DNA of 64,000 bases from Callorhinchus milii (taxonomy: Eukaryota), in the NCBI RefSeq assembly GCF_018977255.1, contig NW_024704747.1, positions 18,104,001 through 18,168,000 on the forward strand, in the 5' to 3' direction. The notes beneath the pieces were generated by a model. It was not told the DNA's origin. It did not search any database and saw only the letters and a program-made list of their open reading frames with translations. A program made the translations under genes and the position numbers. Positions 1-64,000 of this stretch are shown here, one piece after another. Positions within the stretch are counted from its first letter, which is position 1. The number at the start of each line of letters is the position of its first letter.

Positions 1-26
1 CAGTGTGTTTTAATTATGAAGTCAGC

Positions 27-162
27 TGTTCTGACGAAGGGTCGTGGACCCGAAACGTTGACTCACTTTCCTTTCTCCGTAGATGCTGCCTTACCTGCTG
101 AGCATTCCCAGTGACTTCTGTTTTTGTTTCAGATTTCTAGCATCTGCAGTATTTTGCATTTT
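27..162 (+). mobile_element. Penelope-like element terminal repeat fragment with minimal hammerhead ribozyme core
   Basis: CTGACGA(31-37)-A-GGGTC/GACCC stem-GAAAC(52-56)-GTT, followed by ...AGATGCTGCC...TTTCAGATTTCTAGCATCTGCAG. The same repeat recurs at ~7240-7350 and ~23400-23530, with inverted partial copies as typical of Penelope pseudo-LTRs. Confidence 0.65.
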
Positions 163-3100
163 GCTCAGCCTAATATATCGCTGTATCAAAAGTAACTTAG
201 GATGAGTTTGAGGTAGGTAAGATAAGCAGTAATTGGAAACTGAAGGATTTTGTGTCTGAAAGAAGGGAATAATTGCAATGTCCAGATGTGTAGTAACCTT
301 TGTGGTGTTTGACGAGTTTCGTGTGTAAATCAACACGAGGAACACATTATGAAATGTCGTGACCTTTGTCCTGCATTTTCTTAAATATAAAAGAAGAAAA
401 GTCAACTTTGGTCATTCATTTAATATCGGGCTTTAGGGTTTCTAATGGGTTGAACTTTGGGAGTCAGATGGTTTGTGTGTGCTCCAGCATTGACTTGAGT
501 AAAAGTATTATCTGATCTTGAAGTCGCCGTTCCTCTGATGTAAGAAATAGTTGGTTTAAGATTTTCTCAACCCGTATGAGCTATTGCCTTTGGCTTACTA
601 TTGTACCCTGCTGGTTTTTTACACAATAAATGCAATTTGAGAAGGCAAAGAATCAAATGATGACTTCAGAAAGCATTGCTTCATTTGCCCAACTTCATCT
701 TCCTCTCGATCATCTGCTTGGGCTTTTCAACCAGCTGTTGTCCATATGCCTTATGGTGCAATGTACTAAACCTTTTCTTTCAATCCCAGGCCAAGCCCAG
801 AGGGAACAGATATGGGGACACTCATCCCTCTATCAACCCACATAAGTTTCAGGCTCTTAATGCTTTCATTTAGTCATTACTCCAGAGTACTTGAGCTTTG
901 CTCGTATTCTTCCCAGCTCCATTACTCTTCCCAAGTTTTGGGAAACTTCCAACCATCCAGTTCTGCTTGAAATAATGCATCATTTTCTACTTGTTAGTGA
1001 TTCTGATTTATAATAGTAATAATTCTTGCATTTGATATAGTGACTTATCATGTCATTGGGATGTATCAAAACACTTCACAGAATATACTGTAAAGTGAAT
1101 TGACTGTACATTTTGTGGGTGACACTGCACACCTCTCCTCAAAGTGCATTGGCTTACTTCTCCTTCTTCCTAGGTACAGTCTCACTGATGCCTGTATACA
1201 ATGCTCAAGTGACTATCATTAACATATGAGCCATGGCAATGAGTATTTCTAGCCTATTCAGTATGAGTGCCCAATCTTGTCCTCGCCCACCATCTACCCA
1301 TCCTCTTCCAGTAAGGGCCACGAGTTAGTAATCAGGTGTAGTAATCCTGATTTGGTCCTCCTCCCCTCTGTAAGCCAAGGACACTGAAGTCCATTGGATC
1401 ACCGATTGCTACCTGCAGTTAAGGACAACATAGGAATAATAAGTGACAGACCTCAAGCATCCGTTGCACCCCGATCAGGAGACTGATAAGTTAGCACAAG
1501 GAAACACAAGAGAGGGTAAACCTGTCAGAATTCACTTAAATAAATCTAGGGTGTCCCACAGAGCTGGCGAACAGAGCTGAAGAACGAAAAGAAAGTTCTT
1601 GGTCAATTTATCCTCTTGCTTTGCAAAAGGAAGTGATTATCAAACAACATCTTTGGGAGGCATAATCACAATGTTTAAAGTTCCTGAAAACACAAGATAT
1701 AAGACTCTCACCACAATCCTTTAGAGCATGGCTCTGAGCAAGACTTCAGCCACAAGCAAATGGAAAAGGAATCAAAGCAACAACTTCAGAAGAGTATCCA
1801 GCTGAGTCAGACAGGGTGAAAACTGCAAGCATTGGCTGTCTGTTTGAACAATAATAATTTATATTTATAGATACCTGAACATCGGGGCGGTGTTGGGGGT
1901 GGGGGGTGGGGAGATGTCCTAAGGTGCTTTATACATTAGTCTGGACACTGGGGAGCTGAGGAGAATAGAGGCAGGAGAGCTGACGATTGAAGGATAGACC
2001 AAACTGGAACAGATTGCCAGGAAGGGTAGTTAAGGACAGGAAAACAAGGCCATAGGACTTGGTTTTTTTTTAAAAAAAGCAGCTCATTGCTGTAGTGGGA
2101 GGATGAGTATTTTGGAAGGTTGAGATCAAATAGGCCAAAGGGCCTTGTACATTCAAACCTCTCTAATGATCTTGTGAGTGCAGAATCCTTGCTTCAATCA
2201 CCCTTCCTGGTAACTCTGTTCCAGTTGTTAATTGCCCTCAGTGTAAAGTGTAACTAAAAGCTTCATAGTCCTTCCTCTCCTTAAAGCACATTGACTTAGT
2301 TCTCTTATGCCTTGGGATGGTTCCATTGATGCCAGTTGCACTGGGTATTCTGCTCATGTGACTATTATTAACATGTGAGCCATGACAATGAGTGCTGCCA
2401 GGCTGTTCAACTTTAGTGCTTGATCTTGTCCTTAGCCAGCCTCTACTTATACCTACCTTCTTGACAAACTGTCCTAAAATTGCCCTTGGCAACCCAGAAA
2501 CTGTCCACTTGTTCTGCTGCCTTGGCACATATGAAAGTATTGTTCTAAATTTGACTTTTCAAGCTCATTTATAATCTTGCACAACTCTATAAAGTTCCCT
2601 CTGCAACGTCTCGTTCTCAAAGTCAAATGCAGAAATAATAAAGTTCATTGATTTCTTTCATATAAAAGAGGTCAGACATGGAAGAGACCTTTGGAATGCA
2701 GAGATTTCGGTTCACTCCCTAACTAGATCCAGACATGCCCTGCAGAGTTTATTTCGAAAGCTCTGCAAGATATTCAATGCATGCTACCTCTGCTTCAGTT
2801 TTGCAATACTGCTGTCAGACTCAGTGTTCCTGAGGAACATTTAGAGATTCTGGCACTGAGGAAAAATAGAGATTTATAGCCTCCTCAAGCAGACTTGAGA
2901 AAGCTTTAAATCAGATCAGATTGGCAATGCCATTCCCTCTTCTGACAGTGACGATACCAATCTATTTTGGGGTTTAATTTTCATTGCTTCTTAATTGCAC
3001 ATTTAATAAGGTGTGTCCTTTTGGGTAGAGAGTGTGCAACACATACCTGACAAATTTCAACCATATGTGGAACTCTCAGTAGTTCAATGTGAGGATTCTT

Positions 3101-3390
3101 AACTATGGTGTTGAGTCATCACATGTTTCTCTCTCACCCCCACAATAAAACTCTTTCCAGTAACTGGATGTACATCATGCCAGTCCATAGGAACTTTTCT
3201 TCAATTCGATCCACTTCCAGAACAGAGCAGGTCAACAGGATTCTTTATTCCTTCAAGAGGACTGAAACCTTTTTAGTCTCAGCCAGGGATGGTAATGCTT
3301 AACATCTGAAGTAAGAAAAGTACCCCAAAAGGGATGTAAGAAAAACAGTATAAGAAGCAAATTTAAACCTTGTCTCTTTGTGTGTTCCAG

Positions 3391-3830
3391 GTATCAGCCT
3401 GGCTCAGTTGATAGCACTCTAAACTATGATTCAGAAGGTTTTGGTTCAAGCACCATGGCAGTACTTTAAACTAATTTAGTTGAGGCTGGTACGCCAATGA
3501 GGCACTGGGGAACAATTTTTACTGTGAAGTGAGGTGCTGGGGGTGGGGTTTTGCATTGTCAGAGGTGCCATCCTTCAGATGAGATGTTAAACTGAGGTCC
3601 TGTCTGCCTGTTTGGGTGAATGTTAAATACCCCACAACATTATTTGAAAAGAGAAGGGAGTTTCTCCTGGTGTCCTGGGCAACAATTCCCCAAGTAAAAA
3701 TTGGTTGTTCAATTTATGGCTGTTTCAGGGACGTTGCTGTGCACACATTGGTTGCTCCATTCACCTACAACATACACAGTCACAGTATTTTACAAGAATC
3801 CTGTGAGTGCAAGTTATTATCCTAGATGTA
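3391..3830 (+). mobile_element. tRNA-headed Deu-domain SINE (SacSINE1/AmnSINE-like)
   Basis: A-box head CCTGGCTCAGTTGATAGC and B-box-like GGTTCAAGC. Central GGTGCCATCCTTCAGATGAGATGTTAAACTGAGGTCCTG...GGTGTCCTGG resembles the Deu domain. More than 15 copies in the window. Confidence 0.7.
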
Positions 3831-6800
3831 CTATGTGTGTGTGCTCCCCCACCAACCTATAATGCTGTGGAAAGTCTTGTAGGTCGTGATATTACTCCTG
3901 CAGGTCTAGAGCATAGTAGGGCACGTATTGTACAAAGCGCTTCCAGCAAAGACCTTCCGCAGTGCATTTACCTCCAGGGCAACAGCCAAGATCCCATTAA
4001 GGGTACCTCAAGTGGGAATGACTGTAAAACTATAATCTTGTAATTACAATACTAATAGCTTTGTAACTGCATTGCATTACATTATGACTGAATGTTCTAT
4101 CACCACTGTAATTGGGCAATGATCAATTCCACATGGTAAATTTTTCTTGTAAATTACTCTGTGTTAAGGGAAAGATTGGCTTGCCCGATAAAGCAGATGT
4201 GATCTAAAGCAGCTAATCTGCACACAGCGTTTTTCCACTAACAGCCACAAAGTGAATTATCATTTTTTTATCTGGAGGATGGTTGGCCAGGACATTGCGA
4301 GAAACTCGTTTTTCAATGGAGCCATGGGATTTTTAACACCCACATGAACAGGCAACCCGGACCTCGGTTTAACATTTCGCCTGAAGGACAAAACCCCTGA
4401 CAATACAACACTCCTCCAGGACTACATTAGAGGGTCAGCCTAGATGAACTCAAAAGTCTCGACGTGGGGCTTGATTTTAGATGAGTTCTAACACTCACAA
4501 CTACACTGACGTTACAAGGGATTTGTGAGATGTCTTAAGCAGAAGCCTGACTTGCAAATGAGGATTCATTCCCATTGCTGCTTGTTGGGGGAAGGGGGGC
4601 TGAGTGGGGTGGGGGGGCAGAATCACTAGGGCCTGTGGGATGAGAACCCAGAATGCGTCCTCTTGTTCTGCTGCCGTGGCCCAGGAAAAAAATTCAATCA
4701 CATTTGTGTCACATCAAATCCTTGGTCAGTACTGACCGTGATATAAAATGGATAAATTCAGTGAGATTAACATTGACAGAGTTCAGTATTAATTGTTCCA
4801 GCAGCTCGTGCCCACCAACCGTGGAGGGTGGACCACCGCAGTGCCCCAGATTTTGTTCTATTTCTAATTACAGTACACGACAAGAAACACACACTGCAAT
4901 ATTTTTCCAGGTGGTTTTTCCCCTGGTCCCTGGACAGATTCGAAACCCAGTCATTTACAGTAAAGTCATCTGGTCAGAGTCCCAAACTGCAGTTTTTTTC
5001 AAAATGTTTGCAAGCAATAGTTCCAAGGGGAGGTCAAATTGTAATAGGAAATCATTATTAAGCAGTGCTCAGTGTGCCAGGGTCAAAACTAGCCAGATTA
5101 TTAACGTTGTGAATACAATAATTATTATTTAAGATCCTTCCACTTTTGTTTTCCTCATTCATTTCTGGACTATTCTGGCACTGCTTAAAATGATAATAAC
5201 AATTCTGTTTATCCAGTGATGTTTTTCATATTCTCTGCTCCAGGGTATTACTATAAAAGGAATAATTCATAATCCTTAAATTTGATAATGCAGCTTTCAC
5301 GTCAGGAAGTTGCCTCAAAGCACTTCAGATGTTATATTGTAAAGGGTAGCTCAGAGACTCCGCCCCACATGAAGGGCACTTTGTAAATGCAAGTTGTTGT
5401 TGTTGATTCTGTGGGTGAATGTGGCAGCCAATTTTGGCATAATACAAAAAACCATGAAGTAAATGCCCGATTTTTCTATTTGTGGGGATTGTGTCATACC
5501 AGGACACTGGGAAAAACTCTTCCCAAATAGTACCATGGGATCATGGTTTTAATATGTCATCTGAACCATTGACAATGCAATGCTTTCCCCCAGCACTGAC
5601 ATGGCAATAACAAGGCAACTTTCAACTTGATTTTTCTCATGTAAAATGTGTACACGTGTAACCAATGCTACAGAGGCCAATAAAAATGGAATGCACTGAC
5701 ATCCTGACACAGGAAAGTCTCCAGAAATGGCTAAACCTTGTACTTTTCTTTCACTCGTTCCCCTCCACCCCACATCCAGCACTGGCCAGAAATGTGACAT
5801 AATCCAGATGTGAGCCATGCAGAGACTAAAATATAAGTGTGTGTGTGTAGTGTATCTGACCAAGCAGCTGGCTCGCATTATTTTTCCCTCCACATTTCAT
5901 TGGTTCGGGTTTCTGGTAGTTGCTGAGTTACTGGGATACTGGAATATCCTTTGTACAGCCACTGGGGCCAGTTTACTTTTACATTTGTGGGGATGGGATG
6001 CTCGTGCTGAAACCTGTCCAGCAATACAACACAATTCATTGGACAGTCCAGGGATTGCACCTGAGCTGAGGGTGGGGGCTGGGGTTGATGGTGAGTGGGG
6101 GCTGATGATCCTGACGTGTGGTATGCTGAACTGCACAAGACCAACAGTGTACGGAGGAGAAATGGTCAGATTCTCCACTACATATATAAGCCATATGTAG
6201 TTTTGGGACGACATTGTGTACAAATTAGCTACCACATTCACCCACCAATACAGAGACACTACGTTGCACAGTATATCCTGTGAAGCACTTTGAGACATCC
6301 TCTTGCGGTGAAAGGCGTTATATCAAATGCAACGGATATTATCATTATTAATAATCTCCCCCAACACCCTATATACAGCCATTCACCTCCTGGTGTCCTG
6401 GTCAGTAATACCCCAGATAAAATTGATCATCTGTTTCATAGCTATTGTAGGACATTGCTGTGTGCATACAGGCTGCCACATTCACCCACAAAACACACAG
6501 TCACTTCACTTTACAGTATATATCCTGTGAAGCACTTCATGTGAAAGGCACTATATCAAATGTGTCTTTATTTTGAATAATAAATATACAGTCGACACAC
6601 TTTGTAGTATATCCTGTAAAATGCTTTGAGATATTTTGACGAAGTGATAAGTCACATCAAATTCAGTAATGGTATACACCCACAAGAAGACACACCCATA
6701 TGGCCACCTATGTGTGTTGAGTGCCCACCAAAATGCCACTAGCCATGAACAGGAGGAGTTGGTATGAGCTGGTCTAGTCTAACACTACAGCTGGAGAACA

Positions 6801-7188
6801 GAGAGGTTAGACCTTACTATAAACTATTGATGGTTTTCCAAAAAAACGTTCTGGATTCAATTTACTGTATTTCCTGTAAATAGAAATAGATTGTTGCCTC
6901 TGATGTGAACAGAATGCAAAAGATTATATCTAAATGTAAGTGCCTGGTTCGAATCAACATTGGGTGGCTATTGGAGCACAACAGTTCAGACTAGAAGACT
7001 ACTGAGACCAAATAATGCTTTAAAAACTTCTTCTATTTAATATAATGCATTATGATGTCAAAACATCTTAAAGCACTTCACGGAGTTTTCCTCAAAGATT
7101 AGTGACTGTGCATTTTGTATGTGCACTGGTCAACATTCTCTCAGATGGGGAGGAGGTAGTCATTCACGTCATGGATGTTGAGGGACAT

Positions 7189-7352
7189 GGAGAAAGGAAA
7201 GTGAGTCAACATTTCGGGTTCATGACCCGTCATCAGTTCTGACCCGAAACGTTGACTCACTTTCCTTTCTCCTTAGATGCTGCCTGACCTGCTGGGTGTT
7301 CCCAACGACTTCTGTTTTTGTTTTCAGATTTCCAGCATCTGAAGTATTTTGT
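7189..7352. mobile_element. Penelope-like terminal repeat with inverted partial copy
   Basis: GGAGAAAGGAAAGTGAGTCAACATTTCGGGT (7189-7219) is the near-perfect reverse complement of ACCCGAAACGTTGACTCACTTTCCTTTCTCC (7242-7272). The body matches 27-162. Confidence 0.7.
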
Positions 7353-7618
7353 GTTTCGGCAAAATCTGTGCGATGTATTGACATGATAAGGCGCTGTGTC
7401 AAATGCTAGAATTATTTATTTCTATTTGTTAGCATTGGGAGTTTATGCAGAATTGTGACTACCAACTCCTCAATGACTCCGGCTGAGTGACTTTGGTGTG
7501 TTCACAGCATCAGATAATGCTGGTTTGGTCAAAAATCTAACCTTAACCCTTTCCCAACACCACTCTTTCCTTCCCTCCCCCCACCCCCAAAACAAAATAC
7601 TCTTAAAAAAAAACCTTA

Positions 7619-7900
7619 GTTGTCCTGTAGCTCAGTGGTAAGAGCACTCGTCTCACAAGCGAGAGAACTGGGTTCGATTTCTGGCAGGACAAAACCTTGG
7701 GCAAGTTTCCTTTCTCCACACGCCTGATAATAATCCTTAAAAAAAATTGATCACTTCAATCCCCGACTATTTGTGGGACACTGCTGTGCACAATTGGCTG
7801 CCGCGTTTCGCCCACAAATATACAGTCTATTCTGTGAAGAGCTTTCAGACGTCTAGAAGACGTGAAGACGCTATATCAAATGCAAGGATTATTATTATTA
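7619..7900 (+). mobile_element. tRNA(Ala-like)-headed SINE, family 2
   Basis: GTAGCTCAGTGGTAAGAGCACTCG...GGTTCGATT head, CCTTGGGCAAGTTTCC middle, 3' half and (ATT)n tail shared with the Deu-SINE. Confidence 0.75.
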
Positions 7901-8249
7901 AAGAAATACGCTCGCTACAAACACAGAACAGGATACGTAATGAAAATATTATGAATAAATATTTATTTTTGGAGTCTTTGGACGAATGGCAGATTGATGT
8001 GTTTCTCTGCTCTCAAGACATCTGGCCTCTTTAGACATTTCTCTCAGTGTATATCATTAGATAAATCCCATAAATGACTTAAATTTATTTTTTATGCTCT
8101 CTCCATGGGAATCATTAGCGTGTAATAGATTGCTCGCTGTGCAAATTCTACGTGATTTAAAAATAACTTTCAAAAACGTTTCAGCAAGCACCTGTAAACG
8201 TTGAAACATCTTAATGTTGTTCTCAGGTAATTGTTCTCAAGTGTAGACA

Positions 8250-8840
8250 CTGTCCATCTGAACAGGCAAACGGGACCTTGGTTTAATGTTTTATTCAAAG
8301 GACAGCGCCTCTGACAATGCAGCACAGCCCCAACACTGCACTGGAGTGGCGGCTCAGATAACGTTTCCATGTGTGGCTTGAACCCACAAACTTCCCACTT
8401 GGAGGAATGCAAGCTACCAACACAGTCAGGTCGTCACTGCTTTCTTTTACGTAAGCCCCATATTGAGTCAGGTTTGTGGATTCAAGCCCCCATGTCAGGA
8501 CTTGAACTCACTGTGTAAGCTGACACTCCAATACAGTGATGGATAACGTTGCATTGTCGGAGATACCGTCCTTCGCATGAGTTATAAACCAAGGTCCTGT
8601 CCGCATGTTCAGGTGGACATTAAAGATCCCACACCACTATTTGAGAAGAGAAGTTTCTCCTGCCAACAATCCGATAGATAAAATTGGTCATTTATTTTAT
8701 TGCTGTTTGTGGGACATTGCTGTGCACAAATCAGCTGCCACGTTTCCTTAGAAGATGCACTTCACAATAAAATCCTGTGAAGCATTTTGAGACTCCTCCC
8801 ATTGTGAAAGGCGCTATATGAAATGCATGGATTATTATTG
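8250..8840. mobile_element. Head-to-head pair of Deu-SINE copies (minus ~8250-8430, plus ~8450-8840)
   Basis: Reverse-complement Deu segment followed by a forward copy ending GGCGCTATATGAAATGCATGGATTATTATT. Confidence 0.6.
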
Positions 8841-10881
8841 TTTGTTTGATGGGATAGGGATAAAGTCTACTGGTTTGGATACTATTATTTGGGTACAGTT
8901 GTCTGTGATTGACAGAGAAATAGATATACTGACCAGCTGGACCTTTAAAGAATGTGACCATATCTCACCCACTGTAAATCGGGGAATGTGACTTTTCTGA
9001 AGTTCTTAAGGACTCCAAGATGCTACCCCAAGGGAAGGGTGCTATATGAATGCAAGTTGTTGTTGCAAAAAAACCTCCAAATTAAGTTTCCATAAATCTG
9101 CACAAGACAATCTTAAATTTTAAGAAGACATGAAATATCAGGCCTCGGGACTGTCTAAAAATTAAATTATCTGTGAAAATGAGCCAAATGACAGCAATGA
9201 GGGAGGACGAAACTTTGGGCAAGTTTCCTTACTCCACACGCCTAATAATAATCCCTCCAAAACAAAAATAAATTGGTCATTTTCAATCCACAACTGTTTG
9301 TGGGACACTGCTGTGCGCAATGGGCTGCCGCATTTCGCCCACAAATATACGGTCAACTCACTTTACAGTCTATTCTGTGAAGCGCTTTGAGACGTCGAGA
9401 AGACGTGAAAAGCGCTATATCAAATGCAAGGATTATTATTATCATTGTAATTGTTTGCAGGGTGTCATCCTTCTCACAGCAGTAAATGTTGTTTCAAAAT
9501 GTTCTGCGGAAAATATTTTTTGGCAAGGTTTTGATCTGCATGGTTTTCGTGTGAGTCAGACTCCTCATAGATTACTTTTATTAATAAACTGCGGCTGGCT
9601 GCATTTGTCTTGAGTCTAAACTTCCTCCATATGTGCTCTGTTAAACGCTGAATGTTGAGCAATTTGTAAAGATGTGCTCGGGGTGCATGTGTGGGATTGG
9701 GGTGGGGAGGTTGTTTGGACAAGCTGTGTGTGTCCGTTACTGCTGAATTAAAGTAGGCTGGGCTGTACGAGAGGCTTGTGATCGCTGGGGCAATGGTAAG
9801 CTGGAAAAAACAAAAATTATTTTATTTAACAATACAAACTTATGTTTATATAGCGGCTTTTGTATTGGGAGGCACATCTCAAGGCACTTAACAATACTGG
9901 CTTGGCACCCGAGCTAAGTTATATAAGTTGTAACTTGGATGCTTTAAGATCCTCGTTCTAGCTTTCAGATGCCTCCACTCTCTTCACCCATTCTCGCTCT
10001 GGGATCTGCTACGGTCCTACTTACCCAATCCCACCCATTGCTCATTCCCTTCTTCCACTCTGCCAAGACTGGTCTGCTCCACATCCTCAGCTCGAACATT
10101 GGTGAACAAATGTTTAACCGTTTTGTCTCTGATCTCTGCAACGTGAAAGGCACTTTATCAAATGGAAGGATTATTATTATTTCTGCATAGGCAGTCAGAA
10201 CGATATCATTATAGAAGAGAAAACCAAGGCAGTGCAACATATACAAGACGCTATAAAGCTTTTGGCCACATCTTGACTAGTAATGGTGGCTTGAATAGAG
10301 TGAGGTGATCCACAATGTTCAGAAACCCATGGTACTCCACCATTTGACTTTCAGAGGGTATTCCAAGTTCCCACCATGTTGTGAATGGAGTAAATTGTAT
10401 AAGAAATCCAAGCCAAGGAGATGGTGAGTCAGTGTTAGTAAAAGGCTGGAAGAGTAATGGGAAACTTAATAACTTCCCAATTTAATAAGGGAAAACTTTG
10501 CAATCATGGAAAGGCCCATGCTTTATATGGCACAGTGGCATCCACTGTTCAGAAGGCTCATGTCAAAATGCTCTTTGGAAGCACTCCATGTGCGTCCGAG
10601 ACAAAGATTCTGTACCACACCCCACATAATAACTCAAAGGACCACATTTAGGAGTGATGTCACTCTCTTCTTGGACCTGAATGAAACAAGTCTCTCAATC
10701 CTGAAGTGTTAACATCCATGTCAATGTTGCATTTGTTTGGAGCGTCTGAGCAACGGCTGAGCATTTGGAAAATTAGGATTACATCTTCCGATCCATGTAA
10801 ACATTCCATGAGAAGGAGACATTTGTGGACTCTGCAAGTTTCATTGGTAAATATGTATATATATAGGATCACATAATAATA

Positions 10882-11190
10882 AATAATAATCGTTGCATTT
10901 GATATAGCTCTTTTCATGTCTTCTAGATGTCTCAAAGCACTTCACAGTATATACTGTAAAGGGAATTGACTGTATATTTTGTGGTGGAAACACGGCAGCC
11001 AATTGTGCACAGCAATGTCCCATAAACAGTCGTGGATTGAGTGACCAAATTATTATTGGGTTTTTTTCTTGAGAGATTATTATCAGGCGTGTGGAGAAAG
11101 GAAACTTGCCCAAGGTTTCACCCTGCCTGGAATCAAACCCAGACCTCTCGCTTTCGAGGCGAGTGCTCTAAGCACTCAGCTACAGGATTC
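10882..11190 (-). mobile_element. SINE family 2 copy
   Basis: Reverse complement of 7619-7900 and 24947-25260. Confidence 0.75.
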
Positions 11191-13526
11191 TTACATATCT
11201 GCACTTTCTCTATTTCTGACAGTCCCCAGAATTTTCCTACTAATTATTATCCTCGCATTTGATATAATGCCTTAGTACGTAATTGAAAGCGCTTCTCAGT
11301 ATTTGGTGTAGTGACTGTACCATATTCATCATCCCCTCCCCCAAATAAAATTGGAAGAGGGAAGATAACCAAAGGTGCTGTCAAAAGTAAAATTCACAGT
11401 AAAATCCTGTGAAGCGCTTTGAGACGTCTCAGGCAGTATATCCAAGCACACCAAGATACTACCCTCCGGGAACGACAGTATACAAATGCAATTTGTTGTA
11501 GTTGTATATCAAATGCAAAGATAATTATTATTATTTTTACTATTGTCTTGGTGGCTAAGACAGCAGTTAACTTGTTATTGTTTGAAGGGATACAATGAAA
11601 GATTGTATCCCTCATATGCTTTGTAAATCTTTTGAGTTGTGGTATGGTATATTGTAGAACAGAAAGGTTCCAGATCTAGAGCCTGAGACTTAGTTGATCC
11701 AGAGCCCACACTCAGCATGATGGGCAGAATGGCATGTGTCTGGCAATAAAATGTCATTGTTTCGGGGGTGGGGGTGGGGAGAAAGGCAGGGTGAATAAAC
11801 AGAGTTTAAAACACAGTAGCAGACACATTACCAGTTATCGCGCTCATGTATCGAGAGAGCAATGTACTAAAATTTACAAACAAGTTGTGAGTCAATTCGA
11901 AACAATGGGAAATGGTATTCCCCCGATCACTGTAAAGCGAGGTTAACAAAACATTTTTCCTGGAAAGTGAAAGTTGTTCATTGAATTTGAGAGCTGGGGA
12001 GACTAGGCGGCACAAGGTTGCATTCAGCCCATGCTGGTTTCCAACAGGAGCCTTTGATCCGGGTCTACATGTTGTTCAGGTGGTGGTGGGTGGGGGAGGC
12101 TTGGTGCAGTTTGGGCTGTCCTTCTGAAGATTCGTACAAACTTATCTATGGGGAGTTTGAAATGATTCTGCTCTGATCTTTCAAGCTGTAACAACATATA
12201 ATTCTTATATTGAGCAGGTATCCAATTGATTCACAGGATTCGTTGTCAAGTGTAGTGACTGTGTGTTTTGTGAAACAGAGCAGCCATTTGCACGCAGCAA
12301 TGTACCCACAAATAGCCATGAAGTGACCGAGTTAAGCTGGAAGATTGTTGGCCAGGAAAACGGGAGAAACTCCCTTCTCTTTTGAACAGTGCCATGGAAT
12401 CTTTATTGTCCACCTGAACAGGCAGGCAGAACTTTGGTTTAAAGTCTCATCCAAAGTACAGCACCTCTCACAATGCAGCATACATCCAGCACTGCATTGG
12501 AGTGTCAGCTTGAACCAGCCTTTGACTCAGAGGCAAGAGTGCTAGACAGACGCTTGCATCGTCATACCTTGTTATGATCAACCTTTTAAATATCCCACGC
12601 TCCTATCCAAGTCACTCATCTTTCCACCTGCTGGAAAATATTTCCTTTCTTATATTGCATGAGACGTTCCAGCATTGCTATGAAAGTGTTTACAGGGATC
12701 GAAGGCTTCTACTTTTCCATTAATTGGCCTCACCTATCAACAAGGGCCTGCTTATCTACAGAGCGATAGACCACAACCTAAAGCTGGGCGACCGCTTAAC
12801 CTGCGTATTTGACTATTTTTTGCAGGTGAAGTGGCAGCCAATTTGCACGCTGCAATGTCCCACAAGCAGCCAAGCATTGTACCTTGCTTTTACTTACTGG
12901 TAGAGAACAAGATAACTGACCTAAATTGACAGTGGTATTAGTTGTTTTTCAGAAGCTAGAAACAGATGGACAGGATACCATTTGGTTGTTATTTCCCGAA
13001 ATCTGGCTTTAACTCTTGTTGCAACACCAAGAGGATGAGTAGATCCAATCTAGTGAGCTTTTAGTTTTTCACAGTAAAAACTTTAATGCTTAGACCCAAA
13101 TGAGAAGTGAAAGGCCAAGAGAGATTTGAGATGAAGGTCTTACTAATCTGGAACAAAGGTAAGTTTTAGTGTCTCTAAAATTGGCCCTCAATCAACAAGC
13201 TAAACTAGTGGAGCCTTTTATATGTAGGAAAGATGGTGAAAGATATTTATTTAACTGTAACAAGGCCTGGAAATCTCCCAAAGAAATACTGCGTCAAGCC
13301 AGCAAACACTTAGACAGTAGCAATGTCTGCACATACAGAAGGATGTTATTTTCCTATTAAGTAGGTCAAAAAACTCACCCACTTTTTCACAGGGATTTTG
13401 CTTCATGTTGAACCTCCTTTACATATTTCATGTTGTAGCCTCTCTTTCAAAATATTAAGCGTGTTTTTCTCTTTTTCATCCCAACCTTTCCACTACCAGT
13501 GATATCCACTACCTCACCACCGTGTG

Positions 13527-14010
13527 ACAGCCTGGCACTTTTGCCTCTGAGTCAGAAGGTTTGTGGTTTCATGCCCCACTTCAGGACTTTAATTCATGTA
13601 ATCGAAGCTGACACTCCAGTGCAGTGTTGGTGATTCAGAGGTGCCATCCTTTGGATGAGACATTAAACCAAGGTCGTGTCTGGATGTGTGTGTTATTTTT
13701 TGTTAAGTTAGATATCTATCACCATGCTTGAGAGTATCCAAATCAAACTGAGAATTCCATGCATCCCACCTATACATGGTATGGTGGATGTCAAGGATCC
13801 CATGGCACTATTTGAAAAGAGAAGGGAGATCATCCTGGTATCCTGACTGACAATCCCCCAGATAAAATTAATCATTCACTTCATGGCTGGTGTGGGACAC
13901 TGCTATGTGTAAATTGGCTGCTATATTTTGTGTATAGTATATCCTGTGAAGCGCTTTGAGACGTCCTCCTGATGTGAAAGTTGCTGTATAAAATGTAAAT
14001 GTTACTATTA
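13527..14010 (+). mobile_element. Deu-SINE copy
   Basis: tRNA head, Deu core GGTGCCATCCTTTGGATGAGACATTAAACCAAGGTC, and L2-like tail GTGAAGCGCTTTGAGACGTCCTCCTGATGTGAAAG. Confidence 0.65.
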
Positions 14011-16537
14011 AGATCAGTACTCAGCACCAGCCCAGGCTTTGATCTGAGTCATCATCTACCATTCCCACAGTCTCACCAGTACCACTGTTCCCATTTGGGA
14101 CTATTTCTGGGTTCTCAAATGCCTTGACTTTCAGCCAAGGAGTGCCTTTCTTGTGTTCTCTGATTTCTTGTGGTACGTTAATAATCCTGGCACAATTTAA
14201 CCATTCCCTCAGAATTTTTTTCCCCTCTTTGTTCATATGTTTTTTCTTTCATTGAAGGTTTCAGTTGCCAAGTGGGGAGTTGGGACATGCAACGCGAAGA
14301 AGTATTTAATATTGAGCAGGAGAAATGTCATCTTTACAGCTTTCATGTCAAGTTCTCAGTTTTCAAGAGGAGAGTGTCACTAGCTGTGACCAAACTAATT
14401 ATATCTGGTATTATTTTACCTTCACTACCTCCTCCCCCTCACAAGAGTACCAACTTGGCTCAGTTGGTAACACTCTTGCCTCTGAATCAGAAGGTTGTGA
14501 TTACAAGTCCCACCATTGGGACTTTGAACTCACATAGTCTATGTTAACACCCCAGTGCAGTGCTGGAATGGCGTTCCATTGTTGGAGGTATCTTTCTGAC
14601 TGTCTGCATGTTAAAGATTACAGCTATGCCCAAAAAAACAACCATGTTTGTGACCAATTGAATGACCAATTTTATCTGTGGGATTTTGGACAGGGCACCA
14701 GGAGTAACTCCCTTCTCTTTTAAAATCTCTTCCACGGGATTTTTAACATCCGCCTGAGTGGGCAGACAGGACCTCAGTTTAACATCTTCATCTCATTCAA
14801 AGGAAAGAGTCACTGACAGCGCAGCACCCCCCAGCAGTGTACTGGAGTGGCAGCCTAATCTATATGACTTTCTTTTCTTTCTATAATAGAATTCCTTCAG
14901 ACATTCTGACTGAAAATGACCCAAAGATAACGGAACATGGGAGGATATTGATTGCCATTCAACCCACTCCACCACAGACCATTTATATGCCACTGTGTTG
15001 CCTTCCCTCATTAAGGAGAATGTTGGGAGTGAACTCCAATACAGTGTTAAGGGTGTCCTGCATTGTAGGAGGTGCCGTCCTTTGGATGTGACAAACTGAG
15101 GTCCATCTGCCTGTTCACCTGATCACCTCCGTCTAACCACCATATCCATGTGCCTTTCCACCATTTCACCTCCTATTTTAAATATCCCCCCACCTCCCAC
15201 AAGAAGCAGGAAGCTCAAACGTTCCACTTTGGAAATATGCTTCGGGATTGATGTGATGGTCTTTAAAAGATTAATGTGACTTTTTTTTTGCTTTGCATTA
15301 CATCATTAAAAAGCAGGCCACATTGCTGTTGTCCCTTTCTTCTGGGGGAAATGCCAGGCTAATTGAAAACACGAGCTTCTCTGTGCAGCCTGAACGACTG
15401 GTTTGAGTTACTGAGCTAATGAGACGCTCAATTCAGCACCAAACAATTCAATGTGAGTACGGATTTCTTTCTCAAATCTAATTTTAGGGAAAAAACAAAA
15501 TCTTCTGATGGTATTCCTGTTGTTAAATATTGCGTTGTCGCCAGCCAGTCTGTACAAAAGACACAAGGTCCAATAGCTTTATAAACTATTCTAATGATGT
15601 TGAGTAGAGTTGGAGGCCAACAATCCCTTCGCAACCCAAATGCTCAGTGTATGAATTCTTCCCCTTTAAGACCCGCCTTCCCTCGTTGGGGGAGCGTTGG
15701 GGTGAGCTGCGGGCGGAAGGGCATTGAACACTCAAGGGAAGGCTGCACACTGCATCAGTCAACATGACTCAGTTGGTAGCACTCTTCCTCAGAGACAAAA
15801 GGTTGCGGGTTCAGGCCCCCTATCAGGACCTGGAATTCATATAGACTAGACTAACACTCCAATACACTTTAATGTACAGGCAGTCAGGACTTCAGTTTAA
15901 TGTGTCATCTAAAGGAAGACACCTCCAACAATACAACACCACTCCACTTAACAATAATTGATGTGAAGAGCTTTTAGATAAATAATAACAATAATAATCA
16001 TTCCTTTTGATATAGTGCCTTCCATATCAGGAGATCATCTTAAAGCGCCTCACAGGATATTCTGTAAAATGTATTTTTTTTAGGCAAACATTTGTTTGCT
16101 GTTTTTGGTGTGATAAGGCACTTTATCAAATTCTAAGATTACTATTTATTGTCCCTAACCGTACACTAGGTGATAATAATAATCCTCACATTTGATACAG
16201 CACCTTTCATGCCTTAGAGGACGTCTGAAGGCGCTTCACATGATTCACTGTAAAGTGCAGTATTGGTAGAAAAACCAAATACAATTTGCAGTAAGTCCTG
16301 TGAATTGATTTGAGGTGTCCTCCTGACACAGAAAGCCGTCGGGATAAAATTCCACAGCTCAACAATAACAACAACAGCAACAACAAATTGCATTTATACA
16401 GCGCCCTTTCACCTCGCTCCCCAAGCGCAAACTTCAGCGATGACGAATGCTATCCTGCAAGATTTGCCAGAGGAAGCCAGCGATCAGTGCCCCGCGAAAC
16501 GAAGGGCAATGTTCTACTGAACAAGGTCTGAGAGTCT

Positions 16538-16662
16538 GGTTGATTGATTGATTGATTGATTGAGTGAGGGTGGAGGAGGTAGAGCTTTGTTGGTCAATTG
16601 GATGGGTGGTTGATGTCTGGTTGATGGATGGATGGATGGATGGGTGGGTGGGTGGGGGGGGG
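16538..16662 (+). repeat. Compound microsatellite (GATT)n/(GATG)n/(GGGT)n with G-quadruplex motif
   Basis: Directly visible; GGGTGGGTGGGTGGGGGGGGG at 16642-16662. Confidence 0.85.
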
Positions 16663-16789
16663 TGAAATTTAGTGGGGAAACAGCGCCACTTATTGTGTAC
16701 AAGTCGGAAATACAAGGGGACCCTCAGAGGGGGGTTTGAGAGGAGTACAGCTGGTGGAATTAGAGGAAAGTTTGGGGATAGAGTTGGAT

Positions 16790-17093
16790 CTGGGCAGCAG
16801 TTAGGCGGAGTCTGCTTTGCAAAGTCCTCCTAGTCTAGAGACGCCTGATTCCAGGCTGGACGCGTCTCTCTTTTTTTCAGGGAAACTATTCCTTTTTCCC
16901 TATTTCCATTTCCCCCCACCACCCCCATCCCGTCCTTTTTATCCTTCATTCCCATTTCCAGTGGACCAGGCAAAGCATCCCAAGCCCGATCTTCTAAAAC
17001 AAGACTTATTTTCCTCTCTGGACAGAGAGCTCCCTTCCCCCTGTGGTTTGAATCAGGCAGAAGATCAGCGAACAGATATCAAGGATCGAGCAG
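16790..17093 (+). promoter_or_regulatory. col6a2: Putative TATA-less col6a2 promoter and non-coding exon 1
   Basis: GC-box-like AGGCGGAG (~16803), long pyrimidine-rich tract 16865-16960, and donor CAG|GTAATG at 17093/17094 in repeat-free sequence. Amniote COL6A2 has a non-coding first exon. The TSS cannot be determined from sequence. Confidence 0.45.
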
Positions 17094-20000
17094 GTAATGA
17101 ATGGTAACGTTTAACACAGGGCTGTGTTTTGCAGAGTCGATAAAAGTTTGGCTTAAAGTTTTCCAAAGAGTTTGAGACTTATTTTTAGGGGTGGGGGGGG
17201 GGAAGAAATCCAATTTGGGGCTCATGACTACAAAATTGCAAGAGTCGCAAAGCAGCTTTTATATCAAGTTGTGGTTCTTAAATGAGTTCTCTTACTCTTT
17301 GCTCTTAACTCTTAAGAGCTAATTCTCCAGTTCCAGTTGAGATGTCTTGAGCACAAATTAGTCTTCAGCCACTGCAGTGACTAACGTCTGGAGCGCTCCG
17401 TGGGGCACTGTTTTGTTGTGTTGATATAATAATATAATAAATCATAATCATGCTGCGTACGATGATTAGAAGCAAGATTTATTTTGCTGAAGAATGTTCA
17501 AACTCTGAAATTCCAGTTTTCGCTCTACCCATTCCCTTGCTCCCTTGTAAGGCGAGTTAACTGTTTCAGCGCAGGTAGAGAGCGCATGCCCAATCGTAAA
17601 GCGATCATCGAAATGTTCTGCTGCTGTTGTAAGTGTTGGCAGAAATGGTCAGCTAAATTGCTTTTGGCTCAGAGTAAACCATAACTGTTCTGTTAAAGTC
17701 CCTTAAACTATTCCGTCCTTCGTACGTGGCAAGCGAATGAGCAACCGATTCATTTTGGATTTGGGGGTAAATTTGGGTCGGGATGGGGGAGGGGAATTTC
17801 TGGGCCCTGGAAGGTGCTGTTTCATGGTGTGGAACTGGCTGTGGACTTATCAGTCACACACAACAGTCCTGTCGAATTCCTGCAGGCCTGGCACGGGGAG
17901 GAAAAGCTTAACATGTTTTTGATTTAAATGGGTTAAATACTGAAGACTCATTGACTCCAAATAATAACTTGCTGGTGAATACATCCTAGGGCTTATGAAT
18001 GAGACTCATGAATCACTAAAGCTATGAGATACCGAACACTCGCACCTCTATAACATATCCTGCAGAGATTTACAAAAAGCAAATATTTAGGCTTAGATTA
18101 TTTTTGGGGATGGGGTGGAGTAATGAGCTACAGGGGTGTTTCTTGTCAACTTTACGCCCCCTAATGTTCTTTCTCCGCAATATAAGATCCAAGGACATTT
18201 TTTTAACCCTTTGAGGTTAACACTAGTTGGTGTAACAGTAAGGCTGCTGTTATTTCACTGCAAATCCATTGATCAGTTGTTAGCATGACATCAGAGTCCA
18301 CTGACCTCCAATAGTACTCCTTTCTCCTGTCCCTGCCCCGCCCTGCTGTATGTGGAATTGCCACCAGTCCCTTTTGAAAATGAGGATCTGAGCGTGGATT
18401 TGCATGGATCCATCCAGTAATACACCCGGAGTGACAATAAGGAGAGAAATTGTACCTGGATCCAGTTTTACTCATGTTTTGTGGCATTTCAGAGTATCCA
18501 GAATTTGACAAGTTCTTAAATATGGCCATAATTTTGCTGATAAGTTAAGACTAAATTCTTAACAACGTGCTCCAATCTGGCACTCGACAATTCACATTTA
18601 TACCTTTCACGTCGGGAGGACACCTCAAAGCGTTTGACGATGCTGGATGGACAACTGAGCAGCGGGTGGCTACCTGCCTGCGCAGGAACTGTGTGTGGGT
18701 TTCAGTAAGGAAGTGGACAAATATGTGAAAAGCAACGGTTTGAAGGAGGTATGAGGATATGGCGGGGGAGTGGGTTTGAATGGATAGCTTGCTCTGAGAA
18801 GCGGTGCAGACTCGATGGGCTGAATGGTCTCCTTCTGCACTGTAAATTTCTTGGTGACTTAGTCATCATTGCTCTGTTGGTGTATTGGAAGCACTTGGCT
18901 CCTATAGCAAGTTTTCATTTAGCAAATGGAAGTATTGGTTGGTTATTATTATCTCTCTCCCTCTCATGACCAAGGGAGGGTGAGCAGCAGAGTGGGGAAG
19001 GAGAAGATCACAGAGATAGGGAGGTGCCGGGGTGTGAAGGCATTTTCAGGCGAGGATAAGGACTTTGAAGTCCATGCATTGAGAGTGGAGCCTGGCGAGG
19101 GCTGGGGTGATGGGCCTGTAGAGGTTGATGTGGGTTGCGGAGTTTGGTATCAGATGGAGGTTTTGGATGGTGGAACCAGGGTGCGAGCTTGAGCTACAGG
19201 TGTGGGAAATGTGAGAAATACCTCACTGGTGCAGTAGAGGGCACATTTCTAGGTTTGAAGCCTGAATGCATTGCAATAATTGTATTATTGCTCAGGAAAA
19301 TGCCCTGGCAGGTATCAAAACACACCTGGAGGAAGGTGGACAGGATAGCGTGGGGCTATTGAAAATCTGGCCTGTAGCCACCAAGGAACTTCAGGTTTGG
19401 GATCTTGGCTGGGGATTGGGAATGTTGACTTGTGTTGGTCAGAAGCAAGGCAAGACATCGCCTGATGTGAATGCTTGCTGCTGGCGCAAGAAAGGTTAAG
19501 GGTTTGCATTTGCTAACCTTTGCGTCATGTGGAATATTTGAGGTTGCTTATTCCTTTCAATCAGAACCCAATGGCTGAGAAGACATTTAATGAAAGCTTG
19601 TGTGACCAAATAAATGTCCAGTGTAAATCAACCTTATTTATTAAGTGCATGTGGCATGTAATTGAAATTAATTAATAATGGTTTCCTGTAACAACAATAG
19701 CAGCTTGCATAGAAAAAAGGAGCACTTAACAATCACATAGTTTGATGCCTAACCGGGGAAACGGGGAGGTGACCGTAGACACAATCGAAGAGGAAAGTCT
19801 TCAGATGCAATATGAAGACGGGCAAGGAGAGAGCGAGGCAGAGGTTATTGAGACTCTGTTTAACAATGCAAACAGAGCAGAGTCTCTGCTCCGTGCCCAC
19901 CTCTTCCTGTCCCAACCCAGCTCCATAGCTATATGCAGCCACATAAAAAGATTCATTTTATTTTCTGCTTGAAAATAAAACAAACCAGATCTGATACAGG

Positions 20001-21232
20001 TACAGAGAGGATACCTCTGATGGCAATCTTTTCAATTGATATCATGCCGTTAAGGCATTTCACAGGAATTTACAGTGAGTGTTTGTAGGCAAACGAGTGG
20101 TTATGAGGGACTATCTTTAGCCCTGTGCCTGACTTGCATGATCCCATCCCCACCTTGCAACTGTATAACCCAATCCCTTCTGCTCTAGAAACTCACTTCA
20201 ATTTTGCAATATTTCTTAACCATTTCTTAATTAAGAAATCCATGATGGTGGTGGGGGAAAGTGAACTTTCATCCAGTAACGGGATGTATGTATCACACCT
20301 TGTCTTCACACCAACCTTCGGGAGGCATGCCAAGGTTTAATTGCTTACAGAATGTTGTTAAGGAACTTCTGCAATATTGGGCAGCCTCTTCCCCCCCCCC
20401 TCCCCGCCCCCACCACCACCACACATCCTTTGACCCTATTTGCACTGCTCTGGATTTCCCCAGTAGGCGGGTGGATCCTGAATGGTTTGGAAATGGAACT
20501 GGATCAGTTAAACAGGAGTTGGCCATGTGTGTGTTGAGTTGAGTTCTGGGACACAATTCCAAGTGTGCATAGCCACCTGTAACCTAACCTGTACCAAATT
20601 CCACACCTCCATCACTCCAGGCTCTGCTGGCTCCCTGTTGCAGAATGGATCGATTTCGAGATCCTTACCCTCACTTCCAAATTACTTCATGCTCTGGCAC
20701 CTGACTACCTCTCCACCTGCTTACACCCCACTATTCTAGCCCCCCTCCCCCTCCACCTTGCCCAACTAGCTCAGGCGTCTGCATGTCCCTCGCCCCCTCC
20801 GCTCCATCATCGGAAGCCATGCTTCCAGCTACTACATCCCAAACCACATGTGAAGGTGCTCTATAAAAGCAAGTTATTTTTTCATTGAGCAGGAGGGATT
20901 GGGTACAGTACGGAGGGCAAGGGGTGCTTTCTGTTAGTGCTCGAGAGTCAGGATGGAGGAGGTGGGGGAAGGGGTGGGCACATTCAGAGAAGCTTGTCAC
21001 AGAATCCTGGAATCAGAGCCTGGGCTGGGAAGAGATCTAAATGATGGTGATGAGGAAAATATGAAAATAACTCACATTGCTGCACAAGATCCTGATAGGA
21101 GATTTGGCAATATCGTCTTCATCTGAACCTCCCTTACGATCTTGTGAACTCGCGATTTCCAGCCTTCTGACAAATCTAATATTGCTGTTTCTGCCCTTCC
21201 CAGCAGGTGGTGCTGCCGACCTGAGGTAGAAA

Positions 21233-21349
21233 ATGTTTCTGAAAGCGTTGCCATTGCTCCTGATAGCTTGGAACCTCGGGGGCTCTGTGAGAAGCCAAGA
21301 CTTGGAACCACGGGGCCCCAGGCCCCCCCAAATTCAGGGGGATGTTTAG
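21233..21349 (+). CDS. col6a2: col6a2 exon 2 coding part (signal peptide; 1-nt frameshift as assembled)
   Basis: Tandem acceptor CCAG|CAG| at 21201-21206, ATG 21233 [23 protein letters not shown], donor TTAG|GTAGGG at 21349. The exon end in the shifted frame reads ...PPNSGGCL(A), matching human ...NNNCP(E). Confidence 0.8.
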   Translation: MFLKALPLLLIAWNLGGSVRSQDLEPRGPRPPQIQGDV

Positions 21350-24300
21350 GTAGGGCAACAAGAACCTTTTGGAAAATGTTTCTGGGATCTGTATAACTCT
21401 GTGTATTTGAAACAATAATAATAATCCTTGCATTTGATATAAAGTTTTTCACGTCAAGAGGACATCTCGAAGTGCCTTACAGGATATACTGTAAAGTGTA
21501 GTGACTGTATATTTTGTAGGACAATGCAGCAGCCCACAAAACAATCTCCCACAAATAGCCATGAAACGAATGACCAATTTTATTTGGGGGATTGTTGGCC
21601 AGGACACTGGGAGAAATTGCCTTCTTTTTTCGAATAGTGCCTTGGGATTTTTAACTTCCATCTACCTGAACAGGCAGTTTAATGTCTCATCCGAAGGACG
21701 GCACCTTCAACTCCAGCACTGCATTGGAGTGTCAGCTTAGACGATGTGAGTTCAAGTCCCAATGTGGGGCTCGAACCCACAATCTTCTGACTCAGAGGTG
21801 AGAGTGCACATGAGGTGCTGTGTTTCACCCACAAACTACTCAGTCGCTTCACTTTACAGTATATCCTGTCAAGTGCTTTAAGATGTCTTCATTACATGAT
21901 AAGGTGCTAAATTAAAGGCAAATATTATTATTATTGCACCACATCGATGCTGAACAGTAATCCTATCCTTTCCAATCTGGGTTGTGTTCCAGCGAAGCCT
22001 GATTGCTTGGTGAATGTGTACTTTGTCATCGACACCTCTGAGAGTGTGGCTCTGCAGTTCGGAATCCAAGGCAGCCTGGTTGATCTCGAGAAAACCTTCA
22101 CCAAGAACATTGTGGAGAAGTTGCAGGATGCAGTCTTCAAGGACCGGGTCCAGTTACTCTGGCAGTTCGGGGGCCTACACTTCTCTGACCAAGTGATCGA
22201 GTTCAGCCCTATCACCTCCAACAAAAGGGAATTTCTCAACAAACTCACGCAAATCAGGTACATCGGCCGCGGGACCTTCACGGATTGCGCCCTCGGGAAC
22301 ATGACTGCAAACGTGTTGCAGCACATGGGGCAGGATACACGCATGAACTTTGCCGTGGTCATCACGGACGGCCATGTGACCGGGAGCCCCTGCGGAGGGA
22401 TGCAGCTCATGGCAGAACGGGCCAGGGACGCCGGCATCCATGTGTTTTCCATCTCCACGGACGACAACAAGTACGAACAAGGTTTGAAGACCATCGCTAA
22501 CTTACCCCACGAGCTCTACCGAAATGATTACAAGGCATCATCCCTGGCAGATCCGTCGAAGCCCGAACAGACCATAGATCGAATCATTAAAGTCATGGTG
22601 AGTGCTCCTTGCCTGTGTTTTCCTTCCAACTCCCGTCATACAAACCATCTCCACATTTCATTAGAGGTCCTACGTTTAAATTGAAAAATTCTCCCCAGAA
22701 CAGTCTCATGGGCCTAGTTTTGGCCCACGAGACGGCTCTGGGGAGAACTCTTCAATTTGGAAGCCATTTCTTCTCAAGAGCTGTGGAAAAACGGCTTCCA
22801 GATGAAGACAGGTTAAACATATTTCCACAATCATGCGTGCTTTTAATGTTATCAGGCAAATTGGGTCTCACAGACGAGTTGGTACATTAGGCCTATGTTT
22901 TTTTTTTCTGTGAAGAGCTGTCCTGTTATCAATCAGCTCTACTGAGTGTTAGGAAGGGAAGGGAAGTATCTGTGCTTGACTCATTGATCATCTCGCCAAA
23001 GACCATCACTCTACCTCTTCTCTAAACGACTTCCACCCAGCCCGTGTGGGCATCCTGGCCTCTTATCATTAAATCTGGGTTACGGGGAAAGAGCGGGTTA
23101 GTGGGACTGATTGGGTAGCTCTTCCAAAGCACCAGCATGGGCACGATGGGCCAAATGGCTTCCTTCTGTGCTGTAATATTCTATGATTCTATGATTCTAA
23201 TTTCACAACGTGTTTACCACATCAATAAACCGCCTTGGTGAAAATTTCCATCAGGGTTTAGATTTATTCCAATAGAACACGAGTCATGGGGAATCCCATT
23301 ATAAAAACAATATGTTGAATTTGGAACAAAAACAGAGATCGCTGGGAACACTCAGCAGGTCAGGCAGCATATATGGTGAAAATAAAGTGGGTCAACTCGG
23401 TTTTGAGGAAGGGTTGTGGACCCGAAACCTTGACCCACTTTCCCTTCTCCATAGATGCTGCCTGACCTGCTGAGTGTTCCCAGCGATCTCTGTTTTTGTT
23501 TCAGATATCCAGCATCTGCAGTATTTTACATTTTATTTATGTTGACTTTGGAGCTGTCTTTCTAATGGGATTCTCCATCCCTAGTGTTCATCTAAAGTAC
23601 AGTAAATATAGACCCTAGTGGAGTTTCTCACCAAGGCAGTTTATTGATGTGGTAAACATCTTGTGAATTTAGTAGTAGAGGCCAGGTTGGTTCAAGAAAC
23701 AGCTCGATGCGGCAATGGGAAGGTAGTTTGTTTTATATTCTGGTGGGAATATTTAAATACTTCCAACAGGTGAGGCTTAGAGATGGGTGCATTGAAGTAG
23801 TCTGATGAGACATTGAAAGGGTATTGATCAGACTCAATGGACCAATGACCTCCCCCACCATCGTATTGTTACTGTATTACTGTCTCCGCAAACCTCCAGA
23901 TAACTTGCACGTCACATTTTATTTTGCAGGAGTTTGCCCACAAATGCACACTGTTACACTACTTTACAATACATACTGTGAAGTGCTTCGATATGTTTCA
24001 ACAATGTGATAAGATACTTTATCAATGTGAGAATTATTACTATTATGTTATTACTGACTTTGAATTACATATTTTAATTATATCAAATGCAAGGACTATT
24101 AATATTATTTGCAGGTATTATATTTGGAGGTAATTTTACTGTTCAATTGTGTGAAAAATAATTATGTGTGGAGAGAAATTCCATCTGGGTCTGGATCCCC
24201 TTTACTAAAATGGTATTTCAGGTCTTTCAGAATTTGTCACATAGTTAAATAAAATCTTAAATGTTGAAGCTGGTTTTCTGTTTTAAAAGTTTATTTTAAG

Positions 24301-27300
24301 AGCGACCGAAAACAGGCTTCAAAGTTAAAACGGAATCAATTTAAGACATTGTCAAAATCTGCACACTCTGAAATGCTGTGTTAATAGATAAATCCAGACC
24401 CCGGTGAAAGTTCTAACCATAGGTTGCATATAGCAACAACACTGTAGTAATGTCTAGAGAACTGGTGGCCAACCTTTTTGGTCGATCAACAAAATAAATA
24501 TTTTTGATTAAATATTTCTCGATTTATGGCACAAATCAAGAAATATTCAATCAAGGAAAAACTAAAAACACAGGACCGATCGAACACAGACTGACTTCCG
24601 TAGACTCGTGCAAATGTTCGGGGGCTGCTGTAGCCAGCCCTAGGTTGGGCATTGCTGGTCTAGAGCCCTGCCTCAGTACTGGGCTGTTCAAAGCCAATCT
24701 GTAAGTGTGATCTCTGTGATCTTGTTCAGCAGCACTCGTAATGAATAACTTTTATCTGGTTTCTTGTTTCAGCAAACCAAAGCCTTCAATAATGTAAGTG
24801 TTTTACACCTGCTTACTGCTCTTCATTCCTCCGCATGTTGAACTCTGAGCTGTTTTCATAACGAGATTCTCTATCCCTATTGTTCGTTATTCGCTCAAAG
24901 TGGGGAATGAACTTTTGTTTTTTTTATACTTGTACTTGTCATTCGTGGAGTCCTGTAGCTCAGTGGTTAGAGCACTCGCTTTGCAAGTGAGAGACCTGAG
25001 TTCAATTCCAGGCAGGACGAAACCTTGGGCAAGTTTCCTTACTCCACACGCCTAATAATAATCCCTCCAAAAACCAAAAACAATAATAAATTGGTCATTT
25101 TCAATCTACAACTGTTTGTGGGACATTGCTGTGCGCAATTGGCTGCCGCGTTCGCCCACAAATATACAGTCAATTCACTTTACAGTGTGTTCTGTGAAGC
25201 GCTTTGGGACGTCCTCCTGACGTGAAAAACGCTATATCAAATGCAAGGATTATTATTATTTGTAAATACTGTACTAACAATTGCTCGTGAGAAAATACGC
25301 TGGCATTGACTATAAAATAAAAATTTGACTTTCCAATTAAAAATCTAAATTTAATTGAAACTAATTGTTTAACGGACAGGATGTTCGCCACTACACCTTA
25401 CATTAAAATCCTGTGAAGTGCTTTCAGACATCCTCCAGATGTGAAAGATGCTACATCGAATGCAATTATTATTATTATAATTTTTTTCAGTCATCAGAGT
25501 GTCTGACACATGCAGAAACCTATCACTATGCTTTATGTACACCACCTGCAAACGGAAATTTTCCCGTGTCTGGAATGGAATGTGAACTCTCTTCTGGAGA
25601 GATGCATCCTGCTTACTTAATTTCAGGGAGTATTCGGCACAGATTGTCAAAAGCCAACACTCACGTCCCTAGAGTGTGTGGTGGATTACTGCTGGAGTCC
25701 AACCAGCTAAAATACACATAGCTTGCCATTGAAAGCACTGCCTGGCAAGCTTTCCTGCTGCTTGTCCAGCTAAGACATTAGGGCTTTGGCTTGCGGGGTT
25801 TACAGAGGTGAGTGGAAAGAATCCCTGCCCCCACTAACTGAGCTGTCCCTCCAAGTCCTGCCGATGAGCCAGGCTGGCTGTGCTGTCATAGCAGTACCCT
25901 GAAAGACTGCGGACCTGTCTGGCTCAGGGACTGGACAACTAACCAAGACCACCACAGAGGGTGGCACAATTCTGTCACCCTGTTGCCGAACTATCACCTT
26001 GAAGTCAGTTCAGCTCCCAGGAGACTCCTCTTAACTCCATCAGTCTCGGAAGCCTGACCTTTATATTACAACTTACGATTTGATGAAAATATTATGTTTT
26101 ATTTGGAAAATGTACAGTTTGAAATAATAAGCCAGGCCTGAATTATAGATTGATAAAATCATCAGTGTCATGACTGAGCTTACCAACTGGAGGTGGATTT
26201 CAAAGTTGAAATCAGTGAGGACCTGACTGCTTAGTTCAGAGAATGTGTGAGCATTAAAGGTAAAGACATGCTCTGAGGCTTGCCAATGTAAAGTGATCAC
26301 CTCAATAACCACCAGTTTTCTGACTTTCAGTGCTACAAAATGAAGTGCCTGGAATATCCTGGAACTCTGGGTCCAAAGGGGTTCAAAGGGCGCAAGGTAA
26401 GAGAGATTTCAGCGTTGCTGTATTGGAGACAGTAACAGCGACATTACAGCACTTGACTCTAGACGCGGAGAAATGGAAAGCAAAATGTGCAATTATGCTT
26501 TTTTTTGGTATCAGCCTGGCTCAGCCATTGCACTCTCACCTTGAAGTCAGAAGGCTGAGGGTTCAAGCCCCATGTCAGGAGTTTGAACTCACTCTGCTCC
26601 AGGCTGACTCTCCAGTGCAGTGCTGGGGTTTGCTGCATTGTCAGAGGTGCCATCCTTCAGATCCAATGTTTAACCAAGGTCCCGTTTGCCTCTTCAGACG
26701 TTAAAGATCCCTTGGAACTATTTGAACAGAGAAAGGAGTTTCTCCTGGTGTCCTGGCCAATAACTCCCCACCCACCCCAGATAAAACTGGCGATTCACTT
26801 CATGGCTGTTTATCAGACATTGTCTCTGTACAAATTGGTGTTTGCCTACGAAATACATACACCTTAAAGTGGATTTTAAAAAGCGCTTTGAGACGCCCCC
26901 ATCCAGTCACCTGCGGGGTACCCCAAGGTTCCATCCTTGAAGCCGTTCTCTTCCTCGTCTATATGCTCCCTCTCAGAGATGTCATCTGCAGACACAGGAT
27001 TAACTTCCACACGTATGCGGATGACACTCAACACTACTTCTCTTCCAGCTGCGACCCCCAGTCCTCTGATGTTCTGTCAGCTTGTCTGATAGACATCAAG
27101 GCCTGGATGAGCACAAATTTCTTGCAGTTAAACGTCAAAACGGAAGCCATAGATTTTGTCGACATCTTCTGTCGTGCGGTTCAGACCTCCTCAACCTACC
27201 CGATCCATCCTTAAAACTCTGAACCCGTGCACAACTTTGGCATCAGATTCCATCCCCAGTTATCCTTCCTTCCCCACATCTGGTCCCTGACCAAAACCGC

Positions 27301-30300
27301 TTCCTCCACCTCCGCCACATTGCCCGTCTCCGATAATACCTCACTCTACAAGCTGCCAAGACCCTTGTCCATGCCTTCGTTGCCTCTCGGCTGGATTACT
27401 CAAATGACCTCCTCACTGGTCTCCCCTCCTCCACTATTCACAAAATTCTAAACTCATCCAAACTCCGCCGCCCGAATTCTCACCCACACTCAGCACCCCG
27501 ATTTCCCCAAGTCTTGCCAAACTCAATTGGCTCCCTGTCACAGAGCAGATCAACTTCAAGATCCTCACTCTAGTGTTTAAATCCCTCCAAGCCTTGGCAG
27601 CCCCTATCTCTCCAACCTCCTCTCTCCTCACAGCACTACCCACTGCCTCCACTCTACTGACTCTGGCCTCCTCCTTGTCCCTCGAAACCTCCGCTCAACC
27701 ATCGGCGGCCTTGCCTTCAGTCATTACACCCCAAAGCTATGGAACTCCCTCCCTCAATCCCTTTGCCTTGCCCCCTCTTTCCCCATATTCAGGTTGTGCC
27801 TGAAGACCTCTTCGACCGCGCCTCTGGTCACCCTCCGCCTGGCTCGGCATCGGGCTCCATCATTTTTAATCGTTCTGGGACGCCGGCCTGGAGGGCGCTA
27901 TATATAAGTTATTGTTGTCTTCTTCATGTGAAAGGAACTATATCAAATGTAAAGATTATTAATATTATTTTTTTCTTATAGGGCGAAAAGGGTCAGTCCG
28001 GCATCTCTGGCGACCCCGGACCTCCTGGGCGGCAAGTAAGTATAATTTCAAACTGAGATTTTGAATGATCTTCTGTATTGTTGTCTCATTCCTTCCTTTC
28101 TAATTATTTGCTTGGCTTTTGTCTAGGGCGATCCAGGCATTGAGGGTCCGATTGGCTTCCCTGGTCCCAAAGTAAGTTCCAATTCCTCAGGGAACTGTCA
28201 CTGCTCTATGTAAATGTGACTATATATAAGCACAAGTTGTTGTTGTTGTCACTCAGCCATATCAGTTTAGAAGCCTTCAATGCGTGTTCTTTTCCAGTTA
28301 TGAAAGTGGTCGTTTCAGATTAGACCTTTATAGACACGTATAACATTTTTAATGTGATTGGGGGGAAAAAAAATCCTAACACGGATGCATAACATTAGGA
28401 TGCACCAATTCTGTAGTTCAAGAGGACACAGGCTTAGAGTTACTATGGGTAATTTCAGATCAGACACTAGGAAGATGTTATTTACCTAGAGGGTAATTAA
28501 CGACTGGAACAGGTTACCAGGAATGATGGTTGAGGTAAAAAAAAGGAACTCGATGCTGTGATGTGGGTCAGTAGGGTGAATATTCTGGAGAAATGAGATC
28601 AAATGGGCCGAAGGGTCTTGAGAATTAGTTGACTTGACTATGTACGTCCAGAGTATTTCTCAAGACAAATTAGTCTTGAGAAATACTCTGGAGGTATATA
28701 GTCAAGCTAAAAGTAGTACCAGTGATATCTGGTGCCTTCTGAGTAAGCCAAGGGTATAGAGAAGAATATGGATCTAGGACCAGATGGTGTAGTGGAGAAG
28801 CCAGCACCAGGTTAGCCTCAATGGCCCGAGTTGCCTCTTAATGCTGCAATTTCTATGTCTCTGGAATTCAGTGTGCCTCTCTGTTAATTTATATTTGTTT
28901 CCTTGCTGTCTCGTTGCAGGGTTTCCGGGGTATGAAAGGTGAAAAGGTAAGTGACGTCAGAAATCCAAGTTATTATCTCCGCCTTAAACAGTTTTTATTT
29001 CTCAAACACACTTCTTACCAGCATGCACCATTCACGAGCTCATCCGAAACTCTGCCGTTCGTGTCCTCATCTGAACCAAACTCCGCACATCCATCACCTG
29101 CTCATATCCTAATCTGTCTCCCTCTGTTCAGCTAACATAGGCATCCCCTGACCCCTCCATGCCACCATCGATGGCAAAGCCTTCAGCCACTACACCCGTA
29201 ACCTCTGAAACACTTTGCTTCAATCCCTTCACCTCTCCCTTCTTTATCTACTTTTAATTCCCACTTTAAGACCACTTCTATGGTCACCTTCCCCTCTGAC
29301 TTCTCTCTAGCTCGGCATCCAACCCCTACACTGCACTCCTAGACGCTATCTTGGGTGAAGGCTGCTGTAAAAATGCAAGTTGTTGTCGCTGTTTTTGTTT
29401 CGGGCCAACGTGGAGGCGCACTGAAGAATTACAGTGTTTCAGACACTTCCCGTGGCCCACCTCGCAGGAACCTTCTAACCAATGAAGTTACGTCTGTTGA
29501 GGATATTGCCATTAACTTGTCTTTTTTTTGAACCATTGCAGGGTGAACTGGGAACTGAAGGGAAGAAGGTAAAGATGTTTCCTTTCTCTCCAGTTGAACA
29601 TTTTGAAGCTTCGACACCTATTACATTTCTCTGACGCGTTATTCCTTGTAACCCATAGGGCATTGTTGGATTAATAGGCCGGGATGGGATTAATGGACAA
29701 AAGGTAAGGCCTTAAGGCAGAGGTGAGCATGACATGAGTATTAGGATTATACAATGAACACCGACCCGTTTCATGTACCCCCCCACAACCTGTCCCACCG
29801 TCCTCAAGCCCTCGAACTCGCCCCCTCCCTCACCTCATTCAAGTCTGTCTCAAAATGTACCTCTTTGACCACGCTTTCAGTCATCTTTCCCCTTCCTACA
29901 TCCCCCCCCGCCCGCCTTCTCCCACCCCCAACTCAGATGTCGGCTGCTCGGGAGAGAGGAGAGAAATGAAAAGGGGGGTGGAAAAAATTGGCAAAACAAT
30001 ATGTTTTGCAACATCTCCCGTAAAGATCCACAAGTTAATTTACGTTGAGGCTGAAATCCAGACATCATTACTCACTGAAGCTGCAGGCAAAGAGTTTCAA
30101 TTTTGAAACTGTGATGGCACAGCACTTTTGGGGATAGGAAAAGCATTGCAGAGTGAAAGTAAGTGTGTGCAAGTGTACATAAATGGGATCTGGGGTCTAT
30201 ACGTTGGTATGTGTTGGTGGGGAGATCAGAATTATTAATGAAATCCAAATGACTCTGCTTTTTGTTGTTGTTGAATTCAGGGAAAACTGGGACGTGTTGG

Positions 30301-33300
30301 ACCTCCTGGATGTAAAGGAGACTCTGGTGATATGGTAATTCTTTTCTCATCGTCACTGACTCCGAACGCTATATGACAGTGGCAGAGACAGGGTTGCGCA
30401 CTCTCTGATTGACCATATCGAGGTGCATGTTTCTTTTTACGCTGAGCTATTCTCAAAAGACAAACGATCATAGAATCATAGAATTATACAGCACAGAAGG
30501 CGGCCATTTGGCCCATCGTGTCTGTGCCGGGTCTTTGAAAAGAGCTATCCAAACAAACCTTGACAAAAGGGATGAAGAAACATTGATAATAAAGAAGATG
30601 TGAAGTAACAAGTGTTGTAGTGACTGTCAGTGAGGCAGTGCAGGAGTGAGTGGGTTGAGTCCCACACAAGGTAGGAATTGCAGATGTATCTTGAGGCAGC
30701 TATCAGAGATTCAGCGAGGATCTCAAGTGTTTCTAAACAAATCCATGGGTTCCTGGCATTTGCATTGGCAGCTCAGGAGTACTGAGAGGGGAGAGCGCTC
30801 AGTCACACGGGTCTGAAAATTGTCAGGAAGTCAGACACAGAAAAGGTCAATGTAAGATTGTATCCTGTCAGCCTGGCTCAGTTGGTAGCATTCTCGTCTC
30901 TTGAGTCAGAAGGTTCAAGAACCACGTCGGGACTTTGAGCTCATTTAGTGTAAGCTGACACTCCAATACGGTGCTGGGGGTGTGTTGCATTGTTGACACC
31001 AAGGTCCTGACTGCCCGTTAAGTTGGACGTCAAAAATCCCATGGCACTATTCAAAAAGAAGGGAGTTTCTCCTGTTGTCCCAGCCAACAGTGCCCCGGAT
31101 AAATGGTTATTTGTGGGACACTGCTATGTGCAAATTAGCTGCCGGATTTGCCTACAACATATACATTATTTTCTCACCATTACAACTCCGAAAGCTACAC
31201 TTGCGGTGTGTAACTAATCTCCCACTTTGACCTCAGGAGAACGTCACAAAAGTCCTCCTAATGTGAAAGACGCTGTATCAAATGTAAGGATTATGATGTG
31301 TGCGCAATGTTGCTGATGGATATCTGCTTTAATTGTCTCTTGTAGGGTATGCCTGGATACCATGGGAGAGTTGGTGAGAGGGGTTTGCCTGGTGACAATG
31401 GAACAAAGGTATGCTCACATTTTGTATGTAAAGCCACACTTTGACCACTCTGACTAACCTCTGTCTCAGGGACTCAAATATAACAAATGGGTCTGGCCTC
31501 CTGCCACTGGCTCCCGAGCTTCCAGCCATTATACACCCTCTTCTTGCCCAGCACGTATTGTGTTGTTCTTTACTCGGATAAACTTCATGCTGTGGTGGAT
31601 CCTTGTAACAATAATGCTAAACAGGAGGCCGTGCACTCACATGGTGTTGTACACAGAGACTCTGTACAGACTGGGCAGTAAAGTGGTCTGCTAAACGGGA
31701 ACCCCATTAACAGTGTGTTCAGAGAGACCACAGCAAGACCTGTGCCCTGTCCGGTCACAGCAGCAGTAAGTCAAGGTTACAGGGCGGGCGCAGTATTGAG
31801 CACTGCTGCGTTCTCTTTCAGGGCGACGAGGGACGGTCAGGGAGAAGTGGACCTCCCGGAAATCCTGGAGACAAAGGCGGAAAGGTAACTGATACAATTA
31901 ACCAGCGGCGCGAGCTGGTCACTATTTCAATGGCTGGTTTGACAAGAGGAGAGATGCTTAGTTAAAAACTGGGTGTGATTTGGTGGAGTTTAAATTCCCC
32001 AGAGCACAGGGCAATCCTCCCCCACGTTCAAACAGTGTAGTCCCAATTTCATATTCATTAGTGCAGTTGTACAGGGGCTACTATATGTTATTCATTAAAA
32101 GCTTGGGTAAAGTAAAATCTAATTTCTCACAACATTTAGTATTGATTTGGCAGATCTAGTCTAAACCAGGGCAGGGATTTGTCCCTCTTGGCTCCTGTTA
32201 ACCCTGTAAACCTAAGCCCTAACAGGTAGGGTGGTCCTCACTGGACAAGCAGCAGACCGCTTGCCAGACAGTGTTCCCAATGGCAAGCTACACGGTTTTA
32301 GCTGGTTAAACTCCAGCAGTTACCCCAACTCACATTTTGGGGTTTCAAGCTTTGGTTCTTGCCAACTTGCTTCTAATACTCTCCAAGATTAGTTAAGCAG
32401 GGTGTGTCCCTCAGAGAGAGAAATGGAAAAATTTCCATGTGCGTATGTGGAACTATCAGTCTAGTTTGGCTACTCTCAAGCAGGGTGATGGTTTGTTGTG
32501 TTTATCAGACACTTGGCTGACTGACAAAAATAAGGAAGAATGTGCAGATAATTTTATCACATTGCTGCCCATTGGTCTGATTGTTCCTCTTGTCTTTCCT
32601 CAGGGACCTAGGGGAAACCAAGGACGTTCAGGCCCAATGGGACAGAAGGGGCGAAAGGTAATGATATACATTCTGAAGAAAAGCACTGAAGAGCTCTCTG
32701 AATTCTGAGCTATGTATGTTTGAATTCCACCCAGCCTTAACCTGTAAGACCAATTTATCAGTTAAATTTTAAGATCACGCAAAAAATGGGAAAATATCTT
32801 CGTTTTGGCCTCAGTCTGGACACTGCTTCTTTTCAATGACTGTCCTTCCAAATCACAACTGAAATTTAAGAATTTTGCACAACTCTGCGTAATCTTAAAT
32901 TTTAAGATTCAAATGGTCTTACAGTTTAAGACTGAGGGGGTGAGGGTAGAGAGTGGGTCAGGCCTTAAAACAGCAGAGGTTTAACCTTAGGGCCTGGACT
33001 CACAAGATCACAAGTTTGGTCTGGATGAAGGAGGCCGTTCAGAACACCCATCCTACCATCCTCCGCATCACTGTATCAAGTTGCTTCTTAAATGAATCTC
33101 GTGACCTGGCTTCTACCACCTTTCCTGGCAACCTGTTCCAATCATTGATTATCCTCTGCGTAAATAAAATCCTTCTTGATATCTATCCTGAAATTGCCCT
33201 TACACCTCTAAACCTGTGTCCTCTTGTTCTATTGTCACGATACATCCTAAACTATTGATCTAGGTTTACTTTTTCAATCCTATTCAATATTTTATACACC

Positions 33301-36300
33301 TCTGGTGGAGGAACATGTGCTACGGTGCCTAACATCTATCTTAGCATTCTGAGATGCTACCCTGTGTGAAGAATGCTGGAGGAATGCAAGTTGTTGTGGA
33401 AAGGATCATCTGCAAAAGCACTTGCAGAAAATGAGAACTATTCCTCTCCACAATCTAGATCTTTTGATCTTTGCTAATTCCCAAAGGGAAGCACAATCTC
33501 AATTTTAATAACTGAAAATAAACACGTTTTGGGAAATGGCCAAGATGCTGGAGAATGCAGGCTATGATGTGTTGGGTTGTAAAGAGAGAACTTTATTACC
33601 AGCGCCCCTGGCCAACAGATAAAATTGGTCATTCACTTCATGGTTGTTGAGGACATGCTGTTGTCGCAGAAACAAAATTAGCTGCTGCATTCACCTCCAA
33701 ATATCTAGTCACCGGACTTTATAGATCCTGTGAATTGTCTTGAACTGACTTGCCAATGTGAATGCCTCTATACCAAATGAAAAGATTATTATTATCACTT
33801 CACATGACTGTCTGTCAGTGTAACTGAGTGTCAGTATGTAAAATGTTTTTGTTTTGTAGATGCACATTATAATCCCTTGAGCAGTGGATTCGTATTGACC
33901 AGTGCCTGGCGTTTATTGTATTTGCTTTTCTCCACAGGGCACTCCAGGATCCCCTGGCCCAGCTGGAGATGTGGTAAGTCTTTTGTTCTTTGAAGACGGT
34001 AGGATTTCAGAAGTAGACATGAGCATAAAGCCATAGACCTGCAGATTGCATCATGTAGAACAAGAGCAAGATTACTCGTGTTCTTACAAAAGATCAAACA
34101 TTGTGTGTCAGCCTGGCTCAGTTGGTAGCACTTTCGCTCTTGAGCCAGAAGGTTGTGGATTCAAGCCCCACAATGGGACTTTGAGCTCATAGTCCTGACT
34201 GATGTTCCAGTGCAGTGCTGGGGGTGTGCTGCCACTGTTGGAAGTGCCGTACTTCAGGTGAGAAGTTAAACCAAGGTCCCGTTGGCCTGTTGAGGTGAAC
34301 ATTAAACATTCCGTGGCACTATTTGAAAAGAGAAGGGAGATTACCCTGTGTCCTGATCAACAATCCACCGGTGAAAATTGGCCATTCACTTCATGGCTGT
34401 TTGTAGGACATTATTTTGAGTTTGCCTAAAAAATTGCTGCACTTTTGCCTACAAATCTTGTGAAGCTCTTTGAGATGGTACAAAGGCAATCTCAAGGCAA
34501 GGATTATTATAATTTCACACATCCCTCTTTACCTATTCTTGTGTTCAGCAAAAGCACCAACCCACTCATGCGCACACAAAAACCAGCATGGAAGAGAGTC
34601 TAGCTTGCACACACTCACACCGAGATCTGTTTCAATCAGGCCATGAAATGGCTTAAACTTTTTAAAGCTTGGCGCAGAGTGTACATCGGACGAGGCCTCC
34701 GTTCTGTATAGTCACAAGTCTGCTCATGATAAACATCTGCCACCCAGATAATCAACGCATTTCCTACATTTTCAGGCAGCTCGCAGCCCATGACAATAAA
34801 TCCACATTATCTCCCTTCAGATGTTTCATCCAGTAAGTCTCTACTCTGTCAACAGACTTTCTGGGACAGTAAAGCGAGGGGAGGAGATTATCCACCCATC
34901 CAAGGTGTTTTATAACATTAAAATCCCATTCCAGGGATAAACTTGTAACATTTTGTAACTGAATGGATGTCATCCCATCAGATCTGTTAGGAAATTTCAC
35001 AAATTTACCCCTACTAAGTGCAGACCACCACAATGGGTAACATTTTGGAATCCCGCCCAAGAAATGTGATTCTGAATAGCTACCTGATTGTAGTACATAA
35101 GGTACAAGTAATTGTAGACCAACCAACATCAGAATCTCATTGCCACTGTATAGAATACGGCTGGCAAATTCACAGTCACTGTAAAAGTTAAAGTAGATCC
35201 TGTGAATCACTTTGGGATGTTTCGACGACATGATAAGGTACTATATCAAATGCAAGAATTCTTATTTTTATTGAATGATCCAATCTCCTTCTTGTTTACT
35301 CTCATTACATAGGAGATCATTGGGCCAAATTCACATTATGTAGGATCTCTTAAGAACCAAACTGCTTCTCATCCACTTTGGTTACATGGAAAATCAAGCC
35401 AATTCCAGTTCACATTGTATATATTTTAATAAGTAGCCCATAAGTATTTTCCCCTTTATTCCCAGGTGGAATATCAGAGATTATATTTAATTAAATTCTA
35501 TGATCTATGAAATTGCTTTTTTAGTCATGTTCTTTCTCCCCAATCACTGAAGTATTGCCATTTAGCCCAATAAATGGTACTAACACATTAATTAGTGCCT
35601 CCTTCAATTTCTGAATATTTGCATTTCAATTGTTTTTTTTCAATTGACGCCTTGCCAAACTGATGGGGAAGTGCAGTGCTGAGGGAGCACAGCATTGTCG
35701 GAGGTAACTTCCTTCAGATGACACATTAAACCGAGGTCCTGTCTGCCTGTTCAGGCGGATGTTAAAGATCTTGCAACACTATTTCTAAAAGAGTCAGGAG
35801 TTTCTCCTGATTTCCTGACTGAAAATCCCCTGAATAAAATTGGTCACTCACTCCATAATTGTTTAAAAGCATAAAACTATAGAAATTTACAGCACAGAAG
35901 AAGGCCATTCAGCTCTCCTGCCTGTGCTGGCTCTTCTAACAGTAATTCTTTCGGTTCCATTTACCTGCCCTTTCCCCCAAATTCCTGTAGCTTACTACAC
36001 AAATTGGCTGCCATGTTCCTTTACAAAATACATAGTCACTGCACTTCACATAGTCTGTATGTGTATATCTATATAATATATCCTGTGTAGCGCTTTGAGA
36101 TGACCACCTGACATGAAAGACGTTATATCAAACGTAAGATTTATTATAATCCAATCACTTTAAAATCTCTTAAAACCTTCACATTAGGGTCGTAGAGGTG
36201 ACACAGGAGTCAAAGGTGCCCCCGGACCGGAAGGAAATGTGGGAGAAAAGGTAAGTGTTAATGCGTAAAAACTTTCCAATGCACAATGAGATGTCCTAAG

Positions 36301-39300
36301 GAATCTCAATCGAAAGAATAGCCACAAATTCCAAGGACATTGCCCTGTATTTGGGTTATTTAAATACAAGTTATAAAAGGGATACAGGGACAAAAATTGA
36401 GCCTGGGTTTAGATTTATTCTATTTTCCCATCTACCCCATTTATCTTCCACCCAGCCATGGCTTACACTTCCATCTCTGTCAGTGCTTTGAGATGTTCTT
36501 CAATGTGAAAGGCACTATTTAAGTGCAATTTGCTGTAAAGCTTAATAAGATCCTGTGGTACTATTCAAAAGAGAAGGCAGTTTCTCTCAGTGTCCTGGCC
36601 AACAATCTTCCCAAAAATAGAACTTGTCATTCAGTTTATGGCTGTTTGTGGGTTATTGCTCAGCGCAAATTGGCTTCCGCATTTGCCTATGAAATACAGT
36701 TACTACATGTTACAGTAAATCCCATGTAATCACTTTGAGATGCTGCAACAACGTGACAAGGTGCAGTATGAAATGCTAGGATTATTATTATTATTAAACT
36801 GAACGTTCAGACTTTTCGAAGTTTAACTGGTTAAATTGACTTCCTGTTCCTTTAGGGTGAAGCTGGAGTTGAAGGTCCCCGTGGATTCGCAGGCGAAGGT
36901 GGAATCGGAGGCGAGAAGGTAATGCACCACTTGTGATATCAAAAGCATGAAGTCAGTGGTAGTTAATTGATTGCTGGACTGTGTCTGACAGAATGTTACA
37001 GCCCAGAACCAGGCCACTCAGCCCATTAAACCTGCAATAGAGTTTTTCTCCACAAGACACTTGGCTCATCGGCAGACCAGTTATCGGGAACAGGGATTCT
37101 TCCCATTTGGCTCCTGTTAACCTTGCAAGTCAAAGCCCTAATGAGCAGCTTAGCTTAAGCATAGCTTGCCATTGAGAGCCAGACTGTCGGACACTCAGCT
37201 GACTCCCAAAAAAAGATCGGCACTCACTCTTTCTGTTGTTCCCTTTGTCCGCAGGGAGATGCGGGACTCCCAGGACCGAGGGGAGCCCCTGGCACAGTTG
37301 GTGTACCAGGAAAGAATGTAAGTATATTGTTGTAACTCTTTTATTCTATAAAGGTCTTTGAGCCCAGCGAGTAAACAGACGCAGCATCCAGTCTATCTCA
37401 GTATCAATGAACTACCCACAAAGCTGGATTGCAGTGGCAGTGGGTTTTATTTACTCTTAAAATTGGCTGCCACATTCACCTACAAAATACACAGTCATTA
37501 TGCTTTACAGTAAAAAAAACTGAAACGAGATATTGCGACGATATGATAAGATGCTGTACCAAATGTGAGGATTTTTAGTTTTATTATTATTATTAATGTA
37601 GGATTTCAGAGCATCCGTAAATTCTTGAATATGGTCATATTTTGAAGCTGCTTTTCTGTAAATTCTTTTAAGAACAGTGAGAAGCTTCAAAGCTAAACTG
37701 GATTCAGCAACTTGTCAAATTCTGGATGGTCTGAATTGATGCATAAATAGAACCAGGCTAGGCCCAGGTGGAATTTCTCATCCCAGCGATTTCCATGTGG
37801 TGTGTATGTAGCACTGTGTGAGTGGACTTGTTATATGGTGAGGGAAGAAAGGTGGGGGGGAAGAAATAGAACGAGGAAGGTTAAGGCAATGCAAAAGGGG
37901 AGAGGTTGCAGATCGCAGTGACAGGAGGGTTGCATCTTTCTGTTGTACGAACAAGAGATTACTCTTGTCCACTAAATGTAGCTTAGAATAGGGAAGTTTC
38001 CCACTTGGGTATAGCTACCAATGGCCTGATGCCCAGATAGAGAAGTTGCCTGTAATAATGCAACTGCTATGTTTCTGGTATGTTTGTCTATCGTCCTATA
38101 CAGACCACTGTCACAACCAGAACCCAATGGGTGATTGTGAATTTCTTTGTCAAACTTCCCGTCTCTAGTCTTAGAGGTCTGAAATTCCACCCAGTCTTAG
38201 CCCGGGAGACCTATTTAATACTGTACAAAATTATTGAAAATTCTTCAATTCAGCCTTAATATCCTATTAGAAACAGGGGGAAACAGCTTCCAAGTTAAGG
38301 ATTTTCCATATGATTCTACTTGGGAGCAAATAGCCTCACAGACTAAGACTAAGTGGAATTTCAGGGCTAAGTTCAATAAACTTGGTGCTGGTCAGCGAAT
38401 CGCTCCTGCAGTGGACTCCAGTAGAGCTTGTTCCTCTCAGGCACTCTCGCAGATCCCATAAAGTGGGCTTGACAGCATGTCTAAAATGGTGCCTTTGATC
38501 TTTGTCAGGGATCGCGTGGAGACCGTGGTGAGATTGGATCCAGAGGCGAGCAAGGACTGCTGGGCCCAAAGGTGAGCATTCTAGCGCAACAATGTACACC
38601 CTGCCGGGACCACCATCACAGCAGCAGCAGCAGCAACCTCAGGCCCTCAGTGTGATCCAGTGCATGTCACCACATTGATGCAGTGATGTCTACACTCCCT
38701 TCAGCTTGTACAATGATGACTGACCTCCCCTCATACAGTGATGACTAACCTCTCAGTTCATATTGTGAAGTGAGTTTAATGTGTGTGCATGTGTGTGCTG
38801 TTGCTGAGGATAACTCCACTGTTATTTGGTTGCTCCCTCTAGGGTGACAAAGGAAGACAAGGATTTAGTTTCCCAGGTCCCCGTGGAGAGCAGGTACATT
38901 TCTCTATTTTACCAGAGATAAAGAGGGTACTTTGGCCCATCTGACCTCATCCTTCCCAAACACCCACCCTACTATCCTCCCATCACAGCACCAACCTGAT
39001 TTTTTTAGAATGAGTCCAGTTTCCTGGCCTCAACTACTCTTCCTAGGAACCTTCCAATTATTAATTAACCTCTGGGTGAAGAAGATATACTGCCTGATAT
39101 CTGTCCTGAAGTTGCCCTTTGCAACTCTAAGCCTGTGACCTCTTGTTCTGTTGACTCGATGCATTCAGACCTAGTGTTCCGGGTTTACTTTGCCTGAGGA
39201 GCTGGGTGCTGGGAGTGTTTCCCAACGTCCATTGAGTCTGAACCCTAGAAGTGTTGAAAGGTACAACACAGAAGCGGGACATTATGCCTGCGCTGACTCA

Positions 39301-42300
39301 ATGCTGAAATAACTTTCCGTTTGATCCCATCCCATTCTCCTGCCTTTCCCCTGGCCCAACCATCACGTTTTTCTATGTACCTGTGGCACCATATTTTCGT
39401 GTTCTGCAGACTCCTCCCTGGAATGTGGGAATTGTTCCAGGATTCCTAGACCATGTCAAGACTATTCCGAGTGCGAAGGAGGGACCTCTTGGGCTAAATC
39501 TTCTCAATTCTTCACTTTTCAGGGCGATAGGGGAGACCCGGGTCGCTTAGGTTACGTGGTGAGTGCGATTGGTTTGTTTGGATGCAGTGGGGCAGGTAAT
39601 GTGCACATGGAACACACTGGATCAGTGAAAACAACTCGGGTACCCAGAGCGTCTGTCCATGCCTTTATCCCTCCACCTCGTCCCATTTCTATCTGTCTTC
39701 AAACAGCACCTTAAAACCTACCTCTTCGACCGCACCTATGGTCACCTGCCTCCTCCCCGTCGTCCTACATTAGCATCCGACCCCACCACTGCGAAACTCT
39801 GACATCGTACGTGAAGGACATTGCAAATGCAAGTTTCTGTTGTTGCCACAGAAACTACTGTGATTACAGTAAAGATTGCAGTGGGTGTGATATCCTCCCA
39901 GTGGTGGGGCAGGGAGTAAAACAGTGTTTCCTTGGGGCTGATCTGGCTGGAAATAGAAGTGAGAGAGAAAGAGAAAAAAAGAATGAAATCTAAGATCTCC
40001 ACTCTTCTTGTTCAGGGTCCCAAAGGAGACGCGGGTCCAAAGGGAGAACAGGGCACCAAAGGAGTGAAGGGCAGTCCGGTAAGTGTTCCCGTTTCCCAGG
40101 TGGGATTTTGAGTTCTGCTGCAGGATATATGACATCGCTCTGGATCCATTTGGTTCATCACAAGGGAAATGGTGGGGAAAAAACTTCAAGTTGGGGAGCC
40201 CTGAAGGACACCTCTGACACAGGCTTTGATATAGGACTGAGCTGGGCTCAAGTCACGGATTAAGAAATTCTGCACAGAAAACTGCAAATTAGACTCCACT
40301 GTTAACTTTAGCAATTCTACTGAGCAGAGCCATCCTCTAAGTATACACTGGGTTACTGTGTGCAAGTGTACCCAGTGGGTGAGTGGGGGACAGTTGTGTG
40401 CATGGTGGGGGGGGGGGAGGGAATTGTGAAAATGGGCGGGGAGAGAAATTCCTTTGCTCATTATCGGGTGAAGCTGAGCTGCTGGCAAAGGGAACAGGGA
40501 AGAGCGGAAGGGTCAGAAAGACAATAAGTGAGTGAGTGAATGGGTGGCCTAAAAAAAGGCATTAATGCAATTTGTTTCCTTTGTGTATCTGGTTAGGGTG
40601 ATCCCGGACCACTGGGTGAGCCAGGACCTCGAGGGTCTGAAGGAGCCCCAGGCCCTGTGGTGAGACCCACTTTCTTATACAATGTTTAAAGGCTCCACTT
40701 ACCAGCATGTGTTGCTTTTTGTCACTGGTATTAACCATACAATGTCTGCAGCTCTTAGAAAGACTGAGATAGCATGTTCCAAACATGCACACAGTGAACT
40801 CGGGATAACTCGTCACTCCAAGGGAAAAGGATCCAGTGAGGAATTGTCTGATGTGATGAGACTATATAAATGCAAGTTGTTGTTGTTGAGCTAGCCGTTG
40901 GTCCTCACCTTATCCTCCCAGGCCATGTCACTCTTCAACACTTTGGATTTGCCTCCACTCATTCCCTTATGACCTCGGCTAATTGCCAACGACACCCACC
41001 CCCTGCCCCCCCCCCAACCCCCCCACTCTGAGCATGTGCACCTCCACAGCGGACCCGCACCAACAACAACAACAAATTACACTTGCACAGCGCCCTTCAC
41101 GTCGGAAAGACGTCCCAAGGCACGGACACAGTCACAGGAGAGGGTGGGCGGCTACTGCCCAACCCTCCAATAGACCAGAAGCCTCTGCAATGCAGTGATG
41201 CTAACATGAGCACCGAGATCTTCCCTTCTGATTCCTTGCCACAATAATCAATTTTATATTGAAATATTTACAAAAATGTCCAAAAATGCAATGAGTTATC
41301 GACAGGGCAGTGACGAGTAAAGCGATGCCACATTAATAGTTTATTGATGATATTGATGACATGATGACTTTCGTGAGAGTGACGAATTAAGCCAGGGTCG
41401 AGGTTGTCTGGAGATTCACATCGGCCCAACCAATTCCCTGTTACCCTTCTATTCTCCGTTCCTTCAAGTTTGTATACAACTTCCTCTTAAATACATCTGT
41501 ACTATCTGCTTCAACCACTGCTTCTACCTACCTACCCGCCCGTACCCTCCGTTCCTCTGGCTCCGGTCTGCTCCACATCCCCCGCCCCAACCGCCCTACT
41601 ATCGGTGGCCGGGCCTTCAGCCTCTCAGCCCCGAGGCTCTGGAACTCTATCCCCCAGTGCCTTCGCTGCCTCCTCCCTTTCCTCCTTCAAGGCCGGTCTC
41701 AAGACCTTTCTCTTTGACCGTGCCTTCAGCTCCCCTCTCGACTCTCTACCCCCTCCTCGCTCCCTCCCTCCCTTCCCTCCCCTCACCCTGACCATTTCCC
41801 CCTTGCTCGGGTCCTGACCCAACTGTACAGCGCCTTAGGACGTCCTCGCGACGTGAAAGGCGCTCAATAAATGGAATCTTGTTGTTGTTGTTGTTGCTTC
41901 GGCCAGAGAGTTTCACACTCTCACCACCCTCTATGTGAAGGAGTTCCTGCTAAATTGTCTCTCAGATACCCCTAGGCACAATCTTATACTGTGCCTTGTT
42001 ACAGACTCCCAAACACCCATTTCATGCATCTATTTATGCGTAATATCTTTCAGGTGTGTTACCCACGGAACTGGTGTGTATATGTATAGGGGTGGGGGGG
42101 TGGATATTGTGTAAGGTCAGGATTGGACCAGACTGTTTCTCCCTAGTCACGTGCTGACAGTGTTCACTCACTCACTGTCTGAGTTCACAAAGGAAGACTG
42201 ACCTGCTGTAGACTGTACCTCACTGGAGGAGACTGGCCATATCCCTCTGTAATATGCACGGTGAATGGTTGCATCAACTTATATCCTTTCTGCTTGTGTT

Positions 42301-45300
42301 CCAGGGACCTCATGGGCCTGAGGGCGATCCAGGGCTGACCGTAAGTACTCCGGCCGACAGTATGTTAGTTGTTAGCCTGGGTCACTTGGTAGGACTCTCG
42401 CTTCTGAGTCAGAAGGTTGTAGGTTCTAGCCCCACGTCAGGGCTTTGAGGTCATACAGTCTAGGCTAACTCTTCAGTGCAATCCTGCAGGAGCGTTGCAT
42501 TTAGAAAGTGCTGTCCTTCAGATGAGACGTTAAACCGAGGTCCCATCTGCCTACTCAGGTGGACATTAAAGCTCCCATGGGACTATTTAAAAATGGAAGG
42601 GAGTTTTTCCTGGTATGCTGGCCAACAATCCCCCAGATAAAATTGGTCACTCACTTTATGGCTGTTTGTGGGACATTGCCATATGGAAATTCGCTGGATT
42701 CTTCACCTGCTATAATATATCTTGCTGCTTGTCCACCTCGGACTACCCTACTCATCAGGGCTTTGGTTTGCAGGTTTAATGGGAGCTGAGTGGGAAAAGT
42801 CCCTGCCCCAGTAACTAGTCTACCCTTCCAAGTCCTGTCTATGAGCCAGACTGGCTGTGCTGTCAACAGCAGTACCCTGGAGTATTGCAGCCTGCCTGGC
42901 TTGGGAACTGGAAACCGCCACAGAGGGTTGGTTTGATTCTGATGTTCCCTTGCTAAAACTGTCACTTTGGAGCCAGTGCAGCTCCAAGGAGATCCTGCTT
43001 ACCTCCGCGCCCCCCCCCCCCCCCCCCCCCACACCATCACCGTTCCCCCAAGGAGGATAGTCATTAGTTGGCCATTTGACCTCTCACGTCTTCCTGCGAG
43101 CTTCCTGGTGGGCAGCACAGCTCAGCATGAAATGCATGAAAGCATTGCCACCATCTTCCTGTCCGCAGCTCAGACACGTCTCTTCCCATTGAGCGATGGT
43201 TCCCACCAGTTGGCAGTACAATAATGCATAATTAGTACCCTTTGCAGTAAATCCTGTGAAGCGCTTTGAGGCATCTTCCAGATGTGAAAGTCCCTGTATC
43301 AAAGGCAAATATTTATTTATTAGTTAATTTATTCTTACTGTTCTGTTGTTCCCAGTAGTCTGGTTTGCAGATCAATTAAACATGTTTACGGCTTCTCATA
43401 TGTGTCAGACGTCCTGCTGATCAAACAAACAACTGAGCCATTCTTGACCTTTATGTTGAGCTGAGCCTTAGTGGACATTCTGTGCTCTCCTGGCCATCCA
43501 GTCCAATGATCCTGACCCAACATTTGTTTAACTCATCTTCTAGGACTGTGATGTGATGAATTACGTCAGGGAGACCTGTGGATGCTGTGGTGAGTGCCCA
43601 ACTTCCTCCTGGGTATCCTGCTTTATATTTAGAGTTGCTGCTTTTTGGCACGTTGACAGATAATATTGATAATAATCCCTGACTATAAAAATATCCGCCC
43701 TCTGGGTGGCGAGGTCATTGCCAACATCACTTTCCACACACAGCGACCAGCACATTTGCAGCACACAGGAAGTGATGTTCATGGTGGCCTTGTGACTCAG
43801 AAGTCAACCATTTTGTAGTTCGAAGAAATTTTTAAAAAGTATGTTTGATGGCAGGAATTTATTCCCAATTATTGCCCAATTTTTCTTACCATTTAAAATC
43901 GGAATCCCTTGTTACATTGGCCTCCTCATCAAATGTTCCCACAAAGCCAATGTTAATTATATGCTCAGCTTGTTGTTGTTTGTGGTACTGGCAGGCTCAG
44001 ATTGTTGGCTGTGTCGTCTCCGTAGCATTCACTTCACTGTTAAATAGTCTCAAAGGTCTTCAAGGTCTTTCTTTCATGTGAAAGGTGCTTTGTGAATGTA
44101 AATTGTTGCAGTTGTTTTTGAATATTTTAAACATGGTTGGAAGGGAGGCTTTGTTTAGAGACTAAGTTACCCATAGGTTCACAAGATTGGTTCAGATGCA
44201 GAGGCCCTTCAGACCATCTGATCTCATCCGTCCAGAATACCCAAACTGCTATATCAAATCCAAAGATGATTAATTATATGAATGATATTAATTATTGCCA
44301 TTAATATTAATCATTCCTTTTCCGCCTCCCCATTTATTTCAGATTGTGAGAAGAAATGTGGGCCCCTGGACATTGTCTTTGTGATTGACAGCTCGGAGAG
44401 TATCGGACTGACCAACTTCACTCTGGAGAAGAACTTTGTCATCAACACAGTCAGTCGACTTGGCAGCTTAGCAAAGGACCCCAAATCTCCAACAGGTCAG
44501 TGAATTAGCCAGTGAATTAGACCCACTCACCGCTATTTATGAGGAGTCCTAAGACCCACCATGGGACAAACCTCTGATTCAGCTCATTAAAGGCATCGAG
44601 CTCTTCTGTACTATAGTTTTATTATTAGTACACACTTTAGCCTTGATATTCCACCCAGTTTTACACCTTTTATCTTGCCCTTTAAAATGTAAGGCTATTT
44701 ATCCACTTTTCTAGGTTTTGTCACTTGTTCACTATTGTTTAGTGAAGGAGTTATGTCTTTCACATTTGTAAACCATGTGTCAGCTACTCTGATGATCTGG
44801 TGGGTAAAGTAAGTGCCAATGCAGTACTGGGCATGCAGCTCGGGACGTCACACATGCCTATGAAAGACACACTTAGTTATTGTGGTGCACTCCTGCCCTA
44901 TGTATGGCACCAATGAATGGCAGGTGGTCGAACCCTGAGGGGCAGCAACCCCACCCAATTCATCCCTTTGGTGCCCTTCATAGTGCGTCTCTCTCACTTT
45001 TCAAGCTTTGAGCAGTGTGTCAGCCCTGTGTGTGGCACATAGCCCCCCCCCTCACACCCACTGCCACCCATAACCACCACTCCACCCTGCCACCACACAC
45101 ACACACACACACACACATACACATGCACAGCCTACTGACAACGTCTCTGGGCTGGTGCTGCCTACTGTTGGGTGTAACATCTCTTCGGTATTTGCTTTTG
45201 CCAGTGACTTTGTCTGACCTTGGCTTTTCCCCTGTGGGGGTGTTGGGTGGGTGTGGATGTTAAATTGCAGGAGCTCGTGTTGGCGTGGTTCAGTACAGCC

Positions 45301-48300
45301 ACAACGGCACGTTCCAAGCCGTGCACCTCAACGACTCCAGGATCAACTCGCTCTCCGCATTCAAGGAAGCGGTGAAGCGGCTGGAGTGGATCGCAGGCGG
45401 CACCTGGACGCCCTCCGCCCTGAAGTTTGCCTACGACAATCTGATCAAGGCTAACCAACGTGACAAAGCCAAGGTCTTCGCTGTGGTGATCACAGACGGA
45501 CGCCATGACCCGCGGGACAACGACGCACTGCTCTCCTCCCTGTGTGGGCGTGGAATCGTCGTCAATGCCATTGGCATCGGAGACATGTTTGCCCGGGCCG
45601 AGGACGACGAAACGCTCCGTTCCATCACCTGTCACCAGGTCGACCGGGTCCAGAAGATGAGGCTGTTTGCGGACCTGGTGGCTGAGGAGTTCATTGATAA
45701 GATGGAGGAGCTACTGTGTCCAGGTAGGCAATCAATCAAACGGTATTGCTCGGCATAACGGTAGATACTCCTGGGGTCACAGGCAAGGTCCCTCTGTTGT
45801 CAGGGGGGCAAACATGTGTTCCATTATGAAGCAAGATGTTTGGCAATGTTTTATTCCTGCCATCCTTATTCTTGGGTCAGAGGACACTTCTGCCAGGGCT
45901 CTCAGTGAGGAAAATGTGCAAAGCGCACAGAAAACCTGGAATGGCCATCAATTAGGGGGTGGGAACGAGCAAGACTTTAAAAATACAAATCGGGCTCTAC
46001 AATGCGACTTGTGCTAATAGACTATTGTTCGAGGTACCTTTAAATAAGTAATTAATGAAATGTCCCTCAGAAACGAGTGTAATCTTTTCTCCATCATTCA
46101 GGGAACCCTTGTGCCCTGGAACCCTGTGAGCTCACAGTCCGCATTTTAAACACCAAACTCTTGCTGTCAGAAATGGTACTTTGTATAATATCTCATCTCC
46201 TTTGCTTGCAGACCCCAAGATTGTCTGCCCAGATCTTCCCTGTAAAACAGGTAGGTTTTGAACACCACAGTTCGATTTAATACTTGTCCCTTAAAGAGTC
46301 GGTTTTCCTCTGTAAAACTCGGATGTTATTAAAAGTAAAGCCGCTCATAAGAGTTTTGCTAGTTGTGAAACATTGAGTATTAGAAATAATGCTCGGTTGC
46401 ATGGAGGGATACAGCACAGAAATAGGCCCAACTAGTCCATGGCATTGTTTATACTCCACACAAGCTCTCACCCCTCCTAAGCCCTCTACTCTACCGCTCC
46501 GTTCCCGAAGTAAGGACAAGAGCATCAGCTGTGTCTGGTTAATTGCTGGGTTGTATGTTAATGTCTTTCTATGGTATTGCCTGTGAACAACTAAGGGCCT
46601 CACGATAGTGCAGTGCTCCCTGAGACTGTTTTGGAAGAAAGCAAATTGTACATAGTCAGTCACAACTGTGGTGTTGTGGTGTCAATTCTTAAAGGGGACT
46701 GAACACTATAATCACAGGGCATTTGTTCCTTTCCTTGGGGGCGGGGGTGGGGTTGGTGTGGGGCAGTGGGAATGGGGAATGAAGCTCCCCAATTTTCTGA
46801 CTCCTCTGGAACTTTTTCCCTCCTGTATTCGGATTTCGCTTGGAGCAGAAGTGAACAGGAAGGATATTCTATTGAGTATCAATTGAGCAAGCAATTGGTA
46901 CTATCTAGAATTCGGTGGTGGTGTGGGGGGTGAGGTGTACAAACAGTGTTGGCCTCTGGAGCTTAAGTCCCACATCAGAACATTTTTCATAACCCATTAC
47001 CCAGTTATGAAACCCATAATAATCCATTTCATAATCCATTACCCACCGGTTACTTGACTGTAAACTTTAGTCCATCAGAAATGGTTGTCTACAAACTAGA
47101 ATCCACTGCGTGGGACAGAAGGCAGACAAGGTTAAGGGGGCTTATACCCTCATTACGATGATCCAGGGGCCAAGTAAACACGTCCTCTGAGCTTTGTGCA
47201 CATCATTCAGCACAAGGAAGCTCTGAAAATCTTGTTTTATACCATAGAATCATAAGCGTACTTAAAGACAGGCCACTCAGACCTCTTGTGTCTGTACTGC
47301 TGCTCACTCCATCACTGGAGCTCTCTATTTAGTTCCTTTCCTCTGCGCTTTCTCTATTGTGTCTGTGCTGGCGAGTACATTACTTTGGAAGCCCCCACCT
47401 CTCTATTGCCAAATCCCCTCTTCATGTGATATCAATAGCACTTGTATATGAGATAATCTGCTCCCAAGCTGTCTTCAGTTGCTTCAATGCTACAATGATA
47501 TTGGAAAGCCAGGGTTTGTGTGACTACATCGCTTTGTAACATTAGGAAACACATTGAACGTGAGGGGAGCACATGGGACATTATGTATTAAGCTTCCAAG
47601 GTCTACCCAAGAACCTTTCTCCAGCTCAGGAACATTTAAGATACCAGCATGGTATGATGAGAAATAATTGAGGGTCAGTCAAGCTACTGAGCCAGGAAGA
47701 GCTGTCAACTCTTAGAGAATCCCCATCCTAAGGAAAACCTGCAAGATTGGACAGCCGGTTGGAACCAGTGGTGAGCAGTTGCGTTCATTTGTGATACAGA
47801 TTCTGGATGATGATGATGATGATGTGCAATTCATATCAGAATCCTTCTTCCTGCTTATTCCCCCTCAGCCAAGAGGGAAAGGTACCATAGACAGGCAAAC
47901 CCTCTTAGTCCACTGGGGGATTGACACCTCCTTGATCTAAAAGAGATAGAAAAATGGACAGATATACTCACAGAATAAAGGGAATGAGGTACATGGGCTG
48001 AGGTACCTTCTTGAATCACCAGAACTTGGAGTTGATGGATATATAAATCTCTTGGAGTGAAAGCACATATATCCTTGGAACACCAGTAAAGTGGATTCAA
48101 TAAAAGAATATACAACCTAGGGACCAACAGAGATGTGGCTGATATACCCTTTACAGTGAACATCACAGATGTGTTGATACTCCCGGCCGAACTGAGACGA
48201 GAATATAATGGATGGATATTCTCAGCGTGTGACAGAAATGGTAGTGGACGATATAAATCCACTACTCCATCTGGAGATAGCTGAGGTGGACCAATTTCCC

Positions 48301-51300
48301 TGGAAATCCATTGGCTTTAATCTCCTGGATTGCCATGGGGATGAAGGCCATGTGCAGGTGGGGCAGCACCGACAACACCCCAGGAGTTCCCTGCAAGCCA
48401 CAGAGTGTTGCTGCCTTTCAAATGATGCAGCTGGGAGACCAGAATAGAGTGTGTGTGTACCGAACAGACACAATCAGGTGATTGCACCTCTGTATGCATG
48501 AAGGAGTCTGAATCACGAGAGGCTTTGTGGGTCTTGAGCAAGAGACATCAGAAAAGTTACCACAGGGATGCCTGGCTTCTAATGGCTGTGCATATTTTAA
48601 TCCTTCAATGCCAGTTTCTCCTATCATTTGTGAATTCACCAAGGTTGGATTGTTTACCCATTAATAGAGAATGTGAGCTGAACTCAGTCTGTCGTGGGAC
48701 AGCATAGCTTTACTTTGCTGCGGATGTGCTGTTGTAAAAGGATCCCGTATTAATAAATAGGGAACTCCAGATGTGGTGTACACAACCTATAGAGCTTTGC
48801 TCCGATGCCCATCTGAGCTCCGGCTTGCATGAAGTTGACGACTCAAAGAGTCTGCCCTGATATGTTAGGTACAAATCCTTTTGCAAATCTCACAAGTTAA
48901 ACCCCAGTGGCACTGGGAAACTGAACTTTTCTATGTTCAAGTATTCCTCAAGCAAGAATTCATTCAATACTGGGGTAATTTACCCATGTAAAATGGAGGC
49001 AGTAGAAGCTGTGGGGACTGAGGTCTGTGTTTTCTTGGAGCTGTATCAGCTGCTAGTGCACATGAAGGGGAGAAACGGGCAATACGATACACTTAGAACG
49101 TTGCACAAGATGGCAGTGGGTACATGATCTCATCGTGTGTTCCTCATGCGAGCTGTGTACGAGTTACACCAGTGTTACCACTATGCAAACGTCTATTACT
49201 GAGTTGAGGAAATGCAGACAGTAAAGGGAGCGTTAGGCTCTGTACAGAGGAAACTGCCCTAAAGGGGAAAAATTCCACCTGGGTCAATGTTTTCTCAGCA
49301 TTTTGAAGCATGCAGAGTTTGGAAAATTCTTAAATCCAGTCATTAATTAAGTTAGCTTTCTGCAGGCTCTTTTCAAATCTCCACACAAAGTTTGAATTTA
49401 GGAGTTGGCCAATTTTCTGCACGCTGAAATACTAAAAGAAATATTGTGAGTCTAGCCTGGGTGGAAATTTCCCCTGGCCTTTGCACTATTAAAACTGACT
49501 TGTTTGAGACACTACCCTGTGCTTTATAAATACATGTTGTTGTTGTTGATGCTCCACACGTCTAAGGCCGATTTTAGAAAGGACCCAAATCCTCAAAGAC
49601 TGCGTACGCTGAGCCACGCACTGTACTGAAGTGAGGGGAGAATATAATAATATTAGTCCTTGCATTTGAATCTGTGCCTTTCACATGACGAAGATGTCTC
49701 AAACTGCTTCACAAGATTTACCAAAAAGTGTATTTTGCAGGCAAATGCAGGGGCCAATTGGTGCATGGTAATGTCTCACAAATAGCCATTTTATACAGCA
49801 ATAGATCAGCCATGATCCTATACAATAACAAAACCTGCTCGAGAGGCTGAATGGCCTACTTATGTTCCTAACAACAGCAACTTGCATTTATATAGCGCTC
49901 TTTCCGTGCCTCGGAGCGCTTAACAGCAGTGTGGCTTGATGCCGAGCCAAAAGGGAGTGGGGTAGGTGACCGAAAGCTCAGTTGAAGAGAAAAGCCTTCA
50001 GGTGTGATTTGAAGATGGCAGAGAGGGGGCAAGGCAGATTGGGAACATAGTGGCTGAAAGCACAGCAGCCAATTGTGCAGCAGAGGGGTCGAGGAACGTG
50101 CAGCAGGCCCGTGTCAGCTGAACAAGGGTAGAGGAGTGGGGTGTGAACAGATTGGAGAGGTAGGGAGGTGCCAGGGCGTGAAGAGATTTGAAAGTGAGGA
50201 TCTTGAAATCGATCCGTTCTGCAAGAACTGAGATGATGGGTGTGCGGAACCAGGTCCGGGTGAGGACACAAGTGGCAGAGTTTAGGAACTGAGCTTCTGA
50301 ATGATCTGGGGGATTCTTGGCCAGAACACTTGGAGAAACTCCCTTCTCTTTAAGAATAGCGTTGCGACATCTTTAACGGCCACCTGAAGAGGCAGACAGA
50401 TTCAACGTCTCGTCTGAAGGCTGGCAGCTCGGACAATGCAATGCTCCCCCCAGAATTGTATTGGAGCATCAGCCAGAATTATATGAGTTCAAAACCCAAT
50501 GTGGGGCTTGAACCCACAACCTCTGACTCGGAGTCAGAAGTGCTACCAGTAAGCCGACTGAGACCTGTTGTATGCACTGTGCCTGGATGAGCTTTGCATC
50601 AGGACATCTCTGCTGCCTGCGATTTGTCTTTCACAAGGAACCCCTGCGGGCTAACAAGGGAGTGAGTCAGTGTTAAGATCTGTTTGGAGACCAGTCAGTG
50701 TTAGTGAGGCTAAACTCTTCTCTTTAATCGTTTACAGATATCATAGATTCTAATGCTGCGTACTCCGACTTGCTACCTTTACCGTCACTTGGGATGCACA
50801 CCTATTACCCCTATCCCACAATTTGGCAATTTTTAACAACACTGCGAAACAAGCAGGAATCGCAACTTATCCCGGACACAGACATCTTCCCCAAACTGGT
50901 GGCAAGCATGGCTTACGTAGCTGACAAAGCTAAGTTCACCACTGGAGATGAACGGGAGAAATGGACCAAATTGCTCATAGATATTTTTAAGCTGGTTTAC
51001 AATGATATAACTGGAGATACTGCAAAAGCCATGGGGATCTGTTAGAGAATGTCAGCGGGGCGGTCTCTGGGAGGTTAACCTGACCCCTTGCTAGGTGCCC
51101 GGTTAATTTGTAGTCACCAGCTTCTCACTCATATTTAACGGCAGGGTTATATTTTGTGGAATTTTCTTAGAAAATCCAGACATCAGTGACGCGGGAATGT
51201 TGTTCCAGCTCATTGTATTTTTGGAGTTTGTTTGCCACCCCCCATTCCTCCCCCCCAGCTAGGTGATGTACACCAGGTCACCAGAAAGAGCCCTGATTCA

Positions 51301-54300
51301 GATTGCCTAAATCCCGTTAAGAAATAGCGCAAATTGACCCTGGTGTATCTGTGCTATTGAAGCGGGTCGATGCACCCGTCTTTTTAAAAATGGGCCCATT
51401 ATAGACTTCAAGCAGCCTTCTGCGGTGTGGCTTTGAGTCCTGAATGGTTGGCTCAAGGGGTCGGCTGGATGAGAGCCTAGCGCATGGTGAATTTTCAATG
51501 GCTTGGATGCAGTCATGCTGGGAATAACCACTTTTGTACCTTGTAAGTCAATTGGTTTCCACATGACTGATATTAGACTGACCTTAGCAATGTATGGAGC
51601 AAATTCTGTGCTGGATTGCATGCACCTCAGCACCTCTCCGAACTTCCACTGGACAGAATAGCCTGTATAATCCTTTGGGTAACGCACATTTCTCTTTGCC
51701 TTTCCGGTGTTTGAACATGTACGCCGATTGTATTTTGCTTAATAATAAACACTACACTTGACCGCCAGAGATTAGCTGTGTCTCAATAGTGATGGGTGGG
51801 AAGGGTGAAATGGGAATAAGGAGCTGCCTTTATCTTAAAATTTTAAATCCCGTGAAAATGGGGGAAATGCTCAATCTCAGTCCTGATCCGTTAAGATATC
51901 TATCTGCAGTTCTTAAAAAGAAACTGGCTGCCAAATGAAAACAACAACTTGCATTTATATAGCGTTCTTCACCAGGGTAGTGTCTTGGAGCGCTTAATTA
52001 GGATTGAATTTGAGAAACCTTTCACATTTCCACAGGAATACAAATTTTAAGATAAAATGGTCATACAAGCTAAGAGTAGATGTAATTACAGTCGTAGGAT
52101 GTCCTACAGTCCCCAAGTGCTTTGGGATGCTACCCTGCATGAGGGGTGCTATATAAATGCAAGTTGTTGTTAAGATATGCCCTCTTTCCCCCCTGTACTT
52201 CTTCTCCACCCACATGGCCATTGCTTGAAGCTATTTCACTGTTATTGGGTGTCCCCATTTCCATGTGGGCTGAGTAGAGAGATGGCAGCTTTGCCGATCT
52301 GCACCACACCTGCCCTGCAATAAAACATTTCATTTTGTGTTCTCTCCCTCACTTCCCCCCCACCTCCAAATCCTCTGACCTGCTGTTAGGAGAGCAGGTC
52401 AGGGGTAATACCCCAATACTGGGCGATGGCGGGAGAGGCGGTTTCACTTCTTCCAGAGACACTTTCAAAAAGAAAATCTAGGAAGAAAAACTTACGTTTT
52501 TGTAGAATTTTATTGCATTGAAATGTCTCAAACATGCGTTTTTTAGCTGGTTAGACTTGAGCTGTATCCCAACGCACACTCTGGGGTCCCCAAGCCTTGG
52601 CCCGTCCAGAATTAGCTAAGCAGGATACATCCCTCCCGGGAGAGAGTGCATATTCCATTCCAATAAATGTCTCAGGGAATTTTCATGTGTAGGGGAATGC
52701 ATGGAGCTCTGTTTTGGAGCACAAGGGGAAACTCCCTTCTCGTTTCCAAATAGCGTGATGGGATAGTTTAACATCCATCTGAAGAACAGACATCATCTTA
52801 AATATATCAGCTCAGAAGATGGCGGTCTGATGAACAAACAGATGGTCCACTCCTGCCTGAATTTGTGACTGTTGTTATAGATTCCCCTCCTATCTGTTCC
52901 ACATCCACATGATGTACTTCTTCCCACTCAGCTGCAAAGATCAGAACAATGTGGGCAGTAAGGAAAATGGAGGGGCAGGTCAAGCTACCTGAAGAGATCC
53001 AGTTTTTATTATTAATAATAACAATAATCCATGCCATTGAGATGTCTCAGAGCACTTCACAGATTTTTTTTAATGCTGTGACTGTATTTGTAAGTGAACC
53101 CAGCAGCCAATTTGCACAAAGAAAACACTCCGCAAACAGGCATGAAGCGAGTGAGTGGCCAAATGACTAACCCAGAGATTTTATTGCTGAGGAATGCTCG
53201 AATCCGCCAAAATATTTATAGAGAGACTGAGTTCACGTGTTTAACTATTAATCCGCAGGAACTAGCGTGAACCTGCACTGAGTGCTCTTGTCTGCTCCTT
53301 CTCCTTACCCCATGACCAAATTCCATAACACACCCATTAGGGTTGTGCTGCTGCATCCCTGATGTGTCTGTATCTGCACACTTTCCTGCTGAAGGTTGGA
53401 GAAGGGTGAAGGCCAGTCACCAGAGGCTGCGCTCGTTCTGAAACTGTTTGCAGAAGAAAACAAGAGAATGCAATGTTTAAATCTGTCAGATGCTTCTCCT
53501 GCGTGACATTCAAACCTTTTTCTTTCTACGATAGCAGCAGCCAGGAAGAGATGTGCTGTCAAGGCAAGAGCCCATATAAAGCAGGTCTTATCCAGAGACT
53601 ATTTGTGGCTTTTATTCACCAGAGAGAGGAGTTGGGATCAGCAGTCAATCCAGCTTGGGAGTGTGATTTGGGTTTGAGGTGGGGTGGAGATGAATGATGT
53701 CCACAGTCGGAGCAGGACTTTAGACCTCCATTAGACTGAGCCTCATCTACCAACCTATCCCACTCGCCGGTAACACTTCGTGCTGGGCTGAGGGGATTCC
53801 AGCACTCAGCTTACTGGGTCAGAGACTCCCAACGGAGGCCAGAAATTCCACGCAGTCTCAGCTCACGAGACTACTGTCCTAAAGTTGAAGTTGTCCAGGA
53901 ATGTGGACATGCTTCAATTCAATCTAAATTTAGAAACCGCTTCGTTTTAAAACCTGTGGAAAACTGGCTTCCAAACTAAGACTGGCTTTAAGATTGTTTT
54001 GGCTGATCTGCTGACTCTTAAATTTGAAGTCAAAATGATCCCTCAGGCTATAGTGGAAGTTTGGGCCTCTCGTGAGCTGGCTGGAGGTGTTGACGATGAA
54101 CGGGCCAGAATTTGAGACTATTTAAATGGCGTGGAATTAGTGCTTGGGAGCAGATGCTTATGAAGCGTTAAGGTTTTTGCTGGACGTGTGCCCGGAGCTG
54201 GCTCTGGAAATGGTGTCGGCGTTTACTCAACAAACCAAAACCTGATCCCAGTACTTTTCCAAAAACAAGTCGATCGATCTGTCCGTGAATTGTTGTCCAG

Positions 54301-56307
54301 CTCATTCCTTTCTCGCTACCTCCCCAGTGTCTGGCCTGCTGGCTGTCTCTTTGCCTTGTGCCCTGCTGACTGCAGTGTGCAGAGCTCAGTCCGTGCCAAG
54401 GAAAAACTGCAGAGGCTCGCAAGGTTCATACACAGCTGCTCTGGACCGCTCTGCCCTGCTGTGCTTTATACACTCGCGCTGAGCTCCGCCATTAGTCATG
54501 ATGGTCGGTTCACCATTGGCAGCTCAGACAGCCGGGGTGGGAGTGATCCCCATAGATTGAACTTCACAACATCTGGCAAGATATTTATGGGGCATCACTT
54601 TCTCACTCACGCATTCACTCTTGGTTTTCGCTCGTTCTCTCTCACACACACTCCTTCACCTCTTTCAATCACTCTCTCTCACACACACACGCACACTTTC
54701 TCTCTGTCCTTCTCTCTGAGGCCAGAATAAATGCTAGCACACAACTTTTTTGTAAATGAAAGGTAGAGTACTTCAACAAGCTCCTGTGATGGAGAGGCAT
54801 TGCCTTGTGAGCTCTGTCTGTCCTGCAGCACAGCCTTTACTGGTGACAGGACTTGCTCACACAGGAGATGAGGCTCCTGCAGAAGGTTACTGACAGGCAG
54901 GAGCATCAGAACAGATCTTAGAGGTTTTCCATTCAAAATTACACAGAGTTTGGAATTTATTGCCTCAGGTGACTGGGTGAATAAAATCATTGAAGGGGAA
55001 CTGGATAAGCAGTGGAGCAGTAAAAACATTGCGTAATTTGTAGGTGAGGCTAATTTGTGCACAGCGGTTTACCACAAGCAACAACAACAAAATTACATTT
55101 GTATAGAGCCTTTCATGTCGGAAGGATGTCCCAAGTAGTGCTGTGGGATATTTAAAGTCCAGGCATAGACACAATCTTGGTTTATTGTGTTACCCATAGG
55201 ACCGCACCTAATAATCTTTGCATCTGAGACGTCTCAAAGCGCTTCACAGGATATACTGTAAAGTGAATTGATTGTATATTTTGTGGGCGAAACTCAGCAA
55301 CCAATTTCACACATCAGTGTCCCACAAACAGTCATGGATTGAGTGACCAATTTATTTATTTATTTATTTTGAAGGAATTATTACCCCTGTAAACAGAAGC
55401 GTGTGGAGTAAGGAAACTTGCCCAACATTTTGCTTGCTGAGAATAGAACCCAGGTCTCTCGCTTGCGAGGCGAGTGCTCTAACCACTGAGTTACAGGACT
55501 CCACCTCTGACAATGCAGTGCTCCCCCAGCTCAGACCGTGAGCTCAAAGTGGGGCTTCGACTCACATCCTTCTGACTCTGAGGGAATGAGAACGCTGCTG
55601 ACTGAGCCAGGCTGACACCTGCTGTCTGGCTTTCTCACTCTCTCTCTCTCTCTCTCTCTCTCCGCCTGTGTTTATTTTCTGTGTCTTCAGAGCTCGCGGT
55701 GTCAGAGTGCACGCAGCGGCCGGTGGACGTGGTGTTCCTGGTGGACGGCTCGGAGAGGATGGGTCAGGGCGGTTTCACGCAGGTGCAGGAGTTTCTGGAG
55801 AAAATGTCGAGCAGGCTCATCCTGGCGGACAGGCACAATGATCCCTCCAGCGCCCGCCTGGCCTTGTTGCAGTACGGCGGCGACAATGAGCAGGAGCTGG
55901 CCTTCGGGCTGAGCTACAACCTCACCCTCATCGCCAATGGCATCACCCAGATGAAGTACATGGACTCTGCCTCCAATGTGGGCTCGGCCATCATCTACGC
56001 CATCCACAATGTGGTGCAGAGGCCAGGCAGGTTTGCGATCCAGGGCGCCCGCAAGAATGCAGAGCTCTCCTTCGTCTTCATCACCGACGGTACCAGCGGC
56101 CAGAAGAGCCTGGTAGAGGCGGTGAGCGCCATGAGGAAGCACAATGTGGTGCCCACGGTCATCGCGGTGGGCAAGAACACGGAGATGGACATGGATATCC
56201 TGCTCCAGATCACCCTGGGGGAGATGGCAGCGATTTATCGAGCCGAGGATTATTCCCACATTCTACACTCCACCTTCTTCGAAAGGTTCCTCAAGTGGAT
56301 CTGTTAA
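21233..56307 (+). CDS. col6a2: Collagen type VI alpha-2 chain (whole spliced CDS span, ~1028 aa, 28 coding exons)
   Basis: N1 vWA ([10 protein letters not shown]...[16 protein letters not shown]), Gly-X-Y exons, [20 protein letters not shown]1 (DSSESIG...[13 protein letters not shown]) and C2 ending FLKWIC all match recalled human COL6A2. Most exon sizes match human (21, 66, 54, 45, 27, 27, 45, 54, 63...46, 153, 453, 39). Confidence 0.97.
21414..21808 (-). mobile_element. Deu-SINE copy in col6a2 intron 2
   Basis: Near full-length reverse-complement copy with (AAT)n tail. Confidence 0.75.
21993..22597 (+). CDS. col6a2: col6a2 exon 3, N1 vWA domain
   Basis: TTCCAG|CG AAG CCT GAT TGC (A)[17 protein letters not shown]...RIIKVM|GTGAGT; 605 nt. 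Confidence 0.97.
23199..23670. mobile_element. MITE-like inverted-repeat element with nested Penelope-like fragment
   Basis: Outer arms ~23199-23305 and ~23556-23670 are reverse complements. The inner insert ~23326-23537 is flanked by a 15-bp duplication TATGTTGA(A/C)TTTGGA. Confidence 0.7.
24773..24793 (+). CDS. col6a2: col6a2 exon 4 (21 nt, QTKAFNN)
   Basis: TTGTTTCAG|...|GTAAGT; same size as human exon 4 (KHEAYGE). Confidence 0.88.
24947..25260 (+). mobile_element. SINE family 2, best full-length copy
   Basis: GGAGTCCTGTAGCTCAGTGGTTAGAGCACTCGCTTTGCAAG...GAGTTCAATTCC tRNA-like head; tail GCTATATCAAATGCAAGG(ATT)n. Confidence 0.8.
25497..26010 (+). repeat. Unclassified ~500-bp interspersed repeat
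   Basis: Homologous segments at ~63255-63710 (+), ~42720-42990 (+), ~32170-32440 (-), ~52540-52700 (-). Confidence 0.65.
26331..26396 (+). CDS. col6a2: col6a2 exon 5 ([22 protein letters not shown])
   Basis: TTTCAG|...|GTAAGA; 66 nt; start of the triple helix. Confidence 0.96.
26896..27918 (+). mobile_element. 5'-truncated L2-clade LINE (degenerate reverse transcriptase)
   Basis: GVPQGSIL...LFLVYMLPL...[11 protein letters not shown] motifs with frameshifts; 3' end GGGCGCTATATATAAGTTATTGTTG. Confidence 0.9.
27982..28035 (+). CDS. col6a2: col6a2 exon 6 ([18 protein letters not shown])
   Basis: AG/GT boundaries, 54 nt Gly-X-Y. Confidence 0.95.
28127..28171 (+). CDS. col6a2: col6a2 exon 7 ([15 protein letters not shown])
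   Basis: 45 nt; identical to the recalled human peptide. Confidence 0.97.
28410..28620 (+). mobile_element. CR1-clade LINE 3' fragment
   Basis: AGGACACAGGCTTAGAG...AGGGTAATTAACGACTGGAACAGGTTACCAGG, typical of a CR1 ORF2 end. Confidence 0.55.
28633..28706. repeat. Near-perfect 34-bp inverted repeat (hairpin)
   Basis: 28633-28666 pairs with 28673-28706; 6-nt loop, one G-U and one G-G. Confidence 0.9.
28920..28946 (+). CDS. col6a2: col6a2 exon 8 (GFRGMKGEK)
   Basis: 27 nt, AG/GT. Confidence 0.94.
29542..29568 (+). CDS. col6a2: col6a2 exon 9 (GELGTEGKK)
   Basis: 27 nt, AG/GT. Confidence 0.94.
29659..29703 (+). CDS. col6a2: col6a2 exon 10 ([15 protein letters not shown])
   Basis: 45 nt, AG/GT. 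Confidence 0.94.
30281..30334 (+). CDS. col6a2: col6a2 exon 11 ([18 protein letters not shown])
   Basis: 54 nt; contains the conserved helical Cys used in collagen VI dimer assembly. Confidence 0.96.
31346..31408 (+). CDS. col6a2: col6a2 exon 12 ([21 protein letters not shown])
   Basis: 63 nt, AG/GT. Confidence 0.94.
31822..31884 (+). CDS. col6a2: col6a2 exon 13 ([21 protein letters not shown])
   Basis: 63 nt, AG/GT. Confidence 0.94.
32604..32657 (+). CDS. col6a2: col6a2 exon 14a ([18 protein letters not shown])
   Basis: 54 nt, AG/GT; first part of the human 90-nt exon 14 equivalent. Confidence 0.93.
32722..32934. mobile_element. MITE-like inverted-repeat element (GAAATTCCAC family)
   Basis: CAGCCTTAACCTGTAAGACCA pairs with TGGTCTTACAGTTTAAGACTG; TTAAATTTTAAGATCACGCA pairs with TGCGTAATCTTAAATTTTAA. 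Confidence 0.6.
33010..33305 (-). mobile_element. CR1-clade LINE 3' fragment
   Basis: Reverse complement of the CR1 3' end seen at 28410-28620; a similar copy lies at ~38930-39190. Confidence 0.55.
33938..33973 (+). CDS. col6a2: col6a2 exon 14b ([12 protein letters not shown])
   Basis: 36 nt; TCTCCACAG|...|GTAAGT. Confidence 0.93.
34107..34510 (+). mobile_element. Deu-SINE, near full length
   Basis: GTCAGCCTGGCTCAGTTGGTAGCAC head, Deu core, ATT tail. Confidence 0.75.
36188..36250 (+). CDS. col6a2: col6a2 exon 15 ([21 protein letters not shown])
   Basis: 63 nt; contains RGD. Confidence 0.95.
36856..36918 (+). CDS. col6a2: col6a2 exon 16 ([21 protein letters not shown])
   Basis: 63 nt, AG/GT. 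Confidence 0.95.
37255..37317 (+). CDS. col6a2: col6a2 exon 17 ([21 protein letters not shown])
   Basis: 63 nt, AG/GT. Confidence 0.95.
38176..38367. mobile_element. MITE with ~35-40-bp terminal inverted repeats
   Basis: CTGAAATTCCACCCAGTCTTAGCCCGGGAGACCTATTT pairs with AAATAGCCTCACAGACTAAGACTAAGTGGAATTTCAG. Confidence 0.7.
38509..38571 (+). CDS. col6a2: col6a2 exon 18 ([21 protein letters not shown])
   Basis: 63 nt; contains RGD. Confidence 0.95.
38843..38893 (+). CDS. col6a2: col6a2 exon 19 ([17 protein letters not shown])
   Basis: 51 nt with the conserved helix interruption GFSFPG (human GFSYPG). Confidence 0.96.
39523..39558 (+). CDS. col6a2: col6a2 exon 20 ([12 protein letters not shown])
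   Basis: 36 nt, AG/GTGAGT; contains RGD. Confidence 0.94.
40016..40078 (+). CDS. col6a2: col6a2 exon 21 ([21 protein letters not shown])
   Basis: 63 nt, AG/GT. Confidence 0.95.
40597..40659 (+). CDS. col6a2: col6a2 exon 22 ([21 protein letters not shown])
   Basis: 63 nt, AG/GT. Confidence 0.95.
41520..41895 (+). mobile_element. L2-clade LINE 3' fragment
   Basis: GCCTTCAGC...CTCTGGAACTCT...CTCAAGACCTTTCTCTTTGACCG...AGCGCCTTAGGACGTCC...GGCGCTCAATAAATG...(GTT)n. Confidence 0.75.
42305..42340 (+). CDS. col6a2: col6a2 exon 23 ([12 protein letters not shown])
   Basis: 36 nt; end of the helix. Confidence 0.96.
43544..43589 (+). CDS. col6a2: col6a2 exon 24 ([15 protein letters not shown])
   Basis: 46 nt Cys-rich linker; |GTGAGT. 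Confidence 0.97.
44343..44495 (+). CDS. col6a2: col6a2 exon 25 (start of C1 vWA)
   Basis: (D)[21 protein letters not shown]...KDPKSPT(G); 153 nt. Confidence 0.97.
45094..45123 (+). repeat. (AC)n microsatellite
   Basis: Directly visible. Confidence 0.9.
45271..45723 (+). CDS. col6a2: col6a2 exon 26 (C1 vWA)
   Basis: (G)[10 protein letters not shown]...EELLCP; 453 nt. Confidence 0.97.
46212..46250 (+). CDS. col6a2: col6a2 exon 27 ((D)[12 protein letters not shown])
   Basis: 39 nt; phase-1 donor ACAG|GTAGG. Confidence 0.97.
49263..49475. mobile_element. MITE-like element (GAAATTCCAC family)
   Basis: AGGGGAAAAATTCCACC pairs with GGTGGAAATTTCCCCT. Confidence 0.5.
49870..50270 (-). mobile_element. 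L2-clade LINE 3' fragment
   Basis: Reverse-complement L2 tail (CAACAGCAACTTGCATTTATATAGCGC); minus-strand ORF ends ...AFSHYVPNL...[10 protein letters not shown]. Confidence 0.7.
50738..51045 (+). CDS. col6a2: col6a2 alternative terminal exon (2C2a-type C-terminus, 102 aa)
   Basis: Acceptor TCTTTAATCGTTTACAG|AT is in phase with exon 27. ...[52 protein letters not shown] aligns with recalled human 2C2a ...YSQLVAVLVYTAERAKFATGVERQDWMELFIDTFKLVHRDIVGDPETALALC*. Confidence 0.92.
51744..51749 (+). terminator. Candidate polyadenylation signal for the 2C2a-type isoform
   Basis: AATAAA about 700 nt after the alternative stop, ending a repeat-poor UTR-like stretch. Confidence 0.55.
55210..55502 (-). 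mobile_element. SINE family 2 copy
   Basis: Reverse complement of 24947-25260. Confidence 0.75.
55691..56307 (+). CDS. col6a2: col6a2 exon 28 (C2 vWA, canonical C-terminus)
   Basis: Acceptor TCTTCAG|AG reinforced by a (CT)n tract; (E)[22 protein letters not shown]...[10 protein letters not shown]. Confidence 0.97.
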
Positions 56308-58508
56308 GACTAAAAGTACCGCGAGTCGCACTTGCCAAGAATACCCCCGCTTCCCCTCCTCGTCCCCCCCACGGAATTCCACCTAATCTCAGCCTACATT
56401 TGTCTTTTTATTTTAAATCTCGTAGAAATTCAGGGTAATTATCCAGTTTGTCCTTAATTCACAAGCTGGTTTCTTTTCCGGCTCCTGTGCGGAGACTAAT
56501 TTAAGATTATTCAACAAATCTTACATTTTAAGACAAAAGCAGTGATATCGCAGGCTAAGATCAGGTGGTATTTCAGATTTCTGATCTCTTTAATAGTTTC
56601 CATTATCCAGGAAAGGGTACAAAAAAAAGGTGCTTTTTTTAAAAAAATATATATACATATCTATTTTTACATCTTTTATCTCTTCAGTTTTGTACGTTGC
56701 CAGCTTTTTTTCACATCTTTGTTGAACTATAAGCAATTTGAATATTATCACAGCTTGCTAAACCACAACAGCTCTCTCCATTTCCAGGCTGATTGTGCTT
56801 TAATCCAATCGCTTCCCTTTCTCCCCTCCCTCCGCCACCCTGTTTCTTTATGTCATCGTTTCTAAGTGTGCACCGATCATTTCCGCATGCATTGAACTTT
56901 TGAATCTCTCTCTCTCTCTGCTGTCATCAATCACTGGGAGCCACTTTAGTGCCAAGCTCCACTCCTACTGATGCGCGTGCACTGAACGAGGAGTCAATCA
57001 CTCCAGGCAAAACAGTGTGTACAAATGTTTAACATGTGAATACAGGGCAATCCCTTCGCAATGCACTTGTCTGGGCTCATTGTCTCAATTCCTTGCGTTA
57101 TAATGAGGCACGTGTTATAATAATGGTTGACTTCTGCTTGGTGAGTTACCGTTGCCATCACTCTCTCTGCCAGGTAGCATTTCCTGTGCACGCACAACGC
57201 CCAGGAGTAAGATACACATTCGAGGCAAACAGGAAGTGGCTAGCAGTGACCTGATGACCAGGAAGTCGGCTTTTTTTTTGCGATGATGGAATTTGGATGG
57301 CATCATTTAGGGTTTTAAGTAAGTGAATGTTGCGGTCCACAACCCAACTGCATTATAAGCAAACCTGCGTTATAGTGAGGTACATTATAACATGGTTAGC
57401 CTATATGTTAATGTCTGTTGGTAACAAGTTCAAATCAAATCCTACTCTTTAAAGAGGGCATAAACATTGTCTTTTAAAATCGGTGTGGTGGGCTACTTGG
57501 GTGTTTCCCCTCCCCTGTTTTTGAGGCAGAATTAAATTCTGAAGAGGAGAGATATAAAGGGTAATAATAAATCATAATAATCCTTGAATTCGATATAGTG
57601 CCTTACTGCTTCATTGAAACATCTCAAAGTGCTTCACAGGATTTTATTGTAAAGTGTAGTGACTGTACGTGTAGGAGAACATTTAAGATATAGGAAAAGG
57701 GCAGGAGAATGGGAAAGTGCAGATGCCTCTTTCGACGAATCACTGCGGGCACAGTGGGCCAAATGACCCCCTTTGCTGTACATTTCTTGTGCGACTAGAT
57801 GGTGCTGTTTCGTGGTTTAAAAAAAATTCGCCCAACAGTGCCATCTGATGACTGAGCTGTGTTATTATGTGAAGATGCCACATTGTACCTAAATTCCTCT
57901 GAACTCTGGTTCAGCCACCCCTGCAGTAAACTTTGGCAACACCAGTCCAGTGTTACAGCAGAAGCTTTCTGCCCGTGACTGGGGAGAGGGGTGGAGAATT
58001 CTTTTTTGACTACGCAGAGGTTCGTTCAGGCATCATACCTTGCCAGGAGCCATGTTTGAGGCTGAATCCATTTTGGCTTTGATCCGCAAAGATAAGTGTA
58101 AAACGGGATGGGGAGGTGAGGAGAAGACAGGAGAGTGGAACTAAATGGACAACTCTTTCAGAGAGCCATTGCACGCACAACGGTCAGTCTTGCTGGTTGG
58201 GGATCGGTGACATTAGGAAAGGCCTTTTGTGCTGTAATTGTGCACTGTTCTTTGGTTGGATTTCTTTAGTTTCCACCACAAATCCTCCGCACATAAGTCT
58301 AACCCATGCCTCAAATGAGACAATTGACCTTGAGTGGGCAGAAAGATGGCGAGAATTTGACACTATTTGAAAGTTAACGCGCTGGAAAACACAAGAGCTT
58401 TGTAATATACCTTTCTGATCCTGCAGCGGACAAAGTATTCAATGTGGATCAGGTCAGGATGTATTTTCATTCTGTCTGCTGCAGTCAAACTTGAATCATT
58501 CTGTAACA

Positions 58509-58518
58509 AATAAATAAA
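58509..58518 (+). terminator. Candidate col6a2 polyadenylation signal (overlapping AATAAA x2)
   Basis: AATAAATAAA followed by GT/T-rich sequence at 58540-58570; an alternative AATAAA lies at 57566. Confidence 0.5.
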
Positions 58519-58659
58519 ATCAATAGAGTTTCCAAACTTGGTTTCCTGCCTGGTTGATGTTTTTCTTCCGAGTTTGAGGTGCCCCACATTCCTGAATCCT
58601 GCACCAGGACCTGTCTGTCCAGAGCAATGGAGGGAGGGGGTTGGTAGGTGATCTCATCC

Positions 58660-59370
58660 TTACAGAATATCCATCCTGCTATCACACCATCCAGTGTCCT
58701 GGCCTCAGGCACCCTTCCTGGCAACCTGTTCCAGTCATTCGTTACCATCTGGGTAAGGAAATATGTTGGTGAGATCAGCCGTGAAATTAACCTTTACAAC
58801 TCTGACCTGTGTCCTCGTATTCAACAACAGCAACAAATTAAATTTTTATAGCGCTTTTCATGTCAGGAGGACTTCCCAAGGCACTGGACAGTGAGGGATC
58901 CACACCCAAGTTGATGGCTGGGATCAGGAAGGGTGGCGTGCAGGGAGGGTAGGGGTAGGAGGGTGACAGAAGGCACGCCGGTGGACAAGGAGGGTCTTGG
59001 AGCGGGTCTTGAAGGAAGCAAGGGAGGGAATGAGGCGGAGGGACTGTGGGATGGAGTTCCAGAGGGTGGGGACAGAGAGGCTGAAGGCCCGCCCGTTAAT
59101 GGTGGGGCGGGTAAGGCAGGGTATGTGAAACAGGCCAGAGCCCGCTGAATGGAGGGAGCGGTCAGGTTGGTAGGGGGTAAGAGATCACAGAGGTTCAAAT
59201 GCCTCTCTGAAACATTCAAATGTCTGGTGCATCAATGGTACATTGTTCTGGGTTTACACTTTCAATCCCATTTAGAATCTTATATAACCTTTTCTAAGGT
59301 CACCTCTGATGCGTCTCCTTTGAAGACTGAAGAGCCCTAACTTGTCTAATGGTAGCTCGTAGCTCATTCC
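58660..59370 (-). mobile_element. CR1 LINE 3' end interrupted by an L2 fragment (~58822-59190)
   Basis: Minus-strand peptides LDKLGLFSLQRRRIRGDL and [15 protein letters not shown] (CR1 ORF2 end) flank an L2 3' fragment. Confidence 0.7.
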
Positions 59371-61509
59371 TCTAACACTGGGGATCGTCCTACAAACAGC
59401 CACAAAATGAATGACCAATTCTATCTGAGGGATTGTTGGACAAACATCAGGACAAAATTCCCTTCTTTTTTTGAAAAGTCTCATTGGAACAGGAAGAATC
59501 AGACCTCCAACAATGCAGAACATCCCCAGCACTCCATTGGAACGTCAGCCTTAACTGTGCGTTCAGAGTCCCAACGTGGGACTTGATCTCACAATCTCTG
59601 GCTCAGAAGCGAGAGTGCAACCAATTGAGCCAGGCTGACACACAATAGTTCCAAGATTTGGAGGATGAGTGTTGGTGCCACTATGACATTTTTCTATATA
59701 ACCGCTCATTCTAATGAGCATTAAAATATACCCAACAAACTAATGGTCTCATTCAAAGGATGGTTCAGAGACATGGGATTTGAACCCACAAAATCTTCTG
59801 ACCTACAGGTGAGAGTGATACCAACTGAGCCAGATATGGGGATGGTGGTGGTGAGGAAAGTGATTGGACAGGAATGAAAGGAAAGGTAACAATGTAGGAA
59901 AATTCACAGCTAGTTGAGGACTGCTAGCTATAGTTTCACCCACAAAATATACAGTCAATTCACTTTACATTATATTTTGAGAAGTCTCAAAGACGTGATA
60001 AGGCGCTAAATCAAATGCAAGGATTATTATTATTATTATTATTATAATAGGAAGTCAATTAATTCAGGGGCTTTCCTTGTAACCGAAAGGGACATGTGTT
60101 TCTGTTGTTTTGGAACTGGTCAACCCAATACCCCAGGCGAAACTCCTTTGATTTTGACCACCAAAAGCTTATTTAATTATTGTTTCAAAAGAAATAGGAC
60201 AACAGATGTAGAGATATTTGCAATCTGATTTAATGACATCAACACACAGCAGAAGTCATTGTGTTAAACCTTTATAGCCTTTGAAACATATAATGCTGTG
60301 CAATACTCACTGCTATAATCTCAAGGCAACGTCCGGTGTGGTTTATTTTTAAGCAAATAAAAGCAATTACAGCAGAATAATAATTTCAATACAGAATTCT
60401 GCAAAAGCTACCAATTTAATTTAGTCATGAAAGATATAATAAACTGCAGAAATCCCAGTCATTGCACCAATTGCACCCCTATCTGTCTTGTGCAAAAGAC
60501 ATCTCAAGCTTGCGTTCATCAATATTTTCACTGCCCAGATGAGAAGCCCCTTGCTGTTTCCCGTTGTGATGTGGGCCCGAAGGGAATTTTGCCCCGAATC
60601 CTGCTGCAATCTGTAAAATAATAATCCTTGCATTTGATATAGCACTGTATCATGTCATTGAAATGTCTCAAAGTGCTTCACAAGATTTTACTCTGGAATG
60701 TAGTGACCATGTATTTTTTTAGGCAAACACGGCAGCTAATTTGCGCTCTGCAAAAGTCCCACAAACAGCAAGGAAGTCAATGACCAGTTTTATCTGGGGG
60801 ATTGTTAGACTGCGATTTAATTTTTCGGCCAATGGACAGCATTTCTCACATTGCAGCGTCAGCCTAGACCAGTGGTGGCCAACCCATGGCCCAGGGACAC
60901 GGAGGTGACCCGCAGACCATCAAGAAGTGGCCCCGCTGAACATTCACAGCAGTCAAGGAGATGTCGCAATCCTGCCTGTGGACACCTGACAAAAAAGAGA
61001 GTGCTTCTCCATCAGACAGACGGGGTAGTGTACATTAACCTCCAAATCTACCATTGTTTCCTTGCTAATCAAAGATGGAATCTACCACAAGCATTTGAGA
61101 AATCAAAGTGTAAAAGGCCTCCATTAAGCTTTGTGCTCATTTAAAAAAAAACACCACAACAGTGTGGATAATGTATGTGTGTGTATGTGGCCGAATTCAG
61201 GAGAGGACTCAGCTGCAGAGTTTGTATGAATGGGATAGTTTTGGAAGAGGGAAATATCATATCAACAAACCTCCCGACAACAGCATTGGAGTAGGAATGA
61301 TTCTCCTGCACAATCCAGAGCTGAGCCCCTTGTGCTGTTCCCATTTACAGGGATAGGGGCAAGAGCACCAGGCAGGGAACGGACCCACCGCTCTCCACAC
61401 TACGTGCAACACAGAGCCGAATGTCCTACAAATTGCATTGAGCTAACACAACGCATTGAGGGAAATTGGTGTCAGATCAAAATATGAATTGATGGGTAGT
61501 TTCACTCAC

Positions 61510-61861
61510 CTAATGTCCACGTCCTCCACGTCCTCCATGCCCATGGCCTCCATGCTCATGGCATCCTTGGTCATGGTCTTCATGCTCATGGCATCCTTGC
61601 CCATGGCCTCCATGCCCATGGCCTCCATGCCCATGGTCTCCATGCCCATGGCATCCTTGCCCTTGGCCTCCATGCCCATGGTCTTCATGCTCATGGCATC
61701 CTTGCCCTTGGCCTCCATGCCCATGGCCTCCATGCCCATGGCCTCCATGCCCATGGTCTCCATGCTCATGGCACCTTTCCCATGGTCTTCATGCCCATGG
61801 TCCTTACAATCTTTCGGTTGGCAATATTTTGATGGCTGAGGGCCTTTGTACACCTGCTGCT
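61510..61861 (-). CDS. Main exon of candidate His/Gly/Cys-rich repeat protein gene (1-nt frameshift as assembled)
   Basis: Acceptor TTATTTTCCTTACAG| at 61862 and donor TAG|GTGAGT at 61510/61509; encodes QQVYKGPQPSKYCQPKDCKD plus 18 x 15-nt repeats. Confidence 0.6.
61530..61800. repeat. 15-bp minisatellite, 18 units (minus-strand consensus CATGGGCATGGAGGC)
   Basis: Directly visible; one unit (~61771-61784) is 14 nt. Confidence 0.95.
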
Positions 61862-62928
61862 CTGTAAGGAAAATAACTACTGTAAATATACAGCAGACTC
61901 TGGTTACAATTGTACAAATTTGTATCACAACCTTCTCCAACAAGCTGATGGGCTGAACATAAGGCCACACACACCAAGTGCACCTATTCCCATTCACATG
62001 GGGGACATCAACAAACCCAAGCAAAGAAGAAACCAGTTTTCAGAGTGAGACCTTCTCTGAGTCATTGGGGGTGATGGTAGGGAACGTGGAAAGGGCAGGG
62101 GATTTTCAACGGAGTGTCTGACATACATGGAAACCCAGTATCGTGCTTAAGAGTCTCCAAACCAAACTGGAAATTTCCATTTGCCTAGAATGGAGAGCAC
62201 ATTCTCATCCTGGAGGGCCATACCTTGCTCAGAGCAGGGAGATGGGACTAAATGGATAGCACATTGCCAGATGGACCAAATGGACCTCTTCTGTACTGTA
62301 AAATTCTATTCTATTATTCTATGAAATGCTTCCACCTGCTAAAAGCATTGCTGCAGTCGTCATACAATGTTACTGTTGCACACCTCCCTCTACAGAGGAC
62401 TGTGGCTTGATGCTGCTCTGTGCTGGAGGCCCTGGGAAAACTCAAAAGATTTCACTGACCATCAGAGTCCCAAAATAGCCTTGTTATTGCCTTAAATTCA
62501 GTTTCCCCAGGGGTTAGATATACTCCTATTTTCTAATTATTAGATATACTTTATATCAGGACATGCAGGTTGCAAAATTTGACCAATTTTCTTTAGTTCT
62601 TCAAATAAAACCGAAGATACAGATTGAAAATTAAAGACTGTGCTTAAGAAATTCTGGAGCTCGCTTTGATCCGATGAACATGGATTGAAATCTTGTTGGC
62701 ATGAATTTCTTGTAACGGCATTACTCATGCTTCGACCTAGATTTGAGGTGATATTTCTAAAGATTCCCATCTCGTCATTGTAGGGCCAATGTGACACACC
62801 CACGACAATGAACCCTGCAGGTGTCTACAACACTTTCCAAGGTCTTTACTCTGTGTGGAGTCTCAACACATTTTTTTTGCAGGAATTAAAGGAATATAAA
62901 ATGACAATGAAAATGAATTGTTTCTTAC

Positions 62929-62960
62929 GCTGATCACACATCTCAAATGGCGTTGCTCAC
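62929..62960 (-). CDS. Candidate ATG-containing 32-nt exon of the His-rich gene (ATG at 62941)
   Basis: Acceptor CTGTTTTGTTTTTCCTTCAG|, 19 nt of UTR, GAG ATG TGT GAT CAG C|GTAAGA; phase 1 matches the 61861 exon. Confidence 0.55.
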
Positions 62961-64000
62961 CTGAAGGAAAAACAAAACAGAGTACTGTTATTTCTTACTT
63001 GACTATTGGAACTTATGTCAAAGATCAGATATGAGCAAAGAAGCTTCTGTTTTGCCGTGTATTAATAATAATTATAATCCTTACATTTGGTAGAGTGCCT
63101 TTCACATCTCAAAGTGCTTCACAGAATATATTGTAAAGTGAATTTTCTGTGCGAAATGTGGCAGGCAATTGTATACAGCAATGTTATGGATTGAGTAAAC
63201 AATGTATTTATTTTGGAGGTATTATTACCCCCGGAAAGCTTTTTTTGGGGTCAGCCGGGTGTCTGACACATGCAGAAGCCCATTACTATGCTTAAGAGGA
63301 TCCAAACTAAGCTGAGATTTCCACGCATCCCACCTACACATGGAAATCCCAGAGATAGATTGTTGAAATGGAATGCACACTCTCTCCCTAGAGGAATGCA
63401 TCCTGCTTACCTAATTGCGGAAAGGATTAGGTGCCGGTTGGCAAGAGCCAAGGTTTGGGAATTCCAGAATGTGCATTGAGGTACTGCTGGAGTCTAATCA
63501 GCTAAAACCGCATAGCTGGCCATTGATATTGCTGTCCGGCAAGCTTTCCCACTGCTTGTCCAGCTAGGACCACCCTAACCGTTAGGTGTTTGGATTGCAG
63601 GGTTAACAGAAGCTGAGTGGGATGACTCTCTGCCCCCAATAATTGTTCTGCCCTTCAAGGTCCTGCCAATTAATCAAGTTATTCCAGGTCAGCAGTGCCG
63701 TGGAATACTGAAGGAAGATGATTTTGAACACACTGGCAGGTGTGTGTTATTTAAATTGTGCTCTCCAGTTACTGACTGACACAAAATATTTACCAATGGA
63801 AATTATTTCTCCCTATTGACTCTATTTTGCTTTTTGTTAAACAAAATCTTTAAGAATCTCTGCGGTTGAAATTGCACCTGTGTGAAGATTTACTCTATTT
63901 TCTTCTTGTACTCTATTCAATTTCTTAAATACAGCTTTAATTCTGTGAGTTTCTTTAAGAGCTGCAGGAAAGCCAACTGACTTCAAATTTAAGACTAAAT

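Follow-up and report, generated by a model that had tools for sequence, protein, structure and literature searches.

The alpha2 chain of collagen VI has an alternative ending, 2C2a, first described in 1990 (Saitta et al., 1990, cited by PMC10965357 and PMC10049728). Within collagen VI, trimerisation and the dimer disulfide are ascribed to a coiled coil that precedes C1, including its CXCC region, and the alpha2 C2 domain packs on alpha3 C1 and, within the tetramer, on alpha1 C2 (PMC12354898). According to PMC10965357, citing Zhang 2010, collagen carrying the human 2C2a chain is formed and secreted, and its assembly up to tetramers is inferred there. In human muscle, 2C2a is a minor isoform acting as a loss of function; it rises in a muscular dystrophy patient after the loss of the canonical poly(A) site, and Ullrich dystrophy is seen in a patient with a switch to 2C2a, which does not rescue the muscle (PMC10965357). 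We found no family assignment for the 2C2a tail. Variants in 2C2a are hard to interpret.

The two last exons of Callorhinchus milii COL6A2

The gene in the window analysed here (the whole 64-kb stretch of DNA) is the COL6A2 of Callorhinchus milii, its N1, helix, C1 and C2 exons being retrieved in order by tblastn; all features below lie on the forward (+) strand. Where the triple helix ends, the coiled-coil/CXCC trimerisation exon (43544..43588, limits approximate, from tblastn) is common to both isoforms and shows 87-93% identity to human residues 591-605 and horn shark residues 595-609. Most of the C1 vWA domain is encoded by 45268..45723 (start approximate; exon 26 in human numbering; Pfam VWA, E 3.6e-18). 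Exon 27 (46212..46250), a 39-nt linker with two cysteines delimited by splice joints and tblastn, ends in G|gt, and its phase-1 donor serves both last exons. Splicing was followed in sequencing runs (X1-X6) that are only presumed to be RNA and were read as assembled contigs; the joint 45723>46212 (GT..AG) was present in 4/4 runs.

As had been predicted from the DNA, intron 27 contains an in-phase terminal exon with its own AATAAA. Its coding part (50738..51045, from the reading frame and the splice joint) holds 102 codons followed by a TAG at 51043-51045, and it occurs once in the 991-Mb genome searched. The acceptor reads cag|AT at 50737/50738, and the first residue is Asp because the G of exon 27 joins this AT across the phase-1 joint; the last residue is Cys, the sole cysteine of the exon, so that both ends of the tail are those originally proposed. 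The predicted junction 46250>50738 (GT..AG) was recovered in three of four runs (X2, X3 and X4, from two studies), with a short side of 25+4 letters, fewer than the 31-letter bar for bridging; in X6, 20 nt of exon-27 sequence remain as a loose end. The canonical joint 46250>55691 was found in 3 of the 4 runs that gave the joint 45723>46212.

The 2C2a transcript likely uses its own upstream poly(A) site. Downstream of the stop codon, the first AATAAA/ATTAAA motif is the AATAAA at 51744-51749, and the 2C2a contigs end at 51766-51767, 18 nt past it, in X2, X4, X5 and X6 (4/6 runs, two studies), such ends being weak hints that cannot by themselves prove the end of an RNA. The contig end in X3 is at 51751, and X1 continues unspliced to 51969. 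From the contig ends and the AATAAA, the 3' UTR would span 51046..51767, with cleavage likely at about 51767.

The competing terminal exon (55691..56307) encodes the canonical C2 vWA domain (Pfam VWA, E 3.2e-28), its top PDB match being collagen VI alpha2 (E 1e-69). Upstream of its acceptor there is a (CT)12 microsatellite (55638..55661), unique in the window and located 30-53 nt from the canonical AG. The original prediction noted this tract and took it as a sign of regulated competition. The tract exists, but the argument is unsupported, the 20 bases adjoining each acceptor being equally rich in pyrimidines (16/20 for C2a versus 15/20 for C2). No third ending of the 2C2a' type was seen in Callorhinchus milii COL6A2.

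This organization resembles that of human 2C2a (NM_058174), which lies in the same gene, after exon 27 and before the canonical last exon, with about 98-102 codons running from Asp to Cys and its own poly(A) site, as is likely here. In contrast, the first half of the Callorhinchus tail is divergent.

Conservation of the 2C2a tail among jawed vertebrates

By alignment, 50738-51045 is assigned as the COL6A2 2C2a orthologue. Its last 52 residues are identical without gaps at 26/52 positions to primate 2C2a (Callithrix P0065, Pongo P0061, Gorilla P0069), these ape and marmoset tails standing in for a human-labelled 2C2a protein; the Callithrix (marmoset) protein is itself named isoform 2C2a. The same residues align ungapped to the horn shark at 31/52 identities, whereas the first 50 residues are divergent, with 10 identities to primates and 15 to horn shark. 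The tail also retrieves Pan paniscus isoform X2 (phmmer, E 1.8e-7, library of 1.84 billion). Therefore, the ungapped match of about 52 residues to the annotated 2C2a tail and the divergence of its first half are as the original prediction described them.

Relatives of 2C2a are found in sharks, ray-finned fish and tetrapods: the 85/85 matches of a C2a profile are vWA-bearing proteins, COL6A2 where named, from sharks to mammals. The Callorhinchus tail clusters with shark tails (support 92/92), on a long chimaera branch (0.65). After discarding 6 of these 85 proteins without the exon-27 motif and 8 with tails outside 70-125 aa, Cys is the last residue in 70 of the 71 remaining C2a exons, and 69 contain exactly one Cys; six columns are invariant among 47 C2a sequences. 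No jawless-fish or invertebrate relatives appeared among the phmmer and C2a-profile matches, which is weak evidence of absence. The 2C2a exon is thus conserved across jawed vertebrates, from chimaera to primates, and its tail is under long-term constraint, as had been proposed. The conservation in cartilaginous fish, although confirmed, is not itself new: since relatives are widespread, and the RefSeq prediction for the horn shark (Heterodontus isoform X2) already has a 2C2a-type ending, the isoform and its conservation were mostly known.

This conservation bears on the idea that the exon would be mainly an off-switch, in which early polyadenylation leaves less collagen VI able to polymerise and the protein is kept just for harmless folding, clearance or secretion. 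The minor, loss-of-function-like 2C2a of human muscle (PMC10965357) fits it. Nevertheless, the 50% of residues that chimaera and primates share without gaps, the invariant columns and the nearly universal Cys end exceed what a neutral cap would need, and the 8-residue 2C2a' end shows that a far shorter exit is available, so that we consider this reading very improbable. The interest of 2C2a rests on its domain assignment rather than on the exon.

Resemblance of the tail to FAM180

The conserved part of the 2C2a tail is probably related by remote homology to the C-terminal half of FAM180, a likeness that looks new in an exon that is otherwise an ordinary orthologue. Profile searches and AlphaFold2 delimit a FAM180-like region at residues about 25-92 (50809..51012), with three predicted helices. 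The tail had been predicted as a small, probably helical domain; the AlphaFold2 helices agree with this, and what the prediction missed is the likely homology to FAM180.

The Pfam family FAM180 (PF15173) matches the tail of the window with E 0.068 (13.6 bits), and it weakly matches all 18 tail homologues (best E 1.4e-5, 25.5 bits), that is, the 20 phmmer matches minus P0026 and P0027, dropped as unrelated repeat proteins. Among full-length proteins, 20/22 isoforms are weakly matched versus 0/5 canonical or 2C2a' controls. The matches always fall on the same half of the profile (positions about 67-137 of 137), and the same one of 24,736 Pfam families returns for tails as divergent as those of fish, frog, reptile and mammals. 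In the reverse direction, C2a profile A1 detects FAM180A with 28.6 bits (E 1.7e-5 at Z=177,635), while 6,000 locally shuffled FAM180 decoys reach a maximum of 9.9 bits and none of 177,635 PDB sequences is matched at E<=10; a C2a profile without cartilaginous-fish tails still gives 23.9 bits. When a non-chimaera C2a protein is searched against the 991-Mb genome, FAM180A exon 3 (E 0.68) ranks second of seven, behind the C2a exon. Remote homology between C2a and FAM180 is therefore seen in both search directions, with moderate strength.

The pairwise alignment of the tail with FAM180 has 11/42 identical and 27/42 similar positions and zero gaps, and the ungapped core hairpin comprises residues 51-92 (50887-51012). 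Pro, Tyr, Ala, Gly, Trp, Phe and Asp are shared with FAM180A and FAM180B in an ungapped register, as are three predicted C-terminal helices in matching register, an extracellular setting and coding by a terminal exon. In the predicted models, the helix limits coincide (C2a 50-67 and 71-92, FAM180A 120-139 and 143-165), as compared by residue ranges and with a FAM180A model of low confidence (mean pLDDT 51). In contrast to FAM180, a small stand-alone secreted protein with a hydrophobic N-terminus, the 2C2a tail is fused to a collagen by splicing and has no signal peptide, N-terminal helix or hairpin of its own; its exon is in phase 1, whereas the last exon of FAM180A is in phase 0. The Gly-Asp ... 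Cys end (51013..51042), from the alignment and the exon counts, is an addition specific to C2a.

All Pfam FAM180 scores, the best included, are under the gathering cut-off of 27 bits; therefore, 2C2a is not a FAM180 member, and its tails do not cover the full 137-position domain. Profile-profile comparison (hhalign) gives a probability of 66-73%, with five shark FAM180A sequences on the FAM180 side. A shark-only FAM180 profile scores the 2C2a exon at 10.6 bits, below a probable chance match at 12.0 in the window. Single-clade profiles are weak: that of reptile and bird C2a tails reaches 14.4 bits, the best decoy 13.2, and the decoy maximum is not attained by several further shark FAM180A. FAM180 is absent from the 20 matches of a single-sequence phmmer search with the tail, and the 2C2a exon was not returned by a Pfam family search of the genome. 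The ESM Atlas gave no 2C2a-FAM180 link: the tail has a best value of 0.83 in unrelated clusters, at the level of a lead only, and the look-alikes of FAM180A are FAM180 clusters only. No FAM180 N-terminal exons were found in the COL6A2 intron, and the FAM180 profile has 0 matches in the PDB. A FAM180-profile match at 58757-58891 was discarded as a probable chance hit (signal-peptide part only, E 0.02).

The similarity could instead reflect convergence of amphipathic helical hairpins, the C2a tail being a separate conserved domain. The sub-threshold scores, the moderate hhalign probability and the searches without a link are compatible with it, as is the commonness of three-helix bundles: a wide fold search gave 525 chains at Z>=5, generic helical bundles whose best Z of 8.2 is below the bar for helical folds. 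However, convergence does not readily account for the return of a single Pfam family across divergent tails, for the reciprocal profile match without a PDB false positive, or for the seven residue types matching ungapped in modules that both close a terminal exon, and we regard it as unlikely. Other searches were uninformative: Foldseek returned 0 matches at E<=0.001, and a word-indexed search of the 102-aa tail against longer proteins scored 0/54 candidates. Three weak PDB matches to a viral envelope protein (E 0.05-0.33) involve the variable N-terminal part and were attributed to chance.

Assembly and possible functions of the 2C2a chain

The domain replaced in 2C2a, the canonical alpha2(VI) C2 vWA (PDB 9GTU, 9HAN), occupies the same chain position and also ends in Cys, but its fold is unrelated to C2a and its exon has two Cys instead of one; C2 contacts alpha3 C1 and alpha1 C2 (PMC12354898), whereas C2a has no known contacts. 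The original prediction held C2 to be needed for dimer and microfibril assembly. The role of C2 lies at the bead and microfibril stage, and its need for dimers was overstated, because 2C2a keeps the coiled coil and its collagen is reported to form and be secreted, with tetramers inferred.

Our preferred model, to which we give a rough probability of 0.55, is that 2C2a swaps C2 for a predicted three-helix module, likely homologous to FAM180, in a chain that would be assembled and secreted, polymerise poorly and offer a new binding surface. Splicing to the 2C2a exon would likely act as a polyadenylation switch that replaces the C2 vWA domain, retaining the trimerising coiled coil, removing the bead contacts of C2 and displaying the FAM180-like module with one terminal cysteine. 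This cysteine may be free or cross-linked to another chain or partner, since there is no partner Cys within its exon. The 2C2a tetramers would be weak or chain-limiting microfibril units, and the helices are a predicted protein-binding module, perhaps with a partner in common with FAM180.

More tentatively, early jawed vertebrates may have captured the C-terminal module of a FAM180-type protein, secreted for signalling or as part of the matrix, as a swappable last exon of COL6A2. In that case, the 2C2a chain could serve as a multivalent ligand or decoy of FAM180 type, tethered to the matrix and bearing a disulfide hook; alternative polyadenylation would switch it on, and it would have a receptor or partner in common with FAM180A/B. 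We see this as a possibility of rather low probability. Comparably doubtful is that the FAM180-derived tail binds no FAM180 partners and serves as a structural plug over the alpha3 C1 face left by C2, helping folding and partly replacing the canonical chain. In favor of a plug, the invariant or near-invariant C2a residues A56, K66, L79 and D82 are not the same in FAM180A, the Cys-ending extension is C2a-specific, and three of the six helices and strands of the predicted FAM180A model are absent from C2a. Zhang and colleagues, in 2010, reportedly observed that microfibrils were short and that C2a compensated in part. In contrast, a three-helix bundle has no fold in common with the vWA domain, and the switch to 2C2a leaves patient muscle unrescued (PMC10965357).

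If 2C2a and FAM180 are homologous, work on either one can inform the other, which would provide the first functional lead for both: partners could be transferred between them, and the conserved helices would flag residues for testing in 2C2a variants. It would also be a clear example of ancient exon capture by a collagen. FAM180A, described as poorly understood, appears in cartilage and growth-plate gene lists.

The C2a terminal exon of COL6A2

COL6A2 is complete on the + strand within the window, and tblastn searches with human and horn-shark chains recovered its N1, triple-helix, coiled-coil, C1 and C2 exons in collinear order. The top solved-structure match of the canonical last exon (55691-56307) is collagen VI alpha2 (E 1e-69). 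The alternative last exon, C2a (50738-51045), follows exon 27 (46212-46250, + strand; numbered by human usage) and occurs once in the genome. In line with the original prediction of an in-phase terminal exon starting with Asp and carrying its own AATAAA, the acceptor at 50738 opens a 102-codon, phase-1 frame from Asp to a final Cys followed by TAG, and the earliest AATAAA 3' of this stop lies at 51744-51749.

The proposed junction 46250>50738 was recovered, with GT..AG ends, in three of the four sequencing runs examined for it (X2, X3 and X4, from two studies), its short side of 25+4 letters falling below the 31-letter bar for bridging. X6 has a loose end made of exon-27 letters; X1 reads through the C2a acceptor unspliced, and no joint was among the rows listed for X5. 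That these runs are RNA is a guess, although they show the exon 26-27 joint and the canonical one too, and contig depth was left out of use for ranking isoforms. Contigs end at 51766-51767 in X2, X4, X5 and X6, 17-18 nt past the AATAAA, a weak hint that these shared ends mark the C2a cleavage site. Within 46400-55000, X1 also has unspliced contigs of low depth that lie over the intron and, at 50505-51969, over the C2a acceptor; they represent pre-mRNA or DNA.

The much longer (CT)n tract claimed for the canonical acceptor is real, since (CT)12 at 55638-55661 is the sole such run in the window and pyrimidines fill 31 of 37 bases there versus 22 at the C2a acceptor; however, the difference disappears in the 20 bases adjoining the AG, where the two are equal (15 canonical versus 16 C2a).

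Conservation of the C2a tail

A phmmer search of 1.84 billion representatives with the last 59 residues returned 20 matches, 18 of them C2a tails and two unrelated repeats. A profile of 14 tails, scored on 7,999 candidates, then retrieved 85 proteins, every one with vWA domains, from horn shark, sturgeon, teleosts, frogs, reptiles, birds and mammals. The similarity predicted for the last ~52 residues, with a divergent first half, was recovered: identity is 26/52 with primate 2C2a and 31/52 with horn shark, versus only 10 and 15, respectively, over the first 50 residues. The horn-shark protein is isoform X2 predicted by RefSeq, so that the proposed conservation in a cartilaginous fish was already in the databases. 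2C2a dates from 1990 (as cited in PMC10965357, PMC10049728 and PMC12564197); the isoform is real and already known, and the exon found here is an ordinary orthologue.

The terminal Cys is present in 70 of 71 full C2a exons, and 69 of the 71 have exactly one Cys. In the tree, the window tail groups with two further cartilaginous-type tails (support 92/92) on a long branch, with the bootstrap unsettled. In P0009 and P0029, a cartilaginous-type C2a tail runs one residue beyond the usual end, with Cys or Tyr as the penultimate residue, an uncommon exception to the rule of a final Cys. Ten of 86 proteins (P0025, P0098, P0125, P0126, P0137, P0142, P0145, P0146, P0148 and P0149) continue from within the C2a exon, at varied breakpoints, into further sequence, mostly canonical C2. 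These are probably gene-model artefacts; the joints listed for this window include none of this kind.

Resemblance of the tail to FAM180

We regard the tail as homologous to FAM180 (Pfam PF15173) with a probability of about 0.8, without assigning it as a member of that family. A Pfam search with the window tail gave a single weak match, FAM180 (E 0.068), exactly over the conserved part. The same half of this family's profile was matched by all 18 homologues (E 1.4e-5 to 0.21) and by 20 of 22 full-length C2a isoforms versus none of five chains with the canonical or the 8-residue 2C2a' ending, counts that are not independent because the C2a homologues are kin. With a C2a profile built without FAM180, the FAM180A of C. 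milii scored 28.6 bits and four other shark FAM180A proteins scored 19-22 bits; at E<=10 this profile had no match among 177,635 sequences of the PDB. The highest score of 6,000 locally shuffled decoys against a 72-tail profile was 9.9 bits, and a profile lacking cartilaginous tails gave FAM180A 23.9 bits versus a decoy maximum of 10.1. Searching the whole genome with a non-chimaera C2a protein (P0011) placed FAM180A exon 3 second of seven matches (E 0.68); those ranked 3-7 align solely with the query's unrelated N-terminal portion. The pairwise alignment has no gaps (11/42 identical, 27/42 similar). Predicted helices occupy residues 27-42, 50-67 and 71-92 of the tail (AlphaFold2, mean pLDDT 74) and 101-113, 120-139 and 143-165 of FAM180A (mean pLDDT 51), and the last two of each coincide when Trp76 is aligned with Trp148.

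Several results run contrary. Every Pfam FAM180 score of C2a tails is below the 27-bit cut-off, single-clade C2a profiles score weakly, and hhalign gives 66-73% probability with a FAM180 side of only five similar shark sequences. A profile of shark FAM180 gives the C2a exon 10.6 bits, less than a probable chance match at 58757-58891 (+ strand; 12.0 bits, E 0.02, to its signal-peptide part). The Pfam family search of the genome did not return the C2a exon, phmmer with the single tail had no FAM180 among its 20 matches, ESM Atlas look-alikes did not link the tail with FAM180A, and fold searches with the tail gave only a generic helical bundle. On the same side stand the E of 0.68 for the genome match to FAM180A exon 3 and the mean pLDDT of 51 for the FAM180A model. 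Since the FAM180A last exon is in phase 0 and C2a in phase 1, homology is proposed here rather than a clean whole-exon transplant or a direction of transfer.

The only FAM180 locus above the family cut-off in this genome is FAM180A, 100% identical to the NCBI Callorhinchus milii protein (G000:C5:48398448-48415134, - strand), with three coding exons (residues 1-25, 26-59 and 60-166) and intron phases 1 and 0. All five shark FAM180A (P0002-P0006) carry Arg-Leu-Lys-Arg at residues about 33-36, soon after the hydrophobic N-terminus; the motif fits the proprotein-convertase consensus, which suggests, from sequence, that the products may be processed and secreted. FAM180A function is termed not well understood (PMC12090931). 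COL6A2 and FAM180 occur together in fourteen papers, among them PMC6937697, PMC10164575 and PMC8914561, where FAM180A is an expression-list entry.

Residues A56, K66, L79, D82 and the Gly-Asp...Cys end, fixed in C2a and different in FAM180A, point to constraints of C2a's own.

Collagen assembly, novelty and neighbouring DNA

The canonical exon encodes two Cys, which in vWA domains usually pair together; C2a encodes one, so this Cys would be free or paired outside the exon. A 2010 study by Zhang and colleagues is said to have described short microfibrils and partial compensation. PMC12354898, in which we found no mention of C2a, credits heterotrimerisation to the Cys-rich coiled coil between the triple helix and C1, suggests that the dimer disulfide uses Cys of this region, and places alpha2 C2 against alpha3 C1 in the monomer and the partner's alpha1 C2 in the tetramer. 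2C2a is the minor isoform in muscle; when the canonical poly(A) signal is lost, transcripts switch to 2C2a and Ullrich dystrophy results. 2C2a collagen was inferred to reach tetramers and be secreted, probably without entering microfibrils (PMC10965357). Together, this literature suggests a terminal-exon switch in which assembly would be retained up to secretion, the C2 bead contacts would be lost, and a small putative binding module would take the place of C2.

The C2a-FAM180 relationship, which makes two open questions testable, is probably unreported so far: the literature covered, with few subscription journals and no supplements, contained no report of it or of 2C2a conservation in fish, and a term search of PMC6934817, a survey of collagen VI in zebrafish, gave none either. 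The tail and FAM180 may already be grouped in structure-based databases. For one patient variant in 2C2a, pathogenicity was unclear from genetics (PMC10059973).

On the - strand, at 61506-61867 and 62540-62824, several open frames, one of them His/Gly-rich, overlap in a short tandem repeat, and a 94-codon open frame lies upstream of it. Repeat and upstream frame may be part of a downstream opposite-strand gene; Pfam gave no match under E 0.07.

Follow-up and report, generated by a model that had tools for sequence, protein, structure and literature searches.

The window, that is the whole stretch of 64,000 nucleotides of Callorhinchus milii DNA that was analysed, contains on its minus strand a real, spliced, single-copy orphan gene, which is probably protein-coding in a histidine-rich reading frame (the His frame). 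It is clear that this small gene is hidden by a one-base deficit in the reference assembly, and that it is absent from the protein collections searched. By analogy with known systems, we tentatively favour the view that its predicted product of 121 residues may be a disordered, cross-linkable and metal-binding matrix protein of differentiating epithelium, cornification-like in character and independently evolved. The positions of the exons, of the repeat and of the neighbouring genes are given in Table 1.

Table 1. Features of the orphan gene and its surroundings (window positions, or extended window coordinates where indicated)
Feature	Position	Strand	Remarks
Candidate non-coding exon 1	G000:C6:18168619-18168703 = 64619-64703 (extended window coordinates)		Prediction; just past the window end
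Predicted intron 1, part inside the window	62961..64000	-	
Exon 2	62929..62960	-	19 nt of 5' UTR, ATG at 62941, 13 coding nt (M-C-D-Q and one base), phase-1 donor
Exon 3	61510..61861	-	Gln/Lys/Cys/Pro head and His/Gly/Cys pentapeptide body; the stop codon is the final three bases
15-nt minisatellite, 18 units	61532..61800	-	Codes for HGHGG, H(E/G)H(E/G)D and xG(Q/K)GC pentapeptides; TRF score 342, 81% matches
One-base deficit site, 14-nt unit	61773..61775	-	From the repeat register and the X5 contig
Dispersed repeat copy	60611..60806	.	AT-rich end supplies the weak exon-4 acceptor
Exon 4, 3' UTR	60220..60610	-	Polyadenylation hexamers AATAAA at 60347 and ATTAAA at 60234
COL6A2, last coding exon	55606..56307	+	Downstream neighbour, tail to tail; VWA domain; best PDB match collagen VI alpha 2, E 1.8e-63
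SF3B1	Ends beyond the window near 68781 (extended coordinates)	-	Upstream neighbour; PDB match E 2e-29

Exons 2 and 3 are both present in the sequence, and their predicted join is in phase 1, the coding nucleotides ATG TGT GAT CAG C of exon 2 being continued in exon 3. An initial annotation had described a gene of these two exons with strong splice signals, and its exons and phase were borne out; the gene is nevertheless larger, with an additional 3' UTR exon beginning at 60610 and a requirement for a non-coding exon upstream. Scoring of 12.4 kb with a weight matrix built from assumed frequencies placed the acceptors at 62960 and 61861 in ranks 1 and 12 among 781 AG sites, and the donor at 61510 in rank 3 among 658 GT sites, in agreement with that description, whereas the exon-2 donor at 62929 reached only rank 84 and cannot be called strong. 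The acceptor of exon 4 ranked 113 of 781, and numerous BLAST matches across 184 kb start at about 60610-60620. The TAG stop codon at 61512-61510 is followed directly by a GTGAGT donor, exactly as had been claimed. Bracketing by an acceptor of at least 9 bits and a donor of at least 10 bits was found for 4 of 3000 random 270-nt segments and for 1 of the 19 TRF rows in 184 kb, namely the exon-3 repeat, with thresholds chosen after the locus had been inspected and with the same assumed matrix frequencies.

An in-frame TGA lies inside exon 2, upstream of the ATG, and therefore no upstream coding exon can feed the His frame; a non-coding first exon upstream of exon 2 is required. The candidate for it consists of AATAAATA at 64703 and a donor TCG/GTAAGT at 64619, 84 nt apart, the donor taking rank 7 among the 658. 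A separate observation concerns GTGAGC at 62960-62955 of the minus strand, directly behind the exon-2 acceptor, which is the top-scoring donor-like site in the 12.4 kb. We take the resulting AG/GT arrangement to resemble a recursive splice site, and it could allow skipping of the exon that carries the ATG.

Evidence for splicing comes from assembled sequencing runs. Part of the stretch is carried by 10 of the 24 runs, none of which is recorded as RNA (the RNA type of X5 is a guess), and contigs of four of them (X1, X5, X6 and X8) were aligned to a 10-kb repeat-rich stretch. Exon 3 is covered by contigs in X5 and X6. Two contigs from separate studies, X5 record 9 (483 nt) and X6 record 18 (227 nt), both leave the genome at 60610; each aligns from its position 93, with 92 letters left over, and an AG adjoins 60610 on the minus strand. 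When exon 3 was joined to the 60610 acceptor in a de Bruijn simulation, the resulting contig started 92 nt inside exon 3 and had a total length of 483 nt when k was 31, which is also the word length used in the run index; five other values of k did not reproduce this contig. The simulated 3' end was taken from X5. Since the geometry of the contigs equals that of the simulated splice to the base, the splice between exons 3 and 4, and with it the minus-strand direction, is very likely. Thus, the last 92 nt of exon 3 are very likely spliced to exon 4, which adds a 3' UTR exon to the gene. Neither a joint 62929>61861 nor one to a first exon was among those listed for the aligned contigs. In X6, cover falls to zero in bins 1337-1670 and 2673-3006 of the aligned stretch (L015), both of them intronic. 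The share of matching words was 0.00 in 6 of the 8 runs guessed to be RNA, a value which is no proof of absence. Contig depths of 27 and 12-17 at the locus stand against 271-413 and 110 on the SF3B1 UTR, although such figures are unsuited to ranking genes.

The reading frame of exon 3 depends on a single base. Units of the minisatellite are 15 nt long in 17 of 18 cases, while unit 2 (61784-61771) has 14 nt, so that judging from this register one base is missing from the assembly. Upstream of unit 2, the open frame of the head reads the repeat as HGHED-HGK, and the His frame then runs from 61773 to the TAG. It had been proposed that one base be restored near 61774, and one contig of X5 holds an extra base at exactly that place, a C behind window position 61773 on the plus strand, at a depth of 47.4/47.4; with this base, units of 15 nt and an open His frame are both regained. 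At the deficit site, X1 has a depth of 6.42 with no insertion counted, differences in this run being not fully counted, and X6 and X8 are without cover at 61773-61775. The missing base is either an assembly error or a real allele. At L015:1155 and L015:7962, two unique positions, X1 disagrees with the assembly across its full depth, so that this run represents either another animal or an assembly with further errors in this region.

A different product could be read in a frame rich in methionine. This would have 184 residues if translated from the assembled allele, or about 159 (counted by hand) if translation began at the ATG at 61798 with exon 2 skipped on an intact allele, and in both cases it would enter exon 4. 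The Met-rich frame is indeed open through the repeat and for 63 codons into exon 4, and the GTGAGC described above could let exon 2 be skipped. However, in the sole contig that shows the deficit site, the extra base is present and brings the exon-2 ATG into the His frame, the exon-4 tail is of ordinary mixed composition, and no relatives of this frame were found, its Pfam matches being sub-threshold only. We therefore regard a Met-rich product as very unlikely. A metagenome scan let through 2 of 43 candidates; these matched only the Met-rich part of the repeat and were rejected.

Counting the parts on either side of the break separately, with X for the broken codon, gives the predicted product of the His frame 121 residues, among them 39 Gly (or 40, should that codon be Gly), 30 His, 12 Gln and 8 Cys; the length and the His and Cys counts are the same as those given by the initial annotation. 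Histidine makes up 24.8%, glycine 32.2% and Asp plus Glu (16 residues) 13.2% of this protein of about 12 kDa, which has 2 Tyr, a repeated C-H-x-H-x-x-H pattern and RGGRGH as its predicted C-terminus. C, P, G, Q, K and H together account for 82% of the exon-3 His frame, a share that does not exceed 57% in any of 223 ATG ORFs from the S100A cluster. L, I, V, F, M and W contribute one residue in total to the exon-3 His frame. A hydrophobic leader is thus lacking, in line with the earlier claim that there is no signal peptide, and the predicted protein would stay in the cell. The AF2 model of the 87-residue His part, made from one sequence, had a mean pLDDT of 47.8, which is weak evidence; such a low-confidence model is compatible with disorder.

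No relative of this protein was recognized. The His part had no match at E<=0.001 among 448 candidates of 47-153 residues, and the 40-residue head and the piece in the Met-rich frame gave no relatives among longer proteins. The only phmmer match among 1.84 billion representatives, P0002, is nesprin-like, has an insert of GSHSQ repeats and was rejected as a match of composition only. PDB and Rfam searches returned 0 matches each, Pfam had none for the head or the His part, and the ESM Atlas gave no usable match for either, which shows neither absence nor novelty. With 0 of 448 candidates, one composition-only match and 0 PDB matches, homology to a described His-rich metal binder was not found. 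Because the two halves were searched separately and low-complexity queries are penalised, a diverged orthologue could have been missed. Neither a description of the gene nor one of His-rich cartilaginous-fish proteins appeared in the literature searched, which covered few subscription journals and no supplements, so that the gene may be listed in a supplement or genome annotation, and the MCDQ start led there to unrelated papers only. The earlier designation of the gene as undescribed agrees with the protein, Pfam, PDB and ESM Atlas searches.

Tandem paralogues, which had been suggested as worth looking for, were found neither in 184 kb nor in the genome: searches by DNA, by protein and by pattern revealed no second copy among the best candidates scored. 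Two His-rich loci of the same genome, L021 and L022, proved to be simple repeats and not paralogues; simple repeats elsewhere in the genome can thus also give His-rich frames, which counts against the matrix-protein reading. The five contiguous MCD(x)QQ matches in the genome all sit in ORFs of only 10-31 residues and were likewise dismissed.

One has to consider, then, that the transcript is real and the open frame incidental, a non-coding or young neutral transcript, started from its own promoter or by read-through from SF3B1, having exonised a minisatellite. The assembly, and possibly X1 too, carries the frameshift, differences between repeat units are almost all non-synonymous in the His frame, the exon-4 acceptor is repeat-derived, and protein searches found no relatives. 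In addition, the SF3B1 contigs end at 68781 (X5) and 68785 (X6), 5.8 kb upstream of the orphan gene and on the same strand. Against such an origin stand a stop-free frame of 121 codons, which starts from an ATG closed off upstream and has its stop directly before the donor, and a non-repetitive head that resembles known structural proteins. A fusion with SF3B1 was considered and rejected: its last donor (phase 0), spliced into exon 2, meets a stop after five codons, and therefore no fusion protein is possible. On balance, we consider an incidental open frame unlikely.

The N-terminus offers a hint as to the kind of protein that may be encoded. Its first seven predicted residues, MCDQQQQ, are those that begin opossum KPRP, and KG follows a few residues on in both; in the available text of PMC10791643, opossum KPRP begins MCDQQQQQ with VKG shortly after, and KPLCE of platypus, echidna and opossum begins MCDQQKQ. 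The KPRP-like start put forward in the initial annotation is thus real. The chance of the seven-residue match is roughly 1.4e-6 per protein, or 0.03 over 20,000 proteins, as computed after the fact from assumed frequencies. Other features also approach the SEDC genes, to which KPRP and KPLCE belong. The accessible part of PMC4245816 gives as search criteria an acceptor 20-25 nt before the ATG, a G-GTAAG donor 60-90 nt after a TATA box and a product of 70-170 residues, and defines SEDC genes as those in which a non-coding exon precedes a single exon with the entire coding region. In the orphan gene, the exon-2 acceptor lies 19 nt before the ATG, and a distance of 84 nt separates the candidate donor from AATAAATA, a sequence that departs from the canonical TATA box. 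The layout comes near to these values, and the predicted length falls within the range. The head, rich in Q, K, C and P and followed by internal repeats as in SEDC proteins, fits the general N-terminal motif MSYxxxxQQCKQPCQPPP only loosely (a Q run and CQP). That motif, together with a C-terminal QQxKQPSQWP in some members only, is given in the same portion of PMC4245816, and the termini of EDC proteins are described as transglutaminase and disulfide sites as far as the text of PMC4245816 and PMC5827346 was available.

Could the gene be a true distant homologue of the KPRP/KPLCE-type EDC genes, moved away from the S100A cluster or older than it? The N-terminal identity with opossum KPRP, the KG after it and the SEDC-like 5' layout would be accounted for in this way. 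Nevertheless, four of the seven S100 matches form a cluster on another contig, C21, and the closest one on the same contig, C6, is 5.9 Mb off. A phase-1 intron interrupts the coding region after its first 13 nucleotides, and another intron lies in the 3' UTR. The S100 cluster itself (G000:C21:9170001-9260000, L031-L039, 90 kb) has 223 ATG ORFs of at least 50 residues, and none of the 12 with the strongest bias was SEDC-like; a pattern search of the genome found no single-exon MCDQ gene. The C-terminus is RGGRGH and not QQxKQPSQWP. The N-terminal S100 domain of SFTP (filaggrin-type) proteins is lacking, with no Pfam match and no S100 match at the locus, and the gene is solitary among the best genome candidates scored, in place of the clustering of cornification genes; its His/Gly body also sets it apart from SEDC proteins. 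The fishes covered by PMC4245816, the available part of which mentions no shark, yielded no SEDC genes. In location, exon layout, clustering and C-terminus the gene is not a member of the EDC, and such homology is most improbable. The likeness of the orphan protein to KPRP is likely to have arisen by convergence, which the initial annotation had already held likely.

Short cytoplasmic metal binders built of His, Cys, Gly and acidic residues include Hpn, the C-terminal tail of SlyD and the metallothioneins. The predicted protein could accordingly be soluble, buffering Zn, Cu or Ni in the cytoplasm in the manner of these proteins, with the KPRP-like start being due to chance. Its 30 His, 8 Cys and 16 Asp/Glu, the repeated C-H-x-H-x-x-H pattern, the lack of a hydrophobic leader and the single copy are all consistent with this, as is the likeness to Hpn and the SlyD tail. 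Yet Hpn and the SlyD tail are bacterial, metallothioneins are based on Cys clusters, and no Pfam, PDB or phmmer match links the orphan protein to these or other metal-binding families; furthermore, the head rich in Q, K, C and P, the KPRP match and the SEDC-like 5' layout would remain unexplained. A soluble metal buffer therefore appears rather unlikely to us.

The matrix protein that we tentatively favour would accommodate both halves of the sequence, and this reading is preferred because of the Gln/Lys/Cys/Pro head, the KPRP start and a His/Gly content like that of Nvjp-1, together with the absence of a leader. Exon 2 would be spliced to exon 3 and its ATG used, and, with the stop codon at the last junction, the mRNA would escape nonsense-mediated decay. 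Transglutaminase and disulfides might anchor the head in a protein mesh, in the manner of EDC proteins, and the 30 His, with Asp, Glu and Cys, might bind Zn or Cu, so that the mesh would be compacted or stiffened, as by Nvjp-1 in the worm jaw. The body has probably grown through expansion of the minisatellite inside the exon. According to the available text of PMC9465683, Nvjp-1 of the Nereis jaw contains more than 25% His and 35% Gly, and Zn coordination hardens its matrix. The predicted protein, with about a quarter His, a third Gly, acidic residues and putative disorder, is of the same Nvjp-1 or Hpn type in composition. In contrast, Nvjp-1, as described there, is a Tyr-rich protein of 38 kDa, whereas the orphan product is far smaller, poor in Tyr and supplied with Cys and Gln, and the two have no sequence match. 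Also comparable are the EDMTFH/HRP and EDCH proteins of archosaurs, small His- or His/Cys-rich epithelial EDC proteins in the accessible part of PMC5827346; these are located in the EDC, the His content of EDMTFH is not conserved across birds, and the likeness is one of description and not of alignment.

Low complexity, repeats, lack of a fold and richness in Q, K and C, the traits of cornification proteins in the portion of PMC13487633 available, are shared by the predicted protein, which has no folded domain recognized. As far as the texts of PMC13487633 and PMC12101200 extend, proteins of the cornification type arose separately in amniotes, amphibians and lampreys. The amphibian AEDC and lamprey KRTAP-like proteins described there resemble the orphan gene in low complexity, repeats, absence of a fold, split coding regions and a non-EDC origin. 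Unlike it, they form clustered families with proteomic or expression support, the AEDC lying at the ADIRF locus between sncg and glud1, while the orphan gene is single, sits at SF3B1/COL6A2 and is known here from sequence and contigs. Several points speak against the matrix reading: the gene is solitary, whereas the cornification genes treated in the available part of PMC13487633 are clustered; the C-terminus lacks the Q/K motif of SEDC proteins; the frame is shifted in the assembly, which may reflect a real allele; and cornified appendages are generally absent in jawed fishes, judging from the accessible text of PMC12101200.

Cornification-type proteins of cartilaginous fishes did not appear in the literature searched, whose coverage took in few subscription journals and did not extend to supplements. 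A transcribed candidate in this lineage would make the question of independent origin directly testable, and would illustrate how near to the KPRP start a gene of separate origin may come. A broader proposal, which we regard as doubtful, is that cartilaginous fishes possess a cornification-type protein that evolved outside the EDC, in which a transglutaminase head like that of KPRP is joined to a His/Gly body hardened by zinc, as found in invertebrate jaws, and that exon 3 may yield a His-rich or a Met-rich product depending on a one-base allele.

A separate problem is how the gene came to its present position. In human, FTCD is the tail-to-tail neighbour of COL6A2. Matches to FTCD_N were located on C6 at 10.97 Mb and 18.68 Mb, 7 Mb and 0.5 Mb away, so that the orphan gene is not a remnant of FTCD. 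As COL6A2 here adjoins the orphan gene and SF3B1, with FTCD_N elsewhere, the gene may sit at a rearrangement point.

Two minor observations concern five-residue repeats. In P0002, residues of about 340-740 form the long GSHSQ insert, which is another pentapeptide repeat within coding sequence. In the head of the orphan protein, the pentamers P-S-K-Y-C and Q-P-K-D-C (61835-61806, minus strand) look like older, degenerate xG(K/Q)GC units.
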